Assembly: GCA_021812425.1 (NCBI GenBank) | Contig: JAKANM010000003.1 | Location: 1-34,683, forward strand | Source: a bacterium | Lineage (GTDB): Bacteria > Patescibacteriota > Patescibacteriia > Magasanikbacterales > GWA2-37-8 | Length of the DNA: 34,683 nucleotides | Reading direction: 5' to 3' | Part shown: positions 1-34,683 of the stretch, in pieces | Numbering within the stretch: the stretch's first letter is position 1 | How the letters are laid out: every line of letters starts with the position of its first letter | Notes under the pieces: model-generated | Told to the model about the DNA's origin: nothing | The model's input: the letters and a program-made list of their open reading frames with translations, nothing else | Databases searched by the model: none | Translations under genes and position numbers: made by a program

Positions 1-754
1 CGGCAAAACCGAACTGGCCAAGACTCTAGCCAAAGTCCTCTATGCCAATCCGGAAGCCTTTATAAAATTAGACATGAGTGAATTCAACGAAAGTTTTGGC
101 GTCTCGAAACTTCTCGGCTCGCCGGCGGGATATATCGGATACAAAGAAAGCAACCATTTTACCGACAAAATAAAACTAAACCCGCACTGTGTGGTTCTGT
201 TTGATGAGATTGATAAAGCGCATCGCGATATTGTCAGGTTACTGCTACAAATTTTGGAGAACGGACAAATTACCGATTCGACCGGCAAAACTGTCTCGCT
301 TCGCCACGCTGTTATTATTCTTACCACTTCCTACGGCTCCGAAGAAATGAAAAAAAATGCTTTTGGCTTTGGAAACGCGGCCGTCAACGCCAAAGAAACC
401 AGACAGCGTCTTGTCGACAAACTCAAAGAATATTTTTCACCTGAAGTTATCAACCGGCTTGATCGCATCTGCTTCTTCAATACGCTGGATGCAGTTACGC
501 TTCAGAAACTCGCCGAACTCGAACTCAAACGTTTCAACGAACAGCTCCGCCATTACCACACTTCAATTTCTACCGACAACAAAGTCTTGGAGTGGGTCGT
601 CTCGCAAATTCCGGGAGCGAAAAGCGGCGCGCGCGAGGTGCGACAATTTATTCGCGAGCAAGTGGAAGGATTAATGACCGAAATTATCCTCCGAAAAAAA
701 GTAAAAAATAATTATCTGCTGACAGTCAGTGATAATGCTTTACTAGTTAAATAA
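1..754 (+). CDS. clpC: Clp protease ATP-binding subunit (ClpC/ClpA type), C-terminal AAA+ domain; 5' end lies outside the window
   Basis: Frame open from base 2: GKTELAKTLA (Walker A end), IKLDMSEF, GSPAGYIGY pore loop, VVLFDEIDKAH (Walker B), LLQILENG, FSPEVINRLD, GAREVR. An AFGF motif sits at the position of the ClpP-docking loop, favouring ClpC over ClpB. Confidence 0.85.
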   Translation, partial: GKTELAKTLAKVLYANPEAFIKLDMSEFNESFGVSKLLGSPAGYIGYKESNHFTDKIKLNPHCVVLFDEIDKAHRDIVRLLLQILENGQITDSTGKTVSLRHAVIILTTSYGSEEMKKNAFGFGNAAVNAKETRQRLVDKLKEYFSPEVINRLDRICFFNTLDAVTLQKLAELELKRFNEQLRHYHTSISTDNKVLEWVVSQIPGAKSGAREVRQFIREQVEGLMTEIILRKKVKNNYLLTVSDNALLVK

Positions 755-1473
755 TGTCTATTATGGCCGAAGGAGACCAAGCCATGACAAACCCACCAGG
801 CCTCGCCGCGAACGATCAAAGCGCGGTGGCTTCTGACCTCATGAAGGGTGATATTTCCGGCGATATAACATCGGTCTCAAAAAGGTCCGCTGGTCCGCAA
901 GCAGAAGTCGGAGAAGGCCAGCAACAAAATATCCAAACAAGCCTCGGCGCCGAAAGACAACGTCTACAGCAAATTCAAAGAGCGGAAGCAAAACTTACCG
1001 GAGAAGGAGCGGGGGCGGAAGCAGGCGGCAAGCTTTTTGGCGGCATAACCGGCGTGATTTTACAAAAAATCCCCGGGGTCGGCATGCTGATAAACAGATT
1101 TAAAAAATCCGCCGATTTAGAAAGTAAAATCAAGACACTTGAAAAAATGAAACGACGTTTAAAACTGGCGAAAACTACAGCGGCCATTGTCGATGCGATC
1201 AGACGATGGTCAGAGGCGGTCGCGGCGAGTAGCGAAACGATTGTCATCCCAATTTTTTTGGTGATCGGTTTCATCCCGTGGGTGATGTTCAGCGTCATCT
1301 TTGATCTTGGTCCGACCGCAAAAACGATTAACCAAGTTACAAAAAAAGCCGACAAAACGTTGTCGATGCTAAAAAAACTTGTCCAACAAAATGCGCAACG
1401 AAAAGCGGCGCTGAATGATCTAAGAGGAGCAGAAATTTCCGCCGCGCGTGAACAAGTTGAAAATGCCGCGTAA
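754..1473 (+). CDS. Hypothetical membrane-associated protein (Q/G/A-rich N-terminus, helical/coiled-coil segments, one long hydrophobic stretch)
   Basis: 239-aa ORF whose ATG overlaps the clpC stop (TAATG). Hydrophobic segment TIVIPIFLVIGFIPWVMFSVIF lies between Lys-rich helices. No family recognised. Confidence 0.75.
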   Translation: MSIMAEGDQAMTNPPGLAANDQSAVASDLMKGDISGDITSVSKRSAGPQAEVGEGQQQNIQTSLGAERQRLQQIQRAEAKLTGEGAGAEAGGKLFGGITGVILQKIPGVGMLINRFKKSADLESKIKTLEKMKRRLKLAKTTAAIVDAIRRWSEAVAASSETIVIPIFLVIGFIPWVMFSVIFDLGPTAKTINQVTKKADKTLSMLKKLVQQNAQRKAALNDLRGAEISAAREQVENAA

Positions 1474-1510
1474 TTTTTAAGTAAATGTATATATTTGAAA
1501 TTTTTCGTCT

Positions 1511-2743
1511 ATGAACCCCACCCTCAAACGCTTCCTCCTCATCGTCGGCCTCCTAGGTATTGCTTTTGTGATTAGCTTCGCGCTCTATAATGTTTTCAAA
1601 AAAGGACAGCCAGGAGCGCCTACTCAGCCGGGCGGTATCGGTCCTGGAGGTGTACCGAGTGGAATTTTACCAGGCGCTGGTTTTCGCGCCACCACTACCG
1701 GGGGCGAGGGCGTAAGCGGACCAGGAATACTGCCAAGCGCGAATATTGTTATCGGTTCTGCCAATGAAAATTATTATCGTCCGGCGGCCGTCACCAAACT
1801 CATCTCCGAAAACGCGGTCTTTCCTTCTCTATCAAACGGAAGCGTCCGCTTTCACAACGAAACTGACGGTAAATTTTATTCCCTGGGACCGGACGGAAAA
1901 ATGCGATCGCTAAGCGACCAAGTATTCTATAATGTCCAGAATGTCGTCTGGGCAAAAACTGCCAACAAAGCGGTCATAGAATATCCCGACAACAGCAAGA
2001 TAATTTACAATTTTGAAACCAAAACTCAGACTACACTCCCGAAACACTGGGAGGATTTTAGCTTCTCCCCTGATAGCACAGAAATAGCCGCCAAGAGCCT
2101 CGGTCTAGCGCCGGAAAACCGCTGGCTTATTACCACCAAAGACGATGGCTCAGGCGCTAAACTTATCGAACCGCTCGGCAATAACGCCGACAAAGTAACC
2201 ATGGATTGGTCGCCAAGCCGACAAACGGTTGCCTTCTCCCAAACCGGCGAAGCGCAAGGCGCTGACCGCAAAGAAATTTTGTTCCTCGGATTAAATGGTG
2301 AGAATTTCAAATCTATTATAGTTGAAGGTCTTGATTTCCAACCGCAATGGTCGCCCACCGGGCAAAAATTGCTTTATAGCGTCGACAGCGCGCGTAGCGA
2401 CTTCAAACCGGAACTCTGGATCGTAAATTCCTATGGAGATAATATTGGCGCGGGCCGTCAGCTTCTGCAGGTAAACACCTGGGCCAAAAAATGCGCTTTC
2501 GCCGATGACAGTACGCTCATTTGCGGGGTACCGCGGTCTCTCCCTGAGGGCGCTGGTATGTCACCCGCCATCGCAGCCGATACTCCCGACGATCTCTACC
2601 GGATCGACATCAAGACCGGCATTCGGACCCCCCTGCCGCTCGACAGGAACTACACGATTGATTCTATTTCATACGATGCCACCGGCCGAAAAGTCATTTT
2701 CACCGACCACCATCAAACTGGCGCATTTCAGGTAGCTCTCTAA
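1511..2743 (+). CDS. Membrane-anchored beta-propeller protein (TolB/PD40-like repeats)
   Basis: N-terminal TM (FLLIVGLLGIAFVISFALY), G/P/T-rich linker, and periodic blade motifs VVWAKT, FSFSPDS, DWSPSR, PQWSPTG, ISYDATG. Confidence 0.75.
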   Translation: MNPTLKRFLLIVGLLGIAFVISFALYNVFKKGQPGAPTQPGGIGPGGVPSGILPGAGFRATTTGGEGVSGPGILPSANIVIGSANENYYRPAAVTKLISENAVFPSLSNGSVRFHNETDGKFYSLGPDGKMRSLSDQVFYNVQNVVWAKTANKAVIEYPDNSKIIYNFETKTQTTLPKHWEDFSFSPDSTEIAAKSLGLAPENRWLITTKDDGSGAKLIEPLGNNADKVTMDWSPSRQTVAFSQTGEAQGADRKEILFLGLNGENFKSIIVEGLDFQPQWSPTGQKLLYSVDSARSDFKPELWIVNSYGDNIGAGRQLLQVNTWAKKCAFADDSTLICGVPRSLPEGAGMSPAIAADTPDDLYRIDIKTGIRTPLPLDRNYTIDSISYDATGRKVIFTDHHQTGAFQVAL

Positions 2744-2747
2744 CCTT

Positions 2748-3398
2748 ATGACATTTACCAACCGAAAACTCTTCGCTATCCTTCTTATTCTAACGACCAT
2801 CATCGGCCTCCTGCTTTGGAGAGAAATTAGAAATTTTGAGTCAATCACAACTTCCGCCTCGACCGAACCCCTCATCGCCGACAATAGCACTCCGCTCGAT
2901 ATTTCTTCCTCCGACCAAAGCCTGAATCCCGGCGGGCAACTAATCGTCGTCGAATACCAAGACCTAGGAAATTCTAAAGCAAAAATCCTGCATCAAGAGC
3001 TAACCAGTTTTGCGGAAAAAAATCCTGGCGTTCGTCTTGTTTTCAAACACGCGCCGATCGCGCATTTATTTTCTGACGGCGTCCTCGCCCACAAAGCCGC
3101 CTACTGCGCCGGATTACAGCATAAACTATGGTCATTTTTGGATAATTTGATTTCACGCGACTACGATCTGCGTGAGTCCGGAGTCCAAAAAGCGGCGGAG
3201 GAAACCGGACTTAACCTGCCTTTGTGGTCAACCTGTCTTGCGTCGGAAAATACCGCCGCTGCCATCAAAAAAGATTACGATGAGGCGAAAAGCCTTGAGC
3301 TTGGCGAGCCCCCATTAATTTTCATTAACAATAAAAAATTAAATACGAAACTTGATATAAATATTTCCGACTTGCTCTCGACCTTAATTGCCAAATAG
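2748..3398 (+). CDS. Membrane-anchored DsbA/BdbD-like thioredoxin-fold protein without the CxxC active site
   Basis: N-terminal TM; IVVEYQD, VRLVFKHAP, AHKAAYCAGLQHKLW, W-x-x-CL and AKSLELGEPPLIFINN follow the DsbA pattern, but the CxxC position reads NSKA. Confidence 0.8.
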   Translation: MTFTNRKLFAILLILTTIIGLLLWREIRNFESITTSASTEPLIADNSTPLDISSSDQSLNPGGQLIVVEYQDLGNSKAKILHQELTSFAEKNPGVRLVFKHAPIAHLFSDGVLAHKAAYCAGLQHKLWSFLDNLISRDYDLRESGVQKAAEETGLNLPLWSTCLASENTAAAIKKDYDEAKSLELGEPPLIFINNKKLNTKLDINISDLLSTLIAK

Positions 3399-3400
3399 CT

Positions 3401-4891
3401 ATGAAACGTCTTATATTTTTTATTCTTTGCATCGGATTGGTGATTTTTTATCGACCCCAATCCGTTTTCGCGGGATCATGTAAGTGCGATAAGAGCTTCA
3501 CGAACGTCGATAATACTACTATCCCGGATGCCTGCTACCCAAACCCCGTAAATAACGCTTCAGAATGCGCCGGCCGATTGGTCGATTCAAGCAGTGGCGA
3601 ATATATGAATTGTGTTTTCTGCTCTGACAATACGTGCTCGCTAGCCAGTTGTGAAGATTATGGACTTACTTCCGGCGGCGTAAATTGTACGACCGAAGAT
3701 AATTGCCGACAGATGGTCGGAAGCCCAACCGGAGTGGCCAAATGCCTGCACAGCGTCTGCTATTTCGATGCGGCGGCGCTGGCGTCAAAAGATAACCAAA
3801 CCGGCGTCCTTGGGATCGGTGAGGTGGTGAAGGTAAGCAATCCCACGCTGGAAATAAAAATCCCCGGACTAAATTTTAAGCCAATCGATCAAACGGTTGA
3901 TTCGGAGGGTTACCTCCATCTTACTTCTCTTGCCGAATACCTCGCCGCAGTTTATAAATTCGCGCTCGCGGCGGCGAGTATCGTGGCGGCGATCATGATC
4001 GTGGTTAACGGCTTTCGTATTTCGATATCGGCCGGCGGTGAACAAAAAAATATCGGGGTCAAACATATAACCCAAGCCGTCATCGGACTCGTGATCCTTT
4101 GGAGTTCATATTTTTTGTTCTATACGATCAATCCCGAGTTGGTGCAATTTAAGGCGCTGAAGGTTAGATTTATAAAACCAATAATTCTCCCCGAGATAGA
4201 AACAAGTATTTCAACTGGAAACGCCACTACTGGCCCTGCCCCCACTGGCTTAATGCAAATTCCGGACTCAACCCTTATTACCAACAAAGGAACTCAGCAG
4301 GCCTTGCCTGACGTTGTAACTGCTTTGCAAAGAGCCGTAGATGATTCTCAGGTAAAAATAATCGTTAGTAGTAGCTTCCGACCAGCATCAACTCAATACT
4401 CTCTGATGCAAAGCATGTGCGGCTGCCCAGCTGAATCGACCCTCGCACCTAACCTAAGTATGTCGGCGTTGAGCGCGCTCTGCACGTCATGTAGCGGCTG
4501 CCAGGCTGCCTGCGACTTAACTAGAGTAAACGGAGTTTTTCAGGCGCCGGCTATGAGCCACTTTGCCGGCAACACCGTCGATATCGCTTCCGCCGCGGAA
4601 GGCTCCAAGACAAATTGCACTGGCTCGGATGCTAACGTTAATTCAAGTATTAATGTTGTTATGACTCCGACCACAATTAACAATGCAACAACCTGCGTTC
4701 CTGAAGAGCAACAAAAATTAATCAAAGCGATGTTAAATAATGATTTTTGCGTGGGACTAAAAGCTAGCAGTCTGAGCTTGCGAGAATCCTGGCACTTTGA
4801 ATATACTAAAGCAGGCCTACCGGTTTCTGGCTTCTGCACTAACGATCTCAACGATGCAAATCTGCAAAAATTATATTACGTTCAAAATTGA
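3401..4891 (+). CDS. Signal peptide + Cys-rich domain + VirB2/TrbC-like pilin hairpin + M15-family (VanY-like) Zn peptidase fusion
   Basis: Signal peptide ending VFA. Two-TM segment LAEYLAAVYKFALAAASIVAAIMIVVNGF-SAGG-KHITQAVIGLVILWSSYFLFYTINPEL. C-terminal motifs SSFR-x4-Q, H-x6-D (SHFAGNTVD) and ExxH (ESWH). Confidence 0.8.
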   Translation: MKRLIFFILCIGLVIFYRPQSVFAGSCKCDKSFTNVDNTTIPDACYPNPVNNASECAGRLVDSSSGEYMNCVFCSDNTCSLASCEDYGLTSGGVNCTTEDNCRQMVGSPTGVAKCLHSVCYFDAAALASKDNQTGVLGIGEVVKVSNPTLEIKIPGLNFKPIDQTVDSEGYLHLTSLAEYLAAVYKFALAAASIVAAIMIVVNGFRISISAGGEQKNIGVKHITQAVIGLVILWSSYFLFYTINPELVQFKALKVRFIKPIILPEIETSISTGNATTGPAPTGLMQIPDSTLITNKGTQQALPDVVTALQRAVDDSQVKIIVSSSFRPASTQYSLMQSMCGCPAESTLAPNLSMSALSALCTSCSGCQAACDLTRVNGVFQAPAMSHFAGNTVDIASAAEGSKTNCTGSDANVNSSINVVMTPTTINNATTCVPEEQQKLIKAMLNNDFCVGLKASSLSLRESWHFEYTKAGLPVSGFCTNDLNDANLQKLYYVQN

Positions 4892-4897
4892 TCCGGC

Positions 4898-6229
4898 ATG
4901 AACAAGAATGTTTCAATATTCAAATGTTCCTCCTGCGACGCTCAGTATTCCAAATGGACTGGGCGTTGTTTAGAATGTGGAAAATGGGGAACTATCGTTG
5001 AAAGCTCAAAACCCCAATCGCCAATTTCCAAATCCACCGTACCGGCGGCGAAGACAGTGAAACTTGAAGAAATAAAAAGTGAAGGTGTTAGACGAGTGAA
5101 AACTAATATCGATGAACTTGATCGGGTGTTGGGCGGCGGTCTAGTCCCCGGCAGTCTAATCCTGCTTGGCGGCGAACCTGGAATCGGTAAATCCACTCTG
5201 ACGATCGAAATGGCTGCGAAGATTCAGAATGCGCTGGTAATTTCCGGCGAAGAATCAATCGGCCAAATAAAACTTCGCGCTGATCGGCTCAACATAAATT
5301 CCAAAAGTCTTGAACTAGCCAATGAAACAAACATCGAAATAATAATCGCGACGATTCTCACTAAAAAACCAACGCTCGTGATCATCGACTCAATGCAAAC
5401 GATTTTTTCTGCTGAAGTCGAGGGCGAAGCCGGCTCCCCCACCCAGATCCGGGCCTGCACCACCAAGCTCCTCGAAGCAGTGAAACCAACCCAGACCACC
5501 GCTGTCATCGTCGGCCATGTCACCAAAGAAGGAATAGTCGCCGGACCAAAAACCCTCGAACATTTGGTCGACACGGTTGTATATCTCGAAGGCGACCGCC
5601 ATCATTTTTATCGAATCCTTAGAACCGTAAAAAATCGCTTCGGATCAACCGATGAAGTCGGGGTATTCCAGATGCATGAAGGCGGTCTCCGCGAAGTCAA
5701 AAATCCTTCCGCTGCTTTTCTCTCGGAACGAGGAGAAAATCTTCCAGGAAATGTTCTGACCTGTCTGATCGAGGGTACGCGCCCCCTCATTGTCGAAGTG
5801 CAGGCGTTGGTTACCAAAACGGCCTTTGGCTATCCGACTCGCAAAGCCAGTGGTTTTGATTTGAACCGTCTGCACGTTCTAATAGCCGTGCTACAAAAAC
5901 GCGCGAAGCTCCAGCTCGAAAGCTATGATATCCATATCAACATTGCCGGCGGACTTACGGCCGACGAACCAGCCGCTGACCTCGCCATTGCTCTCGCCAT
6001 CGCTAGCGCCTACAAAGACAAACCGCTCGGCGGCGACCTCGTCGTCTTCGGAGAAATTGGACTTGGCGGCGAGGTCCGACCAATCGTTCAAGTAGAAAAA
6101 AGAATAAAGGAATGTGAACAGCTGGGTATGAAACGAATTTTAACCAATACCGGATCAAAAAAACTTACCTCGTCTAAACTTAAAATCCTGGACATCAAAA
6201 ATATCCAGGAGATAATCAAACACACCTAA
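4898..6229 (+). CDS. radA: DNA repair protein RadA/Sms
   Basis: C4 zinc finger CSSC/CLEC, Walker A GEPGIGKST, KNRFG motif, Lon-like C-terminal domain with GEIGLGGEVR. Confidence 0.97.
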   Translation: MNKNVSIFKCSSCDAQYSKWTGRCLECGKWGTIVESSKPQSPISKSTVPAAKTVKLEEIKSEGVRRVKTNIDELDRVLGGGLVPGSLILLGGEPGIGKSTLTIEMAAKIQNALVISGEESIGQIKLRADRLNINSKSLELANETNIEIIIATILTKKPTLVIIDSMQTIFSAEVEGEAGSPTQIRACTTKLLEAVKPTQTTAVIVGHVTKEGIVAGPKTLEHLVDTVVYLEGDRHHFYRILRTVKNRFGSTDEVGVFQMHEGGLREVKNPSAAFLSERGENLPGNVLTCLIEGTRPLIVEVQALVTKTAFGYPTRKASGFDLNRLHVLIAVLQKRAKLQLESYDIHINIAGGLTADEPAADLAIALAIASAYKDKPLGGDLVVFGEIGLGGEVRPIVQVEKRIKECEQLGMKRILTNTGSKKLTSSKLKILDIKNIQEIIKHT

Positions 6230-6230
6230 A

Positions 6231-8282
6231 CTACTCAAGGTGCACCGATTCTTTCCACTCTTTCATTTTTTTGACGAGTTCCGGAAATTCTAAAAGTTGA
6301 GATAAAATCACTCGCGCCGACTCACGGGCTTTTTTTATTAAAGCAGTGTCGGAAAGTTTAGCGAGGCGGAGCTGCATCATTCCACTCTGAGTAGTCCCAT
6401 AGACTTCCCCGGGGCCACGCAACTCCAAATCTTTTTCAGCCAGTTCAAAACCATTTTGATGTTTTTCAAAAAAACGCAGCCGCTCCAGGGTCCTGCTCGA
6501 ACCGTTATCCGAAAAAACAAAACAATAAGACTGCTTGTCACTGCGACCGACTCGGCCTCTAAACTGATGTAACTGCGCAAGACCAAACCGATCCGCGCCT
6601 TCGACCATCATGACAGTCGCGTTCGGCACATCCACCCCAACCTCGATCACCGAAGTCGAAACCAAAATATCATTTTCCTTATTTTTAAACGCCGCCATTA
6701 TTTTTTCTTTTTCTTCACCTTTCATTTTTCCATGCAAATAACTTACGCGCATCTCTGGAAAAATCTGCTCGGATAATTTTTTGTATTCGGTGAGGACGGA
6801 TTTTTTTTCGATCTGCGCGGAAGGGTTGTCTTCTATCAACGGACAAACGACGAATACTTGCCCACCTTTTTCTACTTCTTTACGGATAAACTCATACGCC
6901 TTGTCGCGATTTCGCGGCTCGACGATCCTGGTCGTGACCGGCTTTCTGCCAGGCGGCATCTCTCTGATGATCGAGACATCAAGATCTCCGTAGACCATCA
7001 GGGCGAGCGAACGCGGGATCGGTGTCGCCGTCATGCTGAGAAAATGCACTCCACGTCCTTTTTCTTTGATTACCTTACGTTGTAAAACTCCAAAGCGATG
7101 CTGTTCATCCACGACCGCGAGGCCAACATTTTTAAATTCGACCCCTTCGGAAAGCAAAGCATGTGTCCCCAGGATCACATTCGCCTCGCCTGAGGTGATT
7201 ATTTTTTGCAGTTCTTTTTTTGAGACCTCGGACCTCTCCTGATTTTTAAATATTAAATGTTGTGAACGAGTAAACAAGGCTAGCGTCTGGTCGGGCAATA
7301 ATCTGCAAACCGAATCAAAATGCTGAAATGCCAAGATTTCCGTTGGCGCCATCATGATCCCCTGAAAACCGGAAAGGACGGCATTATAAAGAGCGACCGC
7401 GGCGACCACCGTCTTGCCGGACCCGACGTCGCCCGACAACAACCTGTTCATCGGCGCTTCTTCCGCAATATTTTTTAAAATTTCCCAGGCCGCGATTTTT
7501 TGATCCTTGGTGAGGATGAACAGCAAACCAGCCACAAACTTTTTAATTTCCTCCTCATGAAAAGTCAAAGCCGGAGCCCGAAGCACGGTCCGTTCATGGC
7601 GTGCGAGCTCCGTCTGCAGCTGGACTAAAAATAATTCATCAAACTTCAGACGTTCAGTCGCAGAATTAATTTGCGCGTCAGAATCCGGGAAATGAATTTG
7701 CTTTATCGCCTCTCCCAACGTGATAAGATTATTTTCTTTTTTAATTTTCTCCGGCAGCCAATCTACGAGATTGGACGCGGCCGGCAACGACTGCTCGACC
7801 AAAAATCGAACTTGCTTCTGCGTGATTCCTTCGGTAAGAGGATACATCGGCACAAGACGAGCAGTATGGATATTACGCCGTGAGGCCAATTCATAAGCGG
7901 GACTTACAAACTGCAGACCAAGCGAATCGCGTTTTACCACTCCGGAAATATAAACTTCGGTGCCGGTCTCAAGATTTTTTGTGAGGTACGGCTGATTAAA
8001 CCAAACTAATCTAATGCTCCCAGTCTCATCGGTAAGCAGCGCTTCAGTAAGACTACGTCGATTGCGAATACGACGATTGGCGATCAATTCGATTGCGCCT
8101 TTCACTGTGACCGCATCACCCTCCCGTAACTCCTTAATCGGCGCGACGCGGCTGAAATCCTCATAGCGAAAAGGGTAGTGATGAAGTAAATTATTAACTG
8201 TAAAAATGCCAAGCCGTTCCAATCTTTTGGCTGTGGTCTTTCCGACTTTGTTCAAAGCCTCAATTCGTGTTTCTAGGTTCAT
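6231..8282 (-). CDS. recG: ATP-dependent DNA helicase RecG
   Basis: Wedge domain WFNQPY, RLLSGDVGSGKT, VDEQHRFG, MTATPIPRSL, QLHQFRGRVGR, DLELRGPGE. Start is 8282 (MNLETRI) or 8300. Confidence 0.97.
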   Translation of the reverse strand: MNLETRIEALNKVGKTTAKRLERLGIFTVNNLLHHYPFRYEDFSRVAPIKELREGDAVTVKGAIELIANRRIRNRRSLTEALLTDETGSIRLVWFNQPYLTKNLETGTEVYISGVVKRDSLGLQFVSPAYELASRRNIHTARLVPMYPLTEGITQKQVRFLVEQSLPAASNLVDWLPEKIKKENNLITLGEAIKQIHFPDSDAQINSATERLKFDELFLVQLQTELARHERTVLRAPALTFHEEEIKKFVAGLLFILTKDQKIAAWEILKNIAEEAPMNRLLSGDVGSGKTVVAAVALYNAVLSGFQGIMMAPTEILAFQHFDSVCRLLPDQTLALFTRSQHLIFKNQERSEVSKKELQKIITSGEANVILGTHALLSEGVEFKNVGLAVVDEQHRFGVLQRKVIKEKGRGVHFLSMTATPIPRSLALMVYGDLDVSIIREMPPGRKPVTTRIVEPRNRDKAYEFIRKEVEKGGQVFVVCPLIEDNPSAQIEKKSVLTEYKKLSEQIFPEMRVSYLHGKMKGEEKEKIMAAFKNKENDILVSTSVIEVGVDVPNATVMMVEGADRFGLAQLHQFRGRVGRSDKQSYCFVFSDNGSSRTLERLRFFEKHQNGFELAEKDLELRGPGEVYGTTQSGMMQLRLAKLSDTALIKKARESARVILSQLLEFPELVKKMKEWKESVHLE

Positions 8283-8311
8283 AAACGCGACGTAGCCCAT
8301 ATAGCGAGCTT

Positions 8312-8320
8312 ATTATAACA
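8312..8320 (-). promoter_or_regulatory. Extended -10 promoter element for recG
   Basis: Minus strand reads TGTTATAAT (TGn + TATAAT) just upstream of recG; no clear -35. Confidence 0.6.
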
Positions 8321-8328
8321 GCTGCCAT

Positions 8329-8372
8329 AAAAAAAGAGAAAGCCCAGGTGGAAATGAATCCTAACACTGGGC
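8329..8372 (-). terminator. Intrinsic terminator after the 70-aa ORF
   Basis: Minus strand GCCCAG...CTGGGC stem followed by TTTCTCTTTTTTT. Confidence 0.6.
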
Positions 8373-8384
8373 GTGGGGTGACTA

Positions 8385-8597
8385 CTACTTCGCGTTTTGA
8401 TTGTCTGAGCGACCAGCCTTCAGAAAACGGTACAGGGCAACCGAGCTTATCAGCAAATCGCCGGACAAAACGTACGCGACGCCGAGAAAGATGGAAGCCG
8501 CCACAAAGTTGCCGCGGACGAACGACAGAACAAACAACGCGGCGGCAAAACCGAAACTGATTGCCCAAAACACTGCTATGGAGATTTCCTTGAACAT
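8385..8597 (-). CDS. Small two-TM hypothetical protein (70 aa)
   Basis: Two hydrophobic helices; AAGGA upstream of the ATG; has its own promoter-like element upstream and a terminator downstream. Confidence 0.65.
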   Translation of the reverse strand: MFKEISIAVFWAISFGFAAALFVLSFVRGNFVAASIFLGVAYVLSGDLLISSVALYRFLKAGRSDNQNAK

Positions 8598-8645
8598 TTG
8601 TCGTTATTCCTTTTTGCAGAAATAATTGTTTAATGCTTGGCACCA

Positions 8646-8675
8646 AATATAACCCGATTCGATAAATAAAGTCAA
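8646..8675 (-). promoter_or_regulatory. Sigma70-type promoter for the 70-aa ORF
   Basis: Minus strand TTGACT-N18-TATATT. Confidence 0.5.
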
Positions 8676-8685
8676 TGATTACCCC

Positions 8686-8714
8686 TTGAAATAAGTCGAA
8701 GGATGTGATATAGT
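8686..8714 (+). promoter_or_regulatory. Sigma70-type promoter for tRNA-Arg
   Basis: TTGAAA-N17-TATAGT with extended -10 TG. Confidence 0.7.
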
Positions 8715-8739
8715 TCTGCCATTGCTTTTAGCGCAAAAT

Positions 8740-8811
8740 GCACCCGTCGTTCAATGGATAGGACATTGGCCTGCGAAGCCGAAAATTTAGGTTCGACTCC
8801 TAACGGGTGCA
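8740..8811 (+). tRNA. tRNA-Arg(GCG)
   Basis: Acceptor GCACCCG/CGGGTGC, D arm GTTC/GGAC, anticodon arm TTGGC-CT GCG AA-GCCGA, T arm TTAGG-TTCGACT-CCTAA. CCA is not encoded. Confidence 0.95.
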
Positions 8812-8816
8812 CAAAC

Positions 8817-8848
8817 AAAAAACAACCAACAGTGTGGGTTGTTTTTTT
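8817..8848. terminator. Probable bidirectional intrinsic terminator
   Basis: AAAAAACAACC...GGTTGTTTTTTT inverted repeat between the convergent tRNA-Arg and the 168-aa gene. Confidence 0.7.
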
Positions 8849-8862
8849 GGTTAAACTTGAAA

Positions 8863-9369
8863 CTAATGAATTTTCAAAACTCTAGCTAAACGGTCAGAGA
8901 GCGGTTCCTCTTCGTGCTCTGTTTCTTCCATCAAAAACTGTTTGACATATTCCCGAATCGGACGCGGGTCATAGTCCAACAGAGGAATTTTCACACGAAA
9001 ACGAACGACATTTTTTAGGCGAAAATATAAATTTTTCACTTCAGGAGGGTTGTAGATCAACCAAAATCCGTCCAGCTCGCTGAAACGGTAAAACTTCCGG
9101 CCGATGATTATCCCGGTCTCGGTGATGCCAAAATATACTTCAATTGGCGGTTGCATCTCATGAACATACAACACAATGCCAAACAAAATAACTACCAGAG
9201 CAAATAAATAATTTGCGGTGATGAGAGCGTACGCGATCAGCAGTAAACTAAAAAGAATCATCAAAAAATACCAGCGGCGGCTACGATCGTACTGCTCATA
9301 TTCTTTAATCCGCCATTCAAATACCACGCGGCCGGTATTTACCTGTTCTTTGGTAAGATCCTTTGGCAT
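8863..9369 (-). CDS. Two-TM membrane protein with a C-terminal beta-rich domain (resembles the DUF5673/bacterial PH-like type), 168 aa
   Basis: The track ORF runs into tRNA-Val; the real start is ATG at 9369 (MPKDL), with AGGAG 6 nt upstream. Pattern W-x3-EY...RRWY, two TMs, GITETGIIIG, Y-x-F-x-E-L-x-x-FW. The family assignment is from recall. Confidence 0.75.
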   Translation of the reverse strand: MPKDLTKEQVNTGRVVFEWRIKEYEQYDRSRRWYFLMILFSLLLIAYALITANYLFALVVILFGIVLYVHEMQPPIEVYFGITETGIIIGRKFYRFSELDGFWLIYNPPEVKNLYFRLKNVVRFRVKIPLLDYDPRPIREYVKQFLMEETEHEEEPLSDRLARVLKIH

Positions 9370-9382
9370 ATTATTCTCCTTG

Positions 9383-9456
9383 TGGATGATACTGGATTTG
9401 AACCAGTGGCCTTTGCAATGTGAATGCAACGCTCTAACCAGCTGAGCTAATCATCC
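9383..9456 (-). tRNA. tRNA-Val(CAC)
   Basis: Minus strand GGATGAT/ATCATCC acceptor, GCTC/GAGC D arm, TTGCA-TT CAC AT-TGCAA anticodon arm, ACTGG-TTCAAAT-CCAGT T arm. CCA is not encoded. Confidence 0.95.
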
Positions 9457-9494
9457 ATTTTTGTTCAGCGCCGAGACTGGTTAATTATGCATTT

Positions 9495-9523
9495 ACTATA
9501 ACATAAGGCCGGTCTTAAATCAA
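9495..9523 (-). promoter_or_regulatory. Sigma70-type promoter for tRNA-Val
   Basis: Minus strand TTGATT-N17-TATAGT with extended -10 TG. Confidence 0.65.
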
Positions 9524-9525
9524 GA

Positions 9526-9554
9526 TTGAAAAAATATCGGTATTATGCTATAAT
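9526..9554 (+). promoter_or_regulatory. Sigma70-type promoter for the LCP-der-pth-dprA run
   Basis: TTGAAA-N17-TATAAT with extended -10 TG; back-to-back with the tRNA-Val promoter. Confidence 0.75.
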
Positions 9555-9581
9555 GCACCAGATATCGACGATAAAAACTGT

Positions 9582-11066
9582 ATGGAACATGAACCGATCA
9601 ACCTCCTAAACTCACTGCATCCGAAAGATTCACTAATATCCGGGGCGCCGGCGAAAACAAAACGACCAGTCTTTTTTTGGCTTTTCATTTTTATCTCGAT
9701 AATTGTGGGGGTTTTCCTAGTACGCACCATCGTTAAGACCGAGGGAAACCAATATACAAACATTCTAGAGCCCCGTAAATTAAGTTTTTTCGAAACCGTC
9801 AAAAATTTCATCTTTCAGCCGAAGAATGTCCTGATTGGACAGGATGAAGATCGGATCAACATCCTCCTGCTTGGCATCGGCGGACCCGGACACGACGGCC
9901 CTTACCTCAGCGACACAAATATTATTGCGAGCATCAAGCCCAGCACCAACGAAGTAGCATTGATATCGGTCCCGCGAGATCTTGGCGCACAGATTACCAG
10001 CCACGGCTGGCGCAAAATTAACAGCGCGGATGCTTTCGGGGAGGCTGAACAACCTGGAAATGGCGGGGAGTACGCGAGACAAATTTTTGAAAAAACTTTC
10101 AATCTTAAAATCCCTTACTATCTCCGCGTCGATTTTACCGCCTTTGAGGAACTGATTGATGAGATCGGAGGAATAAATGTTAATGTTCCAAATGCCTTTA
10201 CCGACAGCAATTACCCCGGGCCAAATTTCTCATATACTACCGTCCATTTTGACACCGGCCCCCAAACTTTGGACGGCGAACACGCCCTGATTTACGCACG
10301 CTCCCGGCACGGCAATGACGGCGAGGGTTCGGATTTCGCTCGCTCTAGACGCCAGCAACTTATCCTTGAGGCGGTAAAAGAAAAAATGCTTTCACTCGGA
10401 ACTTATGCGAACCCAACTCAGTTGAAAAAAATGTACGATTCCGCAGTCAAGCATATCAGCACCAACATGAATATCGCTGAGCTGACTTACCTAGCTTCAA
10501 CCGCTAAAAACGCGTCTGCTAGCAAAAAATTAGTTCTCGACAGCAGTAACGACGGCTACCTTATAAACACCACCGGTGAAAACGGCGCCTTCATGCTTTC
10601 GCCCAAAACTGGTAATTTTGATACAATAAACACGGCAATCCAAAATGTTTTCGGAATTGTATCCTCCAAACAAACGCCGGGCCTGATCAAAAACGATTTT
10701 GAAATTTCTTTGCCTGCTTCAAATCTGAATAAAATAAAAATTGAAATCGAAAATGGCACCTGGATCCCCGGTCTTGCCGCGCGCACTGAGAAAAAATTAG
10801 AAGACAAGGGTTATCATATTATCATGGTGAGCAACAGTCTGATCCGCCCGATTCAACACTCAGTGATCTATCTGCTTTCCGATAAGGTCAGTGTTGCTTC
10901 CACTGCTGAACTTTCGAAATTACTCCAAGCCGCCAGCACGAGGACCTTGCCTGGTTGGCTATCCGAGACCTACGACAACACCTCGACACCCGAGGACGAA
11001 ACCGGTATGAAATACAATAAAGACGCCGATATTCTAATAATTCTCGGCACTGATACTAAAGAATAG
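9582..11066 (+). CDS. LytR-CpsA-Psr (LCP) family phosphotransferase with C-terminal LytR_C domain
   Basis: N-terminal TM, INILLLG, SDT, SVPRD, KINSA, YARSR, SDFARSRRQQ; C-terminal IEIENGT-x-x-PGLA...DILIILG. Confidence 0.92.
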   Translation: MEHEPINLLNSLHPKDSLISGAPAKTKRPVFFWLFIFISIIVGVFLVRTIVKTEGNQYTNILEPRKLSFFETVKNFIFQPKNVLIGQDEDRINILLLGIGGPGHDGPYLSDTNIIASIKPSTNEVALISVPRDLGAQITSHGWRKINSADAFGEAEQPGNGGEYARQIFEKTFNLKIPYYLRVDFTAFEELIDEIGGINVNVPNAFTDSNYPGPNFSYTTVHFDTGPQTLDGEHALIYARSRHGNDGEGSDFARSRRQQLILEAVKEKMLSLGTYANPTQLKKMYDSAVKHISTNMNIAELTYLASTAKNASASKKLVLDSSNDGYLINTTGENGAFMLSPKTGNFDTINTAIQNVFGIVSSKQTPGLIKNDFEISLPASNLNKIKIEIENGTWIPGLAARTEKKLEDKGYHIIMVSNSLIRPIQHSVIYLLSDKVSVASTAELSKLLQAASTRTLPGWLSETYDNTSTPEDETGMKYNKDADILIILGTDTKE

Positions 11067-11079
11067 GGACTATGTCACA

Positions 11080-11145
11080 TATATTCTCATTCGCTCGAAA
11101 ATGTTTAAATTTATTTAAACATTTTGCTCACTCATTTCGAATATA
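11080..11145. repeat. Dispersed intergenic hairpin element, copy 1
   Basis: TTCGCTCG (11090-97) + AAAATGTTTAAAT-tt-ATTTAAACATTTT (perfect 13-bp inverted repeat, 11098-11125) + GCTCACTCA (11126-34); outer stem TATATTC/GAATATA. Same layout as 29692-29756. Confidence 0.85.
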
Positions 11146-11147
11146 GT

Positions 11148-12530
11148 ATGCCCACAAAAATTATCGACCATGACCTGCCGGTAGTCGCGCTCATTGGGAG
11201 AGTGAACGTCGGAAAATCCTCGCTGTTCAATAAACTGATTGAACAAAATCTGGCGATTGTCTCCCCGATCGCCGGCACCACCCGCACCCGCAACATCGCC
11301 GCGGCTTCTTGGCGAGGGAAACAATTCCGACTCGTCGACACGGGCGGGCTGACTTTTTCCGAAGACGTTCCACTGGAGGAAGACATCATCAAACAAACCG
11401 AGATCGCCATCAAGGAAGCTGATGTGATCGTTTTCGTTACCGATATTCAGAGCGGACTTCTGCCACAAGAAGTCGAGCTGGCGAAACGCCTGCGTACCAA
11501 AGCCAAAGACAAACCAATCCTGCTCGTCGCAAACAAAGCCGACAGCATCAACTTGCATTTACGCATCCATGAAGGTGAATGGCGAAGATTGGGACTTGGG
11601 GTACCTCTGCCAATCTCGGCTACCAGCGGCGCCAATCTCGGCGATCTACTCGACGCAATTTACAAACAGCTCGGCAAGCAAAAGCGTCTTCCCAAAAATT
11701 ATGAAGAAACCAAACCGCTCAAAGTCGCGATCATGGGTCGTCCTAATGTTGGAAAATCTTCTCTGTTTAACAAACTAATCGGCGAGGAACGAGTAATTGT
11801 GAATCCGCTTGCCCATACGACTAGAGAACCGCACGATACCCTAGTCGAGACCGAAGAGGGCCTCATCCAATTTGTTGATACTGCCGGCATCCGCCGCAAA
11901 GCCAAAGTCAGTGGTGAACTCGAGCGAATCGGCATTCAAAAAAGCATTGCCACCATTAACAAATGTGACATTGTTCTCCTTGTGCTTGACTCAACCGAAC
12001 CGATCGCTGATCAGGATCAACAACTTGCCGGTCTCCTCCGTGAACACACACGCAGTGTGATTATCGTCGTCAACAAATGGGACAAAGCCGAGGATAATTC
12101 CGACGAATTCCGAAATGAAAAAAAGAAAGATATTTATGGCTCGTTCCCCCATCTTGATTTCGCGCCGATCGTCTTCGTCAGCGCGAAGACCGGCTACCGC
12201 GTTCACCAAATTTTCCCCCTAATTAAACAAGCCTGGGAGGGACGCCAAATCGTCCTGACCGAAGAAGTTCTGAAAGATTTCCTCCAGCGCATCACCCGCC
12301 GCCGACTCCCGACCAAAGACCGCGGCGTCCGACATCCGAAAATTCTTGCGATCAACCAGCTTGGCTACAATCCGCCGATGTTTGAATTGATCATCAAATC
12401 AAACACTTCTGTCCATATTTCCTATGTTCATTACGTCAGCAACCGCCTGCGCGAGGAATTTGGATTTTTCGCCGCGCCGATCGTCATGAAGCTCAGCAAA
12501 CTCAAACACCACACCTATACTCCGCAATAA
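11148..12530 (+). CDS. der: Ribosome biogenesis GTPase Der (EngA)
   Basis: Two GTPase domains (GRVNVGKS/DTGG/NKAD and GRPNVGKS/DTAG/NKWD) plus a KH-like C-terminus. ATG at 11148 preferred over TTG at 11124. Confidence 0.96.
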   Translation: MPTKIIDHDLPVVALIGRVNVGKSSLFNKLIEQNLAIVSPIAGTTRTRNIAAASWRGKQFRLVDTGGLTFSEDVPLEEDIIKQTEIAIKEADVIVFVTDIQSGLLPQEVELAKRLRTKAKDKPILLVANKADSINLHLRIHEGEWRRLGLGVPLPISATSGANLGDLLDAIYKQLGKQKRLPKNYEETKPLKVAIMGRPNVGKSSLFNKLIGEERVIVNPLAHTTREPHDTLVETEEGLIQFVDTAGIRRKAKVSGELERIGIQKSIATINKCDIVLLVLDSTEPIADQDQQLAGLLREHTRSVIIVVNKWDKAEDNSDEFRNEKKKDIYGSFPHLDFAPIVFVSAKTGYRVHQIFPLIKQAWEGRQIVLTEEVLKDFLQRITRRRLPTKDRGVRHPKILAINQLGYNPPMFELIIKSNTSVHISYVHYVSNRLREEFGFFAAPIVMKLSKLKHHTYTPQ

Positions 12531-12543
12531 ATACTATTCGAAT

Positions 12544-13083
12544 ATGAAACTCATTGTCGGACTTGGAAATCCAGGTGATGAATACACACTAACACGGCAT
12601 AACGTCGGCTTTTGTGCGCTTTCATCATTAATCAAAGCGCTAGACCTCCAGGACGAATTCAAAATAAATAAAAAAATTTTTGCGAGAGCCCTGAAAGGAA
12701 AAATCGGCCGCAAAGAAATAATTATGATTAAGCCTGAAACCTTCATGAACGACTCCGGCACTGCCGTTCAGGCCGCTTTAAGTTTTTATAAACTTACCCC
12801 GGCAGACCTTCTCGTCATTCACGACGATAAAGATATTCCGCTCGGAGAAACCCGTATGCAAACAGGCCGCGGCCCAGCCGGACACAACGGCGTCCGCTCC
12901 ATCATTGAAAAGCTTGGGACTGAAGATTTTATGCGAATCCGCATCGGCGTTAGCCCGCACGACCAGAAAATTATTAACACGGCTGATTTTGTTCTTGGAA
13001 AATTTACTAAGGAAGAAACGACTGAACTTAAAACAATCCTCAACAATGTCGCGAGCGACGTCAAAACCTGGCTCGCCTCGTAG
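12544..13083 (+). CDS. pth: Peptidyl-tRNA hydrolase
   Basis: LIVGLGNPG, TRHNVGF, KPETFMN, HDD, GHNGVRS, RIRIGV. Confidence 0.97.
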   Translation: MKLIVGLGNPGDEYTLTRHNVGFCALSSLIKALDLQDEFKINKKIFARALKGKIGRKEIIMIKPETFMNDSGTAVQAALSFYKLTPADLLVIHDDKDIPLGETRMQTGRGPAGHNGVRSIIEKLGTEDFMRIRIGVSPHDQKIINTADFVLGKFTKEETTELKTILNNVASDVKTWLAS

Positions 13084-13084
13084 T

Positions 13085-14164
13085 ATGATGAACTTCCTTG
13101 CCGCCCTCTGTTACTTTCCGAAATTTTCAGTTGGCCGAGGAAAACGCCTGCTAAAGGCTTTTCCCGATCCAGCAGGAATTTGGCTAGCAGAATTAGAGGA
13201 GCTGGTTGCCGCCGGACTCGACCCAGCCATCGCGAACGAATTTATGAGCTGGCGCGAAACCGCGCCGGTTGAAAAAATCACGAACGAGCTGGTTGAGGCC
13301 GGTATTCAGACGAGTTCGATCAATAATTCTGATTATCCAAAACTTCTAAAAGAAATTTCTGATCCGCCGGCAATAATCTTTTATCGAGGTAAATTGCCGG
13401 AAAGCAATCTCCCGATTTTAAGCGTCGTCGGCACTCGCCGCTGTACGCCTTACGGTAAAAAAGTCACCGAGGATCTGGTGAAAGAATTGGCCGCCGCCGG
13501 CGTCGCCATTGTCAGCGGTCTTGCGCTCGGGATCGACGGCATCGCTCACTCTGCCACCCTCGAAGTTGGCGGTAAAACTTTTGCCGTGCTAGGTTCAGGC
13601 GTTGATCGACCAACTGTTTCACCACTTTCTCATCTTGGGCTGGCCGATCAAATCGTCGCGAGCGGCGGCGGAATTATTTCCGAATATCCGCCCGGCTTCA
13701 AACCCACTGCTTACTCATTCCCCGCCCGTAACCGAATTATCGCCGGACTTTCGATGGCCACTTTGATCACCGAGGCTCCGCTTGAGTCGGGAGCGCTTAT
13801 TACTGCCGCGCGTTGCCTTGATTACAACCGCGAAGTTTTGGTAGTCCCACATCCGATTAATTCCTTACTTGGCGCCGGTGGCAATGAATTCTTGAGAAAA
13901 GGCGCGGCGCTCGTCACCTCGGCCGCTGACATTCTTGGACTTCTTCACCTCGACAGTTTCAAAACGCAAACTTTCTCCAGACCAGCGCCGGAAAACGCCG
14001 TTGAAGAAAAAATTTTTGCCGCCATCAGCGCGGGTCCGAAGCATATTGATGAAATCATCAAACTTACCCAAATTCCAGCTAGCAGTTTGACTGGAGCCTT
14101 AACACTTCTCGAACTTAAGGCCAAAATCCAAAATCTCGGCGGAATGACCTATCAATGGGCCTAA
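13085..14164 (+). CDS. dprA: DNA-processing protein DprA (Smf)
   Basis: YP-x-LL-x-EI-x-DPP, VVGTR, IVSGLALGIDG-x-AH, FPARNRIIAGLS, EA-x3-SGALITA, C-terminal winged helix. Start is ATG 13085 or 13088, just after the pth stop. Confidence 0.96.
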   Translation: MMNFLAALCYFPKFSVGRGKRLLKAFPDPAGIWLAELEELVAAGLDPAIANEFMSWRETAPVEKITNELVEAGIQTSSINNSDYPKLLKEISDPPAIIFYRGKLPESNLPILSVVGTRRCTPYGKKVTEDLVKELAAAGVAIVSGLALGIDGIAHSATLEVGGKTFAVLGSGVDRPTVSPLSHLGLADQIVASGGGIISEYPPGFKPTAYSFPARNRIIAGLSMATLITEAPLESGALITAARCLDYNREVLVVPHPINSLLGAGGNEFLRKGAALVTSAADILGLLHLDSFKTQTFSRPAPENAVEEKIFAAISAGPKHIDEIIKLTQIPASSLTGALTLLELKAKIQNLGGMTYQWA

Positions 14165-14167
14165 AAA

Positions 14168-14196
14168 TTGACACTGAGTGAAAATCCGTGTAATTT
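14168..14196 (+). promoter_or_regulatory. Possible internal sigma70 promoter for topA
   Basis: TTGACA-N17-TAATTT. Confidence 0.5.
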
Positions 14197-14238
14197 GAAT
14201 AGGTATATATATAATGAGTAACCTAATTTTTTTGCTTT

Positions 14239-16782
14239 ATGTCAACTCTGGTTATCGTGGAATCGCCTACTAAAGCCAAAACAATTTCTAAATTTTTAGG
14301 AAAAGGATTTATTGTGGAGTCCTCATTTGGACATGTCCGCGACTTGCCGAAGAGCCATATGGGGGTGGATATCGAAGGCGGCACCTTCGAACCAAATTAT
14401 GAAATTCCGGACAGTAAAAAACAACGCGTCGCCCAGCTGCGCAAACTCGCAAAGTCGGCTGATGATATATTGTTCGCGTCTGACGGCGACCGTGAAGGAG
14501 AGGCGATCTCCTGGCATCTGGCTGAGCTGTTAAAGATTGATCCCAAAAAAGTTAAACGTTTGGTTTTTCATGAAATCACCAAAACCGCAATCGAAGACGC
14601 CATTAAGAATCCGAGGGAATTAAACATGAATTTGGTGGACGCTCAACAGGCAAGACGAGTGCTTGATCGCCTGGTCGGTTATGAATTGTCCCCGCTCCTC
14701 TGGAAAAAGGTCCGCTATGGCTTATCGGCCGGACGCGTGCAATCGGTCGCGGTAAATTTAATTGTCGAAAGAGAAAAAGAACGCGCTCGGTTCAAATCGA
14801 GCGCCTATTTTGATTTGATGGCGAAATTGGAAGCAGGAAAAGATAGTTTTGAATCACATCTGATAAAATATGAAGAAAAAATAATTCCATCAGGAAAAGA
14901 TTTTGATGAAAATACCGGCAAAATAAAAAAACCGGAAGATTTTACTTTACTAAACGAAGAAGCCGCCACCGCATTGGCGAAAAAACTATTAGAAACTAAA
15001 CCTTGGCTCGTGTCTGAAATTACCGAGACCCCTTATCAAACACATCCTTATCCCCCATTTATTACTTCCACCATACAACAGGAAGCCAGCCGCAAACTTG
15101 GTTGGGCGGCGCGCCAAACGATGAGAACTGCTCAGTCATTGTATGAGAACGGCTACATCACCTACATGCGTACCGATTCGGTAAATTTATCTGAACAGGC
15201 AATAACCGCCGCGCGCGAAGCGGCGAAGGAATTTGGCGATGAATATTTGTCCGCTACTCCAAAAATATTCGCCAATAAATCAAAATTAGCGCAGGAAGCT
15301 CATGAAGCGATCCGTCCGGCGGGAAGTCATTTCGCACATCCGTCAGACGTCGCGAAGACAGTGAGCGCGGACGAAGCCAAATTGTATGACATGATTTGGA
15401 AACGCACCGTTGCTTGCCAAATGAAAAATGCAGAGCTAGTCACTCAATCCGTAACAATCAATATTGAAAAAGCGGTTTTCGAATCCAAAGGAAAACGAAT
15501 TAAATTTGCCGGTTTCATGCGCGCTTACGTTGAGGGTTCCGACGATCCGGAGGCGGCTTTGGAAAACCAGGAAGTTCATTTGCCGGTTTTAAAGGAGAAG
15601 CAAGAAGTCAGGGCATTAACTGTAGAAAAAGAAGGCCACGCCACTCAGCCACCGGCCCGATATACGGAAGCCAGTTTGATTAAAAAACTTGAAGCTGAAG
15701 GAGTTGGTCGTCCTTCTACCTATGCAACAATTTTGGACACCATCACTGAGCGCGAATACGCAGTCAAACAAGGCCAGGCCCTGGTCCCAACCTACACGGC
15801 GATGATTACCGATCATTATTTAAAACAATATTTTTCAAAATTAGTCGATGTTCATTTTACCTCCAAAATGGAAGACGACCTCGACAATGTCGCCGAAGGA
15901 AAAGAAAAATGGATCCCGTACATAAAGGATTTTTATGGGGATGTGAAGGACGGTTTCCACGCCAAAGTAAAACATGCTTCCGAGGACGAAGGCTACCCGA
16001 CACTCGAGATAGGCATAGATGAAAAAACAAAAAAACCTTTGGTAATAAAAAGCGGTAAATACGGGCCATACATCCAACGCGGTGAAGGCGGTGAAAATAA
16101 TACCGCCTCTATACCGGAGAATATTCCGCCATCAGAATTAAATTTAGAAAAAGCGCTTGAGCTGTTGAGCCAGCCGCAAGGTCCTGAGGTAGTAACCACT
16201 GATTTGAACACCGGTTTTGAAATTACCAGGCGCACCGGACGATATGGACCTTATTTACAACTAGGGGAAGATGCGGAAAAAAAGAAGGCCAAAAAAGTTG
16301 CTCTGTCTTACGGCCCAAAACACTTACCGATCAGCAAAACAATAAATATCAATGCTATTACGCCTGATCTTGCTAGAAAAATTATTTCTTTCCCACTGAA
16401 TATCGGTGAAAGTAATGGTGAAAAAATTATTGCCAGCGTCGGAAAATTCGGACCATATCTAAAAAAGGCGGACGATTTTAGGTCAATACCAAAAGAAAAA
16501 GACATCTTGACCATAACACTCGCAGAAGCGGAAGAAATATATGCGCAAGAAAAAAAGAGCCGACGCCGAAAAACTACTGTTCTCAAAGAGTTTGGTCTTG
16601 ATCCTGACACAAAGAAACCCTTACAGGCCCTTGAAGGCCAATATGGCCCGTATCTTTCAAACGGAACCAGGACTTTTGCTTCGATTCCCAAAGATACAAA
16701 TTTAGATGAAATGACTCTCGCCCAGGCGATAGACCTCCTAAAACAAAAAAAGGGTAAAAAGAAAACGAAAAAAAGAATCTAA
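14239..16782 (+). CDS. topA: DNA topoisomerase I (type IA) with Cys-free C-terminal repeats
   Basis: LVIVESP-x-KAKTI, DGDREGEAI, SAGRVQS, ITYMRTDS (catalytic Tyr), QEAHEAIRP, GRPSTYA; four G-x-[YF]-GPY repeats and a Lys-rich tail. Confidence 0.97.
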   Translation: MSTLVIVESPTKAKTISKFLGKGFIVESSFGHVRDLPKSHMGVDIEGGTFEPNYEIPDSKKQRVAQLRKLAKSADDILFASDGDREGEAISWHLAELLKIDPKKVKRLVFHEITKTAIEDAIKNPRELNMNLVDAQQARRVLDRLVGYELSPLLWKKVRYGLSAGRVQSVAVNLIVEREKERARFKSSAYFDLMAKLEAGKDSFESHLIKYEEKIIPSGKDFDENTGKIKKPEDFTLLNEEAATALAKKLLETKPWLVSEITETPYQTHPYPPFITSTIQQEASRKLGWAARQTMRTAQSLYENGYITYMRTDSVNLSEQAITAAREAAKEFGDEYLSATPKIFANKSKLAQEAHEAIRPAGSHFAHPSDVAKTVSADEAKLYDMIWKRTVACQMKNAELVTQSVTINIEKAVFESKGKRIKFAGFMRAYVEGSDDPEAALENQEVHLPVLKEKQEVRALTVEKEGHATQPPARYTEASLIKKLEAEGVGRPSTYATILDTITEREYAVKQGQALVPTYTAMITDHYLKQYFSKLVDVHFTSKMEDDLDNVAEGKEKWIPYIKDFYGDVKDGFHAKVKHASEDEGYPTLEIGIDEKTKKPLVIKSGKYGPYIQRGEGGENNTASIPENIPPSELNLEKALELLSQPQGPEVVTTDLNTGFEITRRTGRYGPYLQLGEDAEKKKAKKVALSYGPKHLPISKTININAITPDLARKIISFPLNIGESNGEKIIASVGKFGPYLKKADDFRSIPKEKDILTITLAEAEEIYAQEKKSRRRKTTVLKEFGLDPDTKKPLQALEGQYGPYLSNGTRTFASIPKDTNLDEMTLAQAIDLLKQKKGKKKTKKRI

Positions 16783-16802
16783 GACGGTCCACAAACATTT
16801 CT

Positions 16803-18299
16803 ATGTCACGCACAATCTCCATTCCAAGCAAGCTAAGCATCAACGACATTATCGTCGGGCTGAAAAAGTATGCGCCGCTTTCTGAGTTGGATATTGTTTG
16901 GCGCGCTTACGATCTTGCTGAGAAAGCACACCATGGCCAACTAAGAAAATCCGGCGAACCTTATATCACCCACCCGCTTGCCACCGCCTATCTTCTCACC
17001 ACTATGCGCATCGATGTTCCAATCATCGCGGCGGCGCTCCTGCACGATGTCCCGGAGGACACAGCTGTCACCATCGAAGAAATCGAACGAGATTTTGGAA
17101 CCGACATCGCGGGAATGGTTCGCGGAATCACTAAACTCGGAAAATTAAAATATCGCGGCGCGCAAAGATACATAGAAAATCTTAGAAAAATGTTCGTGGC
17201 GATGGCCGAGGATGTGCGCGTGATGATCATAAAATTTGCTGATCGAATTCATAACCTCAGCACGCTTAGCGATCTTGAGGAAAAAAAACGCTACCGAATC
17301 GCTCTCGAGAGCATAGAAATTTACGCGCCAATCGCCCATCGGCTGGGCATGGGTGAATTCAAAGCTTTACTCGAAGATTTAGCCTTCCCTTTCGCCTACC
17401 CGAAAGAATACGATCGTACCAAAAAAATCCGCGACCGAATTTTTGATGAGGGCGAAGCTTATATCGATCGCGTGCTTGGATTATTACGAGAAGAACTTAA
17501 AGCTGCTGGCGTTAAATTCATCGATACCCATGGCCGTAAAAAACAGCTTTATAGTTTTTATCAAAAATTAATCAAAAAAAACTGGGAAACGGAAAAAATT
17601 TACGACATCGTCGCCCTCAGAATAATCGTCGCAGACATCGCCGACTGTTACGCTGCCTTAGGCGTCATACATAAACTATGGCGGCCGGCCAAAGGACGAA
17701 TCAAAGACTACATCGCACAGCCGAAACCGAACGGTTATTCTTCACTACATACAACCGTTTTTGGACTTGATGGCAAAATGATTGAATTTCAAATTCGCAC
17801 CCAACAAATGCATTATGAGGCTGAGTTTGGTATCGCCGCACACTGGCTGTACGACGAAAAAGGCGCGCGGTTGCCGGCCAAGGACATTATTTGGGCAAAA
17901 CAATTAGCTGACATCCAGGAGGAAATACTGCACAATTTAGCCGATCTCGAAACTCTAAAAATCGACTTTTTTCGCAATCGAATTTTTACTTTTACCCCGA
18001 AGGGTGATGTCATTGATTTACCGGAGGACGCGACGCCGGTCGATTTTGCTTATGCGGTTCACTCTGATATTGGCAACCACTACGCCGGCGCTAAGGTCAA
18101 CGATATTATGGTAAATTTAAACACACCTCTTAGAAGCGGTGATATTGTCGAAGTTATTGTTGATAAAAACCGAAAAAGTCCTAGCGCTGACTGGCTGAAA
18201 TCTGTCAAAACGCACCAGGCGCGGTCACAAATAAAAAACAAAATGCAGTCTCCCATCAATTCATTTGTGAAGATGATTTTACCGAAAAAGAAAGACTAA
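16803..18299 (+). CDS. rel: RelA/SpoT homologue (HD hydrolase + synthetase + TGS), C-terminally short
   Basis: H-x-GQ-x-RKSGEPY-x-x-HP, LHDVPED, ADR-x-HN, KDYIA-x-PKPNGY-x-SLHT, EFQIRT, FTPKG...TPVDFAYAVHS; ends at 498 aa. Confidence 0.93.
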   Translation: MSRTISIPSKLSINDIIVGLKKYAPLSELDIVWRAYDLAEKAHHGQLRKSGEPYITHPLATAYLLTTMRIDVPIIAAALLHDVPEDTAVTIEEIERDFGTDIAGMVRGITKLGKLKYRGAQRYIENLRKMFVAMAEDVRVMIIKFADRIHNLSTLSDLEEKKRYRIALESIEIYAPIAHRLGMGEFKALLEDLAFPFAYPKEYDRTKKIRDRIFDEGEAYIDRVLGLLREELKAAGVKFIDTHGRKKQLYSFYQKLIKKNWETEKIYDIVALRIIVADIADCYAALGVIHKLWRPAKGRIKDYIAQPKPNGYSSLHTTVFGLDGKMIEFQIRTQQMHYEAEFGIAAHWLYDEKGARLPAKDIIWAKQLADIQEEILHNLADLETLKIDFFRNRIFTFTPKGDVIDLPEDATPVDFAYAVHSDIGNHYAGAKVNDIMVNLNTPLRSGDIVEVIVDKNRKSPSADWLKSVKTHQARSQIKNKMQSPINSFVKMILPKKKD

Positions 18300-19150
18300 T
18301 CCAAAATCTTCCGAACAATCTCTTCCAGTTCTTCCTTGGAAAAAAAATGAATGGTAATGGTCCCCGCCTCACCTTTCTTAGTAACCGAAACCTTGGTACC
18401 AAGTTTCCCTCGAAGTTCCTCCTCTATATAGACGACGTTCGGATCGCGGCGGCTTACTGCGCCCTTATTCTCGCGAACCTTCTGCTCCAGATCGCGAACG
18501 GTAATTTTGTTGCCCAACATTGATTGCAATACTTCTGCTTGAGTTTTAGGATCGGCGATACCAAGAAGAGCTCTCGCCTGACTGGTGGAAATTTTTCCGT
18601 CCACTAGAGCGTTCTGCATTTCCTGTGGCAATGTGAGCAAACGAACCGCGTTGGCAATCGCCGGACGGCTTTTACCGACTTTCAGCGCCACGTCCTCCTG
18701 TGTAAGACCAAACTCTTCCATCAATCTCTGGTAGGCGAACGCCTCTTCAAGCGGATTAAGTTCAGAACGCTGAATATTTTCGATCAAAGCGACTTCTAAT
18801 TTTTGTTCATCCTTAAATTCTTTAACCAAAGCCGGAATAGTCGGAAGGTTAAGTAATTTTGACGCACGAAAACGCCGTTCGCCGGCGATCAGTTCATAAC
18901 CGCCGTCAGATTTTTCTGAAACTAAAATTGGCTGAAGAACGCCGTGTTCCCGGATAGAATCCGCAAGTTCCTGCAGATCTTCCTCCTTAAAATGCCGACG
19001 AGGCTGGTCAGGATTCGGCGTAATCTCCGACAGCGGTATCAGCCAAATACGTTCCGCTCCTGCGGATGTACCGTCGCCAGTATTGAATGTTTGTTTTTTT
19101 CGACCTGTGGTAGGGCTAAGTATCGCCCCAAGACCTCGACCCATGGACAT
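18296..19150 (-). CDS. parB: Chromosome partitioning protein ParB/Spo0J
   Basis: GRGL N-terminal peptide, PNP-x-QPR, IAGERRFRA, ENIQR, HTH TQEDVA...GKSRPAIAN. Confidence 0.96.
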   Translation of the reverse strand: MSMGRGLGAILSPTTGRKKQTFNTGDGTSAGAERIWLIPLSEITPNPDQPRRHFKEEDLQELADSIREHGVLQPILVSEKSDGGYELIAGERRFRASKLLNLPTIPALVKEFKDEQKLEVALIENIQRSELNPLEEAFAYQRLMEEFGLTQEDVALKVGKSRPAIANAVRLLTLPQEMQNALVDGKISTSQARALLGIADPKTQAEVLQSMLGNKITVRDLEQKVRENKGAVSRRDPNVVYIEEELRGKLGTKVSVTKKGEAGTITIHFFSKEELEEIVRKILD

Positions 19151-19156
19151 AAAAAT

Positions 19157-19930
19157 TTATTTATTTTTTTCAAAATAATCTAATACTTCACGCGCCAACC
19201 TCTCATAAGCCTTCGCGCCTTTGCCGTTCGGTTCATAATGAAAAATACTCTTGCCAAAACTCGGAGCCTCGGCGAGGCGAACAGTGCGAGGAATTACCGA
19301 TCTAAAAATATTATTTGGAAAAAACTTATACAATTCATGCATCACTTCATCGGATAAACGGTTTCTTCCGTCATACATCGTCAGTATCGCGCCGAGTACC
19401 TGCAGCTCCGGCTTGATATTCTCACGCACGAGGTCAATCGTACGGAGCAGTTGCCCAAGACCCTCGAGTGCGTAGTACTCAGCCTGCACTGGGATCAGAA
19501 TCTTGTCCGCGGCGACAAGACCGTTCAGAGTCAAAAGGCCAAGTGAAGGTGGAGAGTCAATCACAATAAAATCATAAGCGTGCTTTACTTCACTCAGAAT
19601 ATCAGATAATTTCGTTTCACGACCCTCTACATTTACGAGTTCAACATTCGCTCCAGCGAGATCGGGCGTCGAGGGAACAACACGCAGACCGGCATGAGCG
19701 GTATTAATAACAATATCATGCAATCGTTGCTCTGAAATCAACGCATGGTATAGACCTTTTTCAAGCTCCTGATTTTTGATACCAAGTCCGGAAGTGGCGT
19801 TGCCCTGTGGATCAAGATCAACCAACAACACGAACTTTCCGGAATCAGCCAAAGCAGCCGCCAAATTCAAAGCAGTGGTAGTCTTACCTACTCCACCTTT
19901 CTGATTTACGACCGAAATTGTCACTGACAT
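19157..19930 (-). CDS. parA: Chromosome partitioning ATPase ParA/Soj
   Basis: NQKGGVGKTT, DLDPQGNATSGLG, DSPPSLGLLT, PVQAEYYALEG, LAEAPSFG. Confidence 0.97.
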   Translation of the reverse strand: MSVTISVVNQKGGVGKTTTALNLAAALADSGKFVLLVDLDPQGNATSGLGIKNQELEKGLYHALISEQRLHDIVINTAHAGLRVVPSTPDLAGANVELVNVEGRETKLSDILSEVKHAYDFIVIDSPPSLGLLTLNGLVAADKILIPVQAEYYALEGLGQLLRTIDLVRENIKPELQVLGAILTMYDGRNRLSDEVMHELYKFFPNNIFRSVIPRTVRLAEAPSFGKSIFHYEPNGKGAKAYERLAREVLDYFEKNK

Positions 19931-19956
19931 AATAATTTGAGACTTTGAACACCTTT

Positions 19957-19985
19957 AGTTTATCATATTATCTGAGGATTGACAA
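19957..19985 (-). promoter_or_regulatory. Sigma70-type promoter for parAB
   Basis: Minus strand TTGTCA-N17-TAAACT with extended -10 TG. Confidence 0.6.
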
Positions 19986-20007
19986 AAGGCCAGTTTGTCG
20001 GTAAAAT
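19979..20007 (+). promoter_or_regulatory. Sigma70-type promoter for tRNA-Leu
   Basis: TTGACA-N17-TAAAAT. Confidence 0.75.
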
Positions 20008-20021
20008 TAACGTAATTTTAG

Positions 20022-20103
20022 GCCGCGATGGCGGAATTGGTAGACGCACACGACTCAAAATCGTGCGGAGCAATCCATGAGAGTTCGATTCTCTCTCGCG
20101 GCA
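20022..20103 (+). tRNA. tRNA-Leu(CAA)
   Basis: Acceptor GCCGCGA/TCGCGGC, anticodon arm CACGA-CT CAA AA-TCGTG, variable arm GGA-GCAA-TCC, T arm GAGAG-TTCGATT-CTCTC, discriminator A. CCA is not encoded. Confidence 0.95.
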
Positions 20104-20123
20104 CACATCAGGATCACCTTCAT

Positions 20124-21050
20124 ATGATAATGTATTCAGTACTATTGGCAGGAACAGCCATAATTTCAGTATTGCTTATTTATTCAAATTCGCCGGCTTT
20201 ATCGGCTGTCTTGTGGATATTATTAGCGGGTTTGTTTTACATTCATCTCGAACCGTACTTCCTGAAAGTTAGGAAATTTAACCACAAAATTCCAGGCCTC
20301 AAGACACCAATCAAAATAGCTTTTATTGCAGATCTTCAAACTAAGAAATTAAAGGGTAAAAAATTTCTTCACCGCGTGATCAAAAAAATAAATAACCTAA
20401 AACCGGATTTAGTTTTTATCGGTGGAGATTTAATTTCAAATGAATACTTCTTTGATGATAGTCAGATCAAATCGTTAGCAGAATTTTCGGTACTATCAAA
20501 AAACCTGCCGGTCTATGCCGTACTTGGCAATCATGAATACGGCATCGACTTCGACGAAAAAAAAGACCAACCCCATAAAATATTTTCCGATCGCCATGGG
20601 ACTGTGGTGGATGCCCTTAAAAATTTAGGGATAAGCGTCCTCCACAATTCGTTCGCGAACATTTCGGTACGCGGTCAGAATTTGGAACTTTATGGTACTG
20701 ACGATTTGTGGGCGGAGAATACTTCCTGGGAAAATATAAAATCTGCGAAAAATAATTTACCGCTTCTAGTACTGACGCATAATCCTGATACTATCCTGTC
20801 CTATCCGAAAAAAATAAAAAAACCGAGCTTAGTGCTTGCCGGACACACTCATGGCGGACAAATTCGTCTGCCATTTTTTGGGCCGGTTGGAAATGCAAAA
20901 TTAAAACTCGGTAAAAAATATTACGATGGATTTTTCAATTGGCATGGTATTTCTCTGTTTGTGACTCATGGCCTCGGCGAATCGCTTTTCGCGATCAGAT
21001 TTCTGACTCCACCTGAGATTGTTGAGGTGACATTACTTCCTGAAGCCTAA
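20124..21050 (+). CDS. Membrane-anchored metallophosphoesterase (YkuE/YaeI-like, calcineurin-like fold)
   Basis: Two N-terminal TMs; ADLQ, GGDL, LGNHE, THNPD, GHTHGGQ. The track start at 20028 lies inside tRNA-Leu, so the start is ATG 20124 or 20130. Confidence 0.9.
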   Translation: MIMYSVLLAGTAIISVLLIYSNSPALSAVLWILLAGLFYIHLEPYFLKVRKFNHKIPGLKTPIKIAFIADLQTKKLKGKKFLHRVIKKINNLKPDLVFIGGDLISNEYFFDDSQIKSLAEFSVLSKNLPVYAVLGNHEYGIDFDEKKDQPHKIFSDRHGTVVDALKNLGISVLHNSFANISVRGQNLELYGTDDLWAENTSWENIKSAKNNLPLLVLTHNPDTILSYPKKIKKPSLVLAGHTHGGQIRLPFFGPVGNAKLKLGKKYYDGFFNWHGISLFVTHGLGESLFAIRFLTPPEIVEVTLLPEA

Positions 21051-22336
21051 GGTTTTAGCCTGCCGATCGTCCTGGCAAACGGAATACATTCTCGGACATG
21101 CTCAACGCCAGTGATCCAACGCACCACGCGCTCGAGGCCGATGCCGAAACCGGAGTGCGGCACCGAACCGTAGCGACGCGTGTCCAAATACCACTCATAA
21201 TCCGCCTGATTCAAACCTTCAGTCCTCATACGTTCGATCAAAACATCAACATTTTCCTCGCGCTGGCTACCACCGATAATCTCTCCCCCGCCGTCGGTCG
21301 CTATTAAATCATCATTCAGCGCTAATTTGTTTTCCTTATCCAGCTTCATGTAGAACGGCTTAATTTCCTTCGGCCACTTTTCAATAAATACCGGGACTAA
21401 ACTATCTTTCGTCAACAATCCTTCATCATCGTTTCCCAAATCCTCGCCGTATTTAATGTCAGATCCAAGTTCATTTAATTTTTTGACCGCCGCGTCATAA
21501 GTATAGCGCGTAAATGGCGCGTCGGCTTTTTTTAATTTTTCGACGTCGCGTTCCAGCATTGTCAGTTCCTCTGCGCAATGTTGCAAGACATAACGAACAA
21601 TATACCTTACCAGCCCTTCTTGAATATTTAAATTTTCATCATGTTCGACAAAAGCGGCCTCCGCGTCCATCATCCAAAATTCGGTAAGATGGCGTTTGGT
21701 CTTGCTTTTTTCGGCGCGAAAAACCGGCCCAAAATCATAACAACGCCCGACCGAAGCGATCGCCGCTTCAATATAAAGCTGTCCGGACTGTGAAAGATAA
21801 GCGGTGCCAAGATCAAAATATGGTACCGGAAATAAAGTAGTCGTCCCTTCACAGGCATTCGGAGTGAAAACCGGCGAATCAACTTTGATGAAAAAATTTT
21901 GATGCAAATACTCGCCGATGGCGGTAATTACTGAATCACGGATTCGCAAAATAGCCCACTGCCGTTTGCTACGCAGCCAAAGATGGCGGTTGTCCATGAG
22001 AAAATCGGGACCGTGTTCCTTTTTGGCAATCGGAAAATCCTCCGAGCGCTGAATAACTTTCAAATCGGTCACTTGAAGCTCAAAGACATTCTCACGTTTC
22101 GGATGTTTCGCTACTTTGCCTGTGATCATGACTGATGATTCCTGTGTGCTATTTTCGGTAGCCGCCCAGGCTGAATCACTGAGCGAATTTTTCGCCGCTA
22201 CTGCCTGCGTCCAACCCTGACCATCACGAATTTCAAGAAACGAAATCGGTCCCGAGGAACGTTTGTTGTGAACCCAACCGCGAATAGTCACTTCCTGTCC
22301 AACAAAATCCCTGAATTGACTGATGTAAATATTCAT
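21047..22336 (-). CDS. asnS: Asparagine--tRNA ligase
   Basis: OB-fold N-terminus (GWV-x-NKR), LSQSGQLY, FRAEKS-x-T-x-RHLTEFWM, EIIGGSQRE, YGSVPHSGFGIGLER. Confidence 0.95.
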   Translation of the reverse strand: MNIYISQFRDFVGQEVTIRGWVHNKRSSGPISFLEIRDGQGWTQAVAAKNSLSDSAWAATENSTQESSVMITGKVAKHPKRENVFELQVTDLKVIQRSEDFPIAKKEHGPDFLMDNRHLWLRSKRQWAILRIRDSVITAIGEYLHQNFFIKVDSPVFTPNACEGTTTLFPVPYFDLGTAYLSQSGQLYIEAAIASVGRCYDFGPVFRAEKSKTKRHLTEFWMMDAEAAFVEHDENLNIQEGLVRYIVRYVLQHCAEELTMLERDVEKLKKADAPFTRYTYDAAVKKLNELGSDIKYGEDLGNDDEGLLTKDSLVPVFIEKWPKEIKPFYMKLDKENKLALNDDLIATDGGGEIIGGSQREENVDVLIERMRTEGLNQADYEWYLDTRRYGSVPHSGFGIGLERVVRWITGVEHVRECIPFARTIGRLKP

Positions 22337-22337
22337 A

Positions 22338-22889
22338 CTATCTAATTTGTGAAAAACTACACAGCTTTTCCCTTAAATTAACAACGTCAGCGATTTTACG
22401 ATTCAAATGATACTCCGCATAGGGAATTACCCAGGAATCAGCAACTTTGGCTGTAACCGGGGCAAAACCCAGCATACTCATAAACCTTAGAATAAAATCA
22501 TAGGCGATCTTCATATTTACTTCCTCTGCAAAATCCAGATTATTCAAAAAACTTAACAATAAATCGAAAATTTTCTCATCTTTTTCTCCTGGCTGGACTA
22601 CTTCATTAACCAGATTAAGACAATAACATCCTAGTAAATTTTTCTCAAAATTATTACGAATATTGTGAAAAATTTTTATTACCTGCGCCCTAGTAACATA
22701 TGTAAGTTCCCGGCCAGGCGCGAGCTCAATTTCTAATAGCGCGAACGGTTCCAAGGCGGATGAATTTTTTGAAATTATTTTTTTTACACCACGGGCGATG
22801 GTTTCAATCTTTCCAGTCTCTTTGGTATAAAATCCGATCTGCTGGTCATATTCGCGAAAATCACGACGACTGAGAGTTAGGGCGAACAT
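22338..22889 (-). CDS. recO: DNA repair protein RecO (short form)
   Basis: RecO N-terminal OB fold (R-x-D-x-RE-x-D, T-x3-GK-x4-ARG-x-KK-x-x-SK, LEPF) plus helical domain; 183 aa, no zinc finger. Confidence 0.88.
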   Translation of the reverse strand: MFALTLSRRDFREYDQQIGFYTKETGKIETIARGVKKIISKNSSALEPFALLEIELAPGRELTYVTRAQVIKIFHNIRNNFEKNLLGCYCLNLVNEVVQPGEKDEKIFDLLLSFLNNLDFAEEVNMKIAYDFILRFMSMLGFAPVTAKVADSWVIPYAEYHLNRKIADVVNLREKLCSFSQIR

Positions 22890-22894
22890 ACTGA

Positions 22895-23287
22895 TTATTT
22901 ATTCTTCTTTCGACTTTCGAGATAACTCTCAAGAATTATCATTGCCGCTCTCTCGTCTCGGCTCACACCCGCGCCAGCGGCATCCGCCGCATAGGAGGAA
23001 AACCGTTCATCATGATATTCGATCGGGATCTCGATAAGTTTACGCAGTTCAAACACAAATTTTTTTACTCGTTCGGTATTTGCATTTTCTTTGCCATTAA
23101 GACCGAGTGGAAAACCAACAACAATCTGCTTGGGGTTTTCTTTAGAAATTATTTCCGCGAGTTCTTCTACTTTTTTTTTAAGACTAACTTTCTCCACCAA
23201 ACCAAACGGCAATATAACCCCGAGACTGGTGTCAGTCCAGGCGAGGCCAATTCGTTTCGAACCATAATCTACGGCCAGGATGTTCAT
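22895..23287 (-). CDS. ruvX: YqgF/RuvX family nuclease (putative pre-16S rRNA nuclease)
   Basis: ILAVDYG-x-KRIGLA, IVVG-x-PL, DERFSS, D-x-x-AA-x-IIL. Confidence 0.93.
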   Translation of the reverse strand: MNILAVDYGSKRIGLAWTDTSLGVILPFGLVEKVSLKKKVEELAEIISKENPKQIVVGFPLGLNGKENANTERVKKFVFELRKLIEIPIEYHDERFSSYAADAAGAGVSRDERAAMIILESYLESRKKNK

Positions 23288-24078
23288 ATGGTTTCATGGG
23301 GTCTTCTGGTCGCCACGATATTTCCGTCTTTTGTAACCACAATCGTATGTTCAAAATGCGCCGCAAGCGAACCATCGGCCATTTTTATGGTCCAGCCGTC
23401 CGGCATGGTTTTAACTCGCCAATCACCAAGCGCGATCATCGGCTCAATCGCAACTACCATTCCCGGTTCAAATTTTATTTTTTCCAAATAATGGTCATGA
23501 TAATTCGGAATAAATGGCTCCTCATGAATAGCGTGCCCGACGCCATGCCCTGTAAGATCCCTGACAATTCCATAATTGCCTTGCGACTTCACGTATAACT
23601 CAATTGCTTTACCGACACTGGCAATCGAATTCCCAGGCTTTACCGCCGCAATGCCTTTTTCCAAAGCCTTGCGCGTAACATCGAGTAGCTTAGAAGTTTT
23701 TTCGGGTATCTTTCCGATCGGAACGGTCAAAGCCGTATCAGTAAAAACACCGCCGCGCGCTGGCCACTGCATCCCGATGTCGATGCTAAATATATCACCG
23801 TCTTTCAAAAAAACATTCTTGCGAGGTATCCCATGAACCAATTCTTCATTTAAGGAAGCGCAGATGGTTGCTGGAAATGGAACATCAGACGTATAAGTTT
23901 TATAACCCTTAAAGGCTGGTTTGCCACCGGCCTTCCTGATCATTTTTTCAGCCTGCTTGTCGATCTCAAAAGTTGAGATCCCGGGACGACAAAGTGCAGC
24001 GACCATTTCAAGTATCTCACCAATCCGTTTACCATTTTCGATCAAATTTTTTATGTCTTCTTCGGTTTTAAATTTCAT
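23284..24078 (-). CDS. map: Methionine aminopeptidase type I
   Basis: CAS-x-NEE-x-VHGIP, SIDIG, DTA, GHGVG-x3-HEEP, AIEPM, AHFEHT. Confidence 0.97.
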   Translation of the reverse strand: MKFKTEEDIKNLIENGKRIGEILEMVAALCRPGISTFEIDKQAEKMIRKAGGKPAFKGYKTYTSDVPFPATICASLNEELVHGIPRKNVFLKDGDIFSIDIGMQWPARGGVFTDTALTVPIGKIPEKTSKLLDVTRKALEKGIAAVKPGNSIASVGKAIELYVKSQGNYGIVRDLTGHGVGHAIHEEPFIPNYHDHYLEKIKFEPGMVVAIEPMIALGDWRVKTMPDGWTIKMADGSLAAHFEHTIVVTKDGNIVATRRPHETI

Positions 24079-24080
24079 AA

Positions 24081-24128
24081 TCGTGATAAGTTCGAGCGAA
24101 TAGAATATATGCGGCGAAGCCGATATGT
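24081..24128. repeat. Variant/partial copy of the dispersed hairpin element
   Basis: Minus strand CATATATTCTATTCGCTCGAA (24091-24111) matches copy 1 CATATATTCTCATTCGCTCGAA with a single indel. Plus strand contains a CGGC-GAA-GCCG hairpin. Confidence 0.7.
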
Positions 24129-24129
24129 A

Positions 24130-24786
24130 TTATAATAATTTTTTTTCAATCAGCTTAAATACATCCGCGATTGACTTAGTACCATCAACTGTGTGCAAAA
24201 TTCCAAGCTTTCGGTAATATTCCAGGATGGGCGCGATTGCTCTGTTGCCTTGGACATCGATTCTTTTCATTACAACCTCCGGAGCGTCATCAGCGCGCAT
24301 TTCCAATTTGCCGCCGCATTTTGAACACACAGTCTCCGGATTTTTCAAATTAACAGTTAAAATTTCTCCGCATTGGCTACACATCCGTCTGCCGGCCAAA
24401 CGCTTAAATGATTCTTTATCCGGAATCGCCACTTCAATCGCCAATACGTCGTTGATTTTTCCTTTTGATTCAAAAAATTTCTGGTACTCTTTGGCTTGGG
24501 CCAAATTTCTTACCGCACCATCAAGTACGACTCCCTCACCTTTCTTAAACAGCGACTCCAGCGCGGAAAATGCCAATTTATAAATAAACTCATCGCTCGC
24601 GAGTTGACCATTCCTGATATTTTCTAAATTAAGCTTCTCCTCTGCGGAAAGTTTTGATTTTTTTTCAAGCGCGCGAAGCAGATCACCGGTCGAAAGATGG
24701 GAATAGTAGTATTTCCTTGCTAAATTTTTAGCTTGCGTCCCCTTTCCAGATCCCGGAACGCCTAAAAAAATAATGATCTTTTTCAC
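24130..24786 (-). CDS. adk: Adenylate kinase (long form, CxxC/CxxC LID)
   Basis: GVPGSGKGTQA, HLSTGDLLR, LDG-x-x-R, LID CSQC...CSKC, R-x-DD; GTG start. Confidence 0.95.
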   Translation of the reverse strand: MKKIIIFLGVPGSGKGTQAKNLARKYYYSHLSTGDLLRALEKKSKLSAEEKLNLENIRNGQLASDEFIYKLAFSALESLFKKGEGVVLDGAVRNLAQAKEYQKFFESKGKINDVLAIEVAIPDKESFKRLAGRRMCSQCGEILTVNLKNPETVCSKCGGKLEMRADDAPEVVMKRIDVQGNRAIAPILEYYRKLGILHTVDGTKSIADVFKLIEKKLL

Positions 24787-24810
24787 AATGGCTTAACTAA
24801 AGACTAACGT

Positions 24811-24839
24811 ATACTAGCAAAAAACAAGAGGAATTTCAA
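24811..24839 (-). promoter_or_regulatory. Sigma70-type promoter for adk-map-ruvX-recO-asnS
   Basis: Minus strand TTGAAA-N17-TAGTAT with extended -10 TG. Confidence 0.65.
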
Positions 24840-24845
24840 GGTTTG

Positions 24846-24880
24846 AAAAATAAGAGCCGGTACCTCGAAAGATCCGGCTC
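24846..24880 (-). terminator. Intrinsic terminator after the 85-aa ORF
   Basis: Minus strand GAGCCGG-ATCT-TTCG-AGGT-A-CCGGCTC followed by TTATTTTT. Confidence 0.75.
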
Positions 24881-24899
24881 ATGGAGCAGATTGATCCGC

Positions 24900-25157
24900 T
24901 CACTTCTTCGACGGTGCGAAGTAATCCGTCAGTTCGTTCTTCACCTGATCGCAGGGGATCGGGACCACAAACATTCCATAACAAAGATTCACCTTTACGG
25001 GGTCACGGAAATAAACCGCTTTGGTTTCACAGACTTTCTGCGCCGGCGTTTTTGCGGCCGCTAGGTAAACAAAAAGCGGGAACATAAACACCGCCACAAC
25101 CACATACCCAAACACCGCACACAAAAAGGTTACAACGAGTTTTTCACCGACGTTCAC
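24900..25157 (-). CDS. Small single-TM hypothetical protein (85 aa)
   Basis: GTG start with AGGAG 7 nt upstream; N-terminal hydrophobic helix; three Cys in the soluble part; flanked by its own promoter and terminator. Confidence 0.7.
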   Translation of the reverse strand: MNVGEKLVVTFLCAVFGYVVVAVFMFPLFVYLAAAKTPAQKVCETKAVYFRDPVKVNLCYGMFVVPIPCDQVKNELTDYFAPSKK

Positions 25158-25225
25158 GATTTTTCTCCTGGCAATGCCACATTACTGCGGCGTGTTTAGC
25201 GACTGCATTAAATCGCTAATGGATA

Positions 25226-25254
25226 ATCTTACGACAATTATGTAGATTTGTCAA
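25226..25254 (-). promoter_or_regulatory. Sigma70-type promoter for the 85-aa ORF
   Basis: Minus strand TTGACA-N17-TAAGAT. Confidence 0.7.
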
Positions 25255-25270
25255 CATTCCTAAATAAAAT

Positions 25271-25298
25271 AAAAAATCACCATTTTGAGGTGATTTTT
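25271..25298 (-). terminator. Intrinsic terminator after secY
   Basis: AAAAATCACC-N7-GGTGATTTTT inverted repeat with a T-rich run on the minus strand, 13 nt past the secY stop. Confidence 0.7.
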
Positions 25299-25311
25299 CT
25301 AAAAGTCTTGT

Positions 25312-26586
25312 TTAAATCGTATCGTATTCATGCATCGTCAACTGGGATTCAATCTGTTTGGCCGTCTCAATCGCGACTGCGACGACGATGAGGAGGGAGG
25401 TGCCACCGATTCTGAGAGCGTCAGTGCCCATCGCGCCTTTCGCTAAAAGCGGTAAAACAGCAATCACGCCGAGGAAAATCGCGCCAAAGAAATTGATTCT
25501 GTTCATCGTGCTGGCGAGATATTTCTCAGTCTCGTTACCAGGTCTAATTCCCGGGATAAAGCCACCTTGCTTCTGCAGATTTTCGGCGATTTTTTGCGGC
25601 TGGAACACCACTGAGGTGTAAAAAAAGGTAAAACCAAAGATAAGAACAAAGTATAAAATGTTATAAAAAACCTGATTTTGAAATAAACCAAGCGTGCCAG
25701 TCGCAATGTGCCGGAGGAAAGCCGAGTTCGCGTTCACAAAAAACTGTGAAATCATCGATGGGAACAGCATGATCGATACCGCGAAGATGATCGGAATAAC
25801 ACCGGCCATGTTAACTCGAAATGGCAAATGGGTGCTGGAACCGCCGAAAACTTTATTACCCCTGACTTGCTTCGCGTAGCTCACCGGGATGTTGCGCTGA
25901 CCTTCGGTAATGAATACCACGCCGATAATCGTGATAATCGCAATCGCGATAAACAAAACATAAGTATAAAACTGCGAAGGGTCGTAGTTCAGGGCGATAG
26001 TTCGAAGAGCGTTTGGAATACCGCTGATAATACCGGCGAAAATGATGAGCGAAATGCCATTGCCGACTTTTTTCTCTGAAATCAATTCCCCAATCCACAC
26101 CAGGAACATCGTCCCGGCGGAAATTACCAGCATGATCGTGATGACTCGAAACGGCGTAAGATTCAAAAGAACTTTTTGCGCCGACTGATTTAGAAGGCGG
26201 ATCATCCCGTAAGACTGAAGAAGAGCCAAAGGAACCGTAAGCCAACGAGTATACATGTTTATCTTTTGCTGACCGCCCTCGCCTTCCTTTGATAATTCTT
26301 CAAGCGACGGCACGATCATGGTCAAAAGCTGGAAAATAATCGAAGCGGTAATATAAGGACCGACCGCCAACATGACGATCGAAAAAGTCTGCATCGTACC
26401 ACCAGAAAGAATATTGAGAAGACCAAGAATCTGATTACCGGCGAGGTAATTGCGAAGATTTACGAGATCTACGCCCGGAATTGGAATATGGGAAACCAAC
26501 CTGACAATCACCAACAGCCCAAGGACGACTAATACGTTGTCTCGTACATCCTTTATCTTCCAAATACGGGTTAGCTTTTCCCACAT
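25312..26586 (-). CDS. secY: Preprotein translocase subunit SecY
   Basis: IPIPG, GPYITASII-x-QLL, W-x-GE-x-I...GNGISLIIFAGI, AGVIPIIFA, GGFIPGIRPG, GGTSLLIVV. Confidence 0.98.
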   Translation of the reverse strand: MWEKLTRIWKIKDVRDNVLVVLGLLVIVRLVSHIPIPGVDLVNLRNYLAGNQILGLLNILSGGTMQTFSIVMLAVGPYITASIIFQLLTMIVPSLEELSKEGEGGQQKINMYTRWLTVPLALLQSYGMIRLLNQSAQKVLLNLTPFRVITIMLVISAGTMFLVWIGELISEKKVGNGISLIIFAGIISGIPNALRTIALNYDPSQFYTYVLFIAIAIITIIGVVFITEGQRNIPVSYAKQVRGNKVFGGSSTHLPFRVNMAGVIPIIFAVSIMLFPSMISQFFVNANSAFLRHIATGTLGLFQNQVFYNILYFVLIFGFTFFYTSVVFQPQKIAENLQKQGGFIPGIRPGNETEKYLASTMNRINFFGAIFLGVIAVLPLLAKGAMGTDALRIGGTSLLIVVAVAIETAKQIESQLTMHEYDTI

Positions 26587-26596
26587 AAGAAAAAAA

Positions 26597-27031
26597 TTAT
26601 TTTACTTCCCCACCGACCGCTTTTACTTTTTCAGCCGCTCCCTTGGTACAAGGAATAGCGACGATTAATTTCTTGGTCAAATCGCCTTTTAGAACAAGCT
26701 TAGCGGAGGTATCATTGATGCTAAGCAAATGCTTTTCGATGAGTGATTTCAAATCAACCGTTTCACCGGCGGCAAAATGTTTCTCCAAATCCATCAAATA
26801 AACCTCAACCGGACCGGAATTTAACGCTTTGAAACCGCGTAATTTCGGAGCGGACTGCATCAGACGGCGAAAACCTTTTTGGGCTAAACCGCGACTGCCG
26901 CCGGAGCGGGCAGTCTGACCCTTGCCACCGCGAGTCGACATCGTACCGTGACCGGAGGCATTACCTCGGCCAACGCGTTTTACCCGATGCTTCGCGCCAT
27001 AAGCGGCTTTGATAGTGTGTACTTGTAACAT
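26597..27031 (-). CDS. rplO: 50S ribosomal protein uL15
   Basis: KRVGRG-x-x-SG-x-G...RG-x-KGQ-x-ARSG; position before secY. Confidence 0.96.
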   Translation of the reverse strand: MLQVHTIKAAYGAKHRVKRVGRGNASGHGTMSTRGGKGQTARSGGSRGLAQKGFRRLMQSAPKLRGFKALNSGPVEVYLMDLEKHFAAGETVDLKSLIEKHLLSINDTSAKLVLKGDLTKKLIVAIPCTKGAAEKVKAVGGEVK

Positions 27032-27037
27032 AAAACT

Positions 27038-27583
27038 TTATTTAGCTTTTTCTTCGGTTTTAGTTTCAACAACCGGTGAATTCATTTTTTTCATCGAAAC
27101 TGGTACGCGTTTGAAACTCTGGAGAGCGTCAAAGGTAGCTTTCACGATCGCAATTTTATTTTTAGTTTTTCCGAGAATTTTTGAAGAAACATTCGGAATG
27201 CCGGCGAGCTCAAGCACCACACGCGCCGCTCCGCCAGCGATGATACCGGAACCTCGTGGAGCTGGCTTCAACATGACCATGGCGGCCTTATATTTTCGAA
27301 CAACAATATGTGGAATAGTTTCGCGTACGATTGGCACCTTGATCATATGCTTCTTTGCCTGATGCACGGCTTTCTCTACTCCGAGCTGGACGTCTTTGCC
27401 TTTCGCAACGCCAAATCCGACAGTACCGTGTCGATCACCAAGGATAACACAGACCCGGAAACTCAGATGCTTGCCACCTTGTGTGACGCGCGTCACCCTG
27501 GCAATATCCAAAATGAACTGATCAAATTCAGATTTTTCCTGGCCTCTTTTGTCTCCTCGGCCCCTGCCGCGATTCATTGCCAT
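27038..27583 (-). CDS. rpsE: 30S ribosomal protein uS5
   Basis: RVTRVTQGG, G-x-VG-x-G-x-x-K, LKPA-x-x-G-x-GIIAGG. Confidence 0.97.
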   Translation of the reverse strand: MAMNRGRGRGDKRGQEKSEFDQFILDIARVTRVTQGGKHLSFRVCVILGDRHGTVGFGVAKGKDVQLGVEKAVHQAKKHMIKVPIVRETIPHIVVRKYKAAMVMLKPAPRGSGIIAGGAARVVLELAGIPNVSSKILGKTKNKIAIVKATFDALQSFKRVPVSMKKMNSPVVETKTEEKAK

Positions 27584-27598
27584 AGTGATAAAATAAAA

Positions 27599-27973
27599 TT
27601 AAAATTGTAAACCGCCGGCACGCGCTCCTTCAGCGAGAGCTGCGACCCGACCGTGATAACGATAACCACCGCGGTCAAACACAACCTGGCTAATGCCTTT
27701 GGCTTTTGCCAATTCAGCGATTTTTTCTCCAACCTGGAATGCCATCGCAACCTTGCCGACTTTGCCTTCCACTTTCTTTTGTTTCAGACTGCCGCTGTTT
27801 ACAAAAACAATTGTCTTGCCAGCTTCATCATCCACAAGCTGAGCAGTCATATTTCTAAGAGATCGGAAAACCGAAAGACGCGGCGCAACTTTCGAACCAT
27901 GAAGATGGCTGCGGATGCGATCGTGGCGAACTTCTCTCAGTGAATTTTTGGTTGTTTTAACTAAACGTTTCAT
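27599..27973 (-). CDS. rplR: 50S ribosomal protein uL18
   Basis: PRLSVFRS, VVFDRGGY-x-YHGRV-x-ALAEGAR. Confidence 0.97.
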   Translation of the reverse strand: MKRLVKTTKNSLREVRHDRIRSHLHGSKVAPRLSVFRSLRNMTAQLVDDEAGKTIVFVNSGSLKQKKVEGKVGKVAMAFQVGEKIAELAKAKGISQVVFDRGGYRYHGRVAALAEGARAGGLQF

Positions 27974-27983
27974 AAAAAACTTA

Positions 27984-28535
27984 TTAGACAGCGGCTGCTT
28001 TGGCGGCGGTCTTGCCGGCCTTGCGCTGGATTACTTCATCAACATATTTAATACCTTTGCCTTTATATGGCTCCGGCTTCCTGACGCGTCGGATTATGGC
28101 CGCCATCTCGCCTACCACCTGCTTGTCAGCGCCTTCAACCGTAATGATATTTTTCTCAACTTTGAAACTAATACCGGTCAGTGGTTTTATTTCAACCGAA
28201 TTGGTAAAGCCAACTTCAAGATTCAAATTAGTACCTTTCAGGTTAGCTTTGAAACCGACGCCGTTAATTTCGAGCTGTTTTTTGAAGCCCTTGGTAACGC
28301 CATCAATCATATTCTCAATCAGACTGGAAAAAGTTCCCCAAAGAGCGCGGTCGCGCTTGTTTTCACCATTTACAACTTGCACCGTCACCTCACCGTTATT
28401 GTTTACAACGGTAACCCGAGGATGAACCTTTTGAACCAAAGTTCCTTTCGGACCTTTTACAATCAGCTCGTCACCCTTGATCTCGAGAGTTACACCGGCT
28501 GGTAATTTTCTAATTTTTTTGCCAATACGGGACAT
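27984..28535 (-). CDS. rplF: 50S ribosomal protein uL6
   Basis: MSRIGK, KGPKG, RKPEPYKGKGI. Confidence 0.98.
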   Translation of the reverse strand: MSRIGKKIRKLPAGVTLEIKGDELIVKGPKGTLVQKVHPRVTVVNNNGEVTVQVVNGENKRDRALWGTFSSLIENMIDGVTKGFKKQLEINGVGFKANLKGTNLNLEVGFTNSVEIKPLTGISFKVEKNIITVEGADKQVVGEMAAIIRRVRKPEPYKGKGIKYVDEVIQRKAGKTAAKAAAV

Positions 28536-28545
28536 AAACTACAAA

Positions 28546-28935
28546 TTAATATATTTCACAAAGTAATTCTCCGCCGACATTTTTCTTCACTGCTTCAGCG
28601 CCTGTCAATATTCCTTTTGGTGTGGACAAAATTGAAAGCCCAAGACCGTTCAAGATTTTTTCAATCTTTTCCTTCTTCACATAGCGTCGATGACCGGGGG
28701 TGCTGAGGCGCTCCAAATGAACAATCGCGCTGTCGCGGCCATGATATTTCAGAGTAACAAGAATAAAAGCCGGCTTGGTCTTGGTTTCCTCAACTTTGGA
28801 CACATAACCTTCACGCTCCAAAATTTTGGCGATGGATAATTTTAACTTCGAATACGGAATAGCGGCTTCCTTTTTATGTACTAAAGAAGCATTTCGTATT
28901 CTGGTTAACATGTCAGCGATTGGATCGGTCATCAT
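28546..28935 (-). CDS. rpsH: 30S ribosomal protein uS8
   Basis: DPIADMLTRIRNA, S-x-PG-x-R-x-Y, STPKG, GGE. Confidence 0.98.
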   Translation of the reverse strand: MMTDPIADMLTRIRNASLVHKKEAAIPYSKLKLSIAKILEREGYVSKVEETKTKPAFILVTLKYHGRDSAIVHLERLSTPGHRRYVKKEKIEKILNGLGLSILSTPKGILTGAEAVKKNVGGELLCEIY

Positions 28936-28967
28936 ACATTGATGTAGATAATAATGTCAGTTAGGAA

Positions 28968-29153
28968 TTACCAGCTTGATTTACGCACTCCCGGAATGAG
29001 ACCGGCGTTCGCAAACTCTCTAAAACAAATACGGCATAGGTTGAACGCGCCGATAAAACCGCGTCGGCGTCCGCAATTCCAACAACGTCGGACTATTCGG
29101 GTAGAATATTTCGGTTTGCGGCTTGATTTTGCAATTTGTGCGTACGTAGCCAT
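28968..29153 (-). CDS. rpsN: 30S ribosomal protein uS14, zinc-binding 61-aa type
   Basis: RCWNCGR...LCRICFRE...IPGV-x-K-x-SW. Confidence 0.97.
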   Translation of the reverse strand: MATYAQIAKSSRKPKYSTRIVRRCWNCGRRRGFIGAFNLCRICFREFANAGLIPGVRKSSW

Positions 29154-29156
29154 ATA

Positions 29157-29693
29157 TTATTTAGAAAAAGGAAAACCCATATGAGAAAGTAGCGCGCGAC
29201 CTTCGACTTTGTTCTTCGCGGTAGTATTGATAATCAGTTGCAGACCATGCATCTTGTCGATTTCATCCATTTTAATTTCCGGGAAAGCAACTGTTTCTTT
29301 GAAACCAATCGTGTAATTTCCCTGCTTGTCGAAACTTTTATCAGAAATACCATGGAAATCGCGGACGCGCGGGAAAGTAATTCTTGTTAATTTTTCAAGA
29401 AATTCATACATTCTTTTGCCTCGGAGCGTAACGGTAACGCCGATTTCCTGACCTTCACGAATTTTGAAGTTGGAAATAGCTTTCTTGGCGCGGGTGCGTA
29501 TTGGCTTTTGTCCAGTGATGCGCGCAATATTCTTCTCGACGTTTTCGATAAAATTTGCCTCTTTTACAAAGCGACCAATACCAGCGTTAACCACAACCTT
29601 CTTGATCTTTGGAACCTGCATGACATTTTTCATGCCAAGTTCGATCTTGAGGGCGGGAACGATTTCTTTTTTGTATTTTTCGTATAATGTCAT
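29157..29693 (-). CDS. rplE: 50S ribosomal protein uL5
   Basis: MQVPKI-x-KVVVN, ITGQKP, FKIREG, PRVRDF-x-G. Confidence 0.98.
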   Translation of the reverse strand: MTLYEKYKKEIVPALKIELGMKNVMQVPKIKKVVVNAGIGRFVKEANFIENVEKNIARITGQKPIRTRAKKAISNFKIREGQEIGVTVTLRGKRMYEFLEKLTRITFPRVRDFHGISDKSFDKQGNYTIGFKETVAFPEIKMDEIDKMHGLQLIINTTAKNKVEGRALLSHMGFPFSK

Positions 29694-29756
29694 AATTTAC
29701 TTGAGTGAGCGAAATAATTAAATTTATTTAATTATTTCCGAGCGAAAGTGAATTAT
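29692..29756. repeat. Dispersed intergenic hairpin element, copy 2
   Basis: Plus strand: ATAATTTACTT - GAGTGAG - C - GAAATAATTAAAT-tt-ATTTAATTATTTC - CGAGCGA - AAGTGAATTAT. Inverted relative to copy 1. Confidence 0.85.
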
Positions 29757-29774
29757 ATGTGAAACTATATAATA

Positions 29775-30083
29775 TTAGTCGATTGATTGACCGCATTTGC
29801 GGCAAACACGTATTTTTTTATCATTTTCTATTTTATATCCGACGCGAACCGGTTTCTCACATTTCGGACAGACCAGCGCGGCTTTGCTTATGAAAAATGG
29901 AGCGGCGAGTTCAAGCACTTGTCCTTTTTCGCTCTTTGATCGGGTTTTCAGGTGTTTCTTGATAACATTCAATCCTTCTACTACAAGCTTGCCATCATCC
30001 GGGAAAACCTGAACAACTTTGCCAATCTTGCCTTTATCTTTACCACTTAAAATTTTTACTTTGTCGTTAGTTTTAATCTTCAT
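29775..30083 (-). CDS. rplX: 50S ribosomal protein uL24
   Basis: KOW motif D-x-V-x-ILSGKDKGK-x-G, VEG-x-N; C-terminal CPKC/CRKC. Start MKIK at 30083 (the track start overlaps rplN). Confidence 0.96.
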   Translation of the reverse strand: MKIKTNDKVKILSGKDKGKIGKVVQVFPDDGKLVVEGLNVIKKHLKTRSKSEKGQVLELAAPFFISKAALVCPKCEKPVRVGYKIENDKKIRVCRKCGQSID

Positions 30084-30090
30084 ACAATTA

Positions 30091-30462
30091 TTAAACAACT
30101 TCCGGGGCTAGTGAAATAATCTTTTGGAAACCTTTGGTTCTGAGCTCGCGCGCGACCGGACCGAAAATACGTGTTCCTTTTGGCTCTTTACTGGCGCGAT
30201 CGATAATTACCACGGCATTTTCATCAAAGCGGACATAGGTGCCATCGGTGCGGCGGGTTTCTTTGCGCTGGCGGACAATCACGGCATGTACAATATCACT
30301 TTTCTTTACCAATCCGCGCGGCGCGGCTTCTTTCACAACACAAGTGATAACGTCGCCGAGCCTCGCATAGCGTTTTTTGTAGCCATCAAGCACGCGGATG
30401 CATTGGAGCTTTTTGGCTCCGGTATTATCAGCGACTGCTAGCATTGCGCGATGTTGAATCAT
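30091..30462 (-). CDS. rplN: 50S ribosomal protein uL14
   Basis: [13 protein letters not shown]-x-[20 protein letters not shown]. Confidence 0.98.
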
Positions 30463-30477
30463 ATTCTTATTCTTATA

Positions 30478-30756
30478 TTATGGTTTCTTCTCGACTTCTA
30501 CTTCCACCAAACGCCAGCGTTTTGTTTTTGAAAGCGGGCGGCATTCCACGAAAACCACCTTGTCTCCAACCTTAGCGGCGCCTTTTTCATCGTGGACATG
30601 AAATTTCTTGCTAACGCGGTACTTCTTCTGGTACTTTTCATTCATCTTCATGAAATCAACCTGAACAGTGATCGTCTTCTGCATTGAAGCCGATGTCACT
30701 ACACCGTTGAAACTTCGATAAATTTTTTCAGGTTGCTTTTCCATTTTCTTTTCCAT
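30478..30756 (-). CDS. rpsQ: 30S ribosomal protein uS17
   Basis: G-x-V-x-S-x-x-M-x-KTI-x-V, HDE, ECRPLSKTKRW. Confidence 0.97.
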   Translation of the reverse strand: MEKKMEKQPEKIYRSFNGVVTSASMQKTITVQVDFMKMNEKYQKKYRVSKKFHVHDEKGAAKVGDKVVFVECRPLSKTKRWRLVEVEVEKKP

Positions 30757-30762
30757 ACAAAA

Positions 30763-30945
30763 TTATTTGGTATCTAATAACATGCGAACGCGGGCGATAG
30801 TTCGGCGCAGAGCGCTGATTTCATGCACCTGCTTCAGACGACGCAAATGGGCCTGAAGACGTAACACAAACAGCTTCTGATCTAGTTCTTTCAATAAATC
30901 ACCTAGTTCTGCTTTGCTTTTGGCTTTTAAATCCGCGAAATCCAT
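30763..30945 (-). CDS. rpmC: 50S ribosomal protein uL29
   Basis: 60-aa helical protein with LF-x-LR and RRTIAR; position between rplP and rpsQ. Confidence 0.93.
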   Translation of the reverse strand: MDFADLKAKSKAELGDLLKELDQKLFVLRLQAHLRRLKQVHEISALRRTIARVRMLLDTK

Positions 30946-30948
30946 ATC

Positions 30949-31374
30949 TTAAACGGTTATAAAATTTTTCTCAATAAACTTGGTCTTAACGCCGAATTTG
31001 TAACTCGCCATATTCATGGCTTCCATTGCTTGTTCGCGGGTAACACCTACCATTTCGAACAATATTGTTCCTGGTTTCACAACTGCGACATAATGATCCG
31101 GAGCTCCCTTTCCGCCACCCATCGGGGTTTCGTTGCCTTTCATGGTAACTGGTTTATCCGGGAAAATTCGAATCCAAACCTTACCACCGCGGCGAACATA
31201 ACGAGTAAGAACGCGGCGGGCAGACTCAATCTGACGGCTGGTTACCCAACCGTAGCCCTGACTCTTCAATCCGAAATCTCCAAAATCAATCGAATTCGCG
31301 CGCGTCGCAACACCCTTCTGGCGTCGGCGGCCTTTATGCCATTTTCTGTGTTGTACTTTCTTTGGTAGCAACAT
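30949..31374 (-). CDS. rplP: 50S ribosomal protein uL16
   Basis: [21 protein letters not shown]-x-GKG. Confidence 0.98.
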
Positions 31375-31377
31375 ACA

Positions 31378-32076
31378 TTAAGCTTTATGTTCTTTGGCTT
31401 TTGATTCATCTACTTCCTTTTTTTCAAACTTGTCTTTTTTTGCAAAAGTTTCTCCGAAATAAATCCAGACCTTAACACCAATCTTACCGTACATAGTGTG
31501 AGCTTCGGCAAGCGCATAATCAACATTACTGCGCAAAGTGATAAGCGACATTTTACCGGCAGCTAATTTCTCACGGCGGGCGATTTCCACGCCGTTGAGA
31601 CGTCCGGCCATACCGATTTTTACTCCTTTGGCGCCAGCGGCCATTACTTTCTCGATCGTCTGTTTCATGACACGGCGGAACGGCAAACGCTTTTCGATAT
31701 CAAGAACCATGTTCTGCGCCACAATCGCGGCTGACAGAGCTGGCTGTTGAACCGGCTGGATATTTAATTTGACTTTTGTTTTAAATTGTAAAATTTTCTT
31801 TTCAATTTCTTTTCGGATCAATTCAAGCCCCTGACCGCCGCGACCGATTACCACGCCAGGCTTGCCGGCGAGAATAGTAATAGAAAGATCCTTTGGAGTT
31901 CTTTCGATGCTGATCGAATCAACGCTGGCTTCCTTTAATTTCTTTACCAAAAATTCCCTGATCGCAATTTCTTGTTTCAAAAAACCAGGAAGTTGATCGC
32001 GCTTGGCGAACCAACGTGAATCCCACGGAAAAATGTAAGGGGTGCGATGAATTTTTGGATGGACTTTGTGACCCAT
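31378..32076 (-). CDS. rpsC: 30S ribosomal protein uS3
   Basis: MGHKVHP, PGVVIGRGG, GRLNG-x-EIAR, YGKIGVKVWI. Confidence 0.98.
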   Translation of the reverse strand: MGHKVHPKIHRTPYIFPWDSRWFAKRDQLPGFLKQEIAIREFLVKKLKEASVDSISIERTPKDLSITILAGKPGVVIGRGGQGLELIRKEIEKKILQFKTKVKLNIQPVQQPALSAAIVAQNMVLDIEKRLPFRRVMKQTIEKVMAAGAKGVKIGMAGRLNGVEIARREKLAAGKMSLITLRSNVDYALAEAHTMYGKIGVKVWIYFGETFAKKDKFEKKEVDESKAKEHKA

Positions 32077-32081
32077 AAAAA

Positions 32082-32462
32082 TTAATTAGTTTTCTTGCTT
32101 TCAGATTTAGCTTTTGATTTCACCTCGAGCGCTTCGAGAACTAAACTCACATGCGAGGTTCGTTCGCGAACTGGTGTTGCGCGGCCGTGCGCTTTCGGCA
32201 TAAATCTCTTTAGCATCGGACCGCCATCAACCATAATCGACTTCACAATCAAATTTTCTAAACCAAGATTATGATTGTGTTTCGCGTTGGCAACAGCAGA
32301 ATTAAGCAACTTCAACATCGGCTTCGCGCCTTTTTTGTTCAGGAGGCTAAGTATCGACTGAGCGCGAGTTACGCGTTTGCCGCGCATAAGATCAGCAATC
32401 AGACGAAGCTTTTTCGGGCCCATTCGATAATATCTAAGTTGTGCTGTTACCGGTTGTGTCAT
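32082..32462 (-). CDS. rplV: 50S ribosomal protein uL22
   Basis: PKKLRLIAD-x-x-RGK, SA-x-ANA, KRF-x-P-x-A-x-GRA, RTSH. Confidence 0.97.
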   Translation of the reverse strand: MTQPVTAQLRYYRMGPKKLRLIADLMRGKRVTRAQSILSLLNKKGAKPMLKLLNSAVANAKHNHNLGLENLIVKSIMVDGGPMLKRFMPKAHGRATPVRERTSHVSLVLEALEVKSKAKSESKKTN

Positions 32463-32472
32463 ACATTATAAA

Positions 32473-32811
32473 TTATTTCTTGGCTGGAGCGGCAGCTGCG
32501 GCTGGAGCCGGAGCGGCTTTCGCTACTGCGGCGGCTTCCTGTTCCTTGGCCATCTTTCCGCCATGACGGACGAATTTACGGGTTGGAGAAAATTCTCCAA
32601 GCCGATGTCCAACCATATTTTCATCAACTAAAACTGATAAAAAATCTTTACCGTTGTGGACCAAAAACGTCACCCCGACCATCTCTGGAGAGATGACACA
32701 GGCACGGGACCAAGTCTTGATTGGCGCGCGTTTGCCGCTATTTTTCAAGGCCACTACCTTTTTCAGTACTCGCGGATCAACGTAGGCGCCCTTTTTTAAA
32801 CTTCGTGACAT
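32473..32811 (-). CDS. rpsS: 30S ribosomal protein uS19 with Ala/Pro-rich tail
   Basis: [30 protein letters not shown]. Confidence 0.98.
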
Positions 32812-32823
32812 ATTTCAAAAAAA

Positions 32824-33669
32824 TTATTCAGCTTTAACACGACGGGATTGAACAATAAATTTGTCGCTCCACTTCTGTGGTTTTCTAGTACGAACACCGC
32901 GAGCCTTCTTTCCATAAATCGTCATGGCTCCACGTCTCTGACCGATCGGACTGTGACCCTCACCACCACCATGCGGGTGATCAACCGGGTTCATATTCTT
33001 TCCTTTAACGGTTGGTTTGATACCGCGATGGCGAATGCGTCCGGCCTTGCCCCAGCGAATAAGACGGCGATCCGGGTTGCTGAGTACTCCGACGGTGGCG
33101 GCACAATCAAACGGTACGGCTCGAATTTCTCCAGAAGGTAATTTGATCTGAGCGTATTCTCCTTCAGTGCCGACCAGCTGAGCGCTTAATCCGGCGCCGC
33201 GCGCGAGTTGACCGCCGCGACCAGGAGTTAATTCGACATTGAAAATAAACAAACCGGCCGGGATAAATTTGAGCGGCATGCGGTTGCCGGCTTTGGCTTC
33301 GATCGCCTTGTCGGAAGAAAGAACTTTGGCGCCGACCGGTAAGGCTTCCGGAGCAAGAATATAAGATTTGGTGCCATCGGTATACTGAATAAGGGCAATA
33401 CGGGCGCCGCGATTTGGATCGTATTCAATCGCTTTCACTTCGGCTTCCATTCCGTATTTTACTTGTTTGAAATCCACCAAGCGGTAATATTTCTTGGCGC
33501 CGCCACCCTGGTGGCGAACGGTAATCACACCCTGATTATTGCGTCCGGAATTTTTCTTGATAATCTGAATCAAGCTCTTTTCCGGTTCAAATTTTGTGAT
33601 ATCAGAAAAAGCGTCCGTAGAAGAATTACGGCGACCTGGACTGGTTGGTTTGTAGACAATAATCGGCAT
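32824..33669 (-). CDS. rplB: 50S ribosomal protein uL2
   Basis: GRNNQG-x-IT-x-RH-x-GGG, [20 protein letters not shown]. Confidence 0.98.
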
Positions 33670-33674
33670 AAAAT

Positions 33675-34073
33675 TTAAACGCCTTCGTGAATAGTGATTG
33701 AATCGCCTGGTTTCAATGTTACCATCGCTTTTTTGAAATCTGATCGTTTGCCTTGGCCTTTGCCAAAACGAACGCGGTGTCCTTCAACATTCAAAACTCG
33801 AACTGATGTCGGACTAACCCCATAAAGTTCCTTCACAGCGGCAACGATTTGTGTCTTGTTGGCAGTCTTATCAACTATAAAGGAATAGGTTCGGAATGCG
33901 CTCTGCGCGGTAGCGGATTTCTCGGTAACCAACGGTCGAACAATCACCCGAATGGTTTCACCAGACGCTTTCGCAACATTCGCAGGGGCGACAACTTTTT
34001 GTTCAACTTCAACCGCCTCAGCCTTTGGAGCCTTCGCAGTTTTGGTTTTTCGTAATTTATCCATTATTCCCAT
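33675..34073 (-). CDS. rplW: 50S ribosomal protein uL23 with N-terminal extension
   Basis: P-x-VTEKS, Y-x-F-x-V, ANK-x-QI, KKA-x-VTL; about 40 extra N-terminal residues. Confidence 0.95.
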
Positions 34074-34079
34074 ATGCCT

Positions 34080-34683
34080 TTATTTAGATAAAACTTCCTC
34101 GATCTTTTTGATCCCTTCAACGCTCGTAATGATCGCCTGCTTTGACAATAATTCAACAACATTCAAATCCTCGGCGCGAGCGGTCTTAACAGCCTTCAAA
34201 TTGTTGGTGACTTTCAAAACCTTGGCATCTTTGCCGGCGGTAACAACCAAAAAAGTTCTTTGTTTGGCCGGTAAAGCTTTCAAAAAAGCGGCAAATAACT
34301 TGGTCTTCGGTTCAGCAAAAGAAAAATCTTCCACTACCCAAAGCGCGCCATTTTGGGCCTTGTCGGACAAACACATGCGAGTAGCAAGGCGTCGGGTTTT
34401 TTTGTTGATCTTGGTAACGTAATTGCGGATTGAAAGCGGACCAAACGCCACGCCGCCGCCCTTCCAAATCGGGGAACGGATTGAACCGTGACGAGCGCGA
34501 CCGGTACCTTTCTGTTGCCACGGCTTCTTGCCGCCGCCATGAACTTCACCGCGATTTTTGGTGTCGGCCCATGATTCGCGCGCGTTATTGCGCTGAGCGA
34601 CAAAAACTTCGTGGATAATTTCCGGCTTTACGGCAACATTAAAAATCTTCTCGTTCAAATCGAGTTCCTTTACTTCCTTACCT
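34080..34683 (-). CDS. rplD: 50S ribosomal protein uL4; 5' end lies outside the window
   Basis: TK-x-RGEV-x-GGGKKPWQQKGTGRARHGSIRSP-x-WKGGG; the frame stays open to the window edge (GKEVKELDLNEK). Confidence 0.97.
   Translation of the reverse strand, partial: GKEVKELDLNEKIFNVAVKPEIIHEVFVAQRNNARESWADTKNRGEVHGGGKKPWQQKGTGRARHGSIRSPIWKGGGVAFGPLSIRNYVTKINKKTRRLATRMCLSDKAQNGALWVVEDFSFAEPKTKLFAAFLKALPAKQRTFLVVTAGKDAKVLKVTNNLKAVKTARAEDLNVVELLSKQAIITSVEGIKKIEEVLSK

Follow-up and report, generated by a model that had tools for sequence, protein, structure and literature searches.

The genes at positions 754 to 4891 of the window (the whole 34,683-nucleotide stretch that we analyzed) are likely the distal block of a Patescibacteria T4SS locus, likely split from virB4 by rearrangement, and their terminal product, a VirB2-like hairpin bearing a swappable predicted hydrolase, likely opens peptidoglycan at host contact. 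Taken as a whole, we give this reading about an even chance. A broader picture is more doubtful: Patescibacteria might possess a conjugation-type pilus with enzyme-bearing minor pilins, whose heads are swapped at the hairpin to match host peptidoglycan, and an unnamed membrane-anchored propeller, found in several classes, might be a core T4SS part. The features are listed in Table 1. ORF calls reproduced the five co-oriented genes followed by radA that a first-pass annotation had described, with gaps of -1, 37, 4, 2, and 6 nt. As also described there, VirB4 is absent from the window.

Table 1. Features of the block and its neighbors, in window positions
Feature	Positions	Strand	Basis
clpC, 3′ third; second AAA+ domain with FGF loop; 5′-open at contig start	2..754	+	AAA_2 and ClpB_D2-small (Pfam)
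Gene X, variable membrane protein	754..1473	+	Hydropathy, slot survey
Membrane-anchored beta-propeller	1511..2743	+	AlphaFold2 model, alignment A1
Membrane-anchored DsbA/MdbA-fold protein without CxxC	2748..3398	+	Pfam DSBA, motif survey
Pilin fusion, whole ORF	3401..4891	+	T4SS_pilin and sub-cut-off VanY (Pfam)
Pilin fusion: signal peptide and variable Cys-rich N-domain, aa 1-143	3401..3829	+	Hydropathy aa 4-22, Cys positions
Pilin fusion: conserved collar and VirB2-like two-helix hairpin, aa 144-258	3830..4174	+	T4SS_pilin aa 176-242; alignment A7
Pilin fusion: linker and swappable M15 (VanY/LdcB-like) zinc peptidase (predicted)	4175..4891	+	Profile, Foldseek, motifs
radA/sms, conserved downstream neighbor	4898..6229	+	Pfam
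recG, convergent conserved neighbor	6231..8300	-	ORF, sequence motifs

Judged from its sequence, the last gene of the block encodes a protein that joins a VirB2-like hairpin to a predicted M15 zinc peptidase. Residues 176-242 match T4SS_pilin (PF18895) with 28 bits against a cut-off of 26.6. Hydropathy gave hydrophobic stretches at residues 4-22, 184-202, and 223-241, and the structural model contains two long hairpin helices. At 496 residues, the fusion is not of small-subunit size (array pilins are about 125-205 residues). It contains 23 cysteines, 22 of them after the signal peptide; with this peptide and two transmembrane helices, both Cys-rich domains would lie outside the cell. In a profile comparison, the tail matched M15 tips labelled by Pfam (probability 98%, E 2e-14), and Foldseek ranks 1-12 were VanXY, VanY, and LdcB (best E 5.3e-4, target TM about 0.48). 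The M15 residues are intact: H387, D394, and H465 as zinc ligands, with catalytic E462 and R327. A PDB sequence search with the tail returned nothing significant. The pilin-peptidase proposed in the first-pass annotation is real, and its M15 residues are complete. The enzyme resembles VanY, VanXY, and LdcB (M15B) in its fold and its Arg, His, Asp, Glu, and His residues, but differs in scoring under the Pfam VanY cut-off (15.5 bits against 25), in its Cys-rich insertions, and in its polytopic pilin-type anchor. Nothing links it to drug resistance. A literature search found no paper on a pilin-hydrolase fusion.

Among relatives, the predicted catalytic tip is exchanged directly after the hairpin, which is the most conserved part of the fusions and keeps its pilin loop. 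The exchange is seen even between genomes that are 94-97% alike in the propeller; pairs with 96-97% propeller identity carry unrelated tips on hairpins that are 94% alike. In collar and hairpin, tandem copies are up to 99% alike, compared with about 20-25% in the tail. In the same-genus genome G060, whose copy is 57% identical in the N-domain (residues 1-143), DNA homology to the window spans positions 3799-4173 and then ends. On the family tree, tip type needs 44 changes, compared with 48 for shuffles. Pfam assigned the tips of 66 of 135 fusions (M15 clan, 27; C39-like, 13; SLT, 12; Amidase_2, 8; 3D, 3; NlpC/P60, 2; M23, 1). The other 69 had no hydrolase Pfam match, and some are only Cys-rich; the largest unlabelled cluster (17 tips) received no assignment by profile or PDB search, and PDB sequence searches with clusters U2 and U4 gave nothing significant. 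Conserved Cys and His motifs, judged by eye, suggest that U2 is papain-like; the Atlas yielded no result for this cluster. Of 123 metagenome representatives that combine a single hairpin with a tail, 117 fell into the same tip clusters; of the remaining six, four are M23 or glucosaminidase. The fusion was missing from the slot in two of 20 family loci and also in L098 and L091/L114 (contig edges).

Polymorphic toxin systems (CDI, Rhs, LXG) combine a constant trafficking part with an exchangeable catalytic C terminus. The fusion resembles them in that its C-terminal catalytic domain is swapped at a fixed junction, but it has neither an adjacent immunity gene nor an orphan tip array. In most loci radA directly follows, after 6 nt in the window. 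The tips assigned to families are wall enzymes, and nucleases or pore formers are not among them. The T4SS may treat the conserved hairpin as a minor pilin, or the hairpin may keep the enzyme beside the channel, and tip turnover may track host wall chemistry; tip type may hint at the hosts. The block offers testable candidates for wall crossing, since pilin-tethered wall enzymes can be assayed without culturing the organism. VanY/LdcB-type enzymes trim stems and do not cut cross-links, and such chemistry would be poorly suited to breaching a wall. In monoderm T4SSs, PrgK, TraG, and TcpG are wall hydrolases in the VirB1 role.

The same T4SS block could instead serve the cell itself, with the enzyme acting as an autolysin in the manner of VirB1, cutting through the cell's own wall so that a channel or pilus can be assembled, and the tips drifting by hairpin recombination, any wall-cutting chemistry being sufficient. 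We consider this possible but rather unlikely. An own wall is available as substrate, as Mur ligases and PBPs occur in 35 of 35 genomes tested; the source genome has Mur ligases, an MraY-like protein, and three PBPs. For the same reason, an attempt to use wall-less genomes as proof of a host substrate failed. The membrane tether also fits a self substrate, and PMC12102498 states that most Patescibacteria have no recognizable VirB1, a role that other enzymes may take. Tip replacement between near-identical genomes, together with tandem copies of two chemistries, exceeds what a fixed self substrate needs. M15 tips also occur in the single-contig genomes G109 and G234, in which ddl was not found, but M15 includes L,D-carboxypeptidases. 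We did not find ddl in the source genome either; as three of three same-genus genomes carry it, this is probably an assembly gap.

Host contact is where the preferred reading places the enzyme. In the single species tested, epibiotic growth requires the Patescibacteria T4SS. Southlakia in co-culture depends on the lysozyme/cysteine-proteinase and M15B genes adjoining virB4 (PMC10633639, Tables S1 and S2); SEML1_0007, which is essential, has a C-terminal Hedgehog/DD-peptidase (M15B) domain. SEML1_0006 and SEML1_0007 resemble the blocks of the relatives in that a wall hydrolase is encoded downstream of virB4. No PF18895 match is listed for either, whereas window-type enzymes are attached to a pilin hairpin, where members of at least seven Pfam-level families replace one another.

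The propeller protein has an N-terminal transmembrane segment (residues 8-26), a disordered G/P linker (residues 41-87), and the propeller (residues 88-410); the AlphaFold2 pLDDT is 88, and the Cys pair C328/C338 is invariant in alignment A1. No Pfam family matched, fold searches returned generic propellers alone (Z about 21), and PD40 occurs on 19-31% of members in the nearest Atlas clusters. TolB was rejected (TIGR02800, 28.8 bits against a cut-off of 343). The propeller occurs in 98 of 100 genomes of the family and in 147 of 151 of the class, which makes it a core gene. We predict that it has a structural or adhesive role in the T4SS, which would add it to the parts list of this system. Complex prediction with propeller residues 85-410 and the 122-residue collar-hairpin scored 0.00, with the partner fold uncertain, a result that speaks neither for nor against an interaction.

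In many relatives, the propeller, often with DsbA and at least one hairpin fusion, follows prgI-trsD-virB4-p195. In 19 of 45 class genomes, the same strand carries virB4 and, no more than 8 kb downstream, the propeller; among other-class loci, the propeller comes just downstream of virB4 in 17 of 20. Class loci L056 and L064, where the ORF caller masked the propeller, were omitted from the order counts. Downstream of the block, radA was found in 19/20 family, 25/38 class, and 15/20 other-class loci, and recG, on the opposite strand, in 19/20, 36/38, and 13/20, respectively. A gene-neighborhood check, which the first-pass annotation had called for, revealed conserved order across Patescibacteria relatives. 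As radA and recG are equally syntenic, synteny alone may reflect slow gene-order change. Because the block lies inside the virB4 cluster in many relatives, it is tied to the T4SS more strongly than the window alone shows. We guess that p195 is VirB8-like; a PDB sequence search with it gave nothing significant.

The source genome is that of a Patescibacterium, with Ca. Magasanikbacteria as its nearest named relatives, and a check of it also revealed T4SS machinery. P-loop_TraG (VirB4) and PrgI are encoded on contig C13, where the order is virB4-p195-comF, and the genome has a TrsD-position gene, a VirB6-like gene, a pilin array, and 14 T4SS_pilin matches. The virB4 cluster and the pilin array are on contigs other than the window's. 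According to PMC12102498, ABY1 T4SS loci lie beside comF, recG, and radA, an arrangement that we also found. The pilins described there and in PMC10633639 are stand-alone members of the same hairpin family (PF18895), whereas the window pilin carries a hydrolase; the available parts of this account do not mention a pilin-hydrolase fusion, the propeller, DsbA, or the rearrangement.

A hydrolase fusion within the virB4 cluster is a feature of relatives, not of the source genome or its family. In 9 of 21 family genomes virB4 lies 75-99 kb from the block, and in 10 it is on another contig, so that here the T4SS link is one of ancestral synteny only. The source-family block could accordingly be a T4SS-independent envelope operon, whose hairpin merely anchors a wall-maintenance peptidase. 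This would fit the distant virB4 (20/20 family genomes where found), the M15 fold, which is nearest VanY/LdcB carboxypeptidases, and a second DsbA and hairpin-fusion pair elsewhere, on contig C46. We nevertheless judge it improbable: the pilin loop is retained in the most conserved part of the fusion, 65 of 66 genomes retain VirB4, and the pilin array, too, is separate from virB4, which makes dispersed T4SS genes normal in this genome.

The DsbA-fold protein has a transmembrane segment at residues 9-27 and matches Pfam DSBA (26.8 bits against a cut-off of 25.6). The window copy has no Cys at the active site and keeps the second Cys pair and the cis-Pro position. Its lack of CxxC, noted in the first-pass annotation, was confirmed, but the dedicated chaperone role proposed there was weakened, as 70 of 99 orthologues keep CxxC (motif survey) and dsbA is not beside the propeller in 16 of 38 class loci. 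Loss of both active-site cysteines recurs among orthologues with the fold kept, and DsbA state needs 6 changes on the family tree compared with 22 when shuffled. By these comparisons, the CxxC loss in the window copy is secondary. Ancestrally, this neighbor may have oxidized the Cys-rich domains of the fusion. Lacking active-site cysteines, the window copy cannot be a dithiol oxidase; it would help with folding or be a relic. A search of the source genome, which is 94% complete, did not find VKOR. An MdbA/DsbA-like oxidase, with CxxC in 92% of the family, is enriched in CPR bacteria and has been proposed to fold pilins (10.1101/335083). MdbA and the window protein share a membrane-anchored thioredoxin fold, but both active-site cysteines are missing from the latter.

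ClpC is likely a housekeeping bystander, placed beside the block by rearrangement. Judged by the 834-residue G060 orthologue, which has Clp_N and two AAA domains with an IGF-type loop, the window encodes the last 250 of ~834 residues; no copy of the N-terminal part is assembled in the source genome. The fragment also has an FGF loop, and ClpP is encoded on contig C24. A secretion-dedicated ClpV/TssH-like ATPase was rejected (TIGR03345, 628 bits against a cut-off of 885; no constant linkage to a secretion cluster). In the source family, clpC is immediately upstream in 21 of 21 genomes, and in family loci it follows lemA-htpX. Across 45 class genomes and 20 other-class loci, clpC is upstream of the propeller in 16 and none, respectively, and never where virB4 is upstream. 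In 15 of these 16, virB4 lies no more than 30 kb downstream, on the other strand; 12 of the 19 class genomes with virB4 upstream have clpC at the downstream opposite-strand position instead. At the far end, eight loci that lack virB4 upstream read comF<-p195, and three that have virB4 upstream read comF<-clpC. This exchange of positions is as an inversion predicts: an inversion-like swap sets lemA-htpX-clpC upstream in other genomes, the source family included. The clpC linkage in Magasanikbacteria is thus likely an accident of rearrangement. A single origin of the inversion was not shown, as the RecG tree (three loci without recG dropped) was poorly resolved, with 8 arrangement changes against 15.5 when shuffled.

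The first-pass proposal of one five-gene unit, in which a translationally coupled ClpC remodels an enzyme-tipped pilin chaperoned by a purpose-built redox-dead DsbA, fits the constant family linkage, the short gaps, and the recurrent double-Cys loss, but is very improbable and already largely refuted by gene order: clpC is missing from the upstream position in 29 of 45 class genomes and all 20 other-class loci, looks like an ordinary ClpC with a ClpP-docking loop, is cytoplasmic while the enzyme domains are predicted to be outside, and does not conserve its -1 overlap with gene X (5 and 1 nt in two same-genus genomes). Tight spacing is ordinary in the source genome, where the median same-strand gap is 9 nt and 135 of 327 gaps are at most 6 nt (rough ORF calls). 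A sigma-70 promoter scan was at chance (7 against 7.4), and terminator-like sites numbered 16 against 9.7.

Among the sequencing runs listed, those with matches were four DNA runs from a single study, and no RNA run was among them. No other tip was seen at the fusion locus among the run contigs listed, and contigs from these public runs, which possibly represent the source sample itself, span the hairpin/peptidase junction with no differences (X1 record 5, 3206-6258; X3 record 19, 984-4496).

Gene X matched no Pfam or NCBIfam family. Its product has a low-complexity N terminus, no signal peptide, and a single long hydrophobic stretch (residues 163-181, by hydropathy) flanked by Lys-rich helices. 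Across family loci, the slot product ranges from 142 to 834 residues. Homology between the source family and other class loci was not above reversed controls, and virB4-type and clpC-type class loci matched weakly (probability 54%, E 1.3e-4). A gene of similar appearance, not necessarily a homologue, occupies the slot after the virB4-p195 pair.

ORF calls on the window, which spans all of contig C10 in the Magasanikbacterales genome G000 (742 kb, 55 contigs, 94% complete), confirmed five ORFs separated by -1, 37, 4, and 2 nt, with radA 6 nt further on. Short intergenic gaps are normal in this genome: rough ORF calls gave a median same-strand gap of 9 nt, with 135 of 327 gaps at ≤6 nt. The first ORF encodes the C-terminal 250 aa of a Clp ATPase truncated where the contig begins, and the front part of the protein is missing from the G000 assembly. 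A small DUF5673-like membrane protein accompanies recG in most loci of the block.

Coordinates of the block and of other features (contigs belong to G000; L numbers are loci in relatives, except L150)
Feature	Contig or locus	Position	Strand
clpC (5'-open)	window	2-754	+
gene X	window	754-1473	+
β-propeller gene	window	1511-2743	+
dsbA	window	2748-3398	+
pilin fusion	window	3401-4891	+
radA	window	4898-6229	+
recG	window	6231-8300	-
DUF5673-like gene	window	8863-9429	-
2649-aa protein	C13	12038-19987	
VirB2-like pilin array	C41	11312-16081	
pilin array, continued	C14	1-2292	
second DsbA-fold gene and fusion	C46 (L150)	6663-9184	
third Clp ATPase	C44	4246-6981	
extra-enzyme fusion	L093	2348-4612	
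extra-enzyme fusion	L096	2295-4628	
extra-enzyme fusions	L105, L135, L147, L158, L159		

From N to C terminus, the window's pilin fusion comprises a signal peptide, a Cys-rich domain, a conserved collar, a hairpin that matches T4SS_pilin (PF18895) above cut-off, and an M15 domain. It carries 22 Cys after the signal peptide. The tail falls under the Pfam VanY cut-off. A profile comparison paired the tail with M15 tips that Pfam labels in relatives (probability 98%, E 2e-14), and the tail keeps M15 residues R327, H387, D394, E462, and H465. Its structural model (pLDDT 81) gave VanXY, VanY, and LdcB as first hits (best E 5e-4).

We typed the tips of 135 fusions from relatives using Pfam at E ≤0.01. 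These included 27 M15-clan, 13 C39-like, 12 SLT, eight Amidase_2, three 3D, two NlpC/P60, and one M23 tip; 69 had no hydrolase match at this threshold. Among the 69 were an 11-member cluster weakly resembling SLT (probability 60%), several tips that join M15, C39, or NlpC by profile, a 17-member cluster with conserved Cys and His whose fold is unconfirmed, and some tails that are Cys-rich only. The papain fold of C39-like tips suggests that they may cut walls. A collar-hairpin profile retrieved 996 representatives at E ≤1e-30. Among the best 150, 123 have a single hairpin plus a tail; 117 of the 123 belong to the tip clusters defined here and four of the remaining six are M23 or glucosaminidase. 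The extra-enzyme fusions of seven loci carry either a metallophosphoesterase ahead of the hairpin or SLT plus a GDSL esterase.

Closely related fusions often differed in their tips. In 11 of 12 close pairs picked by hand, tails were 18-31% identical, compared with 61-94% for hairpins; the twelfth retained a C39 tail (88% identical). C39 and M15 tips distinguish L108 from L109 (propeller 96%), and NlpC/P60 and SLT-like tips distinguish L034 from L122 (propeller 97%). The window and genome G060 (94%) both have M15 tips, which are merely 31% alike, and DNA homology ends at position 4173. Tandem fusions within one genome share 81-99% of collar plus hairpin in seven loci and 46-78% in others, with tails at 17-31%. 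Tip type was distributed close to randomly on a 79-row propeller tree (44 changes over 72 labelled rows; shuffled mean 48, with 18 of 500 shuffles as low). At the level of sequence, these comparisons show that enzyme tips can be exchanged at a fixed junction. No immunity gene follows the fusion.

The topology of the fusion would place its Cys-rich domains outside the cell, a T4SS would handle its hairpin, and the enzyme tip would act at host contact. We give this host-contact model about an even chance. Its main rival, which we find doubtful, is a VirB1-like role for the enzyme on the cell's own wall. Wall-synthesis genes in G000 and 35 of 35 relatives favor that role, as does the usual stem trimming by VanY/LdcB-type enzymes. 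No D-Ala-D-Ala ligase turned up in 25 of the 74 genomes searched (including G074, G109, G161, G224, and G234; five of the 25 are single-contig), and all 25 retain Mur ligases and PBPs.

Published work describes T4SS, pilin arrays, scarce VirB1, and ABY1 linkage to comF, recG, and radA (PMC12102498); essential Southlakia T4SS genes, including lysozyme/cysteine-proteinase and M15B genes adjoining virB4, with no propeller annotation among the rows examined of Tables S1/S2 (PMC10633639); a review of these Southlakia findings (PMC12857230); tubular structures at the parasite-host interface that may be T4SS pili (10.64898/2026.06.21.733656); and a CPR-enriched oxidoreductase (10.1101/335083). The literature searched, which took in few subscription papers, yielded no account of a pilin-hydrolase fusion, of the propeller, or of the rearrangement reported below.

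The first-pass annotation named a genome devoid of T4SS-like machinery as a refuting result, and G000 does encode VirB4, PrgI, and a pilin array. C13 carries both VirB4 (PF19044) and PrgI. The cluster there opens with a 2649-aa Cys-rich protein and continues with a 922-aa VirB6-like protein (so labelled by inspection), two unknowns, prgI, a 228-aa gene in the TrsD position, virB4, p195 (a 195-aa single-TM protein), and comF. The 2649-aa protein is secreted-looking, with 92 Cys. PF18895 has 14 matches in G000, 11 above cut-off, in the C41/C14 array, the window fusion, and a second fusion on C46. The array holds about 10 pilins, distant from virB4, several with small Cys-rich extensions. On C46, the second DsbA-fold gene is followed by the 557-aa fusion, whose Cys-rich tail has no assigned family, and then uvrA.

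We compared gene order in 20 family and 40 class loci (up to 20 kb, long contigs preferred). Another 58 family loci in the comparison were shorter, and from the 58 outside-class propeller hits we took 20, mostly stronger ones. All 20 family loci have dsbA, and all have clpC upstream of the propeller; 18 have the fusion, 19 radA, and 19 recG. In family loci L035, L041, and L098, radA follows dsbA with no fusion called in the slot. Among 38 class loci (the ORF caller masked the propeller in two), clpC is upstream in 15, a virB4 cluster in 11, and neither in 12; 34 have an adjoining fusion, 22 dsbA, and 36 recG. Upstream of the propeller in 20 other-class loci, we found a virB4 cluster in 17 and clpC in none; pilin adjoins in 13 and dsbA in three.

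Searches of 66 well-assembled genomes placed virB4 upstream of the propeller in 19 of 45 class genomes, co-oriented with it and no more than 8 kb away. None of these has same-strand upstream clpC, and 12 carry clpC downstream on the opposite strand. Conversely, clpC is ≤8 kb upstream in 16; in 15 of these, virB4 lies ≤30 kb downstream on the other strand. A further five also have virB4 downstream on the other strand but gave no clpC match, and five are uninformative. The far junction reads comF<-p195 in eight loci without upstream virB4 and comF<-clpC in three with it, with no mixed combination among these loci. This swap fits the pattern expected from one or more inversions between p195/X and comF/clpC. 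The order in other classes suggests that virB4 upstream is the older arrangement, so that the block would have been linked to virB4 before clpC and virB4 changed places. All 21 family genomes have clpC upstream, and virB4 lies 75-99 kb away in nine, further in one, on another contig in 10, and was not found in one. A T4SS-independent role for the block seems to us improbable.

ClpC reads as a housekeeping protein. An orthologue in the same genus (834 aa) combines Clp_N with two AAA modules and carries an FGF loop; G000 encodes ClpP, and lemA and htpX are often upstream of clpC. The translationally coupled remodeller proposed earlier was not supported: the -1 nt overlap with gene X is not conserved, and clpC is missing upstream in the 20 other-class loci and in the 19 class genomes with virB4 upstream. 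A five-gene unit including ClpC is very unlikely. The first-pass annotation stands in part: relatives largely share the gene order, the genome encodes a T4SS, and the pilin-peptidase fusion keeps its M15 residues. Gene X has no family match; it spans 142-834 aa in 20 family loci, mostly with a long hydrophobic stretch close to the C terminus. A gene following p195 in virB4-type loci resembles it by appearance, but a homology comparison with the family version did not rise above reversed controls. A third Clp ATPase (C44, 911 aa) has N-terminal Cys motifs and a first Walker B without the acidic pair; its two hydrophobic segments indicate that it is probably membrane-anchored.

The CxxC-less DsbA had been proposed as a chaperone. 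Among 99 orthologues, 50 of the 77 from the family and 20 of the 22 from the class retain CxxC; 28 lack both Cys, one is irregular, and all 99 conserve a second Cys pair plus Pro. CxxC state changes six times on the tree, compared with 22 for shuffles, indicating that losses were few and inherited. The C46 paralogue reads CxxS, and C11 encodes a third, more distant match with CPYG. VKOR was not found in G000 (94% complete).

An AlphaFold2 model of the propeller (56 sequences; mean pLDDT 88) has a TM helix, a disordered linker (aa 41-87), and a confident propeller. Structure searches returned generic propellers, and TolB identity was rejected (score 28.8; cut-off 343). Most named relatives of the propeller belong to Ca. 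Magasanikbacteria or other Patescibacteria, here placed in class ABY1, and many records bear generic labels. Searches found the propeller in 98 of 100 genomes of the family and 147 of 151 of the class, nearly always as a single copy. Across the phylum it occurs in 72 of 201 genomes; 58 of these are among the 187 outside the class, where many matches are weak. In other-class loci L153, L154, L158, L160, and L152 it is duplicated, alternating with pilin-hairpin genes in four.

Follow-up and report, generated by a model that had tools for sequence, protein, structure and literature searches.

The short VirB2-like pilins of Patescibacteria (PF18895) are encoded in tandem arrays (Wang et al., 2023; Quinonero-Coronel et al., 2025), and in a published survey of these pilins and arrays, 1135 of 1948 assemblies had pilin genes in the vicinity of virB4. 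In one genetically studied Patescibacterium, the type IV secretion system (T4SS) and the pilin array are essential, and their role has been called unknown (PMC10633639, PMC11665869, PMC12857230). A survey of 3,035 genomes observed that a VirB1 wall hydrolase is missing from most of those that encode VirB2-like pilins. The VirB1-like peptidoglycan hydrolases of monoderm T4SSs include PrgK, TraG of pIP501 and others (PMC12102498), and the T4SS cluster of S. epibionticum encodes lysozyme-like/cysteine-protease and Hedgehog/DD-peptidase-domain proteins next to VirB4 (Wang et al., 2023, Table S2). These VirB1-like hydrolases, together with SEML1_0006 and SEML1_0007 of S. epibionticum, are membrane-tethered, multi-domain proteins with interchangeable catalytic classes.

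The gene considered in this study appears to join a pilin-like hairpin and a peptidoglycan peptidase in a single protein. It shares with the VirB1-like proteins the predicted character of a membrane-tethered extracytoplasmic peptidoglycan hydrolase, and the Hedgehog/DD-peptidase domain of SEML1_0007 belongs to the fold class that we assign to its C-terminal domain. However, the VirB1-like hydrolases and the two S. epibionticum proteins are encoded inside T4SS clusters, whereas the pilin-hydrolase fusion is encoded elsewhere, and no pilin-type hairpin is given for SEML1_0006 or SEML1_0007 in part 1 of Table S2 of Wang et al. (2023). PilB of Streptococcus sanguinis (PMC8179133) is similar in that a functional module grafted onto a pilin module provides a new filament activity, but it is a type 4 filament pilin with a single N-terminal helix, a superfamily to which the VirB2-like hairpin is unrelated. 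Polymorphic toxin and effector loci also combine a constant N-terminal part with a variable C-terminal domain at a sharp junction. The module grafted onto PilB is reportedly an adhesin and not an enzyme, and evolved VgrG spikes and phage tail lysins are machine components that deliver wall hydrolases. The bacteria-killing effectors of the X-T4SS (PMC6536674) likewise join a constant, machine-recognised part to a variable peptidoglycan hydrolase at a sharp junction. These effectors, spikes and lysins have cognate immunity genes or serve virion entry, whereas the gene described here directly precedes radA. We found no description of a fusion between a VirB2-like pilin and a wall hydrolase in the literature. 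Long VirB2-like proteins may be among the entries of Table S3 and Fig. S9 of PMC12102498; the text of that paper speaks of "fused" and "fusion" only for VirB3-VirB4 and reserves "additional domains" for VirB1 homologues.

The window, by which we mean the whole stretch of 34,683 nucleotides (a 34.7-kb contig), carries the gene as an open reading frame with an ATG start and 496 codons plus a stop (Table 1). We consider it to be a real gene because its product has 34 database matches at E<=1e-3; the best of them aligns over 100% of the query with 62% identity. NCBIfam recognised no family in this protein, and PHROGs recognised none in it, in nine orthologues with unrecognised cargo or in the C46 paralogue.

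Table 1. Coordinates of the gene, its parts and its neighbours in the window.
Feature	Positions	Strand	Basis
TolB-like beta-propeller gene; N-terminal hydrophobic stretch resembling a membrane anchor	1511..2743	+	weak TolB and PD40 matches
DsbA-like thioredoxin-fold gene, 2 nt upstream	2748..3398	+	Pfam DSBA, 26.8 bits
Whole gene, modular pilin-like protein with a predicted peptidoglycan peptidase	3401..4891	+	ORF list; homologues to E 4.9e-193
Sec-type signal peptide, residues 1-24, ending VFA before GS	3401..3472	+	hydrophobic 4-24; modelled helix 2-16
N-terminal ectodomain, residues 25-135, 12 Cys	3473..3805	+	Cys positions; domain model pLDDT 81.6
Flank before hairpin, residues 146-176 (P.LEI.IPGL.F......D.EGY.HL)	3836..3928	+	conserved in 30 positional orthologues
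VirB2-like two-helix hairpin, residues 177-245, short loop SAGGEQKNIGVKH	3929..4135	+	PF18895; hhalign; modelled helices
Flank after hairpin, residues 246-262 (LVQFKALKVRFIKP)	4136..4186	+	conserved in 30 orthologues
T/S/G/P-rich linker, residues 263-290	4187..4270	+	pLDDT <50 at residues 259-275; similarity between cargo variants ends here
M15 (VanY/LdcB-like, LAS fold) predicted zinc peptidase domain, residues 291-496, 10 Cys	4271..4888	+	Foldseek; VIA; motifs
R327 codon, substrate-binding Arg of SFR-x4-Q	4379..4381	+	invariant in 16/16 sequences
H387-x6-D394, putative Zn ligands	4559..4582	+	both invariant in 16/16
E462-x2-H465, putative catalytic Glu and third Zn ligand	4784..4795	+	E462, W464 and H465 invariant in 16/16
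RadA, 6 nt downstream	4898..6229	+	Pfam; in 18/29 related loci

The protein has six parts, namely a signal peptide, a 12-Cys domain, the hairpin, the flanks of the hairpin, a T/S/P linker and a 10-Cys domain. The initial annotation had read most of this plan from the DNA, and its description agrees with our positions and counts. The cleavable signal peptide that it had proposed is consistent with the first hydrophobic stretch and its cleavage-type end, and the alignment shows that a mature-protein start of AGSCxC is kept among the homologues. The 12 and 10 cysteines of its two domains lie at residues 27-120 and 340-479, and C10 in the signal peptide brings the count to 23. The hairpin that it had placed at 3929-4144 (residues 177-248) contains the two other hydrophobic segments in the hydropathy plot (approximately 180-212 and 223-244), its INP motif is found at residues 243-245 (nt 4127), and its T/P linker overlaps the segment that is poorly ordered in the model. 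Six cysteines (C29, C340, C406, C432, C450 and C479) are invariant in the 16 aligned full-length homologues. A signal peptide followed by two hydrophobic helices would place both Cys-rich domains outside the cytoplasm. The four basic residues that follow helix 2 (K251, K254, R256 and K259) would then lie on the outer side, which is unusual with respect to the positive-inside rule.

Judged by sequence comparison, the hairpin is homologous to the short VirB2-like array pilins of the same genome. The pilin identity suggested by the initial annotation was borne out by the Pfam T4SS_pilin profile (PF18895), which matches residues 176-242 over profile positions 4-70 of 71 with 28.0 bits against a cut-off of 26.6, and with 31.5 bits in a six-frame search of the genome. 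Moreover, an hhalign comparison of 30 long-form modules with nine short pilins of the same genome yielded a probability of 95.2% (E 2.5e-8) over 63 columns that span both helices and the loop, and pairwise BLASTP of the protein against an array pilin of the genome gave an E of 7e-4. The modelled helices extend over residues 175-209 and 213-243. In a VIA comparison, the hairpin superposes on the conjugation pilus of A. pernix (8dfu) with a Z of 8.4 (rmsd 2.5, 72 residues), a score that unrelated helical hairpins equal.

Like the array pilins, the protein has two hydrophobic helices, a short polar loop of the G-G/N-E/D type and a signal peptide ahead of them. The differences are considerable. 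The array pilins are 127-204 aa long and diverge rapidly within their arrays, whereas the fusion protein of 496 aa has a far more conserved hairpin, with a mean column identity of 51% in the long-form module versus 32% in the array pilins. Nine residues of the module, the GG of the loop among them, are invariant in 30 orthologues. The fusion protein also adds conserved flanks and two large ectodomains, one of which is of an enzymatic type, and its gene occupies a housekeeping slot rather than a place in the pilin array or next to virB4. In the flank before the hairpin, the P is invariant and the D and G are nearly so among the 30 positional orthologues; this segment lies outside the 63 columns that aligned with the short pilins and has no counterpart in the short-pilin alignment. 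The flank after it keeps L, V, F, L and K in all or nearly all of the 30 orthologues. Together with INP, this second flank constitutes a motif specific to the long form; in the short pilins, little sequence follows helix 2.

The conservation of motifs and the modelled fold support an intact M15-type peptidase, with predicted activity, at the C-terminus. The motif SFRPASTQ is found at residues 325-332 (nt 4373), and R327, Q332, H387, D394, E462, W464 and H465 are invariant in the 16 aligned full-length homologues. The domain model has a pLDDT of approximately 85-95 over most residues. Its top Foldseek matches are VanXYc, VanY, LdcB and Ply500, with a probability of 1.00 to VanXYc and VanY, and the VIA Z is 11.7 to VanXYg (rmsd 2.9, 138 residues), 11.1 to VanXYc, 10.4 to LdcB, 9.6 to VanY and 9.0-9.2 to the L-Ala-D-Glu endolysins LysB4 and Ply500 (9.0 for Ply500). 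The resemblance to these enzymes includes the LAS fold, H-x6-D, E-x-x-H and the upstream Arg. However, sequence identity to the solved M15 structures is 13-22%, with 138-148 of approximately 205 residues superposed, and the domain differs from VanY, VanXY, LdcB and the endolysins in its ten cysteines and two Cys-rich inserts (residues 340-371 and 396-432). The VanY motif is SxHxxGxAxD (PMC3610138); the corresponding stretch here is M-S-H-F-A-G-N-T-V-D, which retains H, G and D but has its Ser one position off and Thr in place of Ala.

The intact M15 domain of the initial annotation is upheld by the invariant catalytic residues and the modelled LAS fold. The Pfam VanY profile scores 15.5 bits (E 0.015) for this protein, below its cut-off of 25 bits, whereas the homologue P0011, which aligns over the same domain, passes that profile at 29.2 bits. 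A search of the genome with VanY at E<=0.01 did not recover the 496-aa protein. A sequence profile compared with PDB sequences reached E values of only 0.2-0.7, yet all six matches were M15 peptidases. Two proteins were candidates for stand-alone copies of this M15 subtype: P0059 starts inside the C-terminal flank of the module and represents a truncated pilin fusion, and P0140, which starts within the M15 domain, is not long enough to be assigned.

A comparison of related genomes shows, at the level of sequence, that the hairpin module is held constant in its slot and that the N- and C-terminal domains are exchanged, the latter at the linker. A long pilin-module protein is present in all 61 genomes sampled from the family. 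We took positional orthologues from 29 related loci, and among their 30 open reading frames the C-terminal domain is M15 in nine, Peptidase_C39_2 (C39_2) in four, Amidase_2 in three and SLT in two (one with an added GDSL domain); one has a weak 3D match, nine are unrecognised and two are cut by the end of the locus. Two of these cargo classes occur within the genus of the window, M15 in G000 and G042 and C39_2 in G003, and similarity to the same-genus orthologue L014 stops at approximately residue 295. P0003 shows 67% identity as far as residue 265, where similarity ends sharply, and carries NlpC/P60 beyond it. In P0004, P0005 and P0006, the module is 79-89% identical (hairpin 81-88%) and the C-terminal domain only 17-19%; the corresponding values for P0007, P0008 and P0009 are 48-56% and 40-45%. 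On a module tree with 19 labelled tips, at least eight changes of cargo are required, within a possible range of 3 to 9. Furthermore, a recognised wall hydrolase is present in 73 of 136 more distant representatives, and the families include M15, Amidase_2, SLT, C39_2, NlpC/P60, CHAP, M23, glucosaminidase and GH18. These comparisons strongly support the swappable cargo that had been suspected from the single sequence, as the C-terminus of the orthologues is not invariant.

The N-terminal ectodomain is the most variable part of the protein, with 11-51% identity to 15 homologues versus 41-89% for the module and 46-88% for the hairpin. The first half of its model is beta-rich, and the second half is predicted to be small and similar to defensins or cystine-dense peptides. 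Foldseek gave no PDB match at E<=0.001, and a wide VIA search of 48,161 chains gave nothing at Z>=5, the best being a cystine-dense peptide at Z 3.9 over 37 residues. In the ESM Atlas, the feature search gave no usable match and all TM scores of the structure search were below 0.5. Weak Pfam matches to Toxin_2 and Nodulin_late in homologues are leads only.

The slot itself is conserved in the order TolB-like gene, DsbA-like gene, pilin-peptidase gene and radA. The TolB-like gene is the first of the block and occurs in 23 of the 29 related loci (46-78% identity), and the DsbA-like gene adjoins in 27 of 29. The DsbA-like protein of the window does not have the CxxC active site, which is present in 17 of 26 informative orthologues. 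No cognate immunity-like gene lies directly downstream; radA occupies that position, and its start 6 nt past the stop codon leaves no room for one, which sets the gene apart from polymorphic toxin and effector loci. The rest of the contig consists of housekeeping genes, and no T4SS gene was found among the 26 open reading frames scanned of the 42 listed for the window. A promoter and terminator scan of positions 600-6400 gave 7 and 14 hits, near the 6.2 and 8.3 of shuffled sequence, with no clear signal inside the block.

Elsewhere in the genome there are 14 PF18895 matches, ten of which form a tandem array on contig C41. The pilin array is on C41/C14 and a VirB4-like ATPase lies next to PrgI on C13, in an assembly of 55 contigs. 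Some of the array pilins begin with AAGxCxC or bear Cys-rich tails. Among 11 open reading frames read around VirB4, no Pfam wall hydrolase was found at E<=1e-3. The genome, which is 94% complete, encodes two M23 peptidases with strong scores of 99.5 and 91.9 bits; SLT, NlpC/P60 and VanY searches gave no match at the thresholds used.

According to the reading that we consider best, to which we give an even chance of being correct, the pilin module couples a peptidoglycan hydrolase to a T4SS-like pilus system. The hairpin would route the protein into the membrane pool and assembly path of the array pilins, with a VirB4/PrgI-type T4SS, and the peptidoglycan-cleaving enzyme would sit where the pilus or channel crosses the wall, so that the protein would in function be a VirB2 fused to a VirB1. 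An enzyme in such a position would only need to break some bond, and this would account for the ease with which hydrolase classes replace one another. The exposed domains would be made more robust by disulfides, and the neighbouring DsbA-like protein would assist their folding. The wall to be opened may be that of the producer, for passage of the pilus, or that of the host, reached by a subunit that rides out on the pilus; we hold the two to be about equally probable. Several points count against the coupling to a pilus. The gene is apart from both the T4SS cluster and the pilin array. The ectodomains of approximately 110 and 205 residues would crowd a VirB2-type lattice, so that at most a sparse or terminal incorporation seems possible. 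In addition, the M15 domain is closest in structure to carboxypeptidases and dipeptidases, enzymes that trim stems and do not open the wall. The neighbours are of an envelope type, and a wall function independent of the T4SS therefore fits them equally well. Such an enzyme would be an autolysin for growth, division or turnover of the producer's own wall, encoded in an envelope operon with the TolB-like and DsbA-like genes, and its hairpin would be a mere device for anchoring or oligomerisation. This is somewhat unlikely in our judgement, although the strict synteny of the block, the separation from the T4SS genes on other contigs and the universality of the long form in the family all argue for it. 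Monoderm autolysins are likewise modular and vary in catalytic class, and a linker of approximately 30-45 residues could reach the producer's wall. However, a mere anchor is not expected to retain the cytoplasmic-loop motif shared with pilins, nor to show 81-88% identity beside a C-terminal domain at 17-19%. Moreover, two strong M23 peptidases are already available for division, and two cargo classes in one genus would be odd if the enzyme were matched to the chemistry of the producer's own wall.

A special case of the pilus-coupled reading makes the protein a minor or tip pilin whose N-terminal domain recognises the host surface and whose C-terminal domain digests the host wall, both being swapped to follow the host wall type. 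Both ectodomains are hypervariable and rich in disulfides on a constant module, the cargo changes on the tree are near their maximum (8 of 9), and cultivated Patescibacteria are obligate epibionts for which the T4SS and pilin array matter as described above (PMC10633639, PMC11665869, PMC12857230). We nevertheless regard a host-directed pilin as unlikely, given the absence of an immunity-like gene before radA and of a recognisable binding fold of the N-terminal domain in structure searches. The long-form module is also conserved above the level of the exposed array pilins, as would be expected of a part that faces the machine more than of one exposed at the surface. In its fullest form, in which the T4SS-like pili of Patescibacteria would carry modular pilins as exchangeable warheads, with a conserved hairpin that loads the subunit, a variable, disulfide-knotted N-terminal domain that reads the host surface and a swapped hydrolase (M15, amidase, lytic transglycosylase, NlpC/P60 or C39-like) that drills the host peptidoglycan, the proposal is in our opinion improbable; if it were true, the range of hosts open to an epibiont would depend in part on the cassette in the conserved slot. 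With regard to activity, and irrespective of where the protein is located, the M15 domain could instead be a D,D- or L,D-carboxypeptidase of the VanY/LdcB type, which trims stem peptides and thereby limits cross-linking or edits precursors. VanXYg, VanXYc, LdcB, VanX and VanY (Z 9.6-11.7) rank above LysB4 and Ply500, and JGI names two homologues D-alanyl-D-alanine dipeptidase. However, the gap in Z is just 2-3 units and arises partly from target size, the Cys-rich inserts bear on the shape of the substrate cleft, and wall-opening amidases, lytic transglycosylases and cysteine peptidases occupy the same slot. Because the hydrolase classes are interchangeable there, we argue for a shared wall-cleaving role and consider a purely trimming enzyme doubtful.

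The puzzle of the missing VirB1 could be answered concretely by a pilin-hydrolase fusion as widespread and as constant in position as this one, which also hints at how the secretion pili of ultrasmall epibionts may pass walls, whether their own or those of the host. Nature has in effect already performed the experiment of placing different cargoes on one constant module, and the family is a source of predicted disulfide-stabilised wall hydrolases. In sequencing archives, no RNA runs were listed, and matching DNA was present in four runs of one study, labelled mine drainage metagenome.

The open reading frame encodes a protein of 496 aa in a genome (G000) of 742 kb in 55 contigs, 94% complete, in which the window is an entire contig (C10, 34,683 bases). 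It is a real, conserved gene: 34 database proteins match it at E<=1e-3, the best of them along its full length (62% identity, E 4.9e-193); the named homologues are labelled "Patescibacteria group bacterium" or "Candidatus Magasanikbacteria". The initial annotation is confirmed as an observation; every feature that it listed, from the cysteines to the ExxH motif, was recovered by script. Its interpretation, a VirB2-like pilin fused to an M15 peptidase, perhaps with swappable cargo and directed at a host, is partly supported: the domains and the polymorphism hold.

Coordinates of the gene, its product and related features of the same genome
Feature	Position	Strand	Remarks
239-aa ORF	window 754-1473	+	start overlaps stop of ClpB-type gene by one base
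TolB-like gene	window 1511-2743	+	first of four same-strand genes at 2-6 nt spacing
DsbA-like gene	window 2748-3398	+	second of the four
Gene of the 496-aa protein	window 3401-4891	+	third of the four
RadA gene	window 4898-6229	+	fourth of the four
Cysteines (23)	C10; residues 27-120; residues 340-479		one in signal peptide, 12 and 10, respectively; script count
Hydrophobic stretches	residues ~4-24, 180-212, 223-244		script
T4SS_pilin (PF18895)	residues 176-242		28.0 bits, cut-off 26.6
INP	residues 243-245		script
VanY (Pfam)	residues 304-469		15.5 bits, cut-off 25
SFRPASTQ	residues 325-332		script
H387-x6-D394	residues 387-394		script
E462-x2-H465	residues 462-465		script
Cys-rich inserts	residues 340-371, 396-432		within the C-domain
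Short-pilin array	L010:11312-16081 (contig C41); L043:19-336, 1909-2289 (contig C14)		tandem
T4SS-like cluster	L042:1605-15793 (contig C13)
Second long pilin-module gene	L011:2512-4185 (contig C46)		557 aa
DsbA-like gene upstream of it	L011:1664-2434 (contig C46)		active site CPFS

The pilin-like hairpin proposed in the initial annotation is upheld by the PF18895 profile, which exceeds its cut-off, and by comparison with the organism's own pilins. The genome contains 14 matches to this profile, of which 11 exceed the cut-off; 10 lie in the tandem array on C41, which reaches the contig end and apparently continues on C14. When 30 long-form modules (the hairpin and its conserved flanks in proteins with ectodomains) were aligned with 9 array pilins as hhalign profiles, the probability was 95.2% and the E-value 2.5e-8 over 63 columns spanning both helices and the loop. 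Therefore, judged by sequence, homology and not merely similar composition links the hairpin to the VirB2-like pilins of this organism. In structure, the hairpin matches an experimentally determined conjugative pilus (8dfu) at Z 8.4, but generic helical hairpins score as well, so that this match adds no support. Conserved flanks precede helix 1 (P.LEI.IPGL.F......D.EGY.HL) and follow helix 2 (INP.LV.FKALKV.YI.P) in 30 positional orthologues; their counterparts are absent from the alignment of the short pilins of G000, the 63 common columns being the hairpin only. Across 15 homologues, identity to the window protein is 46-88% in the hairpin, 11-51% in the N-domain and 17-66% in the C-domain, and mean column identity is 51% in the long-form module vs. 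32% in the array pilins. No other region of the protein is as strongly constrained as the module. The array comprises at least 10 short pilins, the first two with AAGxCxC after the signal peptide, as in the window protein, and with N-extensions that contain Cys; another two have Cys-rich C-terminal tails. Pilins that have accreted small ectodomains thus grade into the long forms.

For the M15 domain, the VanY profile matches the C-terminal region, but its score lies under the cut-off. The assignment is supported by an intact M15 signature, in which R327, Q332, H387, D394, E462, W464 and H465 are invariant among 16 aligned full-length homologues, and by an AlphaFold2 model built from that alignment (mean pLDDT 76, and ~85-95 across most of the C-domain). 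Foldseek ranked VanXYc, VanY, LdcB, Ply500, LysB4 and ChiX at the top, and VIA-align superposed the model on VanXYg with Z 11.7 and rmsd 2.9 over 138 residues (other Z: VanXYc 11.1, LdcB 10.4, VanY 9.6, Ply500 9.0, hedgehog N-domains 8.6). The predicted fold is that of the LAS class, to which M15 peptidases belong. Only 138-148 of the ~205 C-domain residues superpose on solved enzymes, and the remainder includes the Cys-rich inserts. The VanY motif quoted in PMC3610138 is SxHxxGxAxD, of which the Ser and Ala are not conserved here, an imperfect match. The protein shares motif and fold features with M15 peptidases, with a putative Zn site.

The gene occupies a conserved slot on a contig otherwise devoted to housekeeping (ClpB-type ATPase, RadA, RecG, LCP protein, Der, DprA, TopA, RelA/SpoT, ParAB, SecY and ribosomal proteins). 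Residues 1-260 found 1-5 matches in each of the 61 same-family genomes sampled, G000 included, mostly in open frames of 380-700 aa. Within ~1.5 kb on each side of the match in 29 loci of relatives, a DsbA-like gene adjoins the pilin-hydrolase gene in 27, and TolB-like and RadA genes are present in 23 and 18, respectively; given these recurring neighbours, the genes are positional orthologues. Of the two loci lacking an adjacent DsbA-like gene, L016 has a further long pilin gene on the upstream side and L022 stops short of the position. The TolB-like beta-propeller, whose N-terminal hydrophobic stretch resembles a membrane anchor, is the best conserved of the block (46-78% identity across the family vs. 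~30-53% for the pilin-hydrolase). The CxxC active site is no longer present in the DsbA-like protein (…VEYQDLGNSKAK…), although its gene immediately precedes one whose product has 22 extracytoplasmic Cys; the motif is kept in 17 and lost in 9 of 26 informative positional orthologues, and the DsbA-like protein may have a non-catalytic, chaperone-like role. The 239-aa ORF has a Gln/Glu-rich, coiled-coil-like N-half and a hydrophobic segment, with weak, sub-threshold family matches.

The suggestion of a polymorphic C-terminus proved correct, with M15, C39_2, Amidase_2, SLT and NlpC/P60 domains found on like modules. In a Pfam scan of 30 ORFs from the 29 loci, the cargo was M15-type in 9 (8 with a VanY or Peptidase_M15 match; L034 aligns with the window protein through residue 496), Peptidase_C39_2 in 4, Amidase_2 in 3, SLT in 2 (one with a GDSL esterase too) and a weak 3D-domain match in 1; 9 C-termini had no recognised domain and 2 were cut by the locus end. 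Even within the genus of G000, G042 (homologue P0004) carries an M15 domain of a different subtype, with C-domain identity of only 18%, and G003 carries a C39_2 peptidase. Homologue P0003 shares 67% identity with the window protein across residues 1-265, with a nearly identical hairpin; the similarity ends at residue 265 and NlpC/P60 follows. Three homologues (P0004, P0005, P0006) share 79-89% identity in the module and 17-19% in the C-domain, and three others (P0007, P0008, P0009) share 48-56% and 40-45%. The module tree, whose deeper branches are poorly resolved, requires at least 8 cargo-class changes among 19 tips with recognised cargo (possible range 3 to 9), and cargo differs between well-supported sisters such as L015 (M15) and L019 (Amidase_2; SH-aLRT 97). 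From these comparisons, module and cargo relationships are decoupled, and the ectodomains have been exchanged at the linker in a recombination-like manner. In some relatives, a single contig has two long pilin-module genes separated by 1-2 kb: L016 (G016:C19), L040 (G032:C6), G023, G012, G046, G044 and G175; the L016 pair bears VanY and the weak 3D-domain match. In the second long protein of G000, on C46, a signal peptide is followed by an N-domain that contains Cys, then by a PF18895 hairpin with YTINPDLV; the Cys-rich C-domain of ~330 aa gave no Pfam or PHROG match. UvrA follows the gene of this protein, and matches of this second type occur in most genomes of the family.

An exhaustive representative search with the window protein returned 7,953 proteins at E<=1e-3, of which 102 reached E<=1e-30; among the matches listed, most centred on query residues ~135-270 in proteins mostly of 350-800 aa. 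Of the 150 representatives listed, 13 had been scanned earlier, one is a fragment of 112 aa that matches the window protein exactly, and 136 were scanned here. A recognised wall hydrolase was found in 73 of these (39/68 at E<=1e-3 and 34/68 at E<=1e-4): M15 clan (32), SLT (14), C39_2 (9), Amidase_2 (8), NlpC/P60 (4), M23 (3), and CHAP, Glucosaminidase and GH18 (1 each). Long open frames surround pilin hairpins in other families too. The close form of the module is lineage-restricted, because a single-sequence search with it alone, at E<=1e-8, gave matches in 14 genomes out of a phylum-wide sample of 121.

The nearest known systems are the Patescibacterial VirB2-like pilins and their arrays, the VirB1-like hydrolases of monoderm T4SSs, and the M15 peptidases; modular type IV pilins and wall hydrolases borne on machines are comparable by analogy. 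Unlike the small VirB2-like pilins of a T4SS cluster or array, the window protein is neither small nor so located. Polymorphic toxin loci typically include an immunity gene, which is absent here. A literature search, together with term searches of the main text of the T4SS survey (PMC12102498), returned no description of a VirB2-like pilin-wall hydrolase fusion.

We give about an even chance to the reading that the pilin module couples a wall-cleaving enzyme to the pilin/T4SS pathway. The constrained hairpin and flanks would dock the protein into that pathway and so place the predicted enzyme where the pilus or channel crosses peptidoglycan, opening either the cell's own wall or a host's. The VirB4-like ATPase and PrgI on C13, together with the pilin array, fit docking, as does the lack of any Pfam hydrolase among the 11 ORFs read around VirB4. 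The main rival, a T4SS-independent autolysin within an envelope operon, is favoured by the TolB-like/DsbA-like synteny and by how far the gene lies from those of the T4SS, but the hairpin is under pilin-like constraint and G000 has two separate M23 peptidases; we consider an autolysin somewhat unlikely. The host-directed version in the initial annotation is a sub-case of docking and is doubtful. It is likewise improbable that the M15 domain trims stem peptides instead of cutting the wall, a role consistent with its nearest structures being carboxypeptidases.

The T4SS-like cluster on C13 includes a ComF-like PRTase, the 625-aa VirB4-like ATPase (TraG P-loop and AAA_10) and PrgI; its large ORFs, 922 and 1251 aa long, gave no Pfam match. 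In the S. epibionticum T4SS cluster, as listed in Table S2 of Wang (2023), lysozyme-like/cysteine-protease and Hedgehog/DD-peptidase proteins lie beside VirB4 and the pilins are separate, an arrangement that also fits the docking reading; the C13 cluster has a gene order similar to that in the table.

Follow-up and report, generated by a model that had tools for sequence, protein, structure and literature searches.

A dispersed, non-autonomous mobile hairpin repeat at start codons in Magasanikbacteria

Copies of the repeat in the window and in related genomes

The hairpin that lies between an LCP gene and der is one member of a small dispersed mobile DNA repeat of about 85 to 100 nt per copy. 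We found that this element is unannotated, dispersed, non-autonomous, and mobile and that its main hairpin folds better on the strand opposite the mRNA. Orthologous sites are empty in relatives, the genes downstream of the copies are diverse, and copies occur in tandem and nested within one another. Therefore, this is a non-autonomous mobile element that lands in the start context between T and ATG (T/ATG). The window, by which we mean the whole 34,683-nt stretch of DNA that was analyzed, is contig C10 of the source genome (G000), the tiny genome of a groundwater bacterium of the Magasanikbacteria (Patescibacteria), whose assembly of 742,093 bases in 55 contigs is 94% complete.

Two full copies lie in the window. 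Copy 1 (11060-11150, plus strand) sits between the LCP gene and der. Its left flank word, GAATA (11061-11065), overlaps the LCP stop codon and is repeated at 11139-11143; at the empty der site of the relative G003, this word occurs once. The first hairpin region of the copy spans 11061-11086 and holds hairpin P1 (11066-11086, GGGAC/GTC at its top). P1 is followed by a "guide" word, TATATTC (11080-11086), with complementarity to the two GAATA words, and then by J5 (11087-11097), the conserved 11-nt 5' side of a mismatched middle (TCATTCGCTCG). P2 (11098-11125) is a perfect 13-bp AT-rich stem-loop and represents the variable part of the family. It is followed by J3 (11126-11138), the conserved 13-nt 3' side of the middle (GCTCACTCATTTC), and by the 3' strand of a closing helix, P0, with the sequence GAATATA (11139-11145). 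The final triplet here is ATA, and the der ATG is at 11148. Copy 2 (29691-29773, minus strand) precedes rplE and has the flank word ATTAT (29769-29773), a reduced P1 with the guide TATAATT (29751-29757), J5 (29739-29750), P2 (29711-29738), J3 (29698-29710), and a P0 3' strand, AATTATG (29691-29697), whose ATG is the rplE start codon. Copy 3 (24076-24128, minus strand), in front of map (ATG at 24076-24078), retains P1, the guide, and J5, with P2 and J3 missing.

An earlier note on this DNA had described three copies. Two of them are full, with the described conserved, pyrimidine-rich flank words, perfect 13-bp stem, and 2-nt loop at 11090-11134 (plus strand) and 29702-29746 (minus strand), but the map copy is a left half only and has no hairpin. 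As the note had stated, the stems of copies 1 and 2 are both perfect despite differences between their arms; we counted 3 differing positions of 13 rather than the 4 of 13 reported. The span it had assigned, 11080-11145, does contain a real hairpin, and its two ends (11080-11086 and 11139-11145) pair in a closing 7-bp helix with covariation among the copies; the element itself is larger and includes the preceding hairpin at 11061-11086. The flanking genes are those it had named: LytR_cpsA_psr then EngA/Der, L24 then L5, and ADK then an M24 peptidase. Copies 1 and 2 are mutual best inverted repeats in the window (52 nt, 81%), and the two-part word pattern has 2 occurrences in the window versus 0 in 100 dinucleotide shuffles. 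Elsewhere in the window, the summed contig depth at a tRNA gene (20022-20103) was about 30-fold above its surroundings in all four metagenome DNA runs, which come from one study; this excess is probably caused by cover from other organisms with the same conserved sequence.

Copies are numerous outside the window. An iterated nhmmer search found 27 in G000 at E<0.001. The earlier note had proposed a covariance-model search for further copies, and a model built from 20 copies recovered 28 in G000 at E<=1, scattered over at least 20 contigs and not in arrays. The same model detected the repeat in 30 of 61 related genomes, at 0 to 31 copies per genome: 25 of 36 genomes of the same family and 4 of 24 from other families of the order carried it. 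Exact-pattern matches in a species-genome collection had titles that were mostly Candidatus Magasanikbacteria or Patescibacteria, and the model confirmed 61 among the 80 exact-pattern loci listed. The unconfirmed loci (Flavobacterium and others) look like chance matches. Family members are found in Magasanikbacteria and in some other Patescibacteria. Several model-confirmed copies each were also seen in public MAG records titled "uncultured Gammaproteobacteria" or "Candidatus Udaeobacter" (L154-L212; L160/L188/L190), whose taxonomic labels look doubtful. We rejected a phage origin, as 5 exact pattern matches in viral contigs gave 0 confirmed by the covariance model. The copies are old and diverse: within-genome pairwise identity has a median of 0.69 and a maximum of 0.95, and the two window copies found only in G000 match no other copy in the sample of 134 at more than 0.83 identity. 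A different repeat of about 60 nt is present in three copies on the minus strand of G000 contig C8 (oriented offsets of about 2595, 3448, and 4073), and it has CTCGCTCAC and TTCGCTC-like words in common with the hairpin element.

The repeat, which the earlier note had taken to be unannotated, corresponds to no described family that we could find. For the whole window at gathering scores, Rfam 15 returned 3 tRNAs only and nothing for the repeat. For 16 loci at E<=1, it returned 3 weak unrelated matches, all at one locus and none over the element. A description of the element was also not found in our literature searches on intergenic, hairpin, or miniature inverted repeats of Magasanikbacteria, Patescibacteria, or the Candidate Phyla Radiation.

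Mobility is apparent from comparisons of filled and empty sites, which the earlier note had suggested looking for. Neither the der site nor the rplE site is occupied in any of the 5 relatives compared. These include G003, which is empty at both sites and has 98% amino acid identity in Der and 100% in L5. The nucleotide flanks of G000 and G003 are only 75 to 94% identical, so "recent" insertion here means since the split of these two species. In the reverse comparison, we took 42 copies from three genomes of the same genus, 17 of which have collinear flanks in G000. There, the site was empty in 10 cases, kept a 14-nt remnant in 1, and had a copy in both genomes in 3; the other 3 were not assignable as empty or filled. 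Within the metagenomes, a contig from one run skips 29697-29774 and represents an empty rplE allele. The inserts at the compared filled and empty sites carry no ORF. Tandem copy pairs exist, and in one case a copy of a variant subfamily is nested in the P2 loop of another copy. The suggestion of an unannotated dispersed mobile element was thus borne out by the empty orthologous sites, the tandem copies, and the nested copy.

We also observed solo right-end words (..CATTTC plus 4 nt plus ATG) with the rest of the element missing, in G000 contigs C15 (minus strand, about 3084), C20 (plus strand, 24961), C25 (plus strand, 4075), and C40 (about 3226). These may be deletion remnants or footprints, and the C15 word lies where G003 has a full copy. 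That the words belong to a general leader motif was rejected, as right-end words outside full copies amount to only a handful.

Anatomy, covariation, and strand preference

We aligned 134 distinct copies to the covariance model. Each has the same order of parts: the small hairpin P1, a 7-nt word, J5 (11 nt), P2, J3 (13 nt), and the right end. Helix P0 arises from pairing between the 7-nt word after P1 and the final 7 nt of the element; it encloses J5, P2, and J3, and the guide is able to pair with either flank. P2 varies in length from 20 to about 95 nt. By eye, terminal inverted repeats are absent from the element ends, and subterminal imperfect hairpins are present. The final triplet of P0 is ATG in 99 of the 134 copies, ATA in 25, and something else in 10. 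This ATG opens an ORF of at least 60 aa in 91 copies, and a start lies within 40 nt in 104.

The earlier note had claimed covariation of the stem on the basis of the window copies. Among 105 aligned copies, 88.3% of cells were paired, and 21 of 24 pairs varied on both sides. The covariation score was 0.374, compared with 0.128 +/- 0.006 in shuffles, and 0 of 500 shuffles reached the observed value; slid registers scored no more than 0.12. The top of P1 covaries as well. Thus, the claim holds for the family.

The note had further claimed that the fold belongs to the strand opposite the mRNA, and the wobble and mismatch counts in P2, the substitutions in J5 and J3, and the RNAalifold energies all favor the antisense strand. 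In the sense-strand fold, J5 and J3 make up an 11x13 internal loop. Their antisense counterparts line up as G-C, A.G, G.A, U.R, G-C, A.G, G.A, U-A, A-U, which is a continuous helix with two tandem G.A pairs. The register given in the note (G.A, A.G, G-C, U.G, G.A, A.G, G-C) was found unprompted by RNAalifold from 20 copies. Of 116 copies, 62 have G.U and 49 have A-U at the U.R position; on the sense strand this corresponds to J5 position 8, where C (62) or U (49) faces an A that never varies. One middle G-C becomes A-U in 8 copies, and the G-C adjoining P2 becomes an antisense G.U in 14 copies, compared with 2 for the sense-strand wobble.

The stems of P2 point the same way. Beside 1501 Watson-Crick pairs, they contain 35 A.C (antisense G.U) versus 15 G.U, and their mismatches are 47 C.U/U.C versus 1 G.A. 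The C.U/U.C mismatches are mostly tandem, equivalent to 5'-GA/3'-AG on the antisense strand. In 48 further copies from other species, there were 13 A.C versus 4 G.U in P2 and, at the inner P0 pair, 5 C.A versus 1 U.G; the J words of this set were not counted because the search pattern fixed them. P1 has no such preference, with 18 each of G.U, A.C, and sense-strand G.A.

Energies agree with these counts for RNA. For the same 20 copies, RNAalifold gave -14.6 kcal/mol on the antisense strand and -10.2 kcal/mol on the sense strand, and when RNA sequences were folded singly, the antisense core came out ahead for 129 of 134 copies. DNA parameters put both strands of the der copy at -11 kcal/mol and give a slight advantage to the antisense strand of the rplE copy (-10.9 versus -9.6).

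Landing site, orientation, and downstream genes

In 7 of 11 comparisons of filled and empty sites, the insertion falls at or within a few bases of T/ATG, and the others fall at another TAT/ATA step. The left flank and the right end of the element have 2 to 6 nt in common (GAATA at der, ATTAT at rplE), and the reverse complement of this common word follows P1. With an identity that ranges from 2 to 6 nt, the sites fit neither a duplication of fixed length nor a strict absence of duplication. Across 126 copies, the left flank matched the right-end word of its own copy at 2.22 of 4 positions and the words of other copies at 1.94 +/- 0.05; the own-word value exceeds the maximum of 2.08 reached in 500 permutations. 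Several copies have, as their left flank, the right-end word of a copy or remnant that precedes them. Thus, the element's own end appears to be a good target.

A T stands at position -1 of about 70% of G000 start codons, and RWWTATG occurs 1131 times in G000, only 141 of them at crude start codons. An asymmetric target together with purging of insertions within genes can explain the position and orientation of the copies. Shine-Dalgarno signals are nearly absent (70 of 619 crude G000 genes), despite a canonical 16S 3' end (CCTCC). The resemblance of J3 to the 16S tail raised the possibility of anti-Shine-Dalgarno mimicry, which we dropped since the 16S end is canonical and no further support was found.

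The orientation in the sense of the following gene, which the earlier note had reported for its copies, is a strong tendency with exceptions: by our own tally, about 14 of the 134 copies are antisense or convergent to their neighbors. The 30 copies that have no long ORF nearby include, in this tally, about 9 between opposite-strand genes and about 5 in front of a convergent gene. Short ORFs that resemble rpmH and rpmJ by eye begin at a few others of these 30 copies. At one locus (L046, G009:C5), the downstream sequence resembles, again by eye, the 3' half of a tRNA gene; if it is a tRNA, the element can also precede a tRNA. We ruled out replication strand as the cause of orientation, since the element-sense strand had positive GC skew in 16 and negative skew in 11 of 27 copies and both orientations occur within one skew domain of the window. 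This lack of replication-strand bias argues against replication-fork-limited single-stranded DNA insertion of the IS608 kind (PMC3597680).

The genes downstream of the copies are functionally unrelated, both the 21 in G000 and the 79 in relatives. Those in G000 include glycosyltransferases, PGK, MnmA, NifU, MFS, MurB, MreB, and a serine recombinase, and the full set also includes enolase, RpoA, tRNA synthetases, ATP synthase subunits, and about a dozen ribosomal proteins. For 83 of 104 downstream proteins, there is no counterpart behind another copy. The earlier note had offered regulation of ribosome-related genes as an alternative. This diversity, the 83 singletons, and the empty sites rule out a ribosome regulon.

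Possible movers, mechanism, and rival explanations

The earlier note had pointed to HUH/Y1 enzymes. Y1_Tnp (HUH, PF01797) gave 0 matches in the 9 genomes with at least 8 copies (G000-G003, G007, G014, G021, G023, and G034), and its matches in 16 of the 61 genomes were mostly in those with 0 to 2 copies. IS110 was found in G016 only, with a weak match in G026. No reverse transcriptase (RVT_1) was found in G000, G002, G007, G021, or G023, no integron integrase (TIGR02249) exceeded the cut-off in any of the 61 genomes, and G000 has one Xer-like gene. TnpB gave no match in G000; neither did Y2_Tnp, a weak blank in that its control gave no match anywhere. G000 has four paralogous large serine recombinases on the short contigs C4, C29, C30, and C31, and the C29 gene has a copy of the element directly in front of it as a leader. 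We rejected these recombinases as the mover, as G007, with 31 copies, has none and the copy-free G019 has 3. The note had suggested looking for nuclease or HUH genes beside the copies; clustering of neighbor genes at 190 loci showed no recurrent family (the largest cluster spanned 7 loci). A noisy motif scan showed no autonomous copy in G000. Thus, we found no known enzyme that could move the element, and a non-autonomous hairpin element is the best reading.

Several known systems resemble the element in part. IS200/IS605 elements lack terminal inverted repeats and have short imperfect hairpins near both ends and strand-specific structure; they insert beside a short word to which an internal guide word next to a hairpin pairs (PMC3597680). 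Our element is like these ends and their gene-less derivatives, PATEs, in its lack of terminal inverted repeats, its subterminal hairpins, its strand-specific structure, and its guide/flank pairing. Unlike them, it has no TnpA (Y1) in high-copy genomes and no replication-strand bias, its guide lies between two hairpins, its flanks have 2 to 6 nt in common, and its total length is only about 85 nt. IS200/IS605-type elements insert on the 3' side of a tetra- or pentanucleotide of fixed sequence and duplicate nothing; here, insertion is in a T/ATG or TAT context, and the left flank and right end have 2 to 6 nt in common. REP/BIME repeats occur in high copy, carry a conserved word at the hairpin foot, and are probably handled as single-stranded DNA. 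With their RAYT (TnpA-REP), they are described as intergenic hairpin repeats thought to be non-autonomous (PMC8266576). Within that description, our element is similar as a high-copy, non-autonomous intergenic hairpin repeat with a conserved word, but it differs in having no RAYT-type gene (PF01797), in sitting at start codons in gene sense rather than after genes, and in having two hairpins and a flank-complementary word. A DDE-type MITE was rejected, as there are no terminal inverted repeats and the flank identity of 2 to 6 nt is not a fixed-length duplication. Mycobacterial MIRUs and Neisseria Correia elements are short, dispersed, orientation-biased intergenic repeats; MIRUs are not hairpin elements, and Correia elements are bounded by terminal inverted repeats with a TA duplication. 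In their general descriptions, these and the mitochondrial double-hairpin elements are like ours in being short and dispersed within operons, in being co-oriented with transcription or having two hairpins, and in presence/absence polymorphism. To our knowledge, and as far as these descriptions go, none of the three is reported to keep a start codon inside its closing helix.

We consider it probable, on balance, that the copies form a non-autonomous family of mobile start-codon hairpins that is partly guide-targeted and recombines as the folded antisense strand. The copies sit at the T/ATG junction, where the right end rebuilds the start context so that the gene keeps its ATG inside P0. The internal word after P1, which complements the right end and resembles the complement of the sequence to the left of the insertion, suggests that the target is chosen partly by pairing with this word. 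The recombining form would be the folded antisense strand, most likely as single-stranded DNA, and the middle of this strand is predicted to form an uninterrupted helix that includes two tandem sheared G.A pairs. An asymmetric target, purging of insertions in genes, and tolerance of the weakly folding strand in the mRNA would then account for the position at start codons and the orientation in gene sense. A more specific version, in which a guide-bearing hairpin homes to start codons with antisense DNA as the substrate and is moved by an enzyme outside the known transposases and recombinases or by a housekeeping enzyme, is one that we put forward only tentatively.

Other explanations account for parts of these data. 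The element might be, or have become after insertion, a cis-acting mRNA leader, in which P0 holds the start codon and controls translation or stability and P1 competes for the same AUAU word. The ATG within P0 in 99 of 134 copies (91 opening an ORF), the lack of Shine-Dalgarno signals, and the ability of the guide to pair with either flank are consistent with this idea, as are canonical promoters (TGnTATAAT) seen by eye just upstream of some copies, which would therefore be transcribed as 5' untranslated regions. Also consistent is the copy before L11 in G000, G001, and G007 (another genus), where changes in both arms keep the stem. However, the downstream genes have unrelated functions, most sites lack orthologous counterparts, empty sites occur in close relatives, copy number ranges from 0 to 31 within one family, the wobbles and mismatches favor the antisense strand, about 14 copies by our own tally lie outside a gene-sense context, and Rfam has no match. 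A leader is thus unlikely as the main explanation. A structured small RNA transcribed antisense to the 5' ends of the following genes would fit the stable antisense fold. However, every copy is followed by a different coding region, which leaves no place for a conserved promoter, and empty sites in close relatives speak against it too; we regard such an RNA as highly improbable.

Integron attC sites fold as the bottom strand, with a base helix, a mismatched middle, and a variable terminal stem-loop, and stand before ORFs in a fixed orientation. Our element's antisense fold is similarly an imperfect hairpin with a variable terminal structure, its base helix partly covaries, and it precedes ORFs in gene sense. 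The folded antisense strand could accordingly be the substrate of a tyrosine recombinase, Xer-like or an unrecognized integrase, with each copy an empty cassette by an ORF start. In four copies (L077, L095, L025, and L087), the right-end word, and not the guide, matches the left flank, as a crossover in the base helix would give. Against this, no integron integrase passed the cut-off among the 61 genomes, G000 offers a single Xer-like gene, the core words RYYYAAC/GTTRRRY are absent, the copies are dispersed rather than in cassette arrays, and the inserts hold no ORF. We therefore find an attC-like site rather improbable, and a non-autonomous mobile hairpin stays the preferred reading.

The element sits on the translation start of essential genes, including rplE, rplK, rpoA, der, mreB, and pgk. 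Given this position and the absence of Shine-Dalgarno signals, it may shape their expression, and a secondary effect on translation of the following genes is possible. These results call for caution in RNA-motif discovery, as covariation before start codons mimics a riboswitch or leader; the riboswitch-like covariation here belongs to a mobile element that folds on the other strand. The presence or absence of copies provides a ready strain marker for groundwater and mine-drainage metagenomes. The repeat fills about 0.3% of the genome and turns over between species, even though Patescibacteria have very small genomes and few mobile genes.
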